Source: Patescibacteria group bacterium
GTDB taxonomy: Bacteria; Patescibacteriota; Minisyncoccia; Phycocordibacterales; UBA9973
Assembly (NCBI GenBank): GCA_038063535.1
Contig: JBBTUV010000001.1
Span: 21,570-85,569 of the forward strand
Length of the DNA: 64,000 nt
Reading direction: 5' to 3'
Part shown: positions 1 through 64,000 of the stretch, one piece after another
Position numbering within the stretch: position 1 is the first letter of the stretch
Layout: every line of letters starts with the position of its first letter
Notes under the pieces: model-generated
What the model saw: only the letters and a program-made list of their open reading frames with translations
What the model was told of the DNA's origin: nothing
Database searches by the model: none
Translations under genes and position numbers: made by a program

Positions 1-861
1 ACACTTTATAACAATATTCCGCACCTTCTGACCCCCGTTATCACCGACGCCAAGCGGGCGATACTTGCGCTCAAATGGGCAGCCAAGGAAATGGACCGCC
101 GCTACGATATTCTCGAATCGGAATCAGTGCGGGACATCGAGTCCTATCACCGAAACGTAAAAACCGACGATAACTTGCCCTACATCGCTATAATTATAGA
201 CGAACTTGCCGATATCATGAGCTCTTACCCAAGAGAACTCGAAGCTGCGATCGTGCGCCTAGCACAGATGTCTCGCGCGGTCGGGATACACCTCCTTCTC
301 TCAACCCAGCGACCGGAAGTCAATGTCATCACCGGGCTCATCAAGGCGAATATCCCGGCGCGGATCGCTCTTAAGGTTTCTTCACAGGTAGACTCGCGCA
401 CAATTCTTGACACGGGCGGAGCTGAAAAGCTCCTAGGGGCGGGCGACATGCTCTATTCCTCCGGCGAGGCCCCGCCGGAGCGCCTCCAGAGCGCTTTCAT
501 TTCAGAAGCAGAGGTGAAGAAAGTGGCAAAATATCTCGCTGACGCCTATAAAGACGAGGTCATGGAAGAAATCGCGCTTGCGGAAGGATCGATCTCGGCC
601 GACCGAAGCATCTTCGAGAGTGCTATCGATTCTTCGGAAGATGACGATGAAATGTACGAGGAGGCGCGAGCCTGCGTCATCGAAGCCGGCAAGGCCTCCA
701 CCTCATATCTTCAGCGAAAATTGAAACTGGGTTACGCTCGGGCGGCCCGGCTCATGGATATGCTTGAGGAGCGCGGGGTTATCGGCCCCGGCGACGGAGC
801 GAAGCCAAGGGAGGTGCTCGAGAAAGCAAATCCAGCTGGAGCTGAACCTCCCACCCAATAA
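1..861 (+). CDS. ftsK: DNA translocase FtsK/SpoIIIE, C-terminal motor + gamma domain (5' end outside window)
   Basis: Frame is open from nt 1. Motifs: ...NIPHLLTPVITD..., IIIDELADIM, LLSTQRPEVNVITGLIKANIPARIALKVSSQVDSRTILD. C-terminal winged-helix gamma domain YLQRKLKLGYARAARLMDMLEERGVIG. Confidence 0.85.
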   Translation, partial: TLYNNIPHLLTPVITDAKRAILALKWAAKEMDRRYDILESESVRDIESYHRNVKTDDNLPYIAIIIDELADIMSSYPRELEAAIVRLAQMSRAVGIHLLLSTQRPEVNVITGLIKANIPARIALKVSSQVDSRTILDTGGAEKLLGAGDMLYSSGEAPPERLQSAFISEAEVKKVAKYLADAYKDEVMEEIALAEGSISADRSIFESAIDSSEDDDEMYEEARACVIEAGKASTSYLQRKLKLGYARAARLMDMLEERGVIGPGDGAKPREVLEKANPAGAEPPTQ

Positions 862-864
862 AAG

Positions 865-1197
865 ATGACCAGGGATGCAAAAAAAATTCTGAAGTATGCG
901 GCTCTCTCTGTTTTTTCTCTCGTCATTGTGATCTATGCCTACTTCCGATCAACCGAATTGATTTGGGGAGTAAAAGTAAAAAACGTGGTTTTGCAGAGAG
1001 AAGAAAGTATGTTAAAAATAAGTGGGAACGCCAAGAACGCAGTGCACCTTGCCCTTAATGGACGGGAAATATCGATCGACCAGGCTGGGAACTGGAACGA
1101 GGCCTTGGCGCTTCTCCCGGGATACAACCTGCTCGATATAAACGCGAAAGATAAATTCGGGCATGAGAGCCAAAAAAGTTATCAACTAATCAATTAA
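865..1197 (+). CDS. hypothetical membrane-anchored protein (single N-terminal TM)
   Basis: ORF directly after ftsK and 1 nt before recA. Hydrophobic segment [16 protein letters not shown]. No recognisable family. Confidence 0.4.
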
Positions 1198-1198
1198 A

Positions 1199-2224
1199 AT
1201 GGCGAAAAAAGTGAAAAGTGAAGACTCAAAAAGTCCTATCCTCGAAGATACACTGAAGGCGATCCGGACAAAATTCGGCGAAGGAGCGATAATGAAGATG
1301 GGAGACGCTCCGAAAGTGGGCATTAACACTATTCCTACCGGCTCCCTGGGCCTTGATATGGCACTTGGGGTAGGAGGAATACCCCGGGGAAGGATCATTG
1401 AAATTTTTGGGCCGGAGTCTTCAGGAAAAACTACCCTCGCACTTCACATCGTCGGCGAGGCGCAGAGGCTCGGAGGTGTTTGTGCCTATATCGATGCCGA
1501 GCATGCGATGGACCCGGAATATTCTAAAAAACTTGGTGTAAGCATAAACGATTTATTGATTTCTCAGCCCGATACGGGTGAGCAGGCGCTCGATATTGTC
1601 GAGAGTTTGGTGCGCACGGGAAAAATCGACGTAGTGGTGATAGATAGCGTAGCGGCGCTTACGCCCAAGGACGAGATCGAGGGTGATATGGGAGCATATC
1701 ATGTAGGAAAACAGGCACGCCTGATGTCGCAAGCACTCCGGAAACTGACCGCGATTGTAGCAAGATCAAAAACGGCGGTAATCTTCATCAATCAGATTCG
1801 CATGCAGATCGGCGTGATGTTCGGAAACCCTGAAACCACTCCAGGCGGCAAAGCTCTTAAATTCTATTCATCTGTGCGCTTAGATATAAGAAAAATTGCC
1901 CAGATCAAAAAGGGGGATGAGGTCGTGGGCTCCCGGACTCGAGTGAAAGTGGTGAAGAATAAAGTTGCCGCCCCTTTCAAGCAGACAGAGTTTGACATAA
2001 TTTACAACGAGGGAATTTCCAAAGAGGGTGAGATCATCGCGCTCGGGGAAAAATTCAAGATCCTCGAGAAATCGGGAAACTCCTACGCATACGTTCCGGA
2101 GGGCGCAGAAGAAGTGAAGCTCGGGCGCGGTTATGACGCGACTCGGACGTTTCTCAAAGAAAATTCGAAGATCGCGGAAAGAATTCTCAAGGATATCCGC
2201 AAAAAATTTGCAGAGCAAGTATAA
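1199..2224 (+). CDS. recA: recombinase RecA
   Basis: Walker [38 protein letters not shown]. Full-length RecA architecture. Confidence 0.95.
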
Positions 2225-2241
2225 ATCTGCTAATCTCTAGC

Positions 2242-2814
2242 ATGCTTGAATATAATGAAATTCGCGAAAAGCGGATAATTATTTATGCTGGTGAGCCAGC
2301 GGAAGTGATCGAATCACACGTGGCGCGTACCCAGCAGAGAAAACCGCAGAATCAGGTGAAACTGAAGAGTTTGATCAGCGGAAAAACCATCGCCGCAACC
2401 TTCCATGTCTCGGACACCGCAGAAGAAGCGGAAATCGGGAAGCGTGAAATAAAATTTCTTTACCACAACAAGGGGGAATATTGGTTCTCCGATCCTAATA
2501 ATCCGCGAGACAGATTTATACTCGACGCCGCACTCTTGGGGGATGCAGTAAAGTTCTTGAAACCGAACGAGAACGTGACTGCGCTCGTTTGGGAACATGA
2601 GGATGAAAAAAGAATCATCAAGCTCGCCTTGCCGATAAAGATGGAATTCAAAGTCAAAGATGCTCCGCCGGCGGTCCGCGGGGACACTTCAAAAGGCGGA
2701 AATAAATTCATCACCCTTGAAAACGGGGTCACTATCTCTGCGCCTCTTTTCATAAGCGAGGGCGATACGATCCGGGTGAATACTGAAACCGGAGAATACG
2801 TCGAGCGGGTCTAG
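2242..2814 (+). CDS. efp: translation elongation factor P
   Basis: 190 aa. EF-P-like KOW/OB pattern (IIYAGEPAEVIESHVARTQQRKPQNQVKLKSLISGK). Confidence 0.85.
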   Translation: MLEYNEIREKRIIIYAGEPAEVIESHVARTQQRKPQNQVKLKSLISGKTIAATFHVSDTAEEAEIGKREIKFLYHNKGEYWFSDPNNPRDRFILDAALLGDAVKFLKPNENVTALVWEHEDEKRIIKLALPIKMEFKVKDAPPAVRGDTSKGGNKFITLENGVTISAPLFISEGDTIRVNTETGEYVERV

Positions 2815-2818
2815 GAGG

Positions 2819-3019
2819 TTATTTCGCCATGTAGGGCAGAAGTCCAAGGAAACGAGCGCGTTTGATCGCTTGCGCGAGCGCACGCTGGTTTTTCGCGGTA
2901 ATGCCGCTTCGCTTACGAGAAACAATTTTTCCGTTCGGATTGATGAACCTCAAAAGAATCTCGGTATCCTTATAGTCGATATGCTTGATATTATTGGCTG
3001 AAAAAAAGTCTTGGCGCAT
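2819..3019 (-). CDS. rpsR: 30S ribosomal protein S18
   Basis: 66 aa. Conserved KDTEILLRFINPNGKI..RKRSGITAKNQRALAQAIKRARFLGLLPY. Confidence 0.9.
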   Translation of the reverse strand: MRQDFFSANNIKHIDYKDTEILLRFINPNGKIVSRKRSGITAKNQRALAQAIKRARFLGLLPYMAK

Positions 3020-3025
3020 GGATTT

Positions 3026-3481
3026 CTAAAATGGAATATCTTCGGGGTTAATTTCGTCTTCTGGATATTCGATGGTGTCTACTTCTTCTGCCGCCGCTGA
3101 TTTAGCCGGAGCGGGCGCTCCTCCGCCACTCCCGCTTCCCCTTGGACCAAATTGTGTCCGCTCGGCGATAATCTCGGTGCGGTATTTCTTCTCACCACTA
3201 TTCTTGTCTTCCCAGCTTCTGGTCTGAATTCTTCCTTCAACTAGGATCGAGCTCCCCTTTTTCATGTACTGCGCCACTGTTTCCGCCCCTCGGCCGAAGA
3301 CCACAACATTATGATACTCCACCTGCTCTTGCCTCGCTCCCGCCTTATCCTTCCATACCCTATTGGTCGCGACCGAAAAAGAGCAGACCTTTCCGCCGGA
3401 GGGAAGAGCCCGGAGTTCCGGGTCGCGCGTAAGATTTCCTATGATGATTGCTTTGTTTAGGTTCATATTTTTATTCGGCAC
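3026..3481 (-). CDS. ssb: single-stranded DNA-binding protein
   Basis: OB-fold sequence MNLNKAIIIGNLTRDPELR...VEYHNVVVFGR. Gly-rich tail ending in acidic DIPF. Sits between rpsF and rpsR as in the classic operon. Confidence 0.9.
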   Translation of the reverse strand: MPNKNMNLNKAIIIGNLTRDPELRALPSGGKVCSFSVATNRVWKDKAGARQEQVEYHNVVVFGRGAETVAQYMKKGSSILVEGRIQTRSWEDKNSGEKKYRTEIIAERTQFGPRGSGSGGGAPAPAKSAAAEEVDTIEYPEDEINPEDIPF

Positions 3482-3962
3482 TAACCATCGCTTCTATTTC
3501 TTTATCTATCTCTTCCTTATTGATCGGAGCGGCCGGCTTGGCTTCCTCTTTCCTTCGGGTAACAAGCGGCTTTCGGTAAGGAATGTCCCGCATGAACCTT
3601 CGGCCGGAAGTAGCGCTCTCTCGAGTAGTCTTCACTACCAAAAAGCGGATAACCTCCGTAGTATCTGTGAATTTTTGCTTCACTTCCGAAATTTTATCCG
3701 TGGGAAGCGCGAATTTCACCCAGCCGAAATAGGCGGAATTGAATTTCCTGCGAGTGTTGCCGAGTATTTTTTCCATATTGTAAGCGAGCGGGATTTTCTT
3801 CGGAAGCTCGTCGGAGATGACCTCCGCCCCCGCCCCCGAAACTGCGTCCTTGAGGCCCGCATACACCCTCGCCACCTCCTCATCCGTCAGATCCGGAGCG
3901 GCAAGGTATCCGACTTCGTAGACGGTCGGAGCTGATTCAACTTTCGCTTCTTCTTCTGCCAT
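3471..3962 (-). CDS. rpsF: 30S ribosomal protein S6 with C-terminal extension
   Basis: YEVGYLAAPDLTDEEVARV... First gene of the rpsF-ssb-rpsR arrangement. 11-nt overlap with ssb. Confidence 0.75.
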   Translation of the reverse strand: MAEEEAKVESAPTVYEVGYLAAPDLTDEEVARVYAGLKDAVSGAGAEVISDELPKKIPLAYNMEKILGNTRRKFNSAYFGWVKFALPTDKISEVKQKFTDTTEVIRFLVVKTTRESATSGRRFMRDIPYRKPLVTRRKEEAKPAAPINKEEIDKEIEAMVSAE

Positions 3963-3985
3963 GTCCTATGATACTAGCAAAAACC

Positions 3986-4801
3986 CTATAATTTGTAAAC
4001 TCTGCGGGCATTTTCGAGCAACTTCTCAGCAACTTCTGGCTCCGGCAAATTCTTAATTTCCGCAATCCTCTTTACTACTTCACGCACATAGATGGGTTCA
4101 TTGCGGCGACCGCGGTAGGGCACAGGAGTGACATATGGGGCGTCAGTTTCAGATAAAATCATATCGAGCGGGAAGGAACGAATAAGATCGTCGTAGTCAC
4201 GGGTGAAAGTAATAACTCCGGTAAAAGAAATGGTAAATCCGAAGTCGAGAAATGCTTTGGCCTCTTCGATGCTCCCGGCAAAAAAATGCACATCGCCCTT
4301 AATTTTTGCATGTTTTTTGAGAATCTCAAGCGCATCTGCGTATGCGGCTCGGACGTGAAGCATGAGAGGCTTCCCTACTTCATTGGCAAGCTCTATCTGC
4401 TCGATGAACATCTTTTTTTGCTTCTCAATTGAATCGGGATCGAGGCGGTAATAGTCTAGCCCGCACTCCCCCACTCCCACGACCTTCGGATTCTTGAGCA
4501 GTTCTCTGTAAGCAGCCTTGTCGAAAGATTCACCTCGGGAAGTGAACTCTGTTCCTCCCTCACCAAACTCATGCTTGTCGTGAAATGAAGCGCTGGTATG
4601 GATCGGGTGCAATCCCACAATCGCGTAAACCCCCTCCTCATATTTCTCGGCCATTTCTACCGCCTTTCTTGAAGTATCTATCTGCGTGCCAACATTTATG
4701 ACCCAAGTATCATTGTCGAGCGCTCGCTTAATGACCTCATCTCGATCTTCATCAAAAGCCGAGAAATTCACATGTGAATGAACATCAATGTATTTAGGCA
4801 T
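3986..4801 (-). CDS. tatD: TatD-family metal-dependent hydrolase/DNase
   Basis: IDVHSHVNF start, GLHP, ECGLDYY, LMLHVR, SETDAPYV motifs. Confidence 0.85.
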   Translation of the reverse strand: MPKYIDVHSHVNFSAFDEDRDEVIKRALDNDTWVINVGTQIDTSRKAVEMAEKYEEGVYAIVGLHPIHTSASFHDKHEFGEGGTEFTSRGESFDKAAYRELLKNPKVVGVGECGLDYYRLDPDSIEKQKKMFIEQIELANEVGKPLMLHVRAAYADALEILKKHAKIKGDVHFFAGSIEEAKAFLDFGFTISFTGVITFTRDYDDLIRSFPLDMILSETDAPYVTPVPYRGRRNEPIYVREVVKRIAEIKNLPEPEVAEKLLENARRVYKL

Positions 4802-6237
4802 TAGTCTTTGCGAGGGAATAAGGGTTTCTCCGGTTTTTTGTTTTCTCTGATTAATTTTTTTATTTTCTCGCTAGTGTCTGGCAAGAGCGGATTTAGCATT
4901 CTGGCAATTACATATAACTCCTGAGTTATCTCAGTAATTATCTCCTTACCTTTTTTCTCATCCTTTTTGACAACTTTGAATGGTTCGGTCTTTTGAATTT
5001 TCTGATCAAGGTTATGGATTTTTTCCCAGACATAATCGGCGGCTTTCTTTACATCAAAAGTTTCTAAAAGCTCAAAATATTCTTTCAGTTCAGATTTCTC
5101 CGGGATCTCCGGGGTCTTTTCTAAATATTTTTCCGAAAGCGTCAAAATTCTCGAAACTAAATTGCCCAGGCCGTTCGCGAGGTTCGCGTTGTAGGCCTCT
5201 TTTATGCCCTCCGGTGTTACGTCCGTATCTTCAAACGAATTCACGTGCCGGAGCAGGAAGTAACGCACAGCATCCTTTCCATACTCGTTCACCAGGTCAA
5301 TGGGATTTATAACGTTGCCGAGCGACTTGGACATTTTTCCCCCGCCGGAGGTTATAAATCCATGGTAAACCACCTTATCGGTGTTTTTTACGCCAGCAGA
5401 CATAAGCATCGCCTGCCACATCAGAGACTGAAAACGAACTTGATCCTTACCGGCTGTTTGAACAACCTCCCCGTCTACCCAAAATTTTTTAAAATTCCCT
5501 GATTCATTCGGCCATCCCAAAGTAGAAATATAGTTAGTGAGCGCATCGAACCACACATACATTACCTGCGAATCATCGCCCGGAACCGGCACACCCCAGG
5601 AGAGCCTTTCTTTCTCTCTTGAGATGCTAAAGTCTTCCAAGCCGCCCTCGACGAATTTTACCGCTTCACCCCGCCGCCACTCGGGTAAAATTACACCGGG
5701 GTGAGAGAGGTAATCAAACAGTTTATCTTGATACTTTGAAAAACGGAAAAAATAATTTTCTTCCTCAAGAACTTTGATCTCAAGATTCAGATGCAGAAGG
5801 CATCTTCCCTTCTCATCTAAGTCGGTATCTCTTTTGAAAGATTCACAGCCGACACAATACTTTCCCTTATATTTTTTTTTATAGATATCACCCGCTTTAT
5901 CGCACCTTCTCCAAATTTCCTCGGCAGCTTTCTTATGAAGAGGGTCGGTGGTCCGTATAAAATTATCAACCGATATATTCAATACTTTCAAAAGTTCCTT
6001 GAAACGTAGAGAATACTTATCCGCATAAATTTTAGTATCTTTCTCGCCTGCACTCTGTGCTGACTCAAAAACTTTCTGCCCATGCTCATCCGTGCCGGTC
6101 GAGAAAAAAACATCTCTTCCTATTAATCTCTGATAGCGAGCGACGGCATCACTTTGCACAAACTCAAGCGCGTGACCCATGTGCGGATCCGCGTTTACAT
6201 AAGGAAGTGTGGCCGTTAGATAGAAACTTTTTTTCAT
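4801..6237 (-). CDS. metG: methionyl-tRNA synthetase
   Basis: LPYVNADPHMGHALEFVQSD (HIGH-class motif), KMSKSLGNV, Zn-knuckle CVGCESF. Confidence 0.95.
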   Translation of the reverse strand: MKKSFYLTATLPYVNADPHMGHALEFVQSDAVARYQRLIGRDVFFSTGTDEHGQKVFESAQSAGEKDTKIYADKYSLRFKELLKVLNISVDNFIRTTDPLHKKAAEEIWRRCDKAGDIYKKKYKGKYCVGCESFKRDTDLDEKGRCLLHLNLEIKVLEEENYFFRFSKYQDKLFDYLSHPGVILPEWRRGEAVKFVEGGLEDFSISREKERLSWGVPVPGDDSQVMYVWFDALTNYISTLGWPNESGNFKKFWVDGEVVQTAGKDQVRFQSLMWQAMLMSAGVKNTDKVVYHGFITSGGGKMSKSLGNVINPIDLVNEYGKDAVRYFLLRHVNSFEDTDVTPEGIKEAYNANLANGLGNLVSRILTLSEKYLEKTPEIPEKSELKEYFELLETFDVKKAADYVWEKIHNLDQKIQKTEPFKVVKKDEKKGKEIITEITQELYVIARMLNPLLPDTSEKIKKLIRENKKPEKPLFPRKD

Positions 6238-7301
6238 TGTCTCATCCGACTTTGAGCTTTCTTCTTCTCTAGATCGCTGATGAGCTCCATTACGAACACG
6301 GCGATGGGAATCGCAAGTATCATCCCCCAGACACCGCCCAGTTCATAACCGATAAGGATGGCAAGGATGATGACAAGGGGCGAGAGGCCCACGATCGACT
6401 TGATCAGGAGTGGTGCGAAGAGGAATACTTCGAACTGGTGGATGATGAGATACGCACCGGCTACTAGAAATGCGCTGGTGAGCCCTCCCGAGAGATAGGA
6501 AACCGAAGCCGCCGGGATGAGCGCGATTAGTGTTCCGTACGGGAAAAGCCCCATAAATCCTGCAAGAATTGCCAGGAGGAGCGCGTATTTGATCCCGAGG
6601 AGCGAGAGCACGAGGTAAACTAGCACCGCATCAAGGAGGCCCATCACCAGTTGTCCTTTTACCCAAAGGGCGATCTTGCGCCGAGAGCGTTGCCATAGGT
6701 CAACCGCATATGCCTCATAATCGGTGGGCAGGATGATCTGGAGGAACTTTTCTATCCCCCGCTCCTGCACGGAGAGATAGAAGGAAATTATCGTGATTAC
6801 GACCAAATTGAAAATGCTTCCGAAGGCTCCGGCGAGCGTCTGGAAAAATCCACCGGATAGATTGGAAACGAAAGCTTTGGAAGTAGTAATGAGGGTTGTC
6901 AGAGAAAGGCTGTGCGAGAGATTCGCGACGATGTCTTTGGCTCCGGAGAAAGCGTCATTTTTGAAGTAATTGATAAGTGCCGAATCAGGAATATAGGCGG
7001 AAAGAAAAACAGAGAGATTGTAAACTTCGGTTATGAGAAGCGGTGCGAAAAGATAAAACATTCCGGCGAGGGTTAGGATCGCTACCACGTAGCAAACGAT
7101 AACCGCCGGAACCCGCCCGAACCGAATCTTCCGGAAGTGCGGGATCGCGGACTCCATGAAAGATGCGATAACGATGGCAGTAAGAATAATGAGGATAAAA
7201 TCTCGAAGTATCCAGATGAGGTAAACACCTAAGATTATGAGCACGGCGCGGATCATCGTACCGGTCGAAATAGAGAGAGAGGGGTAGTCTTTGGGAGGCA
7301 T
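6234..7301 (-). CDS. AI-2E family (PerM/UPF0118) transporter
   Basis: About 8 TM helices. Conserved C-terminal pattern of the AI-2E family (ILAIPIAVFVMELI). 4-nt overlap with metG. Confidence 0.75.
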   Translation of the reverse strand: MPPKDYPSLSISTGTMIRAVLIILGVYLIWILRDFILIILTAIVIASFMESAIPHFRKIRFGRVPAVIVCYVVAILTLAGMFYLFAPLLITEVYNLSVFLSAYIPDSALINYFKNDAFSGAKDIVANLSHSLSLTTLITTSKAFVSNLSGGFFQTLAGAFGSIFNLVVITIISFYLSVQERGIEKFLQIILPTDYEAYAVDLWQRSRRKIALWVKGQLVMGLLDAVLVYLVLSLLGIKYALLLAILAGFMGLFPYGTLIALIPAASVSYLSGGLTSAFLVAGAYLIIHQFEVFLFAPLLIKSIVGLSPLVIILAILIGYELGGVWGMILAIPIAVFVMELISDLEKKKAQSRMRQ

Positions 7302-7308
7302 GCCAGGA

Positions 7309-8577
7309 TTATATCACAAAGATTTTTTTTAAGTCATTGTCCTTTTTGATCGGGCCGACCAGCGCAAGATTGAGCTTCCGGTTCTTGAAAATTTCTTGGG
7401 ATACGACGCGCAGATCCTCGCGGGTAACTGCGCGGATTTCCGCCGACCGCTCGTCGATCGTCTGGAGCTTTTTCTGAAGAAGCTCGGAGAGTCCGTAAAA
7501 GGAAGCGATGCTGTCGCTTGACTCAAGAGAAAGTTTCATCGTGCCGATGAGATATTCCTTCACTTTTTCAAGCTCCTCGGGCGATATGAGTTCGGCAGCC
7601 ATCCTTTTGCATTCCTCGAGTATCACTCCTATCACTTCGAGCAATCTTTGATTGGTGACGCCCGCCGAAACCTGGAAAACTCCGTGGTCGGTATAAGGAT
7701 CGTTGTGCGCGCGCACATAATAACCCACCCCCATTTCCTCGCGGAGCTTCTGGAAAAGGCGCGAACTCATGCCGCCGCCGAGCACTCCGGCGAGCACCGC
7801 GAGCGAAGGGCTCCTCTGGCTCGATAGCTTATGCGAGCGCGCCGCCAATACGAAATGAGTCTGATCGGTTTTCTTATATTCAGAGAGGATGCCGGGACGG
7901 GTTTGCCTCTCGGCCACTTTCCGTTTATCTACCTTCTGCCCCCTGGGAACCTCTCCGAAAACTTTTTTTATTTCATCGAGAACTTCCTTTTCGCTCACCT
8001 GCCCCGCCGCCACGATCACCGTCGCTTCCGGGAGATAGTGCATCCCCTTATAAGCGAGGAAGTCGAGCCGTTTCATCTTTCGGATATTTTCTTTTTCTCC
8101 GGCGATGTTCCAGCCCGCCGGCTGGTCTCCGTAGAGAAGTTTCATCGCGAGGTCTTGTACATGGCGGTTCGGCAGGTCCTGATACATATTTATCTCCTCG
8201 ATGATGACTCCTTTTTCTTTTTCCATCTCTTTCTCCGGGAAAGTGGAGTTAAGATAGATATCGGTGACCACGTCGAAGATCTGGCGAAAATGCCGCGCCT
8301 CGGCCTTGGCATAGTAGCCGGTGTATTCCTGCGCGGTAAAGGCGTTGTATTCGCTACCGAGGGCATCGAGCTCTTTAGATATATCAATTGCCTTTGGGCG
8401 CTTTATAGTACCCTTGAAACACATGTGCTCGAGGAAATGGGAAATGCCATTCACTCTTTTTTCTTCATACTTCGAGCCAGCCTCCACTAGGACCAAAACC
8501 GTCACCGTCGGATTATCTTTCATCGGGACGGTAATCACCCGCAAGCCGTTTCTCAAAACTTTCTTCGAAAGTTTCAT
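7309..8577 (-). CDS. M16-family zinc peptidase (insulinase-like)
   Basis: Inverted zinc motif HFLEHMCFKGT (HxxEH) near the N-terminus. 422 aa, typical two-domain size. Confidence 0.8.
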   Translation of the reverse strand: MKLSKKVLRNGLRVITVPMKDNPTVTVLVLVEAGSKYEEKRVNGISHFLEHMCFKGTIKRPKAIDISKELDALGSEYNAFTAQEYTGYYAKAEARHFRQIFDVVTDIYLNSTFPEKEMEKEKGVIIEEINMYQDLPNRHVQDLAMKLLYGDQPAGWNIAGEKENIRKMKRLDFLAYKGMHYLPEATVIVAAGQVSEKEVLDEIKKVFGEVPRGQKVDKRKVAERQTRPGILSEYKKTDQTHFVLAARSHKLSSQRSPSLAVLAGVLGGGMSSRLFQKLREEMGVGYYVRAHNDPYTDHGVFQVSAGVTNQRLLEVIGVILEECKRMAAELISPEELEKVKEYLIGTMKLSLESSDSIASFYGLSELLQKKLQTIDERSAEIRAVTREDLRVVSQEIFKNRKLNLALVGPIKKDNDLKKIFVI

Positions 8578-9788
8578 TCAATTTTCTCTCCGAGATATTG
8601 TATGAGTCCAGAAACCTTTATTCTCTTTTGCTTCCCGCTGTCACGATCGCGGACGGTAACGGTGCCATCTGTAAGCGTGTCGAAATCTACGGTCACGCAG
8701 TAAGGTGTGCCGATCTCGTCCTGGCGGCGATAGCGCTTGCCGATGTTGCCGTTGTCGTCAAATTCAACTCTGCCATATTCGCGTTTCAATTCACTAAAGA
8801 TTTTCTCGGCATATTTTACCAATTCGGGTTTATTCTTAAGAAGCGGAGAAACACAGGCGATAACTGGTGCAATCTGCGGTTTAAGTTTCAAATACACGCG
8901 GACCTCCTTATTCTTTACATCTTCGCTGTAAGCGGACAAAAGTAAGGCAAGCACGACTCGATCAACTCCCAAGGACGGTTCAATCACATGCGGGACAATC
9001 TTTTCTTTAGTCTCCTCGTCCAAATATTCGAGCCGATGATTTTTGAGATCAAAATCAGTTCGGTAAGCAAGCCCGAAAAGTTCTTTGCGGCCGAAAGGAT
9101 AATCGAATTCAAAGTCGATCGTTCGCTTTGAGTAATGAGCCCTGTCTTTTTCCGGAACTTCCAGTTCCTGTACTTTTTTCTGGTCTATCCCGACTTCCTT
9201 TATCCAGCCGAGCATTTCACCGCGCCAGTACTCAAAATACTTCTCCCATTCCTTTCCGCGAACAAAATATTCTATCTCCATCTGCTCGAACTCGCGCTGG
9301 CGGAAAATAAAATCCCGCGGGGCAATTTCGTTCCGAAAAGCTTTCCCGATCTGCGCCACGCCGAACGGCAGTTTTGGATGAAAGCTGTCGACGACATTTT
9401 TGAAGTTAACAAATATCCCCTGCGCGGTTTCGGGGCGCAGATAGGCAGGCGTCGCCTCCTCACCGGCGCCGACGGAAGTCTTGAACATCACGTTGAATTG
9501 TTTCCCGTCCTCCAGCGGATCGGAAAATCCCGCGACATGGCCGGAAAATTCCCAAACTTTCGGATTCAAAATGAGAGCAGAATCAAGCCCGAACATATCG
9601 CGCCGGGCATCGACAAACTTATTCCACCAAGACTTTTTTAAATTATTCTTAAGCGCTACTCCATAGTGCCCCCAATCGTAAAATCCGGCCAGGCCGCCGT
9701 AAATTTCCGAGCTTGGAAAGACAAAACCTCGTCTTTTGCAAAGACTTACAATTTTCTCCATTAGGTTGTCGCTCTCTTTTTTCATCAT
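8574..9788 (-). CDS. glyQS: glycyl-tRNA synthetase (dimeric class II type)
   Basis: IVSLCKRRGFVFPSSEIYGGLAGFYDWGHYG, class II motifs, C-terminal anticodon-binding domain. Confidence 0.9.
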   Translation of the reverse strand: MMKKESDNLMEKIVSLCKRRGFVFPSSEIYGGLAGFYDWGHYGVALKNNLKKSWWNKFVDARRDMFGLDSALILNPKVWEFSGHVAGFSDPLEDGKQFNVMFKTSVGAGEEATPAYLRPETAQGIFVNFKNVVDSFHPKLPFGVAQIGKAFRNEIAPRDFIFRQREFEQMEIEYFVRGKEWEKYFEYWRGEMLGWIKEVGIDQKKVQELEVPEKDRAHYSKRTIDFEFDYPFGRKELFGLAYRTDFDLKNHRLEYLDEETKEKIVPHVIEPSLGVDRVVLALLLSAYSEDVKNKEVRVYLKLKPQIAPVIACVSPLLKNKPELVKYAEKIFSELKREYGRVEFDDNGNIGKRYRRQDEIGTPYCVTVDFDTLTDGTVTVRDRDSGKQKRIKVSGLIQYLGEKIE

Positions 9789-11704
9789 TCCGACACAATA
9801 TCCCCACCGGGAGGAAAAGACGAATCGCCCACAAGTCGGGTGGTAAGCGTTCCTTTCTGCAATCGTACATCCACATTAGCAAAATCGTCGTGGCCGGTCA
9901 AAACCGATTCATTTACGATTGTCGGTGCGGTGCCAACCTGCGAAAGCGAAGGAGTAAAGCCAACCTGAAAAGAAATGGAGACGGCTCCCGCGCTAATGCC
10001 GGCACCCTTTGGAATATTTCCGACATTCCAAACAACCTCGCGGGTCTGGGTGTTATAGGTAAGGTCAGAGTCCTTCGGAGAAATCGGCCCGAGAAACTTG
10101 ACCCAAGACGGCAGACTCGAGCGAAGCTGCGCTTTGGAGATATTGTTGGAAGTATTCGAAAGTGACCAGGTGATAGTGTAGGTGGTCTCCCGCTCGACCT
10201 TCGGGGGAACCGAGCCTCGATTGGTAAATGGCCCGGAGAGGAAGAGCGCTTTTGCCGCAAAACCGACGTCCGAACTTATCCTTACCGTTTTTGATTCCTT
10301 GTTGCTCACTTCTTTTGCATCATATGTCTCAAGCGGCTGCCGGCCGGAGATCGAAACTTCGATATCTATCGAAGGCTGTGAAAGCACTCCCTTGGAAGCT
10401 CCGAAGAGAGACACGGAAGAGAGAGAAAAGGGTACCGAGCCCACGGCACCAGGGCCGACTTCAGCAAAATCCCTTTCGCTATTCTTATCCCAAGTTATCG
10501 TATCGTCGAGCGAATTATAAAAACCTTTAGGGCTATAGATAGTTTTCCGGTCGAGGGCATTACCGGAGAGTTTGGCACGGATCACAAGGTCGTTCACTTT
10601 CGTCTCGAGATTGTTCGCCCATCGGATCTCTCCTTCGATCGGAGTGCGTGAGCTCGATGCATACTCACCGCTATAGACGCCGTTGATGTAAAGCCGCGCT
10701 TCGATTAGGGCTTTTTTGATCGCAACACGGTGGCTTATTGTATTGAAGATGGTCTCGATTACCCCGCGGGTTCGCGCAGATTCGAGGCCGCCGGATACCC
10801 GAAAGGTTTTCTCTTCTCCGTCGAAGACATCGAGCATTTTTCCTGAAATGGTTACCGAGCTATCCGCTCCTGGTGAAAGATCGCCAATCGCCCAAACATT
10901 GTTTCCAAAAGAGGGAGCTGGCGTTGCCGAAGAAAACTGGAAGCCAGTTGGGTAATCGACCCGGAGAAGGAGACCGATTACGGGCTTAGAGGCGTTGTCA
11001 ATAGCTTTTACTGTAAGCGAAAAATTTTGGTTCGGGCTGGCTTCCTCAGGGGCGCTTACCACCAGGTCGACTGGTGTGGAATTGATCGTTACGTCGTAGA
11101 TCCTTTCTTTTTTGAAGAAAGAATTCGAGTTCTCCACCCGGTACTCGATGGAAATTCTTATGCTTCGGACGCTGCCCTGCTCGCCGAAGAGAACAGGTTT
11201 TACATTCGCGCTCCGGGAAGCACCGGCGGGGATGTCGCCGAGGGTTTCTCGGATCCGTTCTGTTTCGCCGGAAAGATCGGCGCTTTTCGGATATTCAACT
11301 ATAAGGTCGACAAGCTCAAGGTCCACGCTATTGCGGTTCGCCACATCGATGGTAAGTGGCAGCTCCTCACCGCCGGCGGAAAAAGTGTTCCCCAGCACCG
11401 AGATATCGATGTTTTTCGCGGAGACGGTGTTTTTATCGGAAAAAAAAGAGTACCCTCCGTAGATGAGAGCTAGAATGAAAAACGCCAGAGAAAAGAAAAA
11501 AAATTTCTTGAAAAATTTCGACTTCTTAAAAGACTGGCCTGGTTCCGGCGCTGGAGTGCCCCTCTCCCATGATTCGGGCACATCGAGATGCCGCGCGGGG
11601 GTAAAGCTGTCGCGGTGCTCGACTTTAGTGGGAAAATCTTTGCTCCAGAGTTTGCTTTTTAGTTCTTCGAGGCGGTTAAGTTTCTCTTTATCGTCGGGCG
11701 GCAT
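9785..11704 (-). CDS. hypothetical membrane-anchored protein with large extracytoplasmic beta-rich region
   Basis: Cytoplasmic N-terminus, then a single TM (FFFFSLAFFILALIYGGYSFF), then about 560 aa rich in S/T/N/G. No catalytic motif seen. Confidence 0.5.
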   Translation of the reverse strand: MPPDDKEKLNRLEELKSKLWSKDFPTKVEHRDSFTPARHLDVPESWERGTPAPEPGQSFKKSKFFKKFFFFSLAFFILALIYGGYSFFSDKNTVSAKNIDISVLGNTFSAGGEELPLTIDVANRNSVDLELVDLIVEYPKSADLSGETERIRETLGDIPAGASRSANVKPVLFGEQGSVRSIRISIEYRVENSNSFFKKERIYDVTINSTPVDLVVSAPEEASPNQNFSLTVKAIDNASKPVIGLLLRVDYPTGFQFSSATPAPSFGNNVWAIGDLSPGADSSVTISGKMLDVFDGEEKTFRVSGGLESARTRGVIETIFNTISHRVAIKKALIEARLYINGVYSGEYASSSRTPIEGEIRWANNLETKVNDLVIRAKLSGNALDRKTIYSPKGFYNSLDDTITWDKNSERDFAEVGPGAVGSVPFSLSSVSLFGASKGVLSQPSIDIEVSISGRQPLETYDAKEVSNKESKTVRISSDVGFAAKALFLSGPFTNRGSVPPKVERETTYTITWSLSNTSNNISKAQLRSSLPSWVKFLGPISPKDSDLTYNTQTREVVWNVGNIPKGAGISAGAVSISFQVGFTPSLSQVGTAPTIVNESVLTGHDDFANVDVRLQKGTLTTRLVGDSSFPPGGDIVSE

Positions 11705-11716
11705 TTAAAGATTATA

Positions 11717-12268
11717 TCATAAGTGCGTTTCCTTGAGCGTCTGGTTGATGAGCGCGAGTATCTCCCCTCTTCGCTCTGTCACGCCAGATACGAGCTCATT
11801 TATTTTACTCTCACCGATATATCCAAGGTGATGCAAAACTTTAAGGACAATTATTATTTCCGAATTCTGCATTTCCCCCCCACTCCCCACTTGCTCGAGC
11901 GCCGAAAATCCATCGAGGATTTCGAGGAAAAGCGGCTCGTTAGAGCCTTCCCCAGGAAGAAGACGTCGCAAGAGCCGAGCGATGTTTGAAACTATTTTAA
12001 AGACTTCAAGATTTCTCGAAAGATCTTCAAGTTTGCCGGTCGGCGCGGCGCTTCCGATCCGCCAAAAATCTCTGCCTTGCACTAGATCAATTTTTACGTA
12101 AGAGTAGTCCTGCAAAATGTAGCGCAGCTTCGAAGATATTTTCCGCACTCCCGACGCCCGCGCCGTCACCATGCCGAGCTCGCGGGTAAAAACGTAAAAA
12201 TATTTTCCATCCTCGCCGAAATTCCTGCTGCCCAAAATTATCCCTTCAGTATGATAAATGTGATGCAT
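11717..12268 (-). CDS. recO: RecO-like recombination mediator (short form, no zinc finger)
   Basis: N-terminal OB-fold pattern HTEGIILGSRNFGEDGKYFYVFTRELGMVTARASGVRKISSKL...LQ. Only 183 aa. Confidence 0.55.
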   Translation of the reverse strand: MHHIYHTEGIILGSRNFGEDGKYFYVFTRELGMVTARASGVRKISSKLRYILQDYSYVKIDLVQGRDFWRIGSAAPTGKLEDLSRNLEVFKIVSNIARLLRRLLPGEGSNEPLFLEILDGFSALEQVGSGGEMQNSEIIIVLKVLHHLGYIGESKINELVSGVTERRGEILALINQTLKETHL

Positions 12269-12906
12269 TACAAATCTTCTTCTTTTCCTAGTTCTAGTTT
12301 TTTGAATTCAATCCCGAGAGGCGGCAAAACATTTCCCGGCCATTTCCAAATGAAAGATGCCCACTCTTGGATAAACGCATCATGCACTGGAAAGGAAATT
12401 CGTGGTTTTAGGGCTTGGGCATAAAGGAGAGCGTCTTTCATCCGCATCCAGGGCCCAGCCACGGGTAGCGCCAGAATCTCAACGGGATGTCCAGGGTCCT
12501 CGAAGGCATCGCCGGGGTAGCAGAGCGAATCGATCATGTACCCGGTATTCTGCACCCGCCCCATCGATTCGTAAATTTCTGCGTGCAAATTGCCGAAGGA
12601 GCAAATAGCCACCCCGGAGATCTCTTTTTCTTGGCCTTTTTCAACTACCTGGTGGGTAATGCCCGCTTGGTCGAGGAGTTTCCCGACTGCGGTGTTGGTA
12701 ATGACAAGAGCTTTCGGGCTACTCTCAAGAACCTTTTTCAAAGTCTCAATGTGTAGATGGTCCCCGTGCTCGTGAGTAATTAAAATAGCGGTGATGTTTT
12801 CCTCTCTCTCTGCCCCCTTGGTAAAATCTCCCGGATCAGTCATTATCCTGACCCCTTCCTTTGGCTCCGCCACGAAACAGCAGTGCCCTATTTTTTTTAC
12901 CTTCAT
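12268..12906 (-). CDS. MBL-fold metallo-hydrolase
   Basis: ILITHEHGDHLHI (HxHxDH) plus downstream His/Asp ligands. 1-nt overlap with the recO-like gene. Confidence 0.75.
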   Translation of the reverse strand: MKVKKIGHCCFVAEPKEGVRIMTDPGDFTKGAEREENITAILITHEHGDHLHIETLKKVLESSPKALVITNTAVGKLLDQAGITHQVVEKGQEKEISGVAICSFGNLHAEIYESMGRVQNTGYMIDSLCYPGDAFEDPGHPVEILALPVAGPWMRMKDALLYAQALKPRISFPVHDAFIQEWASFIWKWPGNVLPPLGIEFKKLELGKEEDL

Positions 12907-12950
12907 CTACCTATTTTATCACAGATACTTTGCTTCTTCATTTCAAAAAT

Positions 12951-12990
12951 ACATATTATGCATTATGGGAGCGGCCGCTACCATTATATG
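12951..12990. repeat. ~40-bp direct repeat copy A (ACATATTATGCATTATGGGAGCGGCCGCTACCATTATATG), upstream of the MBL/recO-like operon
   Basis: Aligned by eye with copy B at 13571-13610. 26/30 identities in the core. Central NotI-like palindrome GCGGCCGC flanked by inverted CATAATGG / CCATTATG half-sites. Confidence 0.7.
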
Positions 12991-13007
12991 ATATATGATA
13001 AATGTAT

Positions 13008-13568
13008 CTATAGGTTGAAGTATTTTTCCAGTATATTTCTGTTAGTGATATCTTTTGCCAAGATTAGATGGACATACTTCCCGATCTCCCAGTAATTTGC
13101 AATAAAGTCAATCTCTTTCTGGCACCGAAAGGGATAAACCCAAACGCTGTCATTAAATTTAACAAATCCGAGCTCCTTCATTTTCTCCCTCAAGGAATCC
13201 CGAGCGGCCTTTTTCTTCTCGGGGATATCAAAAACTACAACACGAAAATTCCTATCCCATATCTTGGGCTCTTTGATTTTCATCTCTTCATAATTGAAGC
13301 GTAGATAAACTTTCCGCCCGTTCTCCGTCAAAACCAGCTTGTGATGCTTGCCTTCCTCTACAATTTCGATTAATCTCTGCTTTCTTAGTCTAAGAAAATA
13401 TGTTGAGATCCGCTTTGGCCTCTCATTTAATCCAAAAATTTCCTTTATAAAATATTTCGTGACCTTGTAACTTGCCCTCCGATTCGATAAAGCAACACTG
13501 ATACCTATTCCCACCCCAAGGGCACGGATGATTTTCCCGCTATTCGATTCCTTGTCAATTACTCTCAT
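13008..13568 (-). CDS. PaaX-like transcriptional regulator (N-terminal wHTH, C-terminal Cas2/VapD-like fold)
   Basis: C-terminal segment RVVVFDIPEKKKAARDSLREKMKELGFVKFNDSVWVYP matches the Cas2-fold region of the PaaX family. N-terminal part resembles a winged helix. Confidence 0.5.
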   Translation of the reverse strand: MRVIDKESNSGKIIRALGVGIGISVALSNRRASYKVTKYFIKEIFGLNERPKRISTYFLRLRKQRLIEIVEEGKHHKLVLTENGRKVYLRFNYEEMKIKEPKIWDRNFRVVVFDIPEKKKAARDSLREKMKELGFVKFNDSVWVYPFRCQKEIDFIANYWEIGKYVHLILAKDITNRNILEKYFNL

Positions 13569-13570
13569 TC

Positions 13571-13610
13571 CATCATATTACCATAATGGGAGCGGCCGCG
13601 TTCATTATAT
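13571..13610. repeat. ~40-bp direct repeat copy B (TCATATTACCATAATGGGAGCGGCCGCGTTCATTATATG), immediately upstream of the PaaX-like gene
   Basis: See copy A. Begins 3 nt upstream of the PaaX-like start codon on the minus strand. Confidence 0.7.
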
Positions 13611-13637
13611 GTAAAGTAGATGATAACAAGAAATTGT

Positions 13638-16600
13638 TCAGATCACTAACTTTTTGAGCTCTTCGATTATGGGCGCAACCGCTTCATCAGTGATATCTTC
13701 TGGCTTTATTTTGCAATGCGCAAAAATCTGCTTCTCGATTTCCGCTCCACAGGCAACAAACTTTTGTCGTTCTTCTTCCATGCCGCGATTTTTCCATTGA
13801 TACCGAACCCGTGCTTCTTCCATGCGTTCATCGTATGAGACCACCCCATTAGGATTAACTCGATTGTCAGAATAACTCATTATCTTCACATCCATCTCGC
13901 TAGAATCTCTATGTTCACAAAGTAAACTGAAACGATCCTGAGTTGCCAGATAAATAGCTTTTTCCGGTAAACCAATCTCTTTCATGATTTGGATTGCTGG
14001 CACGTGCTCATCATGCCCATACTTATTCACATACTCGCTTTTAACATTTTCCCAGTATTTTATTTCTTCCTTATCAAAATCGGAGAAATAAGTCAGATCG
14101 GTTTTAATAATATTCCCCATGTCGTGAAAAAGAGCCGCTAGTATCAGATCGTTTTTGTCGACCGGTGAAGAAAAATTATCGCAAATCAAAGTCACCACGG
14201 CTGCAACACGGAGCATATGCTCCTGTAATCGCGGAAATATCTTGTATTTCTTATAAATTTCCATTACCTTAAGCGGCATTTTGTCTCCAGGATTAAGGCC
14301 CAGTTTCTTCCTGCGATCCTGAAGTTCGCGCATAAATTCACGATACTCCCCTTCCATTTTTAACTCAGTAGTTATCTCAGTAGATAATTTAAATTCACTC
14401 CCCACCGTTACTTCTTTTACATTGAGTTCGTCTTTAATTAATTCAAGATATTCACTTGATAACTTTACGGACTTTATAACTTGCAACTCTTTGAGCGGTT
14501 GCCGCACAGGAATTCCGGCCTTCTGCCTAGCTTCAAGTCCCTGCGTCACAACCTCGCGAGTTATTCTCATATTCTTGAGAATATTAGAATGTATTTTCCT
14601 GGTCTTCGGCCACTCGCATATATGCACGCTCTCCTCATCTTTTTCTGTGCGCAGCTTAAGCCAAATATCTTCCGCAGTAAAAGGCGCAAACGGTGCCATC
14701 ACTTTTGCTAGGGTTTTTAGAACAAAATACAAGGTTTTCTTGGCATCTTTGTCTCCTTCTTTTATTCTTTCTCTAGAGCGGCGCAGATACCAGGTCGAAA
14801 GGTCGTTGATAAAATCACGAATCGTGCGTGTGGGCTCCATGAGTTTGTAATTGTCGAGCGATTCGGTAGTGAAATTTATGAGTTCATTAAGTCGACACAG
14901 GATCCATTGATCCAGAACATTTTTTGATTTTGGCTCTTCGTTTTTCTCTAAATTTTTATTTCGATATAATTCATAAAACGCAAGCACATTGTAAAGTAGC
15001 GTGAAAACTTGCTGGCGCAAGAGATGCACGGTCTTTTCGTCGAAATTTTTCGACTCTCCGGGCTGATTGACCGAATACATCCAGAGGCGCAAGGTGTCGG
15101 CCCCGTACTTACCAATCATCTCCCACGGGTCTACCACATTGCCCACAGATTTCGACATTTTCTTGCCCTGCGCATCGAGCAAATGCCCGAGGCATATCAC
15201 GTTTTCGTAGGCGCGGCCTCTTCCCATCAAAACCCCGACCGCGTGGAGTGTATAGAACCAACCGCGAGTCTGATCGATGGCTTCGGAAATATAGTCGGCC
15301 GGATATAAAATCTTTTTCGCATCGAAGGGATAGTGATCCTGCGCAAACGGCATCGCCCCCGAGTCGAGCCAGACGTCCATCACTTCTTTTACCCGCCGGA
15401 ATTCCTTGCCGTTCTTTTCCAATATGATTTCGTCAATATACGGCCGATGCAGATCAAGCTCGAAATCGTCATTGCGCGGAAGCGGGATTAATTTGACCGG
15501 CTTGACCTCGCCATTTTTGAAGAAATCTTCCGAAGAACTTTTAAGTACCATCGCTTCTCTTTCATTCCTGCCCTCCGCTGCTGAATGGAGCATCCAGAGA
15601 GAATCTTCATGCGCGACTATAAGAATTTTTTTATTTTTATAAGTCTTTTCTATTTCCTTTAGAAATTTTCCCACTCGCATCTTTACGTCATAAAGTGACT
15701 CGCCGCCCGGCGCTGCTTCTCTAAACCTGTTGCTAGGATTTGAAAAAGCTGCCCAATACTCTTTGATCGGCCGGCCCTCAAGATTTCCAAACCCGATTTC
15801 CCGAAGACGCTCGTCATAGACAACTGCGCTCTCAGAGAGTTTTAGTTCCTTTCGAACAATTTCCGCCGATTGGCGAGTCCGCTCTAGTGGAGAGGCAATA
15901 ATAAAATCAATGCTGTGCTTTTTAAGTTTCTCGGCGGAATTAATTACTTGTTTCTCGCCCTTCTGTGTTAGAGGATTCTTTGCGTTTGGATCGGAGCTCA
16001 CAAACCCTTTTTCGTTGCTCTCTGCTCCACCGTGGCGCATGAGGAGGTACTCGTTATTTGCACTCTTTGAATATTTTTTGAGCGTGGCCAGCGAATCGAT
16101 TACGATTTTCTCTCCGTCCTCTGCCATCCACACCGGCAAAGGGGTCCCCCAGTAGCGCTCACGCGATATTGCCCAATCCTTTACATCGCGGAGCCACTCA
16201 CCAAAGCGCCCCTCGCGGATATGCGCGGGCTCCCAGTTTATTTTTTTGTTTTCACTGATCAGTTTTTTCTTAATTTTTGGCTCCGACATCCGGATGTACC
16301 AAGAATCGCGGGCATAATATATGAGCCGTGTCTTGCATCGCCAGCAAAATGGGTATGAGTGGGTATAAGACTCTTTTGCAAAGACTAAATTTCTCTTTTG
16401 CAGGTCCTTCAGGATATCCACCGCAAGCACTTCATCCACTACTGATCTACCGGAGAGCCAGTCCGTTCCATCTATAAATTTCCCGTCTGGGTCCACTAAA
16501 TGCTGCTTGGGTAAACCGACTTTTGTCCCAAGCTCAAAATCATCCTGCCCATACATGACAGCGGTGTGCACGATGCCGGTACCTTCTTCGGTCGATACAA

Positions 16601-17483
16601 AATCCGCTGCGTAAACCTTGTATGCATTTCCTATATTCTCGGGATTTTTGTTTTTAAGAAACGGGTAAAGCGGCTCGTATTCCATACCGATCATTTCGCT
16701 CCCTTTGTGCTCGGCAATAATTTCGTAATTTTCAAGAACACTTAACCTGTCTTTTGCAAGCACAAAAATTTCTTCCCCAACTTTTGCTTCTACATAAATA
16801 ATATCTTTCCCCACAGCTAGCGCCACATTCCCGGGCAAAGTCCACGGCGTCGTGGTCCAAGCCAAAAAATACGCATTCGGGAATCCAATAATCTTAAATT
16901 TTGCCGTGACCGACAAATCTTTCACATCTTCATACCCCTGCGCGAGCTCGTGCGAAGAGAGCACCGTGCCGCAGCGCGGGCACCAAGGAACAACTTTGTA
17001 ATCCTTGTATAAAAGTTTTTGCTTGTCTACATGGGCGATGATGTTCCAAACCGATTCAATGTAATCATTCTCGTATGTTATGTATGGATCCTCCTGATCG
17101 ATCCAAAATCCGATGCGCTCGGTAAATTTGCTCCAGTTGTCAACCTGTTCCCAAACATTCTTTCGGCATTCATCGTTAAATTTCGCCACACCGTATTTCT
17201 CAATCGCTTTTTTAGAATTGAGGCCGAGTTTTTTCTCGACTTGGAGCTCGACCGGAAGCCCATGAGTATCCCAGCCACCCTTCCGGCGCACATGATATCC
17301 GCGCATGGTCTTATATCTGGGAATAGCATCCTTAAAAGCCCGCGCCTCGAGGTGGTGAATGCCCGGCGCGGCGTTGGCCGTCGGCGGACCTTCATAGAAA
17401 ACAAATTCTTTGCCACCCTTTTTGAGCGACTTTTCAAAAATTTTATTTTTCCTCCAGAATTCTAAAATTTCCTCCTCACGCAT
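13638..17483 (-). CDS. ileS: isoleucyl-tRNA synthetase with inserted histidine-phosphatase domain and C-terminal HD domain
   Basis: IleRS hallmarks: PPTANAAPGIHHLEAR (HIGH region), editing domain, WAISRERYWGTPLPVW, DVWLDSG, KMSKSVGNVVDP. Inserted at about aa 478-660: LLMRHGGAESN...SPLERTRQSAE...IVAHEDSL (RHG histidine-phosphatase/PGM motifs). C-terminal about 200 aa: H..(28)..LFHDMGN...D (HD-domain metal ligands). Confidence 0.9.
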   Translation of the reverse strand: MREEEILEFWRKNKIFEKSLKKGGKEFVFYEGPPTANAAPGIHHLEARAFKDAIPRYKTMRGYHVRRKGGWDTHGLPVELQVEKKLGLNSKKAIEKYGVAKFNDECRKNVWEQVDNWSKFTERIGFWIDQEDPYITYENDYIESVWNIIAHVDKQKLLYKDYKVVPWCPRCGTVLSSHELAQGYEDVKDLSVTAKFKIIGFPNAYFLAWTTTPWTLPGNVALAVGKDIIYVEAKVGEEIFVLAKDRLSVLENYEIIAEHKGSEMIGMEYEPLYPFLKNKNPENIGNAYKVYAADFVSTEEGTGIVHTAVMYGQDDFELGTKVGLPKQHLVDPDGKFIDGTDWLSGRSVVDEVLAVDILKDLQKRNLVFAKESYTHSYPFCWRCKTRLIYYARDSWYIRMSEPKIKKKLISENKKINWEPAHIREGRFGEWLRDVKDWAISRERYWGTPLPVWMAEDGEKIVIDSLATLKKYSKSANNEYLLMRHGGAESNEKGFVSSDPNAKNPLTQKGEKQVINSAEKLKKHSIDFIIASPLERTRQSAEIVRKELKLSESAVVYDERLREIGFGNLEGRPIKEYWAAFSNPSNRFREAAPGGESLYDVKMRVGKFLKEIEKTYKNKKILIVAHEDSLWMLHSAAEGRNEREAMVLKSSSEDFFKNGEVKPVKLIPLPRNDDFELDLHRPYIDEIILEKNGKEFRRVKEVMDVWLDSGAMPFAQDHYPFDAKKILYPADYISEAIDQTRGWFYTLHAVGVLMGRGRAYENVICLGHLLDAQGKKMSKSVGNVVDPWEMIGKYGADTLRLWMYSVNQPGESKNFDEKTVHLLRQQVFTLLYNVLAFYELYRNKNLEKNEEPKSKNVLDQWILCRLNELINFTTESLDNYKLMEPTRTIRDFINDLSTWYLRRSRERIKEGDKDAKKTLYFVLKTLAKVMAPFAPFTAEDIWLKLRTEKDEESVHICEWPKTRKIHSNILKNMRITREVVTQGLEARQKAGIPVRQPLKELQVIKSVKLSSEYLELIKDELNVKEVTVGSEFKLSTEITTELKMEGEYREFMRELQDRRKKLGLNPGDKMPLKVMEIYKKYKIFPRLQEHMLRVAAVVTLICDNFSSPVDKNDLILAALFHDMGNIIKTDLTYFSDFDKEEIKYWENVKSEYVNKYGHDEHVPAIQIMKEIGLPEKAIYLATQDRFSLLCEHRDSSEMDVKIMSYSDNRVNPNGVVSYDERMEEARVRYQWKNRGMEEERQKFVACGAEIEKQIFAHCKIKPEDITDEAVAPIIEELKKLVI

Positions 17484-17516
17484 TGTGGGTTAAGTTTAGC
17501 ACAAAAAAGCCTTATT

Positions 17517-19175
17517 TTACATTCTCTCCGGGGCCTTGATGCCCAAGAGATACAGCCCCTTTTCGAGGACTTTGGCGTAGGCCGAGGTAAGAGCCAGCTT
17601 GTAGGGCGAATAGATATCTTTCACGTCGAGAATTTTATTGCTTCCGTAGTAACTATTGAACGCACGAGCGAGGTCGATAAGATAATTGGCAATGTGGTGC
17701 GGCTCGTATTCTTGGGCAGCGCGGGCAACCACTTCTGGGAATCTGTAAAGAAGTTTCTCCGTTTCCGACACTTCAGCCGGAAGCTCATTGAAATTGGGAA
17801 ACATGTTTTCCTCTTTGGCTTTTGCAAGAACTGATTTTGCTCGAGCGTATGAATATTGCAAATACGGACCCGAATCGCCCTCGAGCGAAACCGATTTCTC
17901 GACGTCGAAAATCACATCCGCGCCGGCGGCTTGCCGGAGAATCACATATTTTATCGCCGCCACCGCCGCATCGATATTGTCGCGGGCTTTTCCTTTGAGC
18001 TCGGAGATAAGATCGAGAGCGGGGAGCGCCGTTCCCTCGCGCGAGGATATTTTCCCCGCTTTCCCGCGGGAGAGGCGCATCAGCCCGTGAGTGATGTGAA
18101 AAATTTTTCCTTCGTATTTCTTATCTATCAGGGAAAGCGCTTTGGCCACTACCCTCATGTATTCTTTCTGCTCGCTCCCGGTTACCATGATCGCAAGCGA
18201 GAGATCCCGCACTTGATCAAGTTTGAGATACGCAAGACCGAGCTCCTTCCCTTCATATGTTGGCAGGCCTTCTTTGGTCAGAAACACGCGAGTGTGAAGC
18301 GACGGATCGTGCTTCTCTGCGCGGAAGATGACCGCGCCCTCGCTTTCCTCGAAAATCTTGCCGATATTTTCTCGGACTAATTGCTCTCCCCAAACGGCAG
18401 CTTTGCTCTCGAGGAAATAAAAGTCGAATTTGGTGCCGAGAATTTTGTAAACTTCCTCGAAAGCCTCCATCGTCGCTTCGAAGCCCCAGGTGTAGAGATC
18501 ATTTATTTCCCCATCGCTCCGTTTGTATATCTTTTTATTTATCTCGTCGATCTCATGCTTCGCCTCCGGGTCAGTCTCATACGCCTCCGCTCCGTAGGCG
18601 TAGGCCTTGCCGATGTAGAGAGCCTGATTCTGCAGAGTTTCGTTTTTGAGCCTGTATTCTTCGGGCTTTTTCAAAAGGCCGTAAATGGCCCGTGCCACGT
18701 GCAGGCCCACATCGCCTTGATAGTTCGCGCGCAGGACTTCTGCCCCGGAGTACTCAAGCACACGCGCGACCGCTTCCCCGATCGCATTCGTCATCAGGTG
18801 TCCGATATGCAAGGGTTTGAAAGGGTTCGGGTCGGTGTACTCGACCATGATCTTTTTGCCCTTGTTTAAATTATTTTTTCCGAAATCCTCGTCATTTAAA
18901 ATTTTCTTCACAGAATCCTGGAAAAAATATTTATTGAGGTAAAAATTAATGAAACCGGGCCCCGCTACTTCCACTTTCTCGATTTCACTCGGCATATTTT
19001 TTTTGAGTTCCGCAGCGATTTCCTCTGCCTTGCCTTTGCCAAGCCTAAAAGCCACGTTCGTCGAGTAATCACCCATTATTAAATCCGCCGGATGCTCAAG
19101 GTGAACTGCATCTCCCTGTACCTTGAGGGCCTTGAGCGAATTTTCTATCGATTTTTTTATTTTTTCTTCGATCAT
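17517..19175 (-). CDS. argS: arginyl-tRNA synthetase
   Basis: N-terminal Add-1 domain, catalytic HIGHLMTNAIGEAV, C-terminal DALR anticodon-binding domain. Confidence 0.95.
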   Translation of the reverse strand: MIEEKIKKSIENSLKALKVQGDAVHLEHPADLIMGDYSTNVAFRLGKGKAEEIAAELKKNMPSEIEKVEVAGPGFINFYLNKYFFQDSVKKILNDEDFGKNNLNKGKKIMVEYTDPNPFKPLHIGHLMTNAIGEAVARVLEYSGAEVLRANYQGDVGLHVARAIYGLLKKPEEYRLKNETLQNQALYIGKAYAYGAEAYETDPEAKHEIDEINKKIYKRSDGEINDLYTWGFEATMEAFEEVYKILGTKFDFYFLESKAAVWGEQLVRENIGKIFEESEGAVIFRAEKHDPSLHTRVFLTKEGLPTYEGKELGLAYLKLDQVRDLSLAIMVTGSEQKEYMRVVAKALSLIDKKYEGKIFHITHGLMRLSRGKAGKISSREGTALPALDLISELKGKARDNIDAAVAAIKYVILRQAAGADVIFDVEKSVSLEGDSGPYLQYSYARAKSVLAKAKEENMFPNFNELPAEVSETEKLLYRFPEVVARAAQEYEPHHIANYLIDLARAFNSYYGSNKILDVKDIYSPYKLALTSAYAKVLEKGLYLLGIKAPERM

Positions 19176-19597
19176 CGCAGTCCCGTGCTCCCTTCTCTAC
19201 CTTGGCCACGTACCGTATCTGATAATTCTTCCGACTCTTCAATCTCGACACGCTCGAACCGCTGTATTATCATCTGCGCGAACTTCTGCCCCTTCTCAAG
19301 CAGCACTTCTTTGGCCGAGGTGTTTAAAAAGCTCGCGACTATCTCGCCGCGGAAGCCCGAATCGATCACTCCGCCCATAATCTTAAGCCCCAAGTTGAAG
19401 GAGATGCTTGATTTGTCCCAAATTAGCCCAACGTGATTTTCGGGAATTTCAACTGCGATCCCTGTGCGCACGCGCTCCTGTGCCCCGGGTTTGAAAAGTA
19501 CGTTCTCGAGGCAATATAAATCCACCGCTGCATCGCCCGGGTGCCCATGAGTCGGTAACTTCGCTTCCGTATCAACTTTTTTAACCTTGAGAATCAT
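19172..19597 (-). CDS. dut: dUTP diphosphatase
   Basis: 141 aa. dUTPase motifs AAVDLY, GLIWDKSSI, GVIDSGFRGEI. Confidence 0.85.
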   Translation of the reverse strand: MILKVKKVDTEAKLPTHGHPGDAAVDLYCLENVLFKPGAQERVRTGIAVEIPENHVGLIWDKSSISFNLGLKIMGGVIDSGFRGEIVASFLNTSAKEVLLEKGQKFAQMIIQRFERVEIEESEELSDTVRGQGREGSTGLR

Positions 19598-19601
19598 ACT
19601 T

Positions 19602-20291
19602 TTATTTTATAATCTTTTTGACTTTTTGGTAAATTTTCTGGTGAATATTTTCACGGGTGTCGATCCGACCGTCCCTTTCGCAATCGATTTTAATCCAACC
19701 TTTCTGTGTTTTGGCAAGCCAGAGGGCACTTTTACGAGAGTTGGCGAGAAAGTTTTTATCTTTCTCGTGAACATCTTTCCTCTTTCCTAAATAACGCCTG
19801 TCATTCCCATTTTTCCTCTCTTTGATCAGCCGAAGGACGATCGCGAGCGGAACATTGAGGTAAAAAACTGCGTCGGGCTTGGGGATCTTGAAGACGTTGT
19901 ATTCCATTTGGTCGAGCCACTTCAAGAAATTCTTCCTTTTTTGGGTATTGGCGATCTTGCCGCCCTGATGGATCTGATTGGCGCTTACGTAACGATTGGC
20001 AAGGACGATGTTCCCTTCCCGAAGCCACTTTTTTACCTTGTCCTTTGATTCATAGCGGTCGGCCGCGTAGAGAACCGATGCGATCTTGGGATGAGTTTTT
20101 ACGAAATTGTAATATTGCTCAGAAAGGCAGTGGCCGATGAAGGCCCCGAAGAAGTTTGAATAATACTCCGGGAAGTTAACGACTTTGACCTTATGTCCGT
20201 CACGCCTTAATTGCTTGATTAAAAGGTTTGTTTGCGTGGCTTTCCCGCTGCTGTCGGTACCATCTATGACGATTAATTTGCCTTTTTTCAT
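19602..20291 (-). CDS. tmk: thymidylate (dTMP) kinase
   Basis: P-loop LIVIDGTDSSGKATQ, DRY-like ADRYESK, lid region. Confidence 0.8.
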   Translation of the reverse strand: MKKGKLIVIDGTDSSGKATQTNLLIKQLRRDGHKVKVVNFPEYYSNFFGAFIGHCLSEQYYNFVKTHPKIASVLYAADRYESKDKVKKWLREGNIVLANRYVSANQIHQGGKIANTQKRKNFLKWLDQMEYNVFKIPKPDAVFYLNVPLAIVLRLIKERKNGNDRRYLGKRKDVHEKDKNFLANSRKSALWLAKTQKGWIKIDCERDGRIDTRENIHQKIYQKVKKIIK

Positions 20292-20689
20292 AATTTTAGC
20301 CCCAAAACTTGTTTTAAATATTTATCCAACATTGGTATTTCTTTAATTTCTTCAAGGGGCAACCACTCGAAAGCATCATGTTCGTCGCTTAATTTCACTT
20401 CTCCTTCTGCCTCGCCCGAGTAAGTGAGTCGCACAACGTGTTTGCATTTATCAGCTTTGATTATATCCTGCGCCGCAAGTAATTTCGGCTCCCCGACTAT
20501 TTGCAACCCGGTTTCTTCCACCACTTCCCTCCTTAGATTCTCCATCAAGCTAGAACCCGGTTCAATTCTTCCGCCCGGGATATCCCATTTGCCACCCACC
20601 TCCGGATATTTTTCTTCCGAACGCTTCAAAACCAGGTATTTCCCCTCCTTATTCTTCAGCAATATTTTTACCCCGACTCGTAATTCCAT
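20288..20689 (-). CDS. NUDIX hydrolase
   Basis: Nudix box GGKWDIPGGRIEPGSSLMENLRREVVEETGL (GX5EX7REUXEEXGU). Confidence 0.85.
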   Translation of the reverse strand: MELRVGVKILLKNKEGKYLVLKRSEEKYPEVGGKWDIPGGRIEPGSSLMENLRREVVEETGLQIVGEPKLLAAQDIIKADKCKHVVRLTYSGEAEGEVKLSDEHDAFEWLPLEEIKEIPMLDKYLKQVLGLKL

Positions 20690-20691
20690 GT

Positions 20692-21936
20692 TTAAACAAA
20701 ATCCTTCGGTATTGGGTGTTTGCGGGCCAGAGCTTTTATTTTTTTACGGATCTCGGCTTTCTTGTTGGTGTCGTCTTTATTGCGAAGCGTCTCGAGCATG
20801 AGCTCGGCCACAAGCGCGCAATCTTTTTCCTTGAATCCCCGGGTAGTGATCGCCGGCGTGCCGAAACGGATACCGGACGGGTCGAGCGGTTTTCTAACGT
20901 CATTTGCGATCGAGTTCATATTGAGCGTAATGCCTACTTCGTCGAGAACCGTCTGTGCCTCTTTGCCGGTCACCCCGAGCGAGCCAAAAACATCGGCAAG
21001 TATCAGGTGGTTGTCCGTTCCTCCCCCGATCATCCGGATTTTGTGCTTCCGGAGCACCTGTTCCATCGCTTTCGCGTTCTTGAGTATTTGCGCCGCGTAC
21101 TTTTTGAAGGCCGGCTTCATCGCCTCTCCGAACGCCACTGCTTTGGCCGCGATCGTGTGCATGTGCGGCCCGCCTTGAGTGCCAGGGAAAATCGACTTAT
21201 CGATTTTCTTGGCGAGCTCCTCGCTCTCGCGGGTGAGAATTATCCCTCCGCGCGGACCCCGCAAGGTTTTGTGCGTGGTCGAAGTGATGATATCGAAGCC
21301 GTCGTCGAATGGATTGCGCAGGACTCCGGCGGCGATAAGCCCGGCGATATGCGCCATGTCGGCCATCGTCACCGCCCCGACTTCTTTTGCGATATCGACG
21401 AATTTTTTGTAATCAAGCGTGCGCGAGTATGCCGAAAATCCAGCAAGAATTATTTTGGGCCGGTACTCGAGCGCCTGGCGGCGCAGATCTTCGTAATCGA
21501 TCTCACCGGTGTCAGGATCCTTCATTTTATAATTTACGAATTTATATATTTTAGCGGGAAGGGTGAGCGGGTGCCCGTGGGTGAGGTGCCCGCCGTGCGA
21601 GAGATCCATGCCAAGCACAACGTCGCCGGGCTCGAGCAGGGCCGCATAGACCGCCAGATTCGCCGGCGCGCCGGAATGCGGCTGGACGTTTGCGAATTTG
21701 CACTTGAAAAGTTTGCAAACACGCTCTATGGCAAGACGCTCAATCCGATCGGTCCAATCTTGCCCGCCGTAGTAGCGGCGGCCGGGATAACCCTCGGAGT
21801 ATTTGTTGGTGAAAACAGAGCCGTTAGCTTCCAAAACATCCCGAGAAGTATAGTTCTCAGAAGGGATTAGTTCGAGGCCGTCGCGCTGTCTCTTTTCCTC
21901 TCCCTTGATTAGTTTCTCGACGGCTTTGTCTCGCAT
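20692..21936 (-). CDS. glyA: serine hydroxymethyltransferase
   Basis: LELIPSENYTSRDVLEANGSVFTNKYSEGYPGRRYYGG. PLP-lysine region TSTTHKTLRGPRGG. Confidence 0.95.
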   Translation of the reverse strand: MRDKAVEKLIKGEEKRQRDGLELIPSENYTSRDVLEANGSVFTNKYSEGYPGRRYYGGQDWTDRIERLAIERVCKLFKCKFANVQPHSGAPANLAVYAALLEPGDVVLGMDLSHGGHLTHGHPLTLPAKIYKFVNYKMKDPDTGEIDYEDLRRQALEYRPKIILAGFSAYSRTLDYKKFVDIAKEVGAVTMADMAHIAGLIAAGVLRNPFDDGFDIITSTTHKTLRGPRGGIILTRESEELAKKIDKSIFPGTQGGPHMHTIAAKAVAFGEAMKPAFKKYAAQILKNAKAMEQVLRKHKIRMIGGGTDNHLILADVFGSLGVTGKEAQTVLDEVGITLNMNSIANDVRKPLDPSGIRFGTPAITTRGFKEKDCALVAELMLETLRNKDDTNKKAEIRKKIKALARKHPIPKDFV

Positions 21937-22883
21937 TGCCCCATTCTAACACATTTAAAAACTATCGTCCCATTCAAATCCGTCCGGAAGATCTTGGCAC
22001 CGGAAGCGGTGAGTGACTCAAGTACGCCCAGATGCGGATGGCCGTAGCGGTTATCCCGGCCGGCGGAAATGAGCGCGTACTCCGGGGAAACTGCTTCGAC
22101 AAATTCCGTCGAGGTCGAGGTTTTCGAGCCGTGATGGCCGACTTTCAAGATATCGCTATCGAGTGCTTCCCTAGAATTTTCAGCCAGGATTATTTTCTCG
22201 GTTTCCTTTGTCGCGTCACCCATGAGCATTATCTCCGTTTCTCCATAAGTGAGTTTACCAACGACCGAGCCGTCGTTAGTGGTCCAATTAGAAACATCGC
22301 GGTCGGGTAATAAAATATCGATCACTGCTCCACCCCCTAAGTTAAGCCGCATGCCGCGGCGAGCGAGCACTTCGGGAATTCTTTTATTTTTTATTTCCTC
22401 TTTTAAATTCCGGTACGTCTTCGACTCATTGAAAGTACCGGGCTCAAGGAGCACGCCAACTTTGTATGTTTTGAGAACATCGGCGAACCCGCCGATGTGG
22501 TCTTGATCGGGATTGGTAATGATAATCGCGTCGATAGATCGATCAAAGGGCGACATGACGCGCGAAAGCGCACCCAGAATCTTCCGCGGTGGCCCAGCAT
22601 CGATGAGGATTTGCGTCCCAGTCGGCGACTCGATAAAGATAGCATCGCCCTGCCCGATGTCGAACATGGCGAAGGTAAAATTCCTGTCGGAGCTCCTGAA
22701 ATCAAGATAGAAAAGAAAAATTACCGAGATGAGGAGAATTAGAACAATAATTGCAAGTAGGTTAATCTTGACTTTCGAGCTAATCGGCATAAGATTAATC
22801 TTATCATTATGAAACCTTACACTCAAAAAACTTTTAATATCCCCGAACTCAAGGGCATCTCGAAAAAAAATATCGAGGAACAC
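21909..22883 (-). CDS. membrane-anchored ComEC-type MBL (metallo-beta-lactamase) domain protein, encoded separately from the ComEC channel
   Basis: TM anchor, then FAMFDIGQGDAIFIE...IITNPDQDHIGG...LKVGHHGSKTS. This is the ComEC C-terminal nuclease-domain signature. True start may be the Met at 22793 (MPISSKV...), which removes the overlap with sodA. Confidence 0.7.
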   Translation of the reverse strand: MFLDIFFRDALEFGDIKSFLSVRFHNDKINLMPISSKVKINLLAIIVLILLISVIFLFYLDFRSSDRNFTFAMFDIGQGDAIFIESPTGTQILIDAGPPRKILGALSRVMSPFDRSIDAIIITNPDQDHIGGFADVLKTYKVGVLLEPGTFNESKTYRNLKEEIKNKRIPEVLARRGMRLNLGGGAVIDILLPDRDVSNWTTNDGSVVGKLTYGETEIMLMGDATKETEKIILAENSREALDSDILKVGHHGSKTSTSTEFVEAVSPEYALISAGRDNRYGHPHLGVLESLTASGAKIFRTDLNGTIVFKCVRMGQCETKPSRN

Positions 22884-23405
22884 CTCAAGCTCTACGCCGG
22901 CTACGTCAAGAACGCAAACCTAATCAATGAAAAAATCGCGGAGTACAAAAAAGATGCGGAGGGAAATGCATATGCCCTGGGCGAACTCCAGCGGAGGTTC
23001 AGTTTTGAATATAACGGCATCAGGAATCACGAGTATTATTTCGATTCGCTCGCCGGCGGCGCTAAAAATCTGGATTCCGGATCTCCACTGCGAAAGGAAA
23101 TAGAAAAAGAGTTCGGTTCCTTCGAGGACTGGCTCAACATGTTCAAAGCCATTGCTCTCACTCGCGGCATCGGCTGGGCAGTACTGGCTTGGGACCACGA
23201 CGAGGAACAATTTGTGCACATATGGGTAGACGAGCAGCATATCGGTCAGTTAAATGGGGTTTGCTGGATACTGGGGCTTGATATGTGGGAGCACGCTTAT
23301 GTCTATGACTACCCGACAAGTGAGAAGAAAAAATACATAGAGGCGTTTTTCGATAACCTCAATTGGGAAGAGATAGAGAAGAACTTTCTGGAGCTGCAGG
23401 ACTAG
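22809..23405 (+). CDS. sodA: Fe/Mn superoxide dismutase
   Basis: N-terminal helical domain (HLKLYAGYV, NHEYYF). C-terminal WEHAYVYDY with conserved metal-ligand spacing. Confidence 0.9.
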   Translation: MKPYTQKTFNIPELKGISKKNIEEHLKLYAGYVKNANLINEKIAEYKKDAEGNAYALGELQRRFSFEYNGIRNHEYYFDSLAGGAKNLDSGSPLRKEIEKEFGSFEDWLNMFKAIALTRGIGWAVLAWDHDEEQFVHIWVDEQHIGQLNGVCWILGLDMWEHAYVYDYPTSEKKKYIEAFFDNLNWEEIEKNFLELQD

Positions 23406-24834
23406 CAAAGAATTTTTTAATATCTCGGCCGAAAAGCTTGTAAGCGAACCAGGCGTAAATCGCAAGCGTGACAACGAGAGGAAAATTCGGGATAGCAAAT
23501 GAAGCAAAGGGGAGCTTTGCGAAAAAATCGATAACCCAAAGTTCGTACTTAAGAAAGATGGTTGAGATAAACCCGAAGAGCACCGAAAGGGGAAACCAAA
23601 TCGCCCCCAGAAAGGCCGTAAAAAACCCGAGCCCCATGGTGGCCGGAATAAAAGCCAGGATGAGAATATTGGCGGGCAGCGCTACTAGTGAGAGATTGCC
23701 CATTTTGTGGAGGATAAAAGGAAGGACGAAAATATAGGCCGCGACGGTAACGCAAACGATGTCACGCAGCTTAAATTTGTCCGTCACCCACATAAAATAC
23801 CGCTCGATTCTGGGCGCAAAGAATATAACCGCCACCGTGGCGATGAATGAAAGCTGGAAGGACACGTCGAAAACCAGTACGTATGGGTTCCAAAGGATCA
23901 TGACAACACCAGCAAGGAGTAAGGCCCGGCCGGCGTTGGTGATTCTCCCGGTCGCTCGCGCGAAAAGCGCGAGCGACGCCATGATGCCAGCCCGGACCGC
24001 CGTCGAAGCACCACCGGTCATGAGAACGAAAAGGAGGATCGCGAAAATCCCGGTACCGATGCCGAAATTCTTGGGGAGAAAGGAAAAAAGTTTCATGAAC
24101 CACTCGGCGACGATGGTGACGTTGTAACCCGAGAGCGCAACAATGTGGATGGTGCCGGTACTTACCAAGTTCTGCCGCATTTCCTCGGGGAAAGCCGAGC
24201 GCTCGCCGAGTATGAGCCCGCCCATAAGGAGCGATTCTGGCGGAGCGATCGCGAGATTCATCGCACTGAGAAGTTTACCTTTGACCGCGAAAAGAACTTC
24301 TCGGATAGGATTGCCTTTTCCGCGAGAGAGAATTTTGATTTCCTGGTAGTTGGCTAAAAGGAGAACTCCGTCTTTCCGCAGATAATTGACGTAATCGAAT
24401 TCCTTGCCGGTGTCGGTAATAAAATTCTCGGGTCTTTTGAGCGGGCCAGTAAATTTTATTTCATCGCCATAACGATATTCCGTATCGAAGCCGGTGGTAA
24501 CTAGAATTTTTGTGCTTTCAGTCTTCACCGTGAGCTTCTGATTTGTTTCCCGAATATCCGGCTCGGCGACAATGATTCCGACAAAACTTTCACCCGCAAC
24601 TTCCGGAACTTTTTTGTCCGCGGCGTGGAACCTCAAAATCCCGATCGAAACTGCGATCACGAAAACCGCGGCAACCGCTGCCCACTTTAGTTTAGTAAAG
24701 TAACAAAATAAGGAAATTATTACAGACAGAACTAAGATAAAAAGGGTAAAATAAAAATTTATCTCAAAAAAAGAGCGCAAGAGCACTCCAAGCCCAAACC
24801 CAAAACAAACCGCAAAGAAAATTCTATCTTTCAT
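23359..24834 (-). CDS. comEC: ComEC/Rec2 DNA-uptake channel core (DUF4131 + competence domain), lacking fused MBL domain
   Basis: About 10 TM helices. Competence-domain signature ERSAFPEEMRQNLVSTGTIHIVALSGYNVTIV. Confidence 0.75.
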   Translation of the reverse strand: MKDRIFFAVCFGFGLGVLLRSFFEINFYFTLFILVLSVIISLFCYFTKLKWAAVAAVFVIAVSIGILRFHAADKKVPEVAGESFVGIIVAEPDIRETNQKLTVKTESTKILVTTGFDTEYRYGDEIKFTGPLKRPENFITDTGKEFDYVNYLRKDGVLLLANYQEIKILSRGKGNPIREVLFAVKGKLLSAMNLAIAPPESLLMGGLILGERSAFPEEMRQNLVSTGTIHIVALSGYNVTIVAEWFMKLFSFLPKNFGIGTGIFAILLFVLMTGGASTAVRAGIMASLALFARATGRITNAGRALLLAGVVMILWNPYVLVFDVSFQLSFIATVAVIFFAPRIERYFMWVTDKFKLRDIVCVTVAAYIFVLPFILHKMGNLSLVALPANILILAFIPATMGLGFFTAFLGAIWFPLSVLFGFISTIFLKYELWVIDFFAKLPFASFAIPNFPLVVTLAIYAWFAYKLFGRDIKKFFASPAAPESSSLSLPN

Positions 24835-25292
24835 GCTCTAAGCTTTACCGGCTCGTTGTCGGCAAAGCTCGTCGCGATTTCGTCTGCACGGTTGTTCCAT
24901 TTGTCTTCGTGATGGCCTTTCACGTAATCCCATTTGGGTTTGAATTTCCTGTCGAGTTCATAGAGCTCCTCCCAGAACTCACGATTCATTACCGGCTTCT
25001 TGTTGGCCCCTCGCCAATTATTCCTAAGCCAATTAGGAATCCATTCTGTTATCCCCAAGACGACATATTTAGCATCGGCTATTATTTTAATTTCGCCGGC
25101 GATTTTATTTTCTTTCATGTATTTAAGCGCCTCAATGGCCGCCCGGAGTTCCATCTGATTGTTGGTGGCATGCTCCACTCTGCCGCCGATCTCAAAAACT
25201 TTTCTGCCCGCGATAAAAACCGCCGCCCAGCCGGCCGGCCCAGGATTGCCTCTCGCCGATCCATCTGTATAGATTGTTATTTTATTCTTCAT
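24831..25292 (-). CDS. rnhA: ribonuclease HI
   Basis: IYTDGSARGNPGPAGWAAV, NNQMELRAAIEAL, C-terminal DKWNNRADEIA (DEDD catalytic residues). Confidence 0.85.
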   Translation of the reverse strand: MKNKITIYTDGSARGNPGPAGWAAVFIAGRKVFEIGGRVEHATNNQMELRAAIEALKYMKENKIAGEIKIIADAKYVVLGITEWIPNWLRNNWRGANKKPVMNREFWEELYELDRKFKPKWDYVKGHHEDKWNNRADEIATSFADNEPVKLRA

Positions 25293-26941
25293 ATGATATC
25301 CACCACCCTAAGGCGCAGTTCTTCCCGGCCGCGGTAGCGGGAGAGATCGAGGTTGGCAAGCAAGTTCACGTAAAATCCAACACCCACGGGACCTGTGAAA
25401 GAATCTCCGTGAGAGAAAAAGGAAACCGCTTTTGCTTTGTTTCCCAAAGAGTCAATAAAAGAAATTTCCAAGTGCTCGCCGCCGTTTTTGCCGAATTTTT
25501 TTATGTTTTCGACTTTCACTTTCTCGAAAAGAAAAACCGGTTTCGGGTTTCCGAGCCCGTATGGCGCAAGTTTCTGGATTTCATCCCAAGTTTTCATGGT
25601 CACGACCCCTAAATCCGATTTTATATCATAATTTATATTAGTATTTAAATTAGTATTTCTTCTGACTTTTGAAAAATTACTCGCGAGGGCCTCTTCGAGA
25701 AAATGAATTTTATCGGTATGCACGGAAAACCCCCCTGCAAGCTCGTGCCCACCGTACTCGATGAAATATTCCCGGGTTTCGGTCATAAGTTCCACTACCG
25801 ACACCGACCCGTCCGAGCGGCAGGAACCTCTGATAGAATCGCTCTCATCCTTGCCCCAGACAAAAACCGGCCGCGCGTATTCATCCGAGATTTTCCCGGC
25901 CACGAGGCCTAGCACTCCCACTCGCCACTTTGGATTACCAACGACTATTATCTCGCGCATCTCCCTCTTCTCGAAATTTTTCTTCACTTCCCGCATGATA
26001 CCCGCAACCATGGCCTTCCTTTCGTCGTTGATGCGCGAGAGATGCTCGGCGAGCACCCCAGCCCGTCCTTCATCAAGAGTAGTGAGAAGCTCATAGGCCC
26101 TGCGCGGATCATCCATGCGCGAAGCGGCGTTCAGGCGCGGGGTTATCGAGAAGGTCACGTCATCTTCGGAGAGATATTTCTGGTCGATGCCGAGATTGGC
26201 AAGAAGTTTCTGCAATCCCGGCCGTGGCGAGCGGCGCAGGACCTTGAGACCGAAGTACGCAAGAGCGCGATTTTCTCCGAGGAGCGGCACCATGTCAGCA
26301 AGAGTGGCAAGCCCAGCCATGTCGAGCATCCATTTTTCAGCGTCGTCTTTAATTTTGAAATATTCTCCGTACTTTTTGACGAAGGCCTGCGCAAACTTGA
26401 ACATGACCCCAGCCCCGGCGAGCATTTTCTCGGGGTACTCATCTGTCTTCGGATTCAAGATCGCGTAAGCCTTCGGTAGAACTTCTGGCGGGAGGTGATG
26501 GTCTGTGATAATAACATCCATCCCGTCAACTTCAGCCTGCGCGACTTCTGCAATGGCGGTAATCCCGAGATCGATTGTAATCAAAAGTTTTGCACCGGAT
26601 TCAGCGAATTGCTTGACTGCCTCGACATTGAGCCCATAGCCCTCGATATTCCGTTTCGGAATATAGACCTCGAAATTTTTGAAACTGACGAGACGAAAGA
26701 GATCCTCGAGGATCACCGCCCCGGGAATGCCGTCGCAATCATAGTCGGCGTAAATAATTATTTTTTCCTTGTTCTCAACCGCCTCGTACAGCCTGACGCA
26801 GGCCCGCTCCATGTCGCGCATAAGGTATGGGTCGTAGAGGTCCCTCCTGTAATCCGGCTTCAAAAATATTTCGGCTTCCGCCTCTGTCCTTATACCCCTT
26901 TTCTTAAGGAGAGTTCCTAGGAGTTCCCCGTACTTTTGCAT
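25289..26941 (-). CDS. recJ: single-stranded-DNA-specific exonuclease RecJ
   Basis: DHH family: IIYADYDCDGIPGAVIL, VIITDHHLPPE, DHHA1 region GGHELAGGFSV. Confidence 0.85.
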   Translation of the reverse strand: MQKYGELLGTLLKKRGIRTEAEAEIFLKPDYRRDLYDPYLMRDMERACVRLYEAVENKEKIIIYADYDCDGIPGAVILEDLFRLVSFKNFEVYIPKRNIEGYGLNVEAVKQFAESGAKLLITIDLGITAIAEVAQAEVDGMDVIITDHHLPPEVLPKAYAILNPKTDEYPEKMLAGAGVMFKFAQAFVKKYGEYFKIKDDAEKWMLDMAGLATLADMVPLLGENRALAYFGLKVLRRSPRPGLQKLLANLGIDQKYLSEDDVTFSITPRLNAASRMDDPRRAYELLTTLDEGRAGVLAEHLSRINDERKAMVAGIMREVKKNFEKREMREIIVVGNPKWRVGVLGLVAGKISDEYARPVFVWGKDESDSIRGSCRSDGSVSVVELMTETREYFIEYGGHELAGGFSVHTDKIHFLEEALASNFSKVRRNTNLNTNINYDIKSDLGVVTMKTWDEIQKLAPYGLGNPKPVFLFEKVKVENIKKFGKNGGEHLEISFIDSLGNKAKAVSFFSHGDSFTGPVGVGFYVNLLANLDLSRYRGREELRLRVVDII

Positions 26942-26969
26942 AGAAGAATTTTAGCATATAATTCTAACT

Positions 26970-27377
26970 ATGGATGATTGCATTTTTTGCAAAATAATCA
27001 GAGGAGAAATCCCATCGACCAAAATCTACGAGGATGGCGATGCTTTTGCATTTCTGGATATCGCTCCAGTCAACGTGGGCCACACCCTTGTTGTACCGAA
27101 ACAACATTTCAAGAATGTCTACGAAACTCCGGACGAAGTTCTCCAGAAAGTAATGACTGCGGCAAAGAAGATCGCGGAAGCGCTCAAAGCACTACCCTCC
27201 GACGGCGTGAACGTGACGATAAACAACGACTCCGCCGCTGGGCAGGTCGTTTTCCATTTCCACGTGCACGTAATCCCGCGCATCGCGGGCGACGGATTTC
27301 CTCTCTGGCATAGCCGCCGGCCTTATAACGAAGGAGAAGCCAAAGGAACAGCAGAAAAAATCATGAGAGGGCTTTGA
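26970..27377 (+). CDS. HIT-family nucleotide hydrolase/transferase
   Basis: CIFCKIIRGEIP. Histidine triad HFHVHVIPR. Confidence 0.85.
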   Translation: MDDCIFCKIIRGEIPSTKIYEDGDAFAFLDIAPVNVGHTLVVPKQHFKNVYETPDEVLQKVMTAAKKIAEALKALPSDGVNVTINNDSAAGQVVFHFHVHVIPRIAGDGFPLWHSRRPYNEGEAKGTAEKIMRGL

Positions 27378-28443
27378 TGCCTGGCAGAATGCCTTTCGCC
27401 AAAAACTCGAGTGCTGCTCCCCCGCCGGTTGAGATGAAGGAAAAATCATTTTCCAATTTCATTACGGATATTATTGCCACAGTGTCTCCCCCGCCGATGA
27501 TGCTTTTTGCCTTCGAGCCAGCCACGGCCTTTAATACTTTTTTCGTCCCCTTCTCTCCACCCACCTCATATTTGCCGAGCGGGCCATTCCAAAGGATGAG
27601 TTTAGCATTTTGGATGTAGGGCAGAAGTTTTTTTATCGTTTCCTCACCCACGTCAAGAATGGTTTCATTACTCCGCACTTCTCTTACTCCTCGGTTGATT
27701 AGTTTATTCCCCGCCTGGACCAAAACATCCTCGGGGATTATCAACTTTTTATTCTCGAGAATGTTCTTAAAATCGTAGATCGTTTTATCCACCAGTGACT
27801 GCCCAACCTCGTATCCCCTCGCCGCAAGAAGTGTGTTTGATAATGCCCCACCGATAAATACCTGATCGGCTAGCCCCAAATACTTCTCGATCAATGGTAT
27901 TTTGGTCGAGAATTTCGCTCCGCCTAAAATAAATAGAAATGGGCGCTCGGGATTTTTAAACGTGGTTGATAAATTTTCAATTTCCGCTTCCAATTGAAAT
28001 CCGGCATAAGCCGGCAATAATTTCGGCAGAAGCACGATGGAAGCATCTTCTCTGTGGTCCACGGGGAAGGCTTCGTTCACGTATATTTCACCGAGCTTTG
28101 CGAGGTCAGCCGCAAATGCCGGGTCGCAATTTTTCTCTCCGGGATCATTACGAAGATTTTCAAGCAAAGACACTTCTCCGTTCTCCAAACTCACGTCGTC
28201 GAACTTTGAAGGGAGATACTTATTGAGCACAAGGGAAACCGGTCGAAGGCTCTCCCCTCCTTGCCCAAGATGTGAAAGCAAAATGATTTTCGCTCCCATC
28301 TCTTTCAAAAAATTTATCGTCGGAAGCGTTTTTTTTATGCGAAAATCATCCTGGACGACGCCGTTTTCGATCGGCAAATTGAAATCGACTCGGACAAGGA
28401 TTGTCTTTCCCGCAATATTTTTTAACTCCCTAATGCTTCGCAT
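27361..28443 (-). CDS. pgk: phosphoglycerate kinase (start set at the internal Met; the ORF-track N-terminal 83 aa are judged non-coding)
   Basis: MRSIRELKNIAGKTILVRVDFNLP...LLSHLGQ. Matches the PGK N-terminus. C-terminal ATP-binding GGGDTVA. Confidence 0.85.
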   Translation of the reverse strand: MRSIRELKNIAGKTILVRVDFNLPIENGVVQDDFRIKKTLPTINFLKEMGAKIILLSHLGQGGESLRPVSLVLNKYLPSKFDDVSLENGEVSLLENLRNDPGEKNCDPAFAADLAKLGEIYVNEAFPVDHREDASIVLLPKLLPAYAGFQLEAEIENLSTTFKNPERPFLFILGGAKFSTKIPLIEKYLGLADQVFIGGALSNTLLAARGYEVGQSLVDKTIYDFKNILENKKLIIPEDVLVQAGNKLINRGVREVRSNETILDVGEETIKKLLPYIQNAKLILWNGPLGKYEVGGEKGTKKVLKAVAGSKAKSIIGGGDTVAIISVMKLENDFSFISTGGGAALEFLAKGILPGIKALS

Positions 28444-29192
28444 ATTTTTACCATCCCGGCGAATTCCGCCGGATCGAGACTGGCCTTGCCAGCGAGAAGT
28501 CCGTCCACTCCGCCATGCTCCAGGAATTCTCGCGCGTCCTTTGTGTTCGCCGACCCGCCATAGATAATCCGAACGCTTCCCGCAGTATCGGGAGTCGTTA
28601 TATCGGAAAGGACCTTGCGGATGAAGATCGTCATCTCTCGCGAGTCGGTCGGATTCGCATCCCGACGAATCGCGGTGGTAGAGAGCGCCCAAACCGGTTC
28701 ATATGCAATTATGACCTTCGGAATTAAATTTTTCGCGAGGCCGTCCAATCCCCCTTCGATTTGCGCTTTTACTATATTGAAATAACCGTGATCGACGCCC
28801 CGCTCATTTTCCCCGATACAGAGAATCGGGGTGAGCCCCGCGGCAAGCGCTCCTTTTACTTTTTTGTTGATAAGCGCATCTTCCTCGCCGAGCGCTCGCC
28901 TTTCCGAGTGTCCCAAAATCACATACCTGGCACCTAGTTCATAGAGCATCCCCCCGGAAACCTCGCCGGTGTAGGGCCCGACATCTCCCGGGAATGCATC
29001 CTGCGCCCCAAGCGTTACTTTTCGCGAGTACTTTTTAAGCGCCGGCAGATAGAGGAAAGGGGGGCAGATGACTATGTCCGTCTTTCGGATCGGGGGAAGA
29101 GATCTGGAGATTTTCGAGAAGAGCGAGAGCGCATCTTTTCCCGTCCGGGGATTCATCTTCCAGTTTCCCGCGAGAATTCTCCTTTTTGGCAT
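28422..29192 (-). CDS. tpiA: triosephosphate isomerase
   Basis: ILAGNWKMNP. Catalytic YEPVWAIGTG-like AYEPVWALST. GGSANTKDA. Confidence 0.9.
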   Translation of the reverse strand: MPKRRILAGNWKMNPRTGKDALSLFSKISRSLPPIRKTDIVICPPFLYLPALKKYSRKVTLGAQDAFPGDVGPYTGEVSGGMLYELGARYVILGHSERRALGEEDALINKKVKGALAAGLTPILCIGENERGVDHGYFNIVKAQIEGGLDGLAKNLIPKVIIAYEPVWALSTTAIRRDANPTDSREMTIFIRKVLSDITTPDTAGSVRIIYGGSANTKDAREFLEHGGVDGLLAGKASLDPAEFAGMVKICEALGS

Positions 29193-29231
29193 TGGTAAAT
29201 TATATCATAATGCGATAAAATTAAACGTAAG

Positions 29232-30548
29232 ATGCGACGAAACAGAGGCTTCACTCTGCTTGAGACGCTCGTCGGGAGCTTCGTTTTTCTCGTTGTCGCG
29301 CTGGCCGCCTATCGCGCTTTCGGGACGCTCATGGACGCGGTCGCCGCTTCCCAGTCGAAAGTCGCGGCCTCGGCGCTCGCGAACGAACAATTTGAGATAA
29401 TCCGTAATCTCCCCTATACTGACGTCGGCATCGTGGCGGGACTTCCGGCCGGGAAAGTACCAAGAGAGCAAGCGCTCGTGCGCGACGGTTATTCTTTCTC
29501 TGTTTTGACTACTATCCGCAGTTCCGACGACCCTTTCGATGGCACGATCGGAGGCAATCCGAGCGATACCTCCCCGGCGGACTACAAACTCGCGGATCTC
29601 GACATCACTTGCAACAATTGCAAGATCTTCACTCCGCTTAAGTTCACGACTCTGGTCGCTCCAAGAGCGCTTGAAACCGCAAGCTCAAATGGCGCGCTTT
29701 TCATCCAAGTTTATGATTCGGCGGGAGCGCCAGTACCCGATGCTTCCGTTCACATAGTAAACACCCAAACTGATCCGGACACGATTATCGACGAAGTCAC
29801 AGATAGCGGGGGCTGGTTGAAAATAGTTGACGCTCCGCCGGGAACGAACGCGTACAACATTTCCGCGACCAAGGCCGGGTACACCCTCGAGCAAACCTAC
29901 CCTTACGGAGGCGGAGCCGGACCCGACCCGATAAAGCCGGACTCGACCGTCGTCCTCCAGCAAGTCACGCAGATCGGATTTCAGATTGACCGGGAAAGTT
30001 CCCTCTCGGTTACCACTGTCGACGGAACCTGTGTGGCCCTCCCCTCCGTCGGATTCTCCTTGACCGGGACCAAGTTGATCGGTAATCCTTCGGTCCTAAA
30101 ATATCCGACCCAGAATTTCACCACCGACGCATCCGGGGCCTATTCGCTCTCGGATATGGAATGGGATACTTACGGCGTGCTTCTGACGAGCGGTACCTAC
30201 GACCTCGCCGGAACCTCGCTTCTGCCCAGCTTCGCATTAAATCCGAACGAAAATAAAGTTTTGCAGTTAGTGGCTGTCCCGCATGCAAGCTACGCGCTTC
30301 TGGTCACGGTAAAGGACTCGCAGAACGCTCCGATAAACGGCGCGACGGTGCACCTGGAGAAATCGGGATTCGATGAGACAAAAATCGCCGGGAGCGGTCC
30401 TTGCTCAACTCCAGGGCAGGTCTTCTGGAACGGACTTACAAGCGGCTCCTACACGCTTACTGTCTCCTACGCCGGCTACCAAGATTCCGTAAGCACGGTC
30501 GACATGTCCAGCGCTTGGCAAGAAAGGACGATAACTCTCAATCCCTAG
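29232..30548 (+). CDS. type IV pilin-like / pseudopilin protein with large C-terminal domain
   Basis: Prepilin class III signal MRRNRG|FTLLETLVGSFVFLVVALAA (G-1, F+1, E+5). About 400-aa beta-rich C-terminal region. Confidence 0.65.
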   Translation: MRRNRGFTLLETLVGSFVFLVVALAAYRAFGTLMDAVAASQSKVAASALANEQFEIIRNLPYTDVGIVAGLPAGKVPREQALVRDGYSFSVLTTIRSSDDPFDGTIGGNPSDTSPADYKLADLDITCNNCKIFTPLKFTTLVAPRALETASSNGALFIQVYDSAGAPVPDASVHIVNTQTDPDTIIDEVTDSGGWLKIVDAPPGTNAYNISATKAGYTLEQTYPYGGGAGPDPIKPDSTVVLQQVTQIGFQIDRESSLSVTTVDGTCVALPSVGFSLTGTKLIGNPSVLKYPTQNFTTDASGAYSLSDMEWDTYGVLLTSGTYDLAGTSLLPSFALNPNENKVLQLVAVPHASYALLVTVKDSQNAPINGATVHLEKSGFDETKIAGSGPCSTPGQVFWNGLTSGSYTLTVSYAGYQDSVSTVDMSSAWQERTITLNP

Positions 30549-30550
30549 CC

Positions 30551-31153
30551 ATGAAACTCCGCCATAAAAAAGGATTCGCTCTTATTGAAACCCTTTTTGC
30601 CGTTTCGATCTTTGTCCTCATCGTGATCGCGCTCGGGATGCTTGCAAGGAATATCTGGATTTACAGCTCCTACGTCTCGACCGGGCTTTCCGATTCTATA
30701 AACGGCAGGCGCGCACTCAAGCTCATGACCGCGGAGATCCGTACCGCTTCCACCGCCGATACTGGCGTCTACACGATCGCAGTCGCATCCGGAAATTCTT
30801 TCACTTTTTACTCCGATATCGACGGCGATGTGCTCAAGGAAAAAGTGAGATACTTTCTCGCCGGCGCGAACTTGCAAAAGGGAGTGACCAAGCCCACTGG
30901 CTCTCCGCTCTCTTACAATCCGGCAAATGAGGTTATCTCAACTCTGATCGGAAACGTGACAAGCGCGAACATTTTCAGCTATTACGACGAGAACTACGAC
31001 GGAACTACGGCGGCGCTTTCTTTCCCGGTTAACATCGCTCTTATCCGGCTCGTGAAGATCACTTTCACTACCGACAAAGACCCGAACCGTGAGCCCGCTC
31101 CCTCGACTTTCACCACTCAAGTTTCCATACGCAATCTTAAAGACAACCTATAA
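30551..31153 (+). CDS. type IV pilin-like protein (start at the internal Met of the ORF-track ORF)
   Basis: MKLRHKKG|FALIETLFAVSIFVLIVIALG prepilin cleavage/methylation motif. Starts 3 nt after the preceding pilin gene. Confidence 0.65.
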   Translation: MKLRHKKGFALIETLFAVSIFVLIVIALGMLARNIWIYSSYVSTGLSDSINGRRALKLMTAEIRTASTADTGVYTIAVASGNSFTFYSDIDGDVLKEKVRYFLAGANLQKGVTKPTGSPLSYNPANEVISTLIGNVTSANIFSYYDENYDGTTAALSFPVNIALIRLVKITFTTDKDPNREPAPSTFTTQVSIRNLKDNL

Positions 31154-32607
31154 TGAAATGCTCAATTTACAATTTTCGATTTTCAAAGCGGAATCGAGGG
31201 ATGATAATCGTGCAGACGCTCGTGTTTGCAAGCATAGTCGTTGTGATCATGGCGGCGCTGGCGAGCTATTCCGCGACCGCCATCCGCACGGGTAGAACCG
31301 CCTTCAACCGCGAGCAGGCGCTGCAGGCGGCAGAAGCCGGCATCGACTACTATCGATGGCACCTCGCGCACGCCCCGAGCGATTACCAAGACGGTACCGG
31401 TGGGGCCGGGCCGTACATTCACGACCTAAAGAATCGGAGCGGAACGACGGTGGCTGAATTTTCCTTGGATATCACCGCGCCGCCCGTCGGCTCGACTATC
31501 GTAAAGATAGAATCGACCGGTGCTTCTTCTGCCGACCCGAGTTACGTACGAAAAGTGGAGAGCTCCGTCGCCAAGCCTTCGATCGCTAAATATGCGGTCG
31601 CCGGTAACAACGCTTTCCGTTTCGGCACTGGCACGGAGGTTTTTGGACCGATCCACGTGAACGGCGGCATCCGCTTCGACGGGCTGGCACACAATTTGGT
31701 CACAAGCGGCACGACCAGCTACACCGATACTGACTATGACGCTTGCACCGGCGCAAACTCTTACGGTGTGCACACCTGTGTTTCCCCGGCCGACCCGACT
31801 TACCCCACCGCTCTGCCGGTGCGTCAGGATGTTTTCGAAGCCGGACGCCTGATCAGCCAGCCGACCATAGATTTCGGAGGATTCACTACCGACCTTGCGA
31901 CTCTAAAGAGCGACGCTATCGCAAACGGCTTTTACCGGGATGTCGCCGGATCGGGATACGTCGGTTATCATATGGTGCTAAAGACGAACGATACTTTTGA
32001 TCTCTATAAGATTAATTCCTGGGCGAGCTTGGGAAGCTGCTCAAGCTCTCCTTCCGGCACTCTGAGCTGGAGCGTGGGCGCACAAACGCTCGAGGGTAAT
32101 TTTCCCTTCCCTTCGAACGGAATAATCTTCATCGAAGACCATGTGGTAGTGGACGGACAGATCAATGGCGCCAGGCTTACCATTACAGCCGCGGACCTCC
32201 CGGTTCCTTCCAACCCGAACAATTATAAAAACATTCTGACCAATAATGACCTCTCTTACACCAATTATGACGGGTCGGATTCAATCGGATTGATCGCCCA
32301 AGGCGGAGTGATGGTGGGGCTCCAGAGTGAGAACGATCTTAAGATTGATGCGGCTCTGGTCGCTCAAAACGGAAGAGTGGGAAGATTTTACTATTACGGC
32401 TCGAGTTGCACCAACAAGACCCGCTCCATCATTTCCCTCTACGGCATGATCGCTTCCTATTCCCGATACGGCTTTGCCTACACCGACGGGACCGGCTACG
32501 TGACCCGCAGCATCACTTACGATGCGAACCTTCTCTATGCCCCGCCTCCTTCTTTCCCGCTCACTTCGAGCCAATACGAGATACTCTCCTGGCAAGAAGT
32601 GAAATAA
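31153..32607 (+). CDS. PilX-like minor pilin / pseudopilin (large)
   Basis: N-terminal hydrophobic segment RNRG|MIIVQTLVFASIVVVIMAALASY, with Gln instead of Glu at +5. This is third in the pilin gene run. Confidence 0.45.
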   Translation: MKCSIYNFRFSKRNRGMIIVQTLVFASIVVVIMAALASYSATAIRTGRTAFNREQALQAAEAGIDYYRWHLAHAPSDYQDGTGGAGPYIHDLKNRSGTTVAEFSLDITAPPVGSTIVKIESTGASSADPSYVRKVESSVAKPSIAKYAVAGNNAFRFGTGTEVFGPIHVNGGIRFDGLAHNLVTSGTTSYTDTDYDACTGANSYGVHTCVSPADPTYPTALPVRQDVFEAGRLISQPTIDFGGFTTDLATLKSDAIANGFYRDVAGSGYVGYHMVLKTNDTFDLYKINSWASLGSCSSSPSGTLSWSVGAQTLEGNFPFPSNGIIFIEDHVVVDGQINGARLTITAADLPVPSNPNNYKNILTNNDLSYTNYDGSDSIGLIAQGGVMVGLQSENDLKIDAALVAQNGRVGRFYYYGSSCTNKTRSIISLYGMIASYSRYGFAYTDGTGYVTRSITYDANLLYAPPPSFPLTSSQYEILSWQEVK

Positions 32608-33825
32608 CTATTGGATCTGGTTCAAGACCGAGTAGAGAGGCGAGATCATCGAAATCGCGAAGAACCCGACCGCGGCGCCGATCACTATCATAAGCAGAGG
32701 CTCGATGATAGTGGAGAGATTTTTCGTCCTATTTTCGATCTCCTCCTCGTAAAAGGCGGCGACTTGAAGTAGCATATCCGAGAGCTTGCCCGTTTCTTCC
32801 CCAACCTCGATCATCTCTGACATCATGATAGGGTAAAGATGGGTGTTTTCCTCAAAAGTCTTTGAGAATGACGACCCCTTCTCCACTGCCGTTTTCGCCT
32901 CTCGGAGCACTTTTTTGTAGTAAATGTTCTGAACTACGTCCTCAGTTATCTCAATTGCACGGGTAATCGGAACTCCAGCCAAAAGGAGCGAGGACATGGT
33001 ACGGGTGGTCCGGGCGGTGTTAAGCTCTTTTGCCAAGTTACCGATCACTGGGAGATGCACCGTAAGAAAGTCAATATATTTTCTGAGAAAGGGCGCTCGC
33101 AGGAGCGCTACCATGCCGAGCGATCCAAGAATAATGATAAGAAAGGTGATCACCAGGTGCTCGGAGAAAAAGTTCCCCATCCAGATGATCGCTTGGGTGG
33201 ACTTCGGAAGCGTCACCCCGAGCTCCTTGAAGGTGCTCGCAAGCGTGGGCACCACGAAAGCGAACATGAGTACCCCGATGATCACCATCGCGGAGAGTAT
33301 CACCCCGGGATAGACCAGTGCGCCGTGGATCTTTTTGTTAAGAGAGTGCGCTTTTTCAAGGTTGCCGCCGATATCAGTGAGTGCACCGGCTAGGTTCCCC
33401 GACTCTTCCCCGGCCCGCACCATCGAGACGAAGAGCGCAGAGTAGACTTTGGGAAATTTGGCAAGTGCAGTGGAAAAAGGCTCACCGGTGTTTATATCGT
33501 TCGCAAGCGACTTCAAAATCTTCTGAAGCGCGGCGTTTTTTGTCTGCTTCTCCAAGACCGCGATCGCCCGTGCGAGGGAGAGCCCCGCCCGAAGCATTCC
33601 GCTCAGATTCTTGCAGAAAAGAATGAGCTCCGCCTTACTGATATGTCCGAGGGCGCTTTTGAGAAGCGCCGCGAAGTCGAGGCTATGCGCCCCTTTCTCT
33701 TTGATCGATATGGGAGTCGAGCCCCTTGAACGCAGTTCTTTGGCAAGCGTAAATCGGTCGATCGATTCTAAGAGCCCTGTATAGACTTCTCCGGTTTTTG
33801 ATTGAGCTTTGTAAGCAAAAAGCAT
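32608..33825 (-). CDS. pilC: type IV pilus assembly platform protein PilC / GspF family
   Basis: Two GspF repeats, three TM segments, conserved C-terminal PLYSVLNQI. Confidence 0.85.
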   Translation of the reverse strand: MLFAYKAQSKTGEVYTGLLESIDRFTLAKELRSRGSTPISIKEKGAHSLDFAALLKSALGHISKAELILFCKNLSGMLRAGLSLARAIAVLEKQTKNAALQKILKSLANDINTGEPFSTALAKFPKVYSALFVSMVRAGEESGNLAGALTDIGGNLEKAHSLNKKIHGALVYPGVILSAMVIIGVLMFAFVVPTLASTFKELGVTLPKSTQAIIWMGNFFSEHLVITFLIIILGSLGMVALLRAPFLRKYIDFLTVHLPVIGNLAKELNTARTTRTMSSLLLAGVPITRAIEITEDVVQNIYYKKVLREAKTAVEKGSSFSKTFEENTHLYPIMMSEMIEVGEETGKLSDMLLQVAAFYEEEIENRTKNLSTIIEPLLMIVIGAAVGFFAISMISPLYSVLNQIQ

Positions 33826-33828
33826 ATC

Positions 33829-35562
<1,734 letters not shown>

Positions 35563-35584
35563 TACTTCTTATTATAACAAAAAA

Positions 35585-35602
35585 AATCCCAAGATAGGGA
35601 TT
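35585..35602 (-). terminator. intrinsic-terminator-like hairpin plus T-run only about 17 nt upstream of the pilB start codon (minus strand)
   Basis: AATCCC-tatctt-GGGATT followed by TTTTTTTT on the minus strand. It may terminate the upstream small ORF or act as a leader attenuator for pilBC. Confidence 0.45.
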
Positions 35603-35686
35603 AAAAAATCTGATATAAAATACAAATCCCCTTTTCCTGCACTGCATGGAAAAGGGGGCGTCTTTGATTCTTTTTTGAGACCTCTC

Positions 35687-35836
35687 CTATGGCCACAACT
35701 TCATGGTCCATAGGGCAATCTCGTCGGCAAACACATGCACCAGCGTAAAGCCGGTGCCCAACGCCAGGGCGCAGAGCCCTGTGAACTCTAGAGGTCTGTC
35801 TTCGTACAACCTTTCGACCTTTTCCCAAATTCTCAT
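35687..35836 (-). CDS. possible small membrane protein (49 aa)
   Basis: Good SD GGAGGT 6 nt upstream of ATG (MRIWEKVERLYEDRPLEFTGLCALALGTGFTLVHVF...). One hydrophobic helix. Bracketed by two terminator hairpins. Confidence 0.25.
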   Translation of the reverse strand: MRIWEKVERLYEDRPLEFTGLCALALGTGFTLVHVFADEIALWTMKLWP

Positions 35837-35934
35837 CGAGCCACCTCCAGTTGGGTTGCCTCCTACCATCTCCTTGCATTATATCACACTTGATATACAA
35901 AAGTCAATAGGCAAAAGCCTTTATTTTGCAACGA

Positions 35935-35958
35935 AAAAAGCGACTTATGTCGCTTTTT
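35935..35958 (-). terminator. Rho-independent terminator downstream of the SH3b-like secreted protein gene
   Basis: AAAAAGCGAC-ttat-GTCGCTTTTT. Perfect 10-bp stem flanked by A/T runs, about 20 nt after the stop. Confidence 0.6.
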
Positions 35959-35978
35959 TCTCTAAACGGCATTGCTAG

Positions 35979-37955
35979 CTATCTAGCGTACTCTGCCAAG
36001 ATTTTTGCTAATAATTCTTTTTGCCAGACAGCGGGGGTTTCGCTAGCAATATCAGAATCAGGAAGTTGTTGCACGTTGGGTGACCCATTTGCTTCTATGG
36101 ATTTAATCAGTGCCAAGGTATCAACTCGCCACCCATCGCTTACTATCAAAGTTTCGGGCGCCATCATATACAGCTTATACTGCGCGGTATTTCTAAGTTG
36201 TGAAGCGTCCCATAATATCGGCTGTTTATCCCATTGACCAGTCCCCAATGAACCGGGAGCCCTGCGAGCCGCCTCATTTACTTCTATATAAAAAGGAAGG
36301 TCACGCCAGTTTGTCGGAACTGGGTTTGATGCTGGTCCACTTCCCCAAGCACTCCACGTTAGGAAGAGCACACGCCAAAATTTACCAGTCGATGGCTGTA
36401 CGTACAGATTCCAGTATCGGACAGCAACAGTACCCGGAAAAGATGGGTCAACTGCTGTTTCCGCTCGGGTTCCCAAGAAACGCCACTCACTTGGGTCGCT
36501 TGGTAGATATTGAATATCCTTTTTTAAAAACGAGCCCAGTGGACCCCCTATAACAGCTGTTCCAGTATTGGCAAGCATGTATTCCATGGACGGAAGAGAA
36601 AGAGATCCATCGGGAGTTGTGTCAGTTATTTTTATCAAATAATTTTCCGCACTCCAGCCGTCCGGCGCGTTCACGTAATCCACGTTCCACCAAGTATATC
36701 CGCCTGTGGTAACTGGGGGCAGGGGCATGATAGTGCCCCGGCTTCCTGCATTTTGGACTCCGAGGATCGAGCCATTGGCCGCGCTTCGAGCGTTGAGGTT
36801 CACCATAGTTTGCATCATGTCTCCGGCTTGGAATTTAGCGGGGGCGGAAGGGGGTGGCGGGGGAATGGGGTCAGGTCCGCCGGTTAGCGGAGGGCTTGCA
36901 ACTCCCGCCGGAGAATTTATATCCGCTCCACCGATGCTTGATGCAGAAACCCAACCAACCAGTGTCCCGCCCGTGGGGGCAGTGAAGTTTACTTCGAACC
37001 ATGCGCCAGTCAGTTCTTGCCCGACCACCGTGCCGCGCACGCCTGCAGGGTATGTCGTAAGTGGCGTAGCGTTTGCCCCGGCATCACTTCGAACGGTAGT
37101 TGAAGTCTTTGTCTCAACGTAGTCCCCTACTCGGAATTGCCACGCCGTAGCGCCGGCCGGAGGACTATAGGGAGAATAAGGAGTACCTGTCGTGTTTAAG
37201 CTTGTTCCCGGGCAGCGCTGTCCCGTCATGCCGCTGTAAAGATCTCCCGGAGCGCAATTTCTTGGAGGGGCGGCCGGCGGTGGCGGAGGAGGGGCAGGTG
37301 GGGGCGGTGGGGGCAGTGCAGACGGAGTCCCCGAAGCGCATCCGTAGGTAACTCCGTTTGCTGCATCCTGTTGCGAAGGGCGCAGAAGTGATAATCTTGT
37401 CCAGTCATTCAAGCTTCCAATTATTGCAGTCCAGGTCGAAGGCCCCCATATTCCAGAAGCAAAACCCCCGAAACTAAGCGAGAAGGCTTCGCCCTTCGCC
37501 TCGCGATATTGCCTCGCAGTTGCAAGTAAAGTAGCTTCATTACCATTGATACGACTTAGCTCGTCCGCATAGAGAGGCCACTGCTGGAGAGACACTCCGG
37601 TCTGCACTCCGTTGACTGACGGTAGCCATCCATCGATTGGCTCGCTTTGAGTAATCTCTCTGGTCAGAAGTGGTGAGGGCAAATTCTGCCACCCTTCGTA
37701 AGAAAGCTGGCCGTTTGAGAAAGAGAAGTGGCGATAGCCGTTCAGTTGATGAACTGTCACGCCCGGGACTGATTGGGAAGTATATTTGGTTTGGTAGGCA
37801 AATTGCACCCCTCGATAAACTTTCACAGAGCCGTCAGGACAAAGCGAAACGGGGGCCGTCTGCGCATGCGCCGCCTGTCCCGAGAACAGAAGGGCGAGGG
37901 CTAAAATCCCAATTGTTAATTTAGTGTTCACTTTATAAACTTTATAACTTTCCAC
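35979..37955 (-). CDS. secreted protein with two SH3b-like domains separated by poly-proline linkers
   Basis: Signal peptide MESYKVYKVNTKLTIGILALALLFSGQAAHA. PPPPPPAPPPPPPAAPP and PIPPPPPSAP linkers. Two segments fit the bacterial SH3 pattern (FRVGDYVETKTSTTVRSDAGANATPLTTYPAGVRGTVVG...WFEV and FQAGDMMQTMVNLNARSAANGSILGVQNAGSRGTIMP...WWNVDY). Confidence 0.55.
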   Translation of the reverse strand: MESYKVYKVNTKLTIGILALALLFSGQAAHAQTAPVSLCPDGSVKVYRGVQFAYQTKYTSQSVPGVTVHQLNGYRHFSFSNGQLSYEGWQNLPSPLLTREITQSEPIDGWLPSVNGVQTGVSLQQWPLYADELSRINGNEATLLATARQYREAKGEAFSLSFGGFASGIWGPSTWTAIIGSLNDWTRLSLLRPSQQDAANGVTYGCASGTPSALPPPPPPAPPPPPPAAPPRNCAPGDLYSGMTGQRCPGTSLNTTGTPYSPYSPPAGATAWQFRVGDYVETKTSTTVRSDAGANATPLTTYPAGVRGTVVGQELTGAWFEVNFTAPTGGTLVGWVSASSIGGADINSPAGVASPPLTGGPDPIPPPPPSAPAKFQAGDMMQTMVNLNARSAANGSILGVQNAGSRGTIMPLPPVTTGGYTWWNVDYVNAPDGWSAENYLIKITDTTPDGSLSLPSMEYMLANTGTAVIGGPLGSFLKKDIQYLPSDPSEWRFLGTRAETAVDPSFPGTVAVRYWNLYVQPSTGKFWRVLFLTWSAWGSGPASNPVPTNWRDLPFYIEVNEAARRAPGSLGTGQWDKQPILWDASQLRNTAQYKLYMMAPETLIVSDGWRVDTLALIKSIEANGSPNVQQLPDSDIASETPAVWQKELLAKILAEYAR

Positions 37956-37967
37956 TTTGAACTTCCC

Positions 37968-40900
37968 CTAGTCTTCGATAAATCCGGGCACCCGGTAGAC
38001 CGGCAGAGTCGAAACTCCGATGGAAGTAGTGCAATTTGCATTGCCTGTTGCGCCAAGCGAGTCAGTGACGACGACGGAGAGCGACTTTTGTCCGGAGGTT
38101 GTGTAAGTCTTATAGAACGGGTTCCCTGTTCCCCCTGAAACATCCGTGCCGTTCCAGACATACGATGGATAGACACCACTCCCGCCCGAAGCGCTCGCCG
38201 TCCATGTCACCTGCTGATTGATGAGCGCCGAAGCGATGCCCGTAGAACAGGAGACAGAGAGCCCCGCAAGATTGGTCTCGTCATTGTCGCTTCCGTTCGC
38301 ACAACCCGGGTCGGCAAGGTCGACAAGCGTGTCCTCTGGGTCGGTGTTGTCAATACCGTCGGAACATTGCGGCGGGTTTGCTTCATCGGGATCCGATATG
38401 CTTGAACAGCTTGGGTCACTCGGGTAATCGGTATTGCCGTCGCCGTCGTTATCGGAGCCGTCGGAACACTGAGGGTTAGGGCTTTCAGTTGGGTCGCTTG
38501 CGTTCGTGCAGCCTGGGTCATTCGGGTAATCGGTCCAGGCGTCGGCGTCGTTGTTGGAGACATCAGAGCACTCGGGCGGCGGGGCGACAGCGGAAACCGT
38601 CACATTCGTCCAGGGAGAAGAGCAGTTGTTGCCTTCATTCGATTCGGCGATCAGGCCAGCGGCAGGCGTCATATCCATGTCGAGATCAGCGCACAGACGG
38701 ACGGAGTAGGTTCCAGCCGAAGTAAAGTTGTGGGAGGAGGAAGTCGCGCCCGCGCTTGTGGCTCCGCCAAGAGCCAACATATTGTTCTGGCTTATCGCCG
38801 TAAATACCGGGCTTCCGCCGTTTGCCGAGTTCGAGAGCTGGAAGAAGTTTAGGAATGAAGCTCCGGTCCCTGAGCAGCCGCCGTTCGTGACCGTTCCGGT
38901 GAACTGTTGGCCGACCCCGACCGTGGCGGTTGTCGGAGAGACACCTCCCAGGACTGTGAGATCAATTCCCGGAGTGCACCCAGCAGCGCCGGTGGCAAAT
39001 GTCGTATTACTCGTGTAGCCCGTACCGGTTGTGTTGGTAGCGTAGCCGCGGTAGTTGTAGGTAGTGCTAGCGGAAAGTCCTGAAACACCTGCGGTGAATG
39101 CGCTCGGCACGGTTTGGGACAGGGCGGCAGTCACGCATGTGCCGCCGTTAAGCCCCCCGAGTCCGGGGTTAGCCAATGTGCCATAACAAACTCCGCGGGC
39201 GGAAATCAAAGCTGGAACGCCAAGAGAAGTAACGGTAGCCCCGAGAGTGGCGGAACTGGAGGTAATAGCTGAAGAAGTCGGAGTGGTGACGGTGGGAATG
39301 ACATTGGTCGCGCAGATTGTTCCATTCCAGCCAGTGCCCGAAGTGCAGGAAGCGGTAATAGTGAGACCACCTCCACTGGGAGAAGTAGGATACAGTGATT
39401 TGGTGTTGTTGTTGAGGAAGAATGTTCTGGAGCTGTAAGGAATGATGACACCCGCTTTGGTGCCCGAGTCTACGGTCCCGGTGGTTACCAGAGGAGCAAT
39501 AATGAAATTGGGAGAGGCAGCTCCAGTGTCGTTGGTGTTGCTGGTGACATTAGATCCAAGCACAACTTCAGGATTAGTTACCGTCCAAGAAAGAGTTGTG
39601 GTACAACTGCTTGCGTTAAGAAGGATGATGCAGTTGGGACCGGAGAGGGTGCCGGACATGACGAGGGCATTCGACACCGTCACTTGCATATCATCAGTAC
39701 CCGTTGCCCCATTGTTGTCAGTTGCCGTTAGACGGAAAATATATGAACCCGCTGTCGTCATGTTACTAAACGACGGAGTCAGAGTTCCACCATTGGTGAT
39801 GGTTGGGATCGGTCCGGGTCCAGAGATGAAAGACCAGACGGTGGTAGAAATCGTACCGGGTGCGGTGTCGGTGGCGGAAGTGCTGGTGGGAGCGCTGGTG
39901 GAAGTAGGAAGAGTGATAGGTTTGTCTGGGCCGGCGTTGGCAACAGGCGGGATGTTGGCACAGAGCGCTCCGCTCCAGGCAGTGCCGGCGGTGCAGGTCG
40001 CAACGGCGGTATCGCCGGAGAGAAATTGCGAGTTGTTGTAGAGCTCAAAAAGCCGAGTGCCGTTTGGACTCCCGCCGAAGACGGGAGCAGTGGTCGAGCC
40101 GGAATTTCCAGTTGCTACTAGAAAGTTGGGAGACGAAGCACCACTGTTATTCTTATTGCTGGTAACCGACGAAGTCGCCACTGGATTAGTCGTGCTCCAG
40201 GAGAGGCTCGAGGTGCAGCTTGAGGCACCGGAGGTAATGGTGCAGTCGGAAGCGGAGAGCGTGCCGGACATGACAGGCGCCGGGTTCACCGTAACCGCCA
40301 CCCAGGAAGCGGAGCAGTTGTTGCCTTCGTTGGATTCGCCGATGGTGCCGTCGGTCATGGACCCGTTGTTGTCGGCGCAAACCCGGACATACCAAGTGCC
40401 GGATGACGGAAATGTATATGAGGAGGATGTGCCAGCTGATCCCGACGCTGCAAGCGGACCGATACTTGCGGAAGTCTGACCGGCATAAACGGTGCTGTGA
40501 TCAGCATCATTGTCGAATTGAAATGCGTTGGTGAAAGAAGAGCCGGTTGAGGCATTGCCATTATTGGTGATAGTGGAGCTGAAGGTTGTGGAAGAGCCCG
40601 CGGTTGCAGAGGTCGGCGTCGGCGCGCCCGCGACAAGGTCCGGCGCTGGGCAGGCAACAGTTGTGAATGTTCCATCAGAAGAATAGCCTATGAGCCCATC
40701 TGAATTAATAGCGTAGCCGCGGTATCGGTAAGTGGTGCCGCAAGACATCCCCGTTCGAACGTGTGAAAAAGCGCTGACTGCAGTTCCACCTTCAGCCAAC
40801 TGATTGCCAGTCGGTGATGGCGAAGTCCCCCATACAGTTCCGCGCGCGGTAAGGGCACAGCCACCATTTGAGGTTACGGTCGCTCCAAGAGTTGCACCTG

Positions 40901-41846
40901 TTTGGGTAATGGAAGTAGCAGTGGGACTGGAAAGAGTCGGGGCAGTACATGATAGTAAATAATTAAGCGGCATGTCGTAATTTCCTCCAGCCGAAGCGGT
41001 AACTGAAGAAACGGGGCTGCCAGGGGGGCAAGCATATCCGAGCGGAGCAGAGTCGCAATATAAATTGTAAGTCCCGGGAGATAGATTCGAATTTGTGGTT
41101 AGAGTATTAAAAGTTCCGGATGGCCCAATTAAGCGCCAGGTTCCGCCGGAAGGATTGGGGATAACATTGATGGTGGCTTCAGTCGAAGCATAAGTAATCG
41201 CAAAGGTTAGCGTCCCACCTGGGCCGACGGAAGCAGTCGGACCGGGGCTGATTGACTGGACAGAGTAACTTGGGGGCGGTGTGACACTAATAGTGTAATT
41301 TGTGCTGGGTGAGCGGGGCTTTACGTTTGTATTAGAAGCTCCCGTGTAGTTTCCAGGAGTAATTGTCCAGCTTCCACCACTAACGGGACTTTGAGTAACA
41401 TTGATTGTTGCTTTCGGTCTTACATCAATACTAGTCCAGGCGCCAAGATAATAGCAGTTCCCATTGCAATTGCTTATCGCCCAGGTGGTGTTGGTTTGGG
41501 TGCCATTGGTTAAACCCAAGAGATTCAAGTTCCCAAACTCCGGTATTGGACTGACAAACCCCGGCGGACAAGGATATTGAGGGGTGGATGGAGTTCCCGT
41601 TTGATTGGTGCGACAGAGCCATTCGTTTGTATTTGATCCTACGAGCTCAAAGTTGCCAGTAGTCCCAGTGGTGATAAGTGGCCATGGGCTTGTCTGAGGC
41701 GCTCCTCCACCGAGTACTCCGGTCGTGCACTGGGTTCCCATATCATCGAGAACACAAACAGTTAAATCTGCCGCGCTAGCGTTGTTAGAGAAAGCAAAAA
41801 ACAAAAAGGCTAAGAAAAGAGAGAGTAATAATAATTTTACTTTCAT
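37968..41846 (-). CDS. giant secreted surface/adhesin-like protein (1292 aa) with tandem Cys/Asp-rich C-terminal repeats
   Basis: Signal peptide MKVKLLLLSLFLAFLFFAFSNNASA. Long S/T/G/N-rich beta-domain arrays. Three ~33-aa repeats C-S-D-x-x-D-N-D-x-D-x-x-T-D-Y-P-x-D-P-x-C near the C-terminus. Confidence 0.6.
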   Translation of the reverse strand: MKVKLLLLSLFLAFLFFAFSNNASAADLTVCVLDDMGTQCTTGVLGGGAPQTSPWPLITTGTTGNFELVGSNTNEWLCRTNQTGTPSTPQYPCPPGFVSPIPEFGNLNLLGLTNGTQTNTTWAISNCNGNCYYLGAWTSIDVRPKATINVTQSPVSGGSWTITPGNYTGASNTNVKPRSPSTNYTISVTPPPSYSVQSISPGPTASVGPGGTLTFAITYASTEATINVIPNPSGGTWRLIGPSGTFNTLTTNSNLSPGTYNLYCDSAPLGYACPPGSPVSSVTASAGGNYDMPLNYLLSCTAPTLSSPTATSITQTGATLGATVTSNGGCALTARGTVWGTSPSPTGNQLAEGGTAVSAFSHVRTGMSCGTTYRYRGYAINSDGLIGYSSDGTFTTVACPAPDLVAGAPTPTSATAGSSTTFSSTITNNGNASTGSSFTNAFQFDNDADHSTVYAGQTSASIGPLAASGSAGTSSSYTFPSSGTWYVRVCADNNGSMTDGTIGESNEGNNCSASWVAVTVNPAPVMSGTLSASDCTITSGASSCTSSLSWSTTNPVATSSVTSNKNNSGASSPNFLVATGNSGSTTAPVFGGSPNGTRLFELYNNSQFLSGDTAVATCTAGTAWSGALCANIPPVANAGPDKPITLPTSTSAPTSTSATDTAPGTISTTVWSFISGPGPIPTITNGGTLTPSFSNMTTAGSYIFRLTATDNNGATGTDDMQVTVSNALVMSGTLSGPNCIILLNASSCTTTLSWTVTNPEVVLGSNVTSNTNDTGAASPNFIIAPLVTTGTVDSGTKAGVIIPYSSRTFFLNNNTKSLYPTSPSGGGLTITASCTSGTGWNGTICATNVIPTVTTPTSSAITSSSATLGATVTSLGVPALISARGVCYGTLANPGLGGLNGGTCVTAALSQTVPSAFTAGVSGLSASTTYNYRGYATNTTGTGYTSNTTFATGAAGCTPGIDLTVLGGVSPTTATVGVGQQFTGTVTNGGCSGTGASFLNFFQLSNSANGGSPVFTAISQNNMLALGGATSAGATSSSHNFTSAGTYSVRLCADLDMDMTPAAGLIAESNEGNNCSSPWTNVTVSAVAPPPECSDVSNNDADAWTDYPNDPGCTNASDPTESPNPQCSDGSDNDGDGNTDYPSDPSCSSISDPDEANPPQCSDGIDNTDPEDTLVDLADPGCANGSDNDETNLAGLSVSCSTGIASALINQQVTWTASASGGSGVYPSYVWNGTDVSGGTGNPFYKTYTTSGQKSLSVVVTDSLGATGNANCTTSIGVSTLPVYRVPGFIED
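38277..38582 (-). repeat. three tandem ~100-nt coding repeats (Cys-flanked Asp-rich, putative Ca-binding modules) inside the giant protein gene
   Basis: The nucleotide periodicity is visible, e.g. GGGTCACTCGGGTAATCGGTATTGCCGTCGCCGTCGTT versus GGGTCATTCGGGTAATCGGTCCAGGCGTCGGCGTCGTT. Protein repeats are PECSDVSNNDADAWTDYPNDPGC / PQCSDGSDNDGDGNTDYPSDPSC / PQCSDGIDNTDPEDTLVDLADPGC. Confidence 0.7.
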
Positions 41847-41955
41847 GTAAATAATTATAGCACAGAATAATCACGTAATTAATGCAAGCGGAAGTGTGGA
41901 AAAGAAGAATCCCCGCCTGGTATGACGGGGTTCTTGGACCGACCTTGTCGGGCCA

Positions 41956-43449
41956 CTACTTCAGCCGCGGAAAGTGCTCATGCACGATTCGCGGGATAAG
42001 GTTCTTTGGAAGTTCGCGCCGCGGCGGAGACTGAATAGCCGCCAGCGAGAGCGAAGCGAAGGGGGCTCCCGGCGCAGAGAGCGACCCCTGCAACCCGTCT
42101 GCTCCCACCCAATAGAACGCGTCCCAGGGCTCATCGCGCTCTTCGCGCTCGCCGTTATACACCCACGCCCGGCCAATATCGCTGTTGTACTCCCGCCGTA
42201 GTGCCAAGAGGTCTTCGGCAGAGAGAACATAAGCGATATCCTGCTTTTGTATAGGGGTCGGGCTGGTGACAGGTGGACAACCGGCAGTCCGCATGTTGCT
42301 AAGCCACATGCAGGTATGACCTACGGCCGGGATGGCATGGGAGAGCTCGTGATGAGCCCCCTGTGGACCGTATTTCCTGAGGTACGATGAATCCATCGTA
42401 ATCGAGCCCGTCCACCAATCCCTCACCAGACCGCCGAACGACGCCGCGAGGACATTGTCCTTGATGAAGACGAGTATCCCGCTGTCTGCGGCCTCGCTCT
42501 TGCTTGCGAGGACTACCCGTTCCTGGCAATACGCCCGATTCATCGAATCGAGCACCTCTGCCTGGAACCGGGCCAGGAACCCTGCCGGCGGGTCCTCGTT
42601 GAATCCGACCTTCGCCGGGAATTGTAACCAACCGCCATCCATGTAGAGCCACCCTCGTCCATCTGGGTGCATGACTCTATGGTAGAAGGAGAAGTTAGTC
42701 GGCTGTTCCGGAGTTGGTAATGGAACGGTGTAGGCTTTCCGGTAGTCGATCGGGACCGATACCGCCGGCCCCGACGTTGCGCAGACCGGAGTCGTCCGGA
42801 TTCTCGCGATCATCGGAATTGCCGATGTCCGCCAGTATTCCGGACCAGTGAGTCCGCACATCCACTTGAGATCTGCATCCCCACGGAAACACACGGGAAC
42901 GTTCGCCATCCCGACGTAGCGCGAATTGAGATTGTTGCGCCCGTCGGGACCGGTAAGTGCAGAGTCTCTGGGCCCATCCTTCGGACCCATCACTGCCCAG
43001 ACTCTTGGAAAGTACTTCCTTCCCAGGGAGTCGCGGGCCGCGACTTGCCTCTGGTCCATCCGGAGTGTGACGGAAACTTCGCTGCACTTTTGGACGGGAA
43101 CTGCCCCGTCGGACTCCGATCTTGCGCACCATTCCTGAGACGCAAGAGGCGGGATCATCCCATCCGCATTGCACGGATACGAAATCCCGGAGAGAGTGCA
43201 GGTAAAGGTGACGGGCTTCCCGAGCGAACTCGTCGCGCTGACCGAGATCGTAAGGTGGGCCTTGGGGAAATCCGGCAAACCGGACTGTGGGACAGTCGCA
43301 GGCGCCGTTGCCGAGAACGCTGTGATAACGTTCACCGGTGGTGGGGGCGGGGGTGGGGGCGGTTCGACCGGGGTCGGGCCGCAAGCGATTGCAAATGCGG
43401 CCATCAGGCCGCAGATGCGCGGCGAGATAGGACGCATTGTAACCTCCAA
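41956..43449 (-). CDS. signal-peptide protein with an HExxH (zinc-protease-like) motif and a poly-Pro linker
   Basis: Signal MRPISPRICGLMAAFAIAC followed by PPPPPPPPP. HHELSHAIPAVGH (HExxH...H) at aa 366-378. GC-rich relative to surrounding genes. Confidence 0.45.
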   Translation of the reverse strand: MEVTMRPISPRICGLMAAFAIACGPTPVEPPPPPPPPPVNVITAFSATAPATVPQSGLPDFPKAHLTISVSATSSLGKPVTFTCTLSGISYPCNADGMIPPLASQEWCARSESDGAVPVQKCSEVSVTLRMDQRQVAARDSLGRKYFPRVWAVMGPKDGPRDSALTGPDGRNNLNSRYVGMANVPVCFRGDADLKWMCGLTGPEYWRTSAIPMIARIRTTPVCATSGPAVSVPIDYRKAYTVPLPTPEQPTNFSFYHRVMHPDGRGWLYMDGGWLQFPAKVGFNEDPPAGFLARFQAEVLDSMNRAYCQERVVLASKSEAADSGILVFIKDNVLAASFGGLVRDWWTGSITMDSSYLRKYGPQGAHHELSHAIPAVGHTCMWLSNMRTAGCPPVTSPTPIQKQDIAYVLSAEDLLALRREYNSDIGRAWVYNGEREERDEPWDAFYWVGADGLQGSLSAPGAPFASLSLAAIQSPPRRELPKNLIPRIVHEHFPRLK

Positions 43450-43524
43450 AAGTTGTAGAAAGAGCGGGCGCGGGATTGCGCCTTTTCAGTCTTATTTAAC
43501 GCCTAAATTCAGCTAAAATCAAGG

Positions 43525-43553
43525 TTTTCCACGTGTGCACAGCAAGTGGAAAA
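43525..43553. promoter_or_regulatory. 8-bp-stem dyad (TTTTCCAC-N13-GTGGAAAA) in the 5' region of the HExxH-motif gene
   Basis: Read directly. Lies between the divergent HExxH-motif gene and the GIY-YIG gene. Confidence 0.3.
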
Positions 43554-43676
43554 GTCAAAATATGCTTGAAACTAAAGGGTTTGCGTTCGCAAGAAAAGCA
43601 TGATAGTATACCTGTATATAGTCCTCGAAAGCGGGACTATTTTAGTTAGGAGCGAAGTGAGTAACTACCCTGTTAA

Positions 43677-43952
43677 ATGATTTCAAGTAAAGGAAAATTT
43701 TACTACATATATGTCCTTCTATCTCACGCGGATAAGAAGTTCTATGTAGGATATGCAAATAACTTGAAATCACGATTTGAGCAGCACGTGAAAGGCTCAG
43801 TCCTTTCTACGAAAAATCGAAGACCGTTAGAATTAATTTACTCTGAGGCCTGCCTTGATAAACGCGACGCAATGCATCGAGAAAGATACCTGAAGACATT
43901 TCACGGTAAACAATTTCTGAGAAATAGGCTCAAATCGTATTTAACAGGGTGA
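43677..43952 (+). CDS. GIY-YIG domain nuclease-family protein (UPF0213/YhbQ-like)
   Basis: FYYIYVLLSHADKKFYVGYANNLKSRFEQH...R..E. This is the GIY-(10)-YVG, R, E signature. Confidence 0.8.
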   Translation: MISSKGKFYYIYVLLSHADKKFYVGYANNLKSRFEQHVKGSVLSTKNRRPLELIYSEACLDKRDAMHRERYLKTFHGKQFLRNRLKSYLTG

Positions 43953-43990
43953 AGATTTTTATACTCATTACCATTCGTTAAAAATCATTC

Positions 43991-45133
43991 ATGCTTGACC
44001 TAAAAACATTCAAATCCGCCCTCGAACAGCTCGAGGAAGAGCGCAAAATACCGAAAGAAAAAATCCTCGATGCCATCGAGCAGGCGATGGCCGCCGCCTA
44101 CAAGAAAGATTACGGCAAAAAGGGTCAGATCATCCGCGCCAAGTTCGATCTTGATACGGGCAAAACCGATTTCTATAAAGTGAAGATCGTGGTTGATGAT
44201 TCGATCGTGCGGATGGAGGACGAAGAACTGAAAGAGAACGACGAACGCGTGCTTTTCAACTCTGAGCATCATATTCTCATTGCTGATGCGAGGAAAATTA
44301 AGAAGGATGTCGAGCAGAACGACGAAGTGGTCTTTCCGCTCGAAGCCAAAGACGATTACGGCCGCATCGCCGCGCAAACCGCTAAGCAAGTCATCATCCA
44401 GAAGATCCGGGAGGCGGAACGAAGCTCGATCATCGACGAATACGGCACTAAAGAGGGAGAGATCATCTCTGGCATCGTGCAGAAGGTCGAGCGTGGCAAT
44501 GTCTACGTCGACTTCAACCGCGCAACCGGGATACTTCCGGCCGAAGAGCAGATCCCAGGCGAGTATCTCGAGCGCGGAGTGCGGGCGCGGGCATACTTGT
44601 ATTCTGTCGAGGACACTCCGCGAGGAATCAATCTGCGTCTCTCCCGCACTCACCCAAAATTTTTGGAAAAACTTTTCGCGATTGAAGCGCCAGAGATCGC
44701 GAGCGGCGTGGTGGAAGTAAAATCGGTCGCCCGCGAAGCCGGTTCACGCTCGAAGATCGCGGTTCACTCGCTCGACGAGCATATCGATCCGGTCGGCTCT
44801 TGCGTCGGCCAGCGCGGGACCCGCGTGAACACCGTGACGAGCGAGCTTGCCGGCGAAAAGATCGACATCATTCCTTGGTCAGAAGACACAAAACAATTTA
44901 TCACAAACGCACTCTCCCCCGCGAAAGTCACCTCTATCGAGCTCGACGAGGGGGAACACAAGGCGACCGTGGAGGTCGCCCCCGACCAGTTATCGCTCGC
45001 TATCGGAAAGGGCGGACAGAACGTGCGCCTCGCGGCCAAACTTACCGGCTGGAGGATAGATATTAAATCAAGTGGGGCGGAGGCAGAAAAGAAAGGGGGC
45101 GAGGAAAAAGAAAATATCGAAGAGGGAAATTAA
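43991..45133 (+). CDS. nusA: transcription termination/antitermination factor NusA
   Basis: N-terminal domain, S1 domain (GEIISGIVQKVERGNVYVDF), two KH domains (AIGKGGQNVRLAAKLTGWRIDI). Confidence 0.9.
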   Translation: MLDLKTFKSALEQLEEERKIPKEKILDAIEQAMAAAYKKDYGKKGQIIRAKFDLDTGKTDFYKVKIVVDDSIVRMEDEELKENDERVLFNSEHHILIADARKIKKDVEQNDEVVFPLEAKDDYGRIAAQTAKQVIIQKIREAERSSIIDEYGTKEGEIISGIVQKVERGNVYVDFNRATGILPAEEQIPGEYLERGVRARAYLYSVEDTPRGINLRLSRTHPKFLEKLFAIEAPEIASGVVEVKSVAREAGSRSKIAVHSLDEHIDPVGSCVGQRGTRVNTVTSELAGEKIDIIPWSEDTKQFITNALSPAKVTSIELDEGEHKATVEVAPDQLSLAIGKGGQNVRLAAKLTGWRIDIKSSGAEAEKKGGEEKENIEEGN

Positions 45134-45151
45134 TAAATTATAATTAAAGAC

Positions 45152-47146
45152 ATGAATACATATCTTTGGTTTGCAGTGCTAAGCTCGGTGGTCGCAATCG
45201 TCTATGGATTATTCCTGGCCAGATCGATACTCAAGAAAAGCGAGGGCGACGAGAAGATGAAAAAGATATCTCTCGCCATCCGCGAGGGCGCAAAGGCGTA
45301 TTTGAACCGCCAGTACAAGACGATCGCTTACATCGCCGCGATCCTTTTCGTGATCCTCTGGCTTTTCATTGGTCTTACCACCGCGCTCGGGTTCCTCTTC
45401 GGCGCATTTCTCTCCGCGCTGGCCGGATACGTGGGCATGAATGTCTCGGTCCGCGCGAATGCCCGCACTGCCGAAGCCGCAAAAACCGGACTCAAAGAAT
45501 CCCTCGCGCTTGCGTTTCAGGGCGGCTCGGTTACGGGGCTACTTGTCGTCGGGCTTGCGCTTCTCGGCGTTGCTCTATTTTTCATATTGACTGGTGACGT
45601 GAAAGCGCTCATCGGCCTCGGGTTCGGCGGCTCACTCATCTCGGTCTTTGCGCGGCTGGGCGGCGGAATTTTCACCAAAGCGGCTGACGTGGGCGCGGAT
45701 CTCGTCGGTAAAATCGAAGCTGGTATTCCGGAAGACGATCCGCGAAACCCGGCAGTGATCGCGGACAACGTGGGAGACAACGTCGGCGACTGCGCTGGTA
45801 TGGCAGCGGACCTTTTCGAAACTTATGCGGTGACATCGATCGCCGCCATGCTCCTCGGTTCGCTTCTCTTTGTGGGAATGGCAGGCGCTCTTATATACCC
45901 CCTCGCGCTCGGCGCAGCGGCAGTGCTCGCCTCGATCGCTGGCACTTGGTTCGTGCGGTTAGGAAAAGGAGGAAATATTATGGGCGCTCTATATAAGGGG
46001 CTCATCGCCTCGGGGACAATCTCCGCAATTCTTTTCTACCCGCTCACTAACGCCCTCATGGGCGCAAACGGCATCTACAGCACCGCCGCCCTATATCTTG
46101 CAACGCTCCTAGGCCTTGCCGTCACAGGACTCTTGGTGCTTATCACTGAGTATTACACCTCCACGAAATTCAAGCCGGTCAGATCGATCGCCGAAGCTTC
46201 TCGCTCTGGCCATGGTACCAACATCATCCAGGGTCTCGCAGTCTCGATGAAATCGACAGCGCTTCCTGTCATTGTGATCGTCGGCGGAATTCTCGCCGCC
46301 CATGAACTTGCAGGACTCTACGGTATCGCCATCGCTGCGATGTCGATGCTTTCGATGGCCGGTATCATCGTCGCGATAGATTCTTACGGGCCGATCACCG
46401 ACAATGCCGGGGGTATCGCCGAGATGGCCGGGCTGCCAGCCGAAGTCCGAAAAGTCACGGATGCACTCGACGCAGTCGGCAACACCACTAAAGCTGTCAC
46501 CAAAGGCTACGCCATCGGCTCGGCCGGCCTCGCGGCACTCGTTCTCTTCGCTTCTTACACGCAAGAGTTCTCCGGAGCCGGAGTGCAGCTCGATTTCTCA
46601 CTTGAGAATCCACTTCTTATCGCCGGGCTTTTCATCGGAGGACTTCTCCCCTATTGGTTCGGAGCACTTTCAATGGAAGCAGTCGGGAGAGCAGCCGGGG
46701 CGGTCGTCGAAGAAGTGCGGAGGCAGTTCCGCGAGATCAAGGGCATCATGGACGGCAGCGGTGCACCGGAATACGGCAAGTGTGTAGACATCGTCACCAA
46801 AAACGCGATACGCGAGATGATAGTGCCTGCTCTTATCCCGGTGCTTGCTCCGATACTGGTGGGATTTCTCCTGGGTCCGGTTGCGCTCGGAGGACTCTTG
46901 ATGGGCTCGATCATTACCGGGCTTTTCGTGGCTATCTCGATGACTTCCGGGGGCGGAGCTTGGGACAATGCGAAGAAATATATCGAAGCCGGGAATTTGG
47001 GCGGTAAGGGCTCGGATGCACACAAGGCCGCCGTTACCGGCGACACCGTCGGCGACCCGTATAAAGACACGGCCGGCCCGGCAATAAACCCGATGATAAA
47101 AATACTCAATATCGTTGCCTTGCTTCTGGTCGCCCTCTTGATATAA
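45152..47146 (+). CDS. hppA: membrane-bound proton/sodium-translocating pyrophosphatase
   Basis: About 15 TM helices. V-PPase signatures [57 protein letters not shown]. Confidence 0.9.
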
Positions 47147-47147
47147 T

Positions 47148-47786
47148 TTGGGTATGATTAAACTCACTAGGTTTTGCGCGGTCCTTTTACTAGTTTCAGC
47201 TTTTTCTCTCACGGCACTGGCAGAAGATAGTGGAAGAGGAAAAGAACGACCATTTATGCAGTTTGCACCTGGAGGGCAAACCTGGAGAGAGGAAACGAGG
47301 GAGGCGCGCGAGGCTTTCCACGAGAAACTCCGCACAGAAAGAGAGAAATTCCTGGCGGAGCTCAGAGCAAAGAAGGAGGAGTGGAAAAATGCCACCGATG
47401 TTCGAAAGCGCGCATTCTGCGGAGTGGCCACGGATATCGTGAAAAGACGATTCGGAGTTGCAACCGGAGCGCTAGAGGCAATCCAGGCACGAGTCGAGAG
47501 CGCAATTGAGAAACTCACCGACGAGGGCAAAGATACCAGCGCTGCTGAAGAAGCACTTGATGTTTCAGAAGCCAAGCTCGCTGAAGCAAAAGAAAAAGCC
47601 GAAGATATAAAAGCCTTGATACCGGAGGGAGGCTGTAAGAATATTACGCCGGAGCTTTTCGAGCAAATAAAAACTCTCGCTCGGGAAGCGAAAGATCTTT
47701 TGAAAGAATCGAAGGAGAGCCTGCGCGAGGCGATCCAGGCTCTCAAAGATCTTCGCGGTAAGACCGACGAAGATGAATCTCAATAA
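47148..47786 (+). CDS. secreted coiled-coil protein, Glu/Lys/Ala-rich
   Basis: Signal peptide MGMIKLTRFCAVLLLVSAFSLTALA. Heptad-like charged helices. Starts 2 nt after hppA. Confidence 0.45.
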   Translation: MGMIKLTRFCAVLLLVSAFSLTALAEDSGRGKERPFMQFAPGGQTWREETREAREAFHEKLRTEREKFLAELRAKKEEWKNATDVRKRAFCGVATDIVKRRFGVATGALEAIQARVESAIEKLTDEGKDTSAAEEALDVSEAKLAEAKEKAEDIKALIPEGGCKNITPELFEQIKTLAREAKDLLKESKESLREAIQALKDLRGKTDEDESQ

Positions 47787-47806
47787 TTATTAAAAACATA
47801 AATTTT

Positions 47807-48070
47807 ATGGAACCAATGGATCAAACGATGCAAACACCAGAGAGCGAACCTAAAGGTAACGGGGCCCTGGTCGGCGCAGTAATCGTCGTCCTCCTCTTGA
47901 TCATCGGGGGTGTTTATTTCTGGAAAACAAACATGAAAAAGGAAGTGGCGCCTCCGGCTCCCGAGCAGGAAGATGTCGGCGACATGGGTGGGGAGGGCGT
48001 AAGCGCGGAGGGGAACCTCGAAGCGAACTTAAACAGCGTCGACTTAGATAGCTTGGACGAAGGGCTTTAA
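47807..48070 (+). CDS. small single-pass membrane protein with acidic tail
   Basis: GALVGAVIVVLLLIIGGVYFW TM. Acidic C-terminus DVGDMGGEGVSAEG...DLDSLDEGL. Confidence 0.35.
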   Translation: MEPMDQTMQTPESEPKGNGALVGAVIVVLLLIIGGVYFWKTNMKKEVAPPAPEQEDVGDMGGEGVSAEGNLEANLNSVDLDSLDEGL

Positions 48071-48084
48071 TCTAAAAAATGAGT

Positions 48085-48163
48085 CCCGTTAGAAGCCGCG
48101 GTCGCAGTTACCATAATAAAATATCAAGTAGTCACGGGCTGACCGCGACCTGCTTCTAACGGG
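48085..48163. promoter_or_regulatory. long imperfect inverted repeat (about 20-bp arms, about 37-nt loop) ending at the tig start codon
   Basis: CCCGTTAGAAGCCGCGGTCGCAG ...loop... CTGACCGCGACCTGCTTCTAACGGG. The 3' arm abuts the ATG at 48164. Confidence 0.4.
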
Positions 48164-49009
48164 ATGAGCGTGAAAATAACGAAGCTGCCTGGGTCCGAGG
48201 CGGAGATTCTCGGCGAGCTCCCGGCGGAGGTTTTTGAGTCGCACTACGTGCCAGCGCTCCAGAAAGTGGGTGAAGACGTGGAGATCCCCGGGTTTCGCAA
48301 AGGTAAAGCGCCCGAATCTGTGCTCCTCTCGCACGTCGGAGAGATGAAGGTCCTTGAGGAGATGGCGCAAGCGGCCCTCTCGGAAGAATACCCGAAAATT
48401 CTCGAGCGCGAGAAGCTCGATGCGATCGGGGCCCCGATGATCACTATCACCAAGCTTGCGCGGAGAAACCCGCTCGGGTTCAAGATCCGGACCGCGCTTC
48501 TTCCGGAAGTCAAATTACCGGACTATAAAAAAATCGCGAGAGGAATAAAGAGTGAAATCGAGAAAGAAGAAAAACCCACCTCCGAAGAAGAAAAGAACAA
48601 AGCTTCGGAAAAAACCAGGCTCAAGATCATAGAGAGAATAATCGAGGAATCGAAGATCGAGCTGCCGGCGCTCCTTGCCGAACTTGAACTCGATAAAATC
48701 CTCCACAAAATGGAGGCCGACATCTCCGCGATGGGCCTAAAGTTCGAAGATTATCTCGCGCACATAAAAAAGACCCGCGAAGATCTCCGTAAAGAGCTCC
48801 GGCCGGATGCGGAGAAGAAAGCGAAGTTCTCGCTCATCCTCGCCGAGATCGCAAAAGTAGAAAAACTCGAGCCTAGCAAAGAAGAAGTCGATCGCGAAGT
48901 CGCGCACATCCTCGAGCACTACAAAGACGCGGACCCTGTGCGCGCCCGGATGCACGCCGAGAACGTGCTCGCCAACGAAAAAGTTTTCGTGCTTCTCGAG
49001 AGCGCTTGA
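48164..49009 (+). CDS. tig: trigger factor, short form without the PPIase domain
   Basis: N-terminal ribosome-binding domain (GFRKGKAP signature). C-terminal helical arm domain. 281 aa. Immediately upstream of clpP as in the tig-clpP-clpX synteny. Confidence 0.7.
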   Translation: MSVKITKLPGSEAEILGELPAEVFESHYVPALQKVGEDVEIPGFRKGKAPESVLLSHVGEMKVLEEMAQAALSEEYPKILEREKLDAIGAPMITITKLARRNPLGFKIRTALLPEVKLPDYKKIARGIKSEIEKEEKPTSEEEKNKASEKTRLKIIERIIEESKIELPALLAELELDKILHKMEADISAMGLKFEDYLAHIKKTREDLRKELRPDAEKKAKFSLILAEIAKVEKLEPSKEEVDREVAHILEHYKDADPVRARMHAENVLANEKVFVLLESA

Positions 49010-49040
49010 TTTTTAGAAAATTTTCATATAAACTTGAAAA

Positions 49041-49652
49041 ATGTTAATTCCTACGGTTATTGAAAAATCTTCTTTTGGCGAGAGGGCTTATGATATTTAC
49101 TCGCGGCTTTTGCGCGAGCGGATTATTTTCCTGGGCGGGCCGATTGACGACCATACTGCGAACATCGTGATCGCTCAATTACTTTTCTTAGAATCTGAGG
49201 ACTCGAAGAAGGACATTTATCTTTACATAAATTCCCCCGGCGGTTCGGTGACTTCGACCATGGCGATCGTGGACACGATGAACCATGTGCGTCCGGACAT
49301 CTCAACTTTCTGCGTGGGCGTCGCGGCCTCCGGCGGCGCGATAATTCTTTCGGCCGGGAAAAAAGGCAAGCGCTACATCCTCCCGAACGCGGAAGTCATG
49401 ATCCATCAGCCGGCCGGCGGAGTGGAAGGCCAAGCCACGGATATTGCCATCACCGCCAAGCATATCTTAAAGACTCGCGACAATTTGAATAAACTCCTGG
49501 CCAAGAACACCGGCAAGCCCCTCTCGCAGGTAGAGAAAGACGTCGAGCGCGACTTCTTCATGGATGCAGAAGAAGCCAAGTCCTACGGCATCATCGACGA
49601 AATAGTCACTAAGTCGAAAGCCGCACCAAAAACAAACGGCAACTTGAAATAG
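49041..49652 (+). CDS. clpP: ATP-dependent Clp protease proteolytic subunit
   Basis: [38 protein letters not shown] (catalytic Ser), MIHQPAGG (His). Confidence 0.95.
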
Positions 49653-49725
49653 TTGACGGAATCCACTAAATAATTTATAATAATCTTGAACTTTAGAGGC
49701 CTTACGGCCAGAGAGGAGCAACGCC

Positions 49726-49905
49726 ATGCGACGTGCTGGTGGACGACGGGGTCGCTCTCGCGAAGACGACGAGGGCGAGGGGCTTCCGGATGAGGAGCTC
49801 GACGATGAGGACGAGGAGGACTGGGAAGAGGAAGATGACGACCCCCCTGAAGCCCCCTTTCCTCGTCCGCGGATGGAGGAACCCCCGGGGCGATTCGGAG
49901 ACTAG
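49726..49905 (+). CDS. possible 59-aa protein: Arg-rich N-terminus plus polyacidic stretch (MRRAGGRRGRSREDDEGEGLPDEELDDEDEEDWEEEDDDPPEAPFPRPRMEEPPGRFGD)
   Basis: Hand-translated. SD GAGAGGAG ends 8 nt before the ATG. Below the 60-aa cutoff of the ORF track. Lies in a ~250-bp GC-rich islet between clpP and rny. The competing antisense ORF 49583..49939 overlaps the clpP 3' end and looks spurious. Confidence 0.3.
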   Translation: MRRAGGRRGRSREDDEGEGLPDEELDDEDEEDWEEEDDDPPEAPFPRPRMEEPPGRFGD

Positions 49906-49924
49906 CTGAATCGCGGCAGCAAAC

Positions 49925-49964
49925 GGGTCGGGCGTGCACTGCGCGCTCGGCCCGTGATCTTTTT
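49925..49964 (+). terminator. candidate intrinsic terminator after the clpP/small-ORF unit
   Basis: GGGTCGGGCG-tgcactgcg-CGCTCGGCCC (imperfect stem) followed by GTGATCTTTTT. Confidence 0.3.
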
Positions 49965-50181
49965 ATACACTGCTCGCGCTAGACAAAAATCGGCCGCTTT
50001 GATATACTTTCCAACGTGAATCTTATTAATTTTTCGTTTAATTTTACCTTGGTTTATAGGAATATCCCATTATGATCCGATCCGGCAAGATGCGCATTGA
50101 ATTTGTTTTAGAAAATCATTTTGTGAGCAACTCACCTCTGGAAATATAGTGGCTTGTTCTTGTAAGCCGGGCTAACGGCTT

Positions 50182-51717
50182 ATGAGTCTAGGATTATCGA
50201 TAATAATTTTTGCGGGCTCCGTGCTCCTTGTGGTCGGCGCGGCGCTCGGTTATTACCTCCGCGTCATTGTCGCGCTTGGCAAACGCCGATCGATCGAGAT
50301 CGACATCAAGCAGATGACAATGGCCGCCAAAGAGGAAGCGCAAAAGATCACCGAAGAAGCGAAGCGCGAGGCGGAAGAAAAACTCGAGGCGCTCAAGGGG
50401 GAAGAGCGGAAAAAAGAAGCGGGGTTCAAAGAAACTGAAAAGCGCCTGATCAAAAAGGACGAATTTCTCGACGCCCGCCAGGGAGAGATAGACAAAGAGA
50501 TGGAAGCGATAAAGGTACGGGTAGAGGAAGTGAAACGCGTACAGGAGAAAATAAGCAAGGTGGAAGAGGAGAAACGCGCTGAGCTCGAGCGGGTCGCGAA
50601 GCTTTCGGAAGTAGACGCGAAAGAGGAACTGATGCGCGAGATTGAGAAGAAGAACGAAGAAGACCTCATGGTCAAGATGGTCAAGCTCGAACAGTCGAGC
50701 GAAGAAAAGCTCGACCGGAGGGCCAAGGACATTCTGGCGACCTCGATCCAGCGGCTCGCCTCTTCGACCGCAAGCGAGCTCATGACCACGGTGGTCACCA
50801 TCCCGAACAATGAAATTAAGGGAAAGATCATCGGAAAAGAAGGCCGGAATATCCGCGCTTTCGAGCGCACGGCCGGGGTGGAGCTCATCGTCGATGATAC
50901 CCCGGGCTCGATCGTCATCTCCTCTTTCGATCCGATCCGCCGGCAGGTGGCGCGGCTTGCGCTTGAGAATCTGATCCTCGACGGGCGCATCCAGCCCGCA
51001 AAGATCGAGGAGCTCGTGGAGAAAGCGCGTGAGGAGATAAACAAAATAATCAAGGAAAAAGGCGAGCAGGCGGTTTATGAATGCGGCATTTTCAATTTCG
51101 ACCCTCGTATCGTCGCTATCCTCGGTCGGCTTTATTTCCGCACCAGTTATGGCCAGAACGTACTTCAGCACTCGGTGGAGATGGCGCACATCGCTGGAAT
51201 GCTCGCGGAAGAACTGGGAGCGGATGTGGCCATCGCCAAAGCCGGGGCGCTCGTTCATGACATCGGCAAAGCCCTTGACCACGAAGTACAAGGAACACAC
51301 GTCGAGATCGGCATCCGAATCCTTCAGAAATTCGGCGCGGACGAGAAAATAATCACCGCGATGAAGTCGCACCATGAGGATTACCCTTATGAGTCGATCG
51401 AGTCAGTGATCGTCCAGACGGCGGATGCCATTTCCGGCGGCCGGCCGGGCGCGAGACGCGATTCGGTGGAGAATTACTTGAAACGCCTACAGGAACTCGA
51501 AGCCTTGGTGAACGCATATCCTGGGGTGGAGAAGTCTTACGCTCTCCAGGCAGGGCGAGAAATAAGGATATTCGTCACTCCGGAGAAAATTTCCGACGTG
51601 GAGGCGAAGATCATGGCCCGCGATGTCGCCGAAAAGATAGAACAGGAGCTGAAATACCCCGGAGAAATCAAAGTCACCCTCATCCGCGAGACCCGGGTCA
51701 TAGAATACGCTAGATAA
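50182..51717 (+). CDS. rny: ribonuclease Y
   Basis: N-terminal TM, long coiled coil, KH domain (IGKEGRNIRAFERTAGVELIVDD), HD domain (LVHDIGKA). Confidence 0.9.
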   Translation: MSLGLSIIIFAGSVLLVVGAALGYYLRVIVALGKRRSIEIDIKQMTMAAKEEAQKITEEAKREAEEKLEALKGEERKKEAGFKETEKRLIKKDEFLDARQGEIDKEMEAIKVRVEEVKRVQEKISKVEEEKRAELERVAKLSEVDAKEELMREIEKKNEEDLMVKMVKLEQSSEEKLDRRAKDILATSIQRLASSTASELMTTVVTIPNNEIKGKIIGKEGRNIRAFERTAGVELIVDDTPGSIVISSFDPIRRQVARLALENLILDGRIQPAKIEELVEKAREEINKIIKEKGEQAVYECGIFNFDPRIVAILGRLYFRTSYGQNVLQHSVEMAHIAGMLAEELGADVAIAKAGALVHDIGKALDHEVQGTHVEIGIRILQKFGADEKIITAMKSHHEDYPYESIESVIVQTADAISGGRPGARRDSVENYLKRLQELEALVNAYPGVEKSYALQAGREIRIFVTPEKISDVEAKIMARDVAEKIEQELKYPGEIKVTLIRETRVIEYAR

Positions 51718-51735
51718 AATATACACATTTTCGAT

Positions 51736-51764
51736 TTGCTCTCAAAAAACCCTTGTTATATAAT
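51736..51764 (+). promoter_or_regulatory. sigma-70-type promoter for hup (TTGCTC-N17-TATAAT)
   Basis: -35 TTGCTC at 51736-51741, 17-nt spacer, perfect -10 TATAAT at 51759-51764, about 60 nt upstream of the hup ATG. Confidence 0.45.
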
Positions 51765-51826
51765 GGGCAAAGTGTAAATTTAATAGAAGCAAGGTCGAAA
51801 GGTTTAGCAAAATAACCATTAAATAT

Positions 51827-52099
51827 ATGAACAAACAAGCATTAGCTGACTGGGTACACGGCAAACTCGGCGGCACAAAGGTCCAAGCCGAAGAGGTTGT
51901 TGATGGAGTCTTTGACGCCATCACCGGCGCTCTGAAAAAGGGGGAAGAGGTGTCAGTAGCTGGCTTCGGAATCTTCTCCGTCAAGCAGCGAGCTGCCCGA
52001 ACCGCCAGGAACCCAAAGACTGGAGAGCAGGTAAAAGTCGCAGCAAAGCGTGTGCCGAAATTCCGCCCAGCCAAGGGGCTCAAGGACACGGTTGCTTAA
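51827..52099 (+). CDS. hup: DNA-binding protein HU
   Basis: 90 aa. GFGIFSVKQRAARTARNPKTGEQVKVAAKRVPKFRPAKGLKD arm region. Confidence 0.9.
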   Translation: MNKQALADWVHGKLGGTKVQAEEVVDGVFDAITGALKKGEEVSVAGFGIFSVKQRAARTARNPKTGEQVKVAAKRVPKFRPAKGLKDTVA

Positions 52100-52120
52100 A
52101 GAATTTTTCTCACCATCAAA

Positions 52121-52143
52121 AAATCCCCTTGAGGGGATTTTTT
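52121..52143 (+). terminator. Rho-independent terminator of hup
   Basis: AAATCCCC-ttga-GGGGATTT followed by TTTT, 22 nt after the hup stop. Confidence 0.7.
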
Positions 52144-52422
52144 GATTTGGCTAAAATTTGGTAAAATTGAAAGTATGAGAAGCATGGAGTGGAGAAAATT
52201 AACGCGAGAAAGCCGAAACTGGCGGGAAGCAATAGGCGAAGCAGGGATTATCCTTCCCTCTTCCAGTGAAATTTTATCGGGCCGTTCTGCGCCGGGAGAT
52301 TTTGGAGAACCGTTCGCGACGGACATTGTCGTCGATGGTATCCTTTGCGATATCTACCGCAAAAATAGCTCGGAAGATACTATCCCTAGGGTCTTCGTCC
52401 ACCAAAAAGCCTAGCCCATTTT

Positions 52423-52986
52423 TTAGTATTTCCTGATCACTGCTTTGACGATGCCTAAAATATTCAGGGAGTGCTCCGGGTAGATATCGGAATATTTCTC
52501 ATTAGCGGGCTCGAGGTGTGGAGCACAGTTTTTTGTGCGGAGATATTTCATTGTGTATTCGCCGTCGACTTCCGCTATCACTATCTCCCCATCCTTGGCA
52601 GTCGTCGCCCGCTCGACGATGACATGGTCGCCTTCTTCGATATGCGCGTCGAGCATGGAGTCGCCGTCGACCTCAAGCATGTAAGTGAGTTCTTTCCTGC
52701 CTATCAAAAAATCATCGAGGTCGACGGTGTCCGAAAGTTCATCAACGTCCGACGGTGGCCCGGCTTTGACGAGCCCAGCCATCGGGATCTCCCCGAAAGA
52801 ATCGCTCGGCACGAGACGGCCGAGATTGTCTTTCGCTACCAGCCCTGCTTCCACCAATTTCTCTACCAATTTGAAGACCGCGTTCTTTGACTTGAAGCCG
52901 AAAAGTTTCAACATCTCGGAGTAGGTCGGCATGCGCCGCTCCTTTCGGTAAAAAATCTCAAGCTTCGCTTGATGAGGATTTTTCAT
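52423..52986 (-). CDS. lexA: LexA repressor (S24 peptidase)
   Basis: N-terminal wHTH. Cleavage-site region AG (..MAGLVKAG..). Catalytic Ser in VDGDSM and Lys in MKYLR. Confidence 0.85.
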   Translation of the reverse strand: MKNPHQAKLEIFYRKERRMPTYSEMLKLFGFKSKNAVFKLVEKLVEAGLVAKDNLGRLVPSDSFGEIPMAGLVKAGPPSDVDELSDTVDLDDFLIGRKELTYMLEVDGDSMLDAHIEEGDHVIVERATTAKDGEIVIAEVDGEYTMKYLRTKNCAPHLEPANEKYSDIYPEHSLNILGIVKAVIRKY

Positions 52987-52989
52987 GGC

Positions 52990-53199
52990 CTAAAAAGGCA
53001 TCGCAAAAGACGGAAAAATCTTGCGAGCAAGGTTCTGAAAAAAGCTCTGCCTTCTTGAGTAGCGAACTTTTTTAAGGAGGATCTTATGATCTCGCGCTTC
53101 GCGCGCATAATCCTCCCCCCGAAGGATCTTCAGGTCAATGACCTTATTAATCCTCTGCAATTCCCGCTCGACTATTTTTAAATACTCTCTCTGGGACAT
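52990..53199 (-). CDS. small basic protein (70 aa), first gene of the lexA transcription unit (start set at the internal ATG)
   Basis: MSQREYLKIVERELQRINKVIDLKILRGEDYAREARDHKILLKKVRYSRRQ... The stop is 4 nt before the lexA start. The LexA box lies 13 nt upstream of its ATG. Confidence 0.4.
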   Translation of the reverse strand: MSQREYLKIVERELQRINKVIDLKILRGEDYAREARDHKILLKKVRYSRRQSFFQNLARKIFPSFAMPF

Positions 53200-53211
53200 G
53201 GTTATAGTATA

Positions 53212-53229
53212 GGTGAACGCTCGTTCACC
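53212..53229. promoter_or_regulatory. LexA (Cheo-type SOS) box: perfect 18-bp palindrome GGTGAACGCTCGTTCACC containing GAAC-N4-GTTC
   Basis: Read directly. Matches the Gram-positive/Cheo consensus CGAAC-N4-GTTCG core. Sits at the promoter of the small-gene/lexA unit. Confidence 0.6.
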
Positions 53230-53264
53230 TGTCAAGCACGGGCTGGGGATACCTTAAAAGGCCC

Positions 53265-54173
53265 TTAATTAATGGCTCTTGGCCTACTCGAGTACTGTTC
53301 GTGAAAGAAAACTGCCATACCTAAAAATACTAGCAAGCCGCCAAAGAAAAAAGGACGGGTAATCTTCTCTCCCAGAAGAAGGCTCGCCCAGATAATGCCA
53401 GCGATTGGTTGGAGGAAAAACGACATGGAGGCCATGACGGCCGTCGCTTTTTTTATGATGTACTGATACAAAATATAATAAAGAACAGTGCCGCCCACAG
53501 CCACATAGATTACACAAAGCCAAGTCGTCAAAGAAATTTCTTTTAGCAGGCTGAGACTTCCTGAATGGAAGGAGAGTAGTAATGTTTGAGAGACAATGGT
53601 CGTGTAAATAAAATACTTAGTCAAAGTAAGAGGAGAATATTCACGTGAATACTTTCGGGAGAGAACCGAATAAAGGCTAAAGACTAATACTGCCCCAACT
53701 AAAGTAAGGTTGCCCGCCAAAGTCCCGTTCCAAACACTCCCTTTCCCAAAAAGAGGTGCGGCCACAATAAAAAGAACACCGATAAATCCCAAGAAGATTC
53801 CCAGCCATTTTTTCAAACTAATTTTTTCTTTGAGAATTACCAAGGAGAAAGCGGCGATGACCAGGGGGCCGGAAGCGTACATAGTAACTGCAATGCTTGC
53901 GGTAGTATGGTCGAGTCCCAAAACAAATAAAAAGACATTCAGGGTTCCCAAGAGGGAGATGAGGATCAGTTTTCTCTTGCCCGCAACAACTTCTTTGGTC
54001 TGAGTGAGCAAATATGGTAGGAAAAAAATATACGCAAAAGCAAAACGTAAAAAGGTAAATAAGTCGATCGGTAGTTCCCGAAGAGCGATCTTAAAAAAGG
54101 TGCCGTTCGCTCCCAAGATTGACATAATAATCACCAAAAAAAGAATTTGATATTTCTCAAATGTTTCTCTCAT
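53265..54173 (-). CDS. DMT superfamily (EamA-like) transporter
   Basis: 10 predicted TM helices in two 5-TM EamA repeats. 302 aa. Confidence 0.75.
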   Translation of the reverse strand: MRETFEKYQILFLVIIMSILGANGTFFKIALRELPIDLFTFLRFAFAYIFFLPYLLTQTKEVVAGKRKLILISLLGTLNVFLFVLGLDHTTASIAVTMYASGPLVIAAFSLVILKEKISLKKWLGIFLGFIGVLFIVAAPLFGKGSVWNGTLAGNLTLVGAVLVFSLYSVLSRKYSREYSPLTLTKYFIYTTIVSQTLLLSFHSGSLSLLKEISLTTWLCVIYVAVGGTVLYYILYQYIIKKATAVMASMSFFLQPIAGIIWASLLLGEKITRPFFFGGLLVFLGMAVFFHEQYSSRPRAIN

Positions 54174-55721
54174 TTAATTATTCACTTTCGGGCGGTATTG
54201 GATGGCTTCGAGGATGTGGGTGGGTGCAATTTCAGGAGAGCCAGCGAGGTCGGCGATGGTGCGGGCAATTTTTTGAACTCGGTGATAAGCACGAGCAGAG
54301 AGGCCGAGACGCTCGGCGCTCTCGTCGAGAAGTTTTCTCACTTCGTCGGAAAGTTTCACCATTTTCGAGAGATCCTTCACGTTCATCTCGCTGTTTGTCG
54401 TGATATCGCGGCTGAATTTTTTAAATCTCTCCCCTTGCGCTTCGCGGGCTTGAACCACCCGCTCTTTTATTTTTTCGTTCACTTCCCCCGTACCTTCTCC
54501 GCCGAGCTTTTTATAGTCGACATTCCCCACCGAAAGCCAGATGTCGATGCGGTCGATGATCGGCCCTGAAAGTTTCCGGCGGTAGCGGTCAAGATCCGAA
54601 GGTTTGCAGATGCAGGCCTTCGTCTTCGAACCTAAATTCCCGCAGGGGCAGGGGTTCATCGCCGCGACCAGTATGAAATTCGAAGGAAAAATCGCCGAGC
54701 CTCTGGCGCGCGAGATCGAAACGATGTTGTCTTCGAGTGGCTGACGCAGGGACTCAATTACCCTTTTCTCAAATTCCGGAAATTCGTCGAGGAAAAGAAC
54801 GCCGCGGTGCGCCAGCGTCACTTCCCCGGGTTTCGGATACGTGCCACCACCCACGATCGAGACATAACTCGAAGTGTGGTGCGGAGCGCGAAAGGGAGGA
54901 AAGGGTACGAGCTCCCCCGCCGTCGCTCCGGCGACCGAGTGAATGCCGGTGATCTCAAGCACCTCCGCCGTGGAGAGGTCCGGTAGTATTCCGGAGAAGG
55001 CGCGGGCCAGCATCGTTTTGCCCGTACCCGGCGGGCCGTACATCGCGATGTTGTGCCCACCGGCGGCCGCGATCTCAAGACCGCGCTTAGCGCCCTCTTG
55101 TCCGCGAATGTCGGAAAAGTCGCCGACCTTCTTCTGTTTCCCAGCCCTGATCTCCGTTTTGGGCTGAAGTGGTATGCTCTTTCTGATTTTCCCCGGAAGC
55201 CGAGTCTCATCCATATGTTCGACGACTTCCGCGAGGCTCTTCGCCCCGAAAATTTTTATGCCCGGCACGACCGCCGCTTCTTCGGCATTTTCGCGCGGGA
55301 GGTATATCTCCTCGAAGCCCGCGCGCTTCGCAGCCTCGGCTAGTGGCAGCGCTCCGCGGATCCTGTGCAATGTGCCGTCGAGGCCAAGCTCGCCGAGAAA
55401 AATTTTCTTCTCCGGATTGAACTTTATTTCATCGGAGGCAAGCAAATAGGCAATAGCTATCGCAAGGTCAAAAAACGGCCCCTCCTTCTTGAGGTCGGCC
55501 GGGGAAAGAGAAACCGTGATCTTCTGATTCTTCGCTTTCGGAGATTTATAGCCTGAATTTTTGATTGCTCCGGAAACCCGGTCCTTCGACTCATCCACCG
55601 CTTTGTCCGGCAGGCCGACCACCGAGAAAGAGTGGAGTCCCCGGGAGAGGTCAACTTCGATGGTCACGATCACTCCGGATAAGAGATTGACTTGTGCGGA
55701 GTAAACTTTCGCGTAGCTCAT
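54174..55721 (-). CDS. comM: YifB/ComM family Mg-chelatase-like AAA+ ATPase
   Basis: N-terminal ChlI-like Lon-SSD domain. Walker A GPPGTGKTMLA. C-terminal Zn-ribbon-like region CPCGNLGSKTKACIC. Confidence 0.9.
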   Translation of the reverse strand: MSYAKVYSAQVNLLSGVIVTIEVDLSRGLHSFSVVGLPDKAVDESKDRVSGAIKNSGYKSPKAKNQKITVSLSPADLKKEGPFFDLAIAIAYLLASDEIKFNPEKKIFLGELGLDGTLHRIRGALPLAEAAKRAGFEEIYLPRENAEEAAVVPGIKIFGAKSLAEVVEHMDETRLPGKIRKSIPLQPKTEIRAGKQKKVGDFSDIRGQEGAKRGLEIAAAGGHNIAMYGPPGTGKTMLARAFSGILPDLSTAEVLEITGIHSVAGATAGELVPFPPFRAPHHTSSYVSIVGGGTYPKPGEVTLAHRGVLFLDEFPEFEKRVIESLRQPLEDNIVSISRARGSAIFPSNFILVAAMNPCPCGNLGSKTKACICKPSDLDRYRRKLSGPIIDRIDIWLSVGNVDYKKLGGEGTGEVNEKIKERVVQAREAQGERFKKFSRDITTNSEMNVKDLSKMVKLSDEVRKLLDESAERLGLSARAYHRVQKIARTIADLAGSPEIAPTHILEAIQYRPKVNN

Positions 55722-55723
55722 GG

Positions 55724-56101
55724 CTAGCTCTCGAGATGTTCCTTGCAGGTCCTGGCGGCCGGGTTCGCTTCGAGACGCGCTTCTTCTATCTCCTTCCCGC
55801 AGACCTGCCCGTCCGGCAGGCGGGCTTCACAGATACCAAAATTTTTTCGCTCTAGTCCTTTGAGCGCCCGGAGGATGTTGTTGAGCCTGGGCTCGAGCAC
55901 GCCGATCATCGAGGAGCGTGATTCGAATTCTTCAAAGCGGTCGGCCAGGTCGTTTTGGTCACTCTCGCGACCGGTCACTTCTTCTGGAGTCGCCTCCCAT
56001 TCCCCCGTTTCGGCGTTGAGCTTGCCCATGTCCCGAAGTTCCTCGAGAAGCACGTCCCGCTCCTTCTCAAGTTTTTCTTTCATCTTTTTCTTATCTATCA
56101 C
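55724..56101 (-). CDS. DksA/TraR-family zinc-finger protein (variant C-x9-C...C-x2-H finger)
   Basis: Coiled-coil N-terminus. C-terminal ICEARLPDGQVCGKEIEEARLEANPAARTCKEH resembles the TraR/DksA C4 finger, with an 8-residue insertion and a terminal His. Confidence 0.65.
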   Translation of the reverse strand: MIDKKKMKEKLEKERDVLLEELRDMGKLNAETGEWEATPEEVTGRESDQNDLADRFEEFESRSSMIGVLEPRLNNILRALKGLERKNFGICEARLPDGQVCGKEIEEARLEANPAARTCKEHLES

Positions 56102-56136
56102 AAGTGCATCTTAGCATGATAAATAATTATCGCAAA

Positions 56137-56997
56137 CTACTTTCGGATGCCGGAGCCGGTAAGCCGGAGGACCACTTCGCGCGCGGCCGCGGGGCTTGAG
56201 CCGAGAAGCACCGAGCGCTCGTCGGCAAAAAGGTAAAACATCACCGGGCGGCCGTCGGGAGCGTAAAGGAGGCGGGCGTTCTTGTTCTCGACAAGGCCGT
56301 CCTCGAAATTTTTACCTTGGAGAGATTCAAATTCCAGAGAAACCGGGATTCGAAAATATCGGTAAATGTCGGAAAACATCTTTTTCTCCCAAACGCGCAT
56401 TCCCGGGAAAATATCCTGAAATTCCCTCGCTTGAAGAAGGAAAAAGAGGCTTTTCCCGCCTTCTTTTTCTCCAAAGACACCCAGAAGGAACTCGTCGGAA
56501 ACGTTCTCGATGTTATCAAGCGGAAGGTTGAGGGCGGCTAGGGCAACGAAATGGCGCAACCCCACCGGCACCCCATCCGTAGCAGGTTTGATAGCAAGGA
56601 TCCAGCCTGGACGAACATTTAGTTTTTCTTCCTCTGCCAAGATCGCGGCGACAATCTCGTCTTTCGAAAGCCCGCTAATGGAAACTTGCGTTTCGCCATT
56701 TACGGAGAGCAGCCACTGCGTCCCCTGGGAAGGAACGATGTCCCGGGGAGGAGGAACATGGCTATTCGATACGAAATAAAAAATTATCGAAACTCCCAGG
56801 ATCAGAAAGAGCGACCCGAAAAATCCGTAGATCCGGTTCCCCTTGCCTTTCAAGTGTTTGGGTTCGCTTTCCCGTGCCTCTTCTTCCTCAATTATTTTTT
56901 TTACCAACGTCCCGTGGCTCTCTTCGATCGCGGCGCTCAAATCAGTCGTGAAGGTCTTTATGATCGGAGCTTCTTTTTCTCTTTCTTCTGTCATCAT
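56137..56997 (-). CDS. hypothetical single-pass membrane protein
   Basis: Acidic N-terminus, TM FFGSLFLILGVSIIFYFV, about 200-aa extracytoplasmic domain. 4-nt overlap with pnp. Confidence 0.4.
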   Translation of the reverse strand: MMTEEREKEAPIIKTFTTDLSAAIEESHGTLVKKIIEEEEARESEPKHLKGKGNRIYGFFGSLFLILGVSIIFYFVSNSHVPPPRDIVPSQGTQWLLSVNGETQVSISGLSKDEIVAAILAEEEKLNVRPGWILAIKPATDGVPVGLRHFVALAALNLPLDNIENVSDEFLLGVFGEKEGGKSLFFLLQAREFQDIFPGMRVWEKKMFSDIYRYFRIPVSLEFESLQGKNFEDGLVENKNARLLYAPDGRPVMFYLFADERSVLLGSSPAAAREVVLRLTGSGIRK

Positions 56998-59105
56998 TTT
57001 TTACCAAAGAAATTGTTGTCGGCTTGCTTGATCGAAAGGCTCACCTTCCCGCGCTCGCGGTCGACGGCGATCACCCGAACCGGCACGATCATACCAACTT
57101 TCATTATATCGGAAACCTTCTCTACCCGGAACGGCGCCAGCTCGCTTATGTGCACCATGCCATCGGTCTGGGAATTGAGACGGACGAACGCTCCGAAGTC
57201 CGCAAGCTTCACCACTTCGCCGCGGAACTCCTCCCCGGGTGCAAACTCGTGCGTCATCTCTTCGATTATTTTCTTGGCTATCTCAGCCGAGCCGTTTTTA
57301 CCGGTAAGATAGACCGTGCCGTCGTCTTCGACGGTGATCTCGGCACCGGATTTCTCTTTTATCTCTTTGATCGTCTTGCCGCCACTACCGATGACCATGC
57401 CGATCTGGTCCGGCCTGATCCGGATCTGGAGGATCATCGGAGCGTTCGGGGAAATTTCTGGCCGAGGGGCCGCGAGTTCACCGGCGATTTTCTGGAGAAT
57501 CTCGAGGTGCGCTTTGCGAGACTGGATCATCGCTTCATGGAGAACTTTGATCGGGACGCCCTCCACTTTCACGTCAAGCTGGATGGCGGTAATGCCGTCC
57601 TGTGTGCCCGCAACCTTGAAGTCCATATCGCCGTGATGATCCTCGGGGCCTTGGATATCAGTCAAGATCTTGTACTTTTTTTCTGATTCGAACATTAAAC
57701 CCATGGCGACCCCGGCAACCGGAGATTTGAGCGGCACTCCGCCATCCATAAGAGCGATCGTTCCGGCGCAGATCGAAGCCTGCGAAGTCGAGCCGTTCGA
57801 AGCCATCGCCTCCGACACTACTCGGATGGTGTAAGGAAACTCCTCCTTGGTCGGCAGAACCATCGCAAGAGCTTTCTCGGCCAGCGCCCCGTGGCCGATC
57901 TCGCGGCGATTGGTCATCGTTGCCCGGCCGAGCTCGCCGGTCGAGAAGGGCGGAAAATTGTAGTGGTGCATGAACCTCTTTTCGAATTGGATCTCCATGC
58001 CCTCGATCGAGTGCCTTGCTTCCGGGCCGCCCAAGGTGAGCACCGAGAGCACGTGCGTGCCTCCGCGGTAAAAAATTCCGGAGCCATGCACGACGCTCGA
58101 GAGCCCGCCCGCTTTCACAAAGAGATCGCGAAGCTCGTCCATCGCCCGGCCGTCTGCGCGTTTGTCCTCTTCGATCGCCTTCGAGTGAAGTATTTCATTT
58201 TCAGTGTCATCGAAAAGCGCGTCTTCGAGAGTATAGTCGCCACGATCGGGAAATTTTTCCTTACAAAGGAGATTCCACTCGGTGTGAAGTGCGTCGATCT
58301 CCGCCTTGCCCGGACCCGCGAATATCGCTTTCTCCATCTTCGGCAATATCACACTCTCAAAAAGCTCAACTGATTCTTTCGAAATTTCTTTTTTCTCTAT
58401 TTCCCTTTTTTCTTTTCCTACCTCTTTCGAGATTTTCCGCTGCCAATCCTCGAGGCGGGCGATTTCCGCGCTTGCCTTCTCGAGCGCCTCGGTGAGTTCT
58501 GCTTCCGGAACCTGCCGGGCGGCGGCTTCAATCATGTTTATGTGGCCAGCCTTTCCACAGACGACCATGTCGAACTTATAAGGCGTTTCCTCCTCACGGA
58601 GTTTACTCGAAGCGTTAATAGTGAGATCGTTCCCTACATACTTGCCTATGCGCACCGCCCCGATCGGTCCCGCCCAGGGAATGTTCGAGGTCGCGAGCGC
58701 GAGTGACGCGGCGTTGATGGCAAGCACCGTCGGATCGTTGTCGTCCACCGAGATGACCGTCACGATCACTTGCACGGCATGGCGCATCGATTGATCGAAA
58801 AGCGGACGGATGGTCCGGTCGATCACCCGGGAGGAGAGGATCGCTTCGTTCGAGGGCTTGCCCTCGCGTCGGGTAAAACGAGAACCCAAAATCTTTCCGG
58901 CAGCATAAAATTTCTCGACGTAATCGACGGTTAAATTAAAAAAATCTTTCGCGCCTTCGGCGTCGCGGGACATGCAGGCGGTGGCCAGCACCAACGTCTG
59001 GCCGTAGCGGAGCATCACTGAGCCATGCGCTTGCTCGGCGAGATCGCTGAAAGTCGCGGTCAAAGTTCGACCACCAACTTCAAGACTATATTCTTTTTGT
59101 TTCAT
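56994..59105 (-). CDS. pnp: polyribonucleotide nucleotidyltransferase (PNPase)
   Basis: Two RNase PH domains, KH (IGSGGKTIKEI) and S1 (GEVVKLADFGAFV) domains. Confidence 0.95.
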   Translation of the reverse strand: MKQKEYSLEVGGRTLTATFSDLAEQAHGSVMLRYGQTLVLATACMSRDAEGAKDFFNLTVDYVEKFYAAGKILGSRFTRREGKPSNEAILSSRVIDRTIRPLFDQSMRHAVQVIVTVISVDDNDPTVLAINAASLALATSNIPWAGPIGAVRIGKYVGNDLTINASSKLREEETPYKFDMVVCGKAGHINMIEAAARQVPEAELTEALEKASAEIARLEDWQRKISKEVGKEKREIEKKEISKESVELFESVILPKMEKAIFAGPGKAEIDALHTEWNLLCKEKFPDRGDYTLEDALFDDTENEILHSKAIEEDKRADGRAMDELRDLFVKAGGLSSVVHGSGIFYRGGTHVLSVLTLGGPEARHSIEGMEIQFEKRFMHHYNFPPFSTGELGRATMTNRREIGHGALAEKALAMVLPTKEEFPYTIRVVSEAMASNGSTSQASICAGTIALMDGGVPLKSPVAGVAMGLMFESEKKYKILTDIQGPEDHHGDMDFKVAGTQDGITAIQLDVKVEGVPIKVLHEAMIQSRKAHLEILQKIAGELAAPRPEISPNAPMILQIRIRPDQIGMVIGSGGKTIKEIKEKSGAEITVEDDGTVYLTGKNGSAEIAKKIIEEMTHEFAPGEEFRGEVVKLADFGAFVRLNSQTDGMVHISELAPFRVEKVSDIMKVGMIVPVRVIAVDRERGKVSLSIKQADNNFFGKK

Positions 59106-59234
59106 TTATTAAATGAGCTCCTCTTTAGAATAAAGGCTGTTTCACCAAAAAATTGGAAAAACAATTCTCTATCTAAAGACGAACTCCAGATTAACTTTTA
59201 ATTAATTGGAATACTAGCACGCCGGGGAAGGAAA

Positions 59235-59759
59235 TCAAGTTTTTCTGCCGTTGCCGGCGCCCATGAGATACTTCCTCGGATTCTCGGAGAGATCAACGAA
59301 GTCGTCGAGCGCTTCGCGCAGTTTCGAAGAAGTGGACTTGCCGAAGCAAGCGCCCTCCACCTGCACGCCGAGAGTCTGCAGATATTTCACGAGCGGAATG
59401 AAGTCGCCGTCGCCGGAGGCGATGACTACGCAGTCAAGCCGCGGTGCCATCTTGATCGCATCCACCGCGAGGCCCACGTCCCAGTCCGCCTTCTTCGCGC
59501 CACCCGCGAAGACTTGCAGGTCCTTGGTCTTTGTCTCGATACCGATCTTGGTTAGTGCCTCGAAAAAATTTTTCTCCTCGCCGCTCTCGGTAGTAATAAC
59601 GTAGGCTACTGCCCGGACGAGCCTTCGGCCGGCCACCGCGTCTTTCATCACCGCGCCGAAATTGACTCGTGCATTGTAGAGATTGCGCGCGCTGTGGTAG
59701 AGATTCTGTGTATCTATAAAGACACCCACTCTTTGTTCTTTATGTTTTATTACGGTCAT
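59235..59759 (-). CDS. NYN/LabA-like domain protein (putative RNase) inserted between rpsO and pnp
   Basis: RVGVFIDTQNLYHSA ... DCVVIASGDGDFIPLV (LabA/NYN PIN-like acidic residues). Confidence 0.75.
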   Translation of the reverse strand: MTVIKHKEQRVGVFIDTQNLYHSARNLYNARVNFGAVMKDAVAGRRLVRAVAYVITTESGEEKNFFEALTKIGIETKTKDLQVFAGGAKKADWDVGLAVDAIKMAPRLDCVVIASGDGDFIPLVKYLQTLGVQVEGACFGKSTSSKLREALDDFVDLSENPRKYLMGAGNGRKT

Positions 59760-59790
59760 TAAAAATTAGAAACCAAAACTTATGAAAAAC

Positions 59791-60054
59791 TTACTCGAGA
59801 TTCATCTTTTTGACAAGCTTGTCATAGCGGGGCTTGTCTTTTCGCTCGAGATACTTAAGGTGCGCCCGGCGGTCAGCAACCATCTTGATAAGCCCTCGAC
59901 GTGAGTGATTATCCTTCTTGTGCTTCTTTAAGTGCTTGGCAAGCTCATCGATCTGCCCCGAAATCACTGCCACCTGAACCTCCGGACTACCGGTATCTTT
60001 GTCGTGGACCTGATTTTTCTTGATAACTGACTGCTTCTTTTTAGTCGATAGCAT
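59791..60054 (-). CDS. rpsO: 30S ribosomal protein S15
   Basis: 87 aa. GSPEVQVAVISGQIDELAKHLKKHKKDNHSRRGL...R..L.YL. Confidence 0.9.
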   Translation of the reverse strand: MLSTKKKQSVIKKNQVHDKDTGSPEVQVAVISGQIDELAKHLKKHKKDNHSRRGLIKMVADRRAHLKYLERKDKPRYDKLVKKMNLE

Positions 60055-60060
60055 TTGCTT

Positions 60061-60089
60061 ACTCTAGCATAAAAATTAGATTTTTGCAA
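60061..60089 (-). promoter_or_regulatory. candidate rpsO promoter (TTGCAA-N17-TAGAGT on minus strand), implying a very short or absent leader
   Basis: -35 at 60084-60089, -10 complement ACTCTA at 60061-60066. The ATG complement is at 60052-60054. Confidence 0.3.
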
Positions 60090-60099
60090 CTTTACCATA

Positions 60100-60145
60100 A
60101 AAAACTACGGGCTGGGGCGCGCTTGTTGCTGCGCACACCAGCCCT
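60100..60145 (-). terminator. intrinsic terminator (GGGCTGG...CCAGCCC stem plus T-run on minus strand) after the GC-rich lipoprotein-like gene
   Basis: Minus-strand reading GGGCTGGTGTGCGCAGCAACAAGCGCGCCCCAGCCCGTAGTTTTTT. Confidence 0.45.
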
Positions 60146-60158
60146 TCGCTCTGGCCCC

Positions 60159-60689
60159 TCACTCTTGAGAGAGGGGCTCCTTGGTCCATCGGCTGGACCT
60201 GGCCTTGTTGACCTGGACCACCATCACCCCTACCCAACTGGTCATGAGGGCGACGATAGCGAGTGCCCACAGCGTCTTGCTCCCAGCCGCTTCAGCGGCG
60301 CAGAGCTTTGCAGGCACGTTGTAGGTGCCCGATGGGATCGGCACTATCCAGCCAATCCCCCGACGCCACTTCGCCTTGGCGATCGCCCGAGCAGCGACTG
60401 GGTCGCTTTCCCCCCAGCGCCGCCAACGGCCACGGCCCTGCTCGTCGAGCGCACCTGCGGACTTACAAAGCTCCGCAGTGGCCGTGAAGAGATCGCTCCC
60501 TTGCGCGAGGAAAAACTTCTGCGGAAGCGGCTTGGTAGGCTCGCGGCGCTCAATGGTGCACCCTGCGAGCACTCCGATGATTACCGCCATGAAGGCGGTC
60601 CCACACCAGCGGTGCAGCATCGTCTTTTCCCTTTCGGAAACGGCCAGTAAAACTAGCCTGGTTGAACTCCGTAAAAGATTATAGCACAA
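60159..60689 (-). CDS. hypothetical GC-rich lipoprotein-like protein (probable start at the internal Met)
   Basis: MLHRWCGTAFMAVIIGVLAGCTIER fits a signal + lipobox (LAGC). Strand choice over the overlapping + ORF 60084..60650 is tentative. Confidence 0.3.
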   Translation of the reverse strand: MCYNLLRSSTRLVLLAVSEREKTMLHRWCGTAFMAVIIGVLAGCTIERREPTKPLPQKFFLAQGSDLFTATAELCKSAGALDEQGRGRWRRWGESDPVAARAIAKAKWRRGIGWIVPIPSGTYNVPAKLCAAEAAGSKTLWALAIVALMTSWVGVMVVQVNKARSSRWTKEPLSQE

Positions 60690-60746
60690 CTAGTTGGATT
60701 TTGCAAATCATACCCGCGTCGCACAATATTTTGATATAATTTCCTT

Positions 60747-61700
60747 GTGGCACAAGAAATCGACAAACTCCACCGGGAATTCATGGAATATCTCGAGATC
60801 GAGCGCGGGGCGGCGCAGAGGACGATCGAAAATTATGGGCCGTACCTCTCGCGCTTTTTCGAACAAGCGAAGATAAAAAAAGTTCCGGACATCAACCCGG
60901 ACTCGGTGCGCGAATTCCGTCTCTGGCTCAACCGCCAGCCAGTCGGGCGCGGGAAAGATAGAACACAAACGACCTCGAAGAAGACGCAGAATTATTACAT
61001 GATCGCGCTGCGGATGTTCCTCAAATATCTCGCGAAGCGCGAAATCCCTGCGATGCCGAGCGATCAGATCGAGCTTGCGAAAGTCTCGGACCGCTCGCTT
61101 GATCTTATCACCCCTACCGAGCTCGAGCGGCTCTTGGAAGCGCCGGAAGGAAACGATGTGAAGAGCCTGCGAGACCGAGCTCTCCTTGAGCTTCTTTTTT
61201 CAACTGGTCTGCGAGTTGGCGAGCTCTGTTCGCTCTCGCGGAACATCAATGCAAACTCTGAAGAGCTCTCCGTGCGCGGCAAGGGTGGGAAAGTGCGGGT
61301 GGTTTTCATCTCGCCCCGGGCTCGCGCGGCTCTCAAAAAATATCTGGATACGCGCAAGGATATGGAAGAGGGGCTTTTTGTGCGAGTCGATGAAATTGAA
61401 AGTAGTGTGAAAGAGAAAACAAAAAATAAAAAATATACGGGCAAGGAGTATGGCAGTTTGGACCGCCGCAGCGTGGAGCGGATCGTAAAACATTACGCGA
61501 CCAAAGCAGGCATCGCGAAGCGCGTGACCCCGCACGTCATCCGCCATTCCTTCGCCACCGACCTGCTTCAAAACGGCGCAGACATCCGCTCGGTGCAAGT
61601 CATGCTCGGCCACGCCAACATTTCAACCACGCAAATCTACACCCACGTCACGGATAAAGCACTAAGAGAGGTGCATAAGAAATTTCACTCAAGAAAATGA
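60747..61700 (+). CDS. xerD: tyrosine site-specific recombinase XerC/XerD family
   Basis: N-terminal SAM-like domain (HREFMEYLEIERGAAQRTIENY). Catalytic R...HVIRHSFATDLLQNGADIRSVQVMLGHANISTTQIYTHV (R-H-R-Y). Confidence 0.85.
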   Translation: MAQEIDKLHREFMEYLEIERGAAQRTIENYGPYLSRFFEQAKIKKVPDINPDSVREFRLWLNRQPVGRGKDRTQTTSKKTQNYYMIALRMFLKYLAKREIPAMPSDQIELAKVSDRSLDLITPTELERLLEAPEGNDVKSLRDRALLELLFSTGLRVGELCSLSRNINANSEELSVRGKGGKVRVVFISPRARAALKKYLDTRKDMEEGLFVRVDEIESSVKEKTKNKKYTGKEYGSLDRRSVERIVKHYATKAGIAKRVTPHVIRHSFATDLLQNGADIRSVQVMLGHANISTTQIYTHVTDKALREVHKKFHSRK

Positions 61701-62491
61701 AAATTTTTTCTTGGAACATCAACGGCATAAGGGCAGTACATAAGAAGGGACTTCTCATGCCTTTCGTTGAAAAATATAAGCCGGACATCATTTGCTTTCA
61801 GGAAACGAAAGCCGAGCAGAACCAGAGCGAGGTGGACCTGCCTGAATATGAAGAATACTGGAATTCTGCTGAGAAAAAAGGCTACAGCGGCACCGCGATT
61901 TTCACTAAGATAAAACCGCTTTCGGTAATTAATGACCTTCCGGAGGAAATCTCAAAAAAATATAATTTGTTGGATAAGTACGGCAACCCGAACACCGAAG
62001 GGCGGGTAATCGCCGCTGAATTTAAAGATTTTTACTTGGTGAATATCTACACGCCGAACGCGAAAGACGATCTCTCGCGGATTCCCCTACGGCACAAAAT
62101 TTGGGACCCGATATTTCTCGAATATTTGAAAAGCTTAGAAAAAAAGAAACCTGTAATTTTCTGCGGCGACCTAAATGTCGCGCACACTCCCCTTGACCTC
62201 GCCCGGCCCAAAGAAAACGAAGGCCGGAAGGGCTTCACGCTCGAGGAGCGCGAAGGAATTGATAACATTATCGAGGCCGGATACCTAGATACTTTCCGAA
62301 TATTCGAAAAAGGCGGCGGGCACTACAGTTGGTGGACACATTTCGCGAACGCCCGCGCGCGCAACATCGGCTGGCGCATAGATTATTTCTTTGCAAGCTC
62401 CAAACTTAAAAACAAAATAAAATCCGCCGGCATTCTTTCCGCCGTCATGGGCTCTGACCATGCACCTGTATGGCTTGAGCTTTCTTTTTGA
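61697..62491 (+). CDS. xth: exodeoxyribonuclease III / AP endonuclease
   Basis: MKIFSWNINGIR, CFQETK, GDLNVAH, C-terminal SDHAPV. 4-nt overlap with xerD. Confidence 0.9.
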   Translation: MKIFSWNINGIRAVHKKGLLMPFVEKYKPDIICFQETKAEQNQSEVDLPEYEEYWNSAEKKGYSGTAIFTKIKPLSVINDLPEEISKKYNLLDKYGNPNTEGRVIAAEFKDFYLVNIYTPNAKDDLSRIPLRHKIWDPIFLEYLKSLEKKKPVIFCGDLNVAHTPLDLARPKENEGRKGFTLEEREGIDNIIEAGYLDTFRIFEKGGGHYSWWTHFANARARNIGWRIDYFFASSKLKNKIKSAGILSAVMGSDHAPVWLELSF

Positions 62492-62503
62492 TATAATTTA
62501 GAC

Positions 62504-63130
62504 ATGTCCCACACCCGACTTGATCAACTCTCCGACGGCATCTTCGCCATTGTGATGACGATCCTGGTTTTTGAAATTAAAATACCCGACTTTTCCCCGA
62601 CAAGCAATCTGGATCTTTGGATTGCGATCAAAGACCTGACTCCGGCTTTTGTGAGTTACATTCTTTCTTTCGCCCTCCTTTTCACCTACTGGCGAGCGCA
62701 CCACTTTTTCATTTCAATTTACGCCAAGAACGTGGACGTGCACCTGACCAACATAAATGCGCTCTTCTTCCTCTTCATCGCGCTTATCCCTTCGACCTCA
62801 TCCCTCCTTTCACGTTTTTCCGAGAACGAGCTCGCCGTCTCGATCTTCGGTATACATATCATACTAATCGGCCTTACTCTCTTCTGGATGCGCCGCTACG
62901 TCCTATATTCCGAGCACATCAAGAACCCTTCAATCGCGCCACGGGAAATTCACGGCTCGACCGTCCGCACGATGATCCCAATTGTCTTCGCGCTTATCGC
63001 CATCCCTCTTTCTTTCCTCTCGACCGGGCTATCGCTCCTTCTCTTCACCCTCGCGGTCCTTTTTAACCTCACCCCCGCCAGCACCCGCTTTTTCGAAAAA
63101 TTTTTCCCGCCTTCCGGCGCTAACTCTTAG
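62504..63130 (+). CDS. DUF1211/TMEM175-family membrane protein (putative K+ channel)
   Basis: RLDQLSDGIFAIVMTILVFEIKIP matches the RxxxFSDGVFAIAITLLVLE signature helix. About 6 TM. Confidence 0.65.
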   Translation: MSHTRLDQLSDGIFAIVMTILVFEIKIPDFSPTSNLDLWIAIKDLTPAFVSYILSFALLFTYWRAHHFFISIYAKNVDVHLTNINALFFLFIALIPSTSSLLSRFSENELAVSIFGIHIILIGLTLFWMRRYVLYSEHIKNPSIAPREIHGSTVRTMIPIVFALIAIPLSFLSTGLSLLLFTLAVLFNLTPASTRFFEKFFPPSGANS

Positions 63131-63914
63131 TCTCCTCATCCAATCTCTTGGCTTCTTTCCAGGAAAGCTCATATATGGTTTTCATCGCCTCAGCAATCTC
63201 GGCACTCTCAATGATGATGCCCAATTTTTCCCGCCAAGAGGCGATCATCACCTTATTATCATAGATGTTTATCTCTGGAGTGAAATGAAAAATATTTTCC
63301 GGGACGAGTGCGCTCTCTCTTAATTCTTCCTTGTCTTTACTTTTTCGCTCTCTGCCTTCGGCACTATTGGGAATCACCGCGCGGATTTTGATATTTTTCT
63401 CTGCCCGTCGCTTAAAATACTCTGGAAAGTAGCCGGGTAATCCCCGATACATGTTTTCGATATCTGCATACGCACGAATTGGCTCGCGTGATGTCAACGT
63501 ATCTTCGTAAACTCTCCTTATTCCCTCTTCGCCTTCATAAAACATCACCTTGGGGCGGTTGCTGACGTTGTGAACCGACTTAAGTTGTGGAATTAATGAG
63601 TCATTCGCATCGTCGAGGTCGGTTTTTCGCTTCGCGAGCTCTGCTTCAAGATAAATTTTTAAGTTATCGGGCGATTCCGCGACATATTCTTGCTTGGGCT
63701 CCTTGCCGGTAAGTGTAACGAGCCCCTTATCAAAGAGCGAGCTTAAAATATCATATACAGTAGTGCGAACAATGTGGGCTCGACGAGCAATTTTCGAAGC
63801 CGTCCCCTGCCCCAACGCAAGAATGGAGAGGTAGACATCGGCTTCTTTCTCCTTTAGGCCAACATCGATCAGTAAATTTTTTAGTTCATTATTCTCTCTA
63901 TTCTCTTTTGCCAT
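63120..63914 (-). CDS. TrmB-family transcriptional regulator
   Basis: N-terminal wHTH LSILALGQGTASKIARRAHIVRTTVYDILSSLFDKGLV. C-terminal TrmB-like sensor domain. Confidence 0.65.
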   Translation of the reverse strand: MAKENRENNELKNLLIDVGLKEKEADVYLSILALGQGTASKIARRAHIVRTTVYDILSSLFDKGLVTLTGKEPKQEYVAESPDNLKIYLEAELAKRKTDLDDANDSLIPQLKSVHNVSNRPKVMFYEGEEGIRRVYEDTLTSREPIRAYADIENMYRGLPGYFPEYFKRRAEKNIKIRAVIPNSAEGRERKSKDKEELRESALVPENIFHFTPEINIYDNKVMIASWREKLGIIIESAEIAEAMKTIYELSWKEAKRLDEETKS

Positions 63915-64000
63915 ACATAAAGTATAGCAACTAAATTAATTGTGTCAACTTTTTTCGACAAAAATATGTAAGATTGGCAATATATATTGCAAATAAAGGA

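Follow-up and report, generated by a model that had tools for sequence, protein, structure and literature searches.

A predicted LexA operator inside the promoter of a two-gene unit encoding a conserved small protein and LexA in Patescibacteria, with the small protein as a candidate SOS effector

Results

The locus and its LexA

The window, by which we mean the whole 64-kb stretch of DNA that was analysed, carries a minus-strand unit in which a small gene is followed by lexA, and a plus-strand unit that includes recA. The features to which the following sections refer are these:

53230-53235, minus strand: -35 hexamer TTGACA, from a promoter scan, kept in related loci
53211-53230: predicted LexA operator, inverted repeat AGGTGAACG-CT-CGTTCACCT, filling the -35/-10 spacer
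53206-53211, minus strand: -10 hexamer TATACT, from the promoter scan and from related loci
52990-53199, minus strand: small gene, 69 aa plus stop, of an uncharacterised family
52423-52986, minus strand: lexA, 187 aa, with a putative N-terminal winged-helix DNA-binding region and an S24 self-cleaving domain
91-861, plus strand: 3' part of ftsK
865-1197, plus strand: orf110
1199-2224, plus strand: recA, tightly packed with ftsK and orf110, the three having no LexA box

The predicted product of 52423-52986 is a divergent LexA that is architecturally complete. Pfam recognizes its Peptidase_S24 domain (PF00717; E 9.8e-23, residues 69-180), and in the LexA family profile residues 9-187 align to the T. 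maritima LexA 3K2Z (E 1e-22) and residues 18-186 to LexA of E. coli. The divergence is apparent from the TIGR00498 score of 101.1 bits, which lies below the NCBIfam equivalog cut-off of 110.95, and Pfam LexA_DNA_bind gave no match in the protein. As in known LexA proteins, an S24 Ser-Lys self-cleavage domain is combined with an Ala-Gly cleavage site: the predicted catalytic dyad, S110 (in GDSM) and K147, and the putative cleavage site A75-G76 (VKAGPP) are invariant among 18 homologues, and A75-G76 aligns with the cleavage region of solved LexA and UmuD. This type of LexA is widespread, with 3384 matches in Patescibacteria sequences. A weak terminator-like hairpin is located within lexA codons 5-13 and was counted against the co-transcription model. 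The small gene ends with a TAG stop at 52990-52992 and the ATG of lexA is at 52986, leaving a gap of 3 nt (52987-52989) and not the 4 nt given in an earlier note on this DNA.

The predicted operator fills the promoter spacer

Ahead of the small gene the minus strand reads TTGACA-GGTGAACGAGCGTTCACC-TATACT-ATAACC-ATG, a promoter of the sigma-70 type (53235-53206) with 11 of 12 consensus matches in the promoter scan and a spacer of 18 nt. The predicted operator lies between TTGACA and TATACT and overlaps the promoter elements, its two arms of 9 nt each, AGGTGAACG (53211-53219) and CGTTCACCT (53222-53230), flanking a CT centre. The 18-mer GGTGAACGCTCGTTCACC (53212-53229) had been called a perfect palindrome; its reverse complement is mismatched at the two central bases, making it self-complementary at 16 of 18 positions, and it is instead described by the 9+9 arms around CT. 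The GAAC-N4-GTTC core that the earlier note saw inside this 18-mer is present as GAACGCTCGTTC (53215-53226). The note's assignment of the core to the Gram-positive LexA consensus also stands, with the correction that the flanks are T/A (TGAAC...GTTCA), unlike the C/G of the Firmicute and Actinobacterial CGAAC-N4-GTTCG. The 18-mer ends 12 nt before the ATG of the small gene, where 13 nt had been stated, and the -10 hexamer ends 6 nt before it; the accompanying description of 52990-53199 as a basic ORF of 70 codons is correct.

By chance, 1.39 copies of the GAAC-N4-GTTC core would be expected in the 64-kb window and one is present, a count that by itself is not significant, while the chance expectation for the 18-mer with up to three mismatches is 0.02. 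Relaxed matches to the box are rarer in the window than expected by chance, and all of them either fall in coding sequence or carry at least two core mismatches; in the 3.3 kb of intergenic DNA of the window there is no credible box besides the one at 53215.

Conservation of the operator and of the small gene in related loci

For comparison we used 80 species-level genomes encoding a relative of this LexA, in whose six-frame ORFs the small protein was sought by HMM; 8 other contigs and the window bring the number of loci to 89. A homologue of the small gene is encoded immediately upstream of lexA and on the same strand in every one of them (89/89; E 1e-27 to 1e-38), and four earlier homologue look-ups had each placed it directly upstream of an S24 gene. 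In the relatives the two genes overlap by as much as 8 nt or lie up to about 100 nt apart, and no second box was found between them. An exact GAAC-N4-GTTC is present no more than 200 nt upstream in 83 of 85 distinct upstream regions, the two exceptions being a locus with its box 389 nt upstream (L044) and one cut by the contig end inside the -10 (L088). Conservation extends well past the core: in 77 distinct orthologous sites, set between TTGACA and TATACT, the sequence G-TGAACG-NN-CGTTCA-C is invariant, with CT or its complement AG at the centre, and the leader downstream is unconserved. The -10 is exactly TATACT in 90 of 106 distinct promoter copies. Judged from this placement and conservation in the sequences, a chance origin of the box is excluded. 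Within 2.5 kb on either side of lexA, no second box or target recurs in 88 loci.

The relation between operator and small gene is clarified by loci in which the latter is missing. In five higher-GC sister lineages (L125, L171, L183, L189 and L199), TTGACA-operator-TATAmT stands directly before lexA and no small ORF is present, and in L094 the small ORF is degenerate with lexA intact. Since the operator precedes lexA where the small gene is absent, it appears to belong to LexA and not to the small protein; the small gene is an insert, specific to its lineage, that separates lexA from the promoter. The small protein as operator-binding factor was ruled out, as the operator persists where the gene is absent.

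We also scanned metagenome contigs for the 16-mer GTGAACGNNCGTTCAC, which mostly returned chance matches in unrelated high-GC DNA. A LexA relative was encoded near the site in 30 loci, with the small gene near the box in 22 of these 30. Matches in a promoter context were lexA operons, with the exception of TetR genes elsewhere: in two unrelated organisms (L119 and L175), tandem, near-identical palindromes precede TetR-family genes. The sequence alone is therefore not diagnostic, and it is the linkage to lexA that counts. The same palindromes are the one argument for binding of the site by a regulator other than LexA, be it a TetR-type factor, for which the tandem TetR operators would be the precedent, or the product of the small gene. 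We consider this highly improbable, given that the operator and this LexA family are found together at over 100 loci, some of them without the small gene, that its GAAC-N4-GTTC core is that of Gram-positive LexA (PMC9380542), and that no TetR gene is adjacent in the window.

The earlier proposal that lexA is autoregulated and co-transcribed with the small gene is hence supported at the sequence level by the invariance of the operator in the 77 sites, by the gene order in all 89 loci, by the purifying selection on the small gene described below and by the retention of the operator where the small gene is lacking. The locus very probably comprises a LexA operator placed in the promoter spacer and, under it, a two-gene unit of the small gene and lexA.

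A short predicted leader

In relatives with an assignable ATG of the small gene, this ATG lies a median of 51 nt and at most 151 nt from the -10, and among 87 small-gene loci the window is alone in having a leader of 10 nt or less; in its closest relative with DNA read (L214, 80% identity) the leader is approximately 55 nt. Some family members carry mis-called N-terminal extensions of the form "GERxFTYT", which are the translated operator and -10 (seven family representatives and P0002). The spacing in P0002 and P0239 is the same as in the window, from which it follows that short-leader versions recur elsewhere. The lexA ATG is found 6-7 nt past the -10 in three of the loci without a small gene (L171, L189 and L199). 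No Shine-Dalgarno sequences were seen at the genes of this window; with the -10 ending 6 nt before the ATG, a leaderless or near-leaderless small-gene/lexA mRNA is therefore plausible. The 5' leaders of the relatives matched no Rfam families.

The small protein is conserved and predicted to be cytoplasmic

That the 70-codon ORF is coding and conserved is evident from its substitution pattern and distribution. It is under purifying selection, with a median dN/dS of about 0.09 over residues 1-48 and a codon-position entropy of 0.58/0.37/1.28, and an exhaustive HMM search collected 303 clusters (50% identity) at E<=1e-3, all of 34-107 aa. A non-coding upstream ORF or leader peptide was ruled out by the dN/dS and by these homologous clusters. 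Homologues in Patescibacteria MAGs are named only "hypothetical protein". A distant member, P0286, is likewise encoded upstream of an S24 LexA; an atypical one, P0236, has a true transmembrane segment, and the 3.6 kb of its surroundings that were read contain small unannotated ORFs but no lexA. By these sequence criteria the small protein is a real, conserved and lineage-specific addition to the lexA operon, and its family is, to our knowledge, unannotated.

Searches for a known relative gave no small-protein family match above noise in Pfam (single protein and 80 members), NCBIfam, PHROGs or PDB sequence profiles, and Foldseek against PDB and BFVD returned generic hairpins only, at E>0.5. There were no phage homologues of the small protein in IMG/VR, neither LysM nor any other Pfam domain was found in it, and a canonical beta-clamp-binding motif (QL[SD]LF-like) was present in 0 of 216 tails. 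SulA was dropped as an identity, there being no similarity above noise in the family searches. B. subtilis YnzC (DUF896), a helical hairpin encoded in the LexA-controlled yneA operon, and the small LexA-binding protein gp7 of phage GIL01 are like the present protein in being small, helical and tied to LexA biology. Identity with YnzC/DUF896 or with gp7 was rejected: PF05979 had no match in 80 members at E<=1, the PDB sequence searches gave no match at E<=10, and the Foldseek PDB list contained neither of the two proteins.

The AlphaFold2 models show a hairpin of two helices, residues 3-27 and 32-61 (pLDDT 82.7 and 85.9). Among 80 diverse members, N18, I21, D22 and H38 never vary, and I25, G28 and Y31 do so rarely. 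Helix 2 is followed by a Phe-rich tail: aromatic residues make up 28% of the last 15 residues, and Phe less than 1% of the first 45. The tail is predicted at pLDDT 64-72 and is poorly conserved in sequence across the family; its hydrophobic moment (muH) was 0.65-0.69, with 0.69 in the protein of the window, and the family mean in the comparison with MinD and FtsY was 0.59; its amphipathicity is modestly above that of shuffled tails (mean z 0.59). A hydrophobic stretch of transmembrane length is present in 3 of 150 family representatives, and no 18-residue window with a Kyte-Doolittle hydropathy of 1.6 or more was found in 85 orthologues. From these models and profiles we predict a cytoplasmic protein, its basic helical hairpin extended by an amphipathic tail.

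Several functions other than the one that we favour can be set against these properties. The strict linkage to lexA in all 89 loci, and the frequent 8-nt overlap of the small gene with the lexA start, which suggests translational coupling, would suit a modulator of LexA or RecA made in stoichiometry with LexA, such as a co-repressor, an anti-cleavage factor (like gp7) or a regulator of the RecA filament (like DinI and RecX), and conserved polar residues on a hairpin of this size (N18, D22, Y31 and H38) hint at a specific contact with another protein. However, sister lineages retain both the LexA type and the operator without the small gene, and since they lack it, LexA does not appear to need the small protein; moreover, it shows no sequence or fold similarity to solved proteins beyond generic helical hairpins, unlike the acidic DNA mimic DinI it is strongly basic, and the hydrophobic tail would be left without explanation. 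A modulator is, in our estimate, unlikely.

The net charge of +9 in 69 aa (family means +8 to +10), carried on a helical hairpin, may alternatively be that of a damage-induced binder of nucleic acids (DNA, RNA or the ribosome), acting for example in compaction or protection of the nucleoid. Lipids or proteins would be more fitting partners for the Phe-rich amphipathic C-terminal tail, though, and no known DNA-binding family or fold was matched, which makes a role of this kind improbable to our minds. Still less probable is an SOS-induced membrane-active toxin or persistence factor resembling TisB or DinQ: the small protein is indeed under predicted LexA control and has a hydrophobic or amphipathic terminus, and a few members (P0141 and P0236) have a full transmembrane segment, but most members are without a segment of that length, the conserved soluble hairpin makes up most of the protein, no antitoxin RNA or partner gene is evident, and the gene would be co-expressed with an essential-type regulator.

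recA carries no recognizable LexA box

The absence of GAAC-N4-GTTC from 1040-1198, reported in the earlier note, was borne out and extends to the whole ftsK-orf110-recA unit. The note had taken this stretch for the upstream region of recA; it is coding and not intergenic, being covered by the 3' part of orf110 (110 aa), and the gaps within the unit measure 3 nt and 1 nt. On the source contig (L091), where ftsK starts 16 nt from a divergent gene, there is no box with one mismatch or fewer upstream of ftsK-orf110-recA. Thus, recA is not under a recognizable LexA box here.

Discussion

Taken as a whole, the locus is probably a LexA operator within a sigma-70-type promoter that drives a small-gene/lexA operon, in which we read the small protein as an SOS effector. 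The course of events at this promoter can be proposed from established LexA biology, from which we infer repression, RecA-stimulated cleavage, derepression and shut-off. A LexA dimer seated on the spacer, where the site is located, would block RNA polymerase. Upon DNA damage, RecA-ssDNA filaments would trigger self-cleavage of LexA at A75-G76 through S110 and K147, residues that are present in the protein, and the operon would then be derepressed, so that the small protein and fresh LexA are made together. After repair, the fresh LexA would shut the operon off again.

Autoregulation of LexA through a box of the GAAC-N4-GTTC type is ordinary, and an SOS network of Patescibacteria has already been described, according to its citation in PMC8565304 (Sanchez-Osuna, Barbe and Erill 2017, Environ Microbiol 19:3465). 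The SOS box of the Gram-positive type is CGAAC-N4-GTTCG, with the form tCGAAC-N4-GNNCGa in Streptomyces (PMC9380542). As in SOS autoregulation of Gram-positive bacteria, the GAAC-N4-GTTC core of the site described here belongs to a 16-bp dyad, and the site overlaps the lexA promoter. It differs in its T/A flanks (GTGAACG-NN-CGTTCAC), which are invariant over dozens of species, in filling the whole -35/-10 spacer, and in having lexA behind it as the second cistron.

SOS division inhibitors of Gram-positive bacteria are small, mutually non-homologous and typically encoded next to lexA (PMC6851548). With YneA, SosA, ChiZ and DivS our small protein shares its size, its restriction to a lineage, its position next to lexA and its place under a predicted LexA box. 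The genes of those inhibitors are divergent from lexA, whereas here the small gene is on the same strand as the upstream cistron, and each of the inhibitors spans the membrane with a single helix and has a part outside the cell, often with LysM, neither of which is found here; nor does the small protein have homology to YneA or ChiZ. Of the parallel with YneA and ChiZ that the earlier note had drawn, the adjacency to lexA survives; it is an analogy only. The rarity of a stretch of transmembrane length, unlike in YneA, SosA and ChiZ, speaks against the reading proposed here.

The tail may offer a different way of reaching the membrane. MinD carries the membrane-targeting sequence KGFLKRLFGG (PMC5471200), and FtsY has lipid-binding amphipathic helices (PMC3189734). 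Like these helices, the tails of the small-protein family are short and basic, with Phe and Leu, and are placed at the C-terminus (e.g. KGFFGRLF, RGFLARFF and QSFFSRL), a likeness that is one of resemblance only; the hydrophobic moments are comparable, at 0.59-0.69 for the tails and 0.45 and 0.70 for MinD and FtsY. By analogy, we tentatively suggest that the small protein is an effector, induced in the SOS response, that works on the cytoplasmic side of the membrane, where a cell-cycle (division) checkpoint factor would be its most likely role; this is a possibility that we put forward with some reserve. As the first cistron of the lexA operon, the small gene is expected to have basal co-expression with LexA, which speaks against a potent division inhibitor. 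More speculatively still, the small protein might found a new class of SOS effectors specific to Paceibacteria-type Patescibacteria: a peripheral-membrane hairpin that links DNA damage to a halt in division or replication. In these reduced genomes it would be the main product under LexA control, perhaps almost the sole one, and recA itself would lie outside the regulon.

Patescibacteria are a large and mostly uncultivated group with very small genomes, in which cell-cycle control and the response to DNA damage are almost unexplored. The operator, ordinary in kind, is unusually clean and supplies a ready position weight matrix for definition of the regulon. The small protein seems to us of greater use: it belongs to a conserved, unannotated family, can be cloned, and is a candidate effector of a damage checkpoint. 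In one large lineage its gene invariably heads the lexA operon, and the gene is absent from sister lineages with the same promoter.

Junction and start signals of the operon

Within the window, the small ORF and lexA share one reading frame (52984-53199), with TAG-GCC alone between them. Relatives do not keep this frame relation: the spacing of their two genes varies between -8 and about +100 nt. Shine-Dalgarno motifs are essentially absent upstream of start codons, as judged from 24 gene starts sampled in the window. Codons 5-13 of lexA (52958-52972, minus strand) contain a hairpin resembling a terminator, TCAAGCgaaGCTTGA and then GATTTTTTAC; this may lower lexA expression compared with that of the small gene by attenuation, or may be a coincidence.

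Neighbouring genes

The surroundings of the operon and of recA in the window comprise:

52100-52422: 323-nt gap separating the 3' end of lexA from the convergent HU gene
53265-54173: EamA-family transporter gene, separating comM from the operon promoter
865-1197, plus strand: conserved 110-aa ORF, wedged between ftsK (3 nt away) and recA (1 nt away)

The HU-lexA gap is far longer than in the related locus L001, and relatives have additional small genes at this position; a Pfam search of a 90-aa ORF located in the gap of the window gave no match. On the promoter side, comM lies directly 5' of the operon promoter in most relatives, whereas in the window the EamA-family gene intervenes. The 110-aa ORF bears a hydrophobic segment at its N-terminus, and its sole match, to Glucodextran_B, was weak and below the cut-off (E 1.4e-5).

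Leader elements in relatives

In the loci of many relatives, L041, L017 and L054 among them, the 5' leader of the operon opens just 3' of the -10 element with a short hairpin whose loop is AGTCG (catgaccAAGTCGggtca), and the AT-rich 'attagtaaa' comes next. This leader is wholly absent from the window, and an Rfam search of the AGTCG-loop leaders returned no family match. Leaders of different genomes also hold inserted GC-rich hairpin repeats, which fall into two families and have the appearance of REP-like or other small mobile sequences.

Leader elements upstream of the small gene in related loci
L041, about 2380-2440: example of the AGTCG-loop hairpin, just downstream of the -10 element
GC-rich repeats, two families: 'tacccctacccagcctccccctatgtagggggagg...' and 'gattgcgtcgcgcc...gcgcgacgtgattc'
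Leaders with GC-rich repeats, first group: L026, L031, L038, L040, L055, L062, L070
Leaders with GC-rich repeats, second group: L046, L061, L065, L068, L084, L087

The palindrome and the small-protein family elsewhere

Tandem GTGAACGnnCGTTCAC palindromes were also encountered upstream of TetR-family regulator genes on two unrelated metagenome contigs of higher GC content (L119, 10802-10842; L175, about 1008-1050), where the same DNA word would serve a different repressor family.

One atypical member of the small-protein family, P0236 (L089, 3001-3324), is 107 aa long; it has acquired an acidic insert, and its C-terminus forms a true transmembrane segment. Its neighbours are several small ORFs in a row, all unannotated, and the 3.6 kb of L089 that were read contain no lexA; since one of these neighbours matches PHROGs of unknown function, P0236 may be a mobile-element copy.

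Possible loss and gain within the operon

At about 500-760 of the related locus L094, the small ORF is degenerate, beginning with MSQAQYT and then losing register, and lexA is intact; the small gene may have been lost naturally, or the assembly may be at fault. In two other relatives, a gene for a GIY-YIG nuclease of 87-91 aa follows the LexA-box promoter and precedes the small gene (L215, 1202-1465, PF01541, E 2e-15 for this copy; L044, between box and small gene), an arrangement that would constitute a three-gene LexA-controlled unit.
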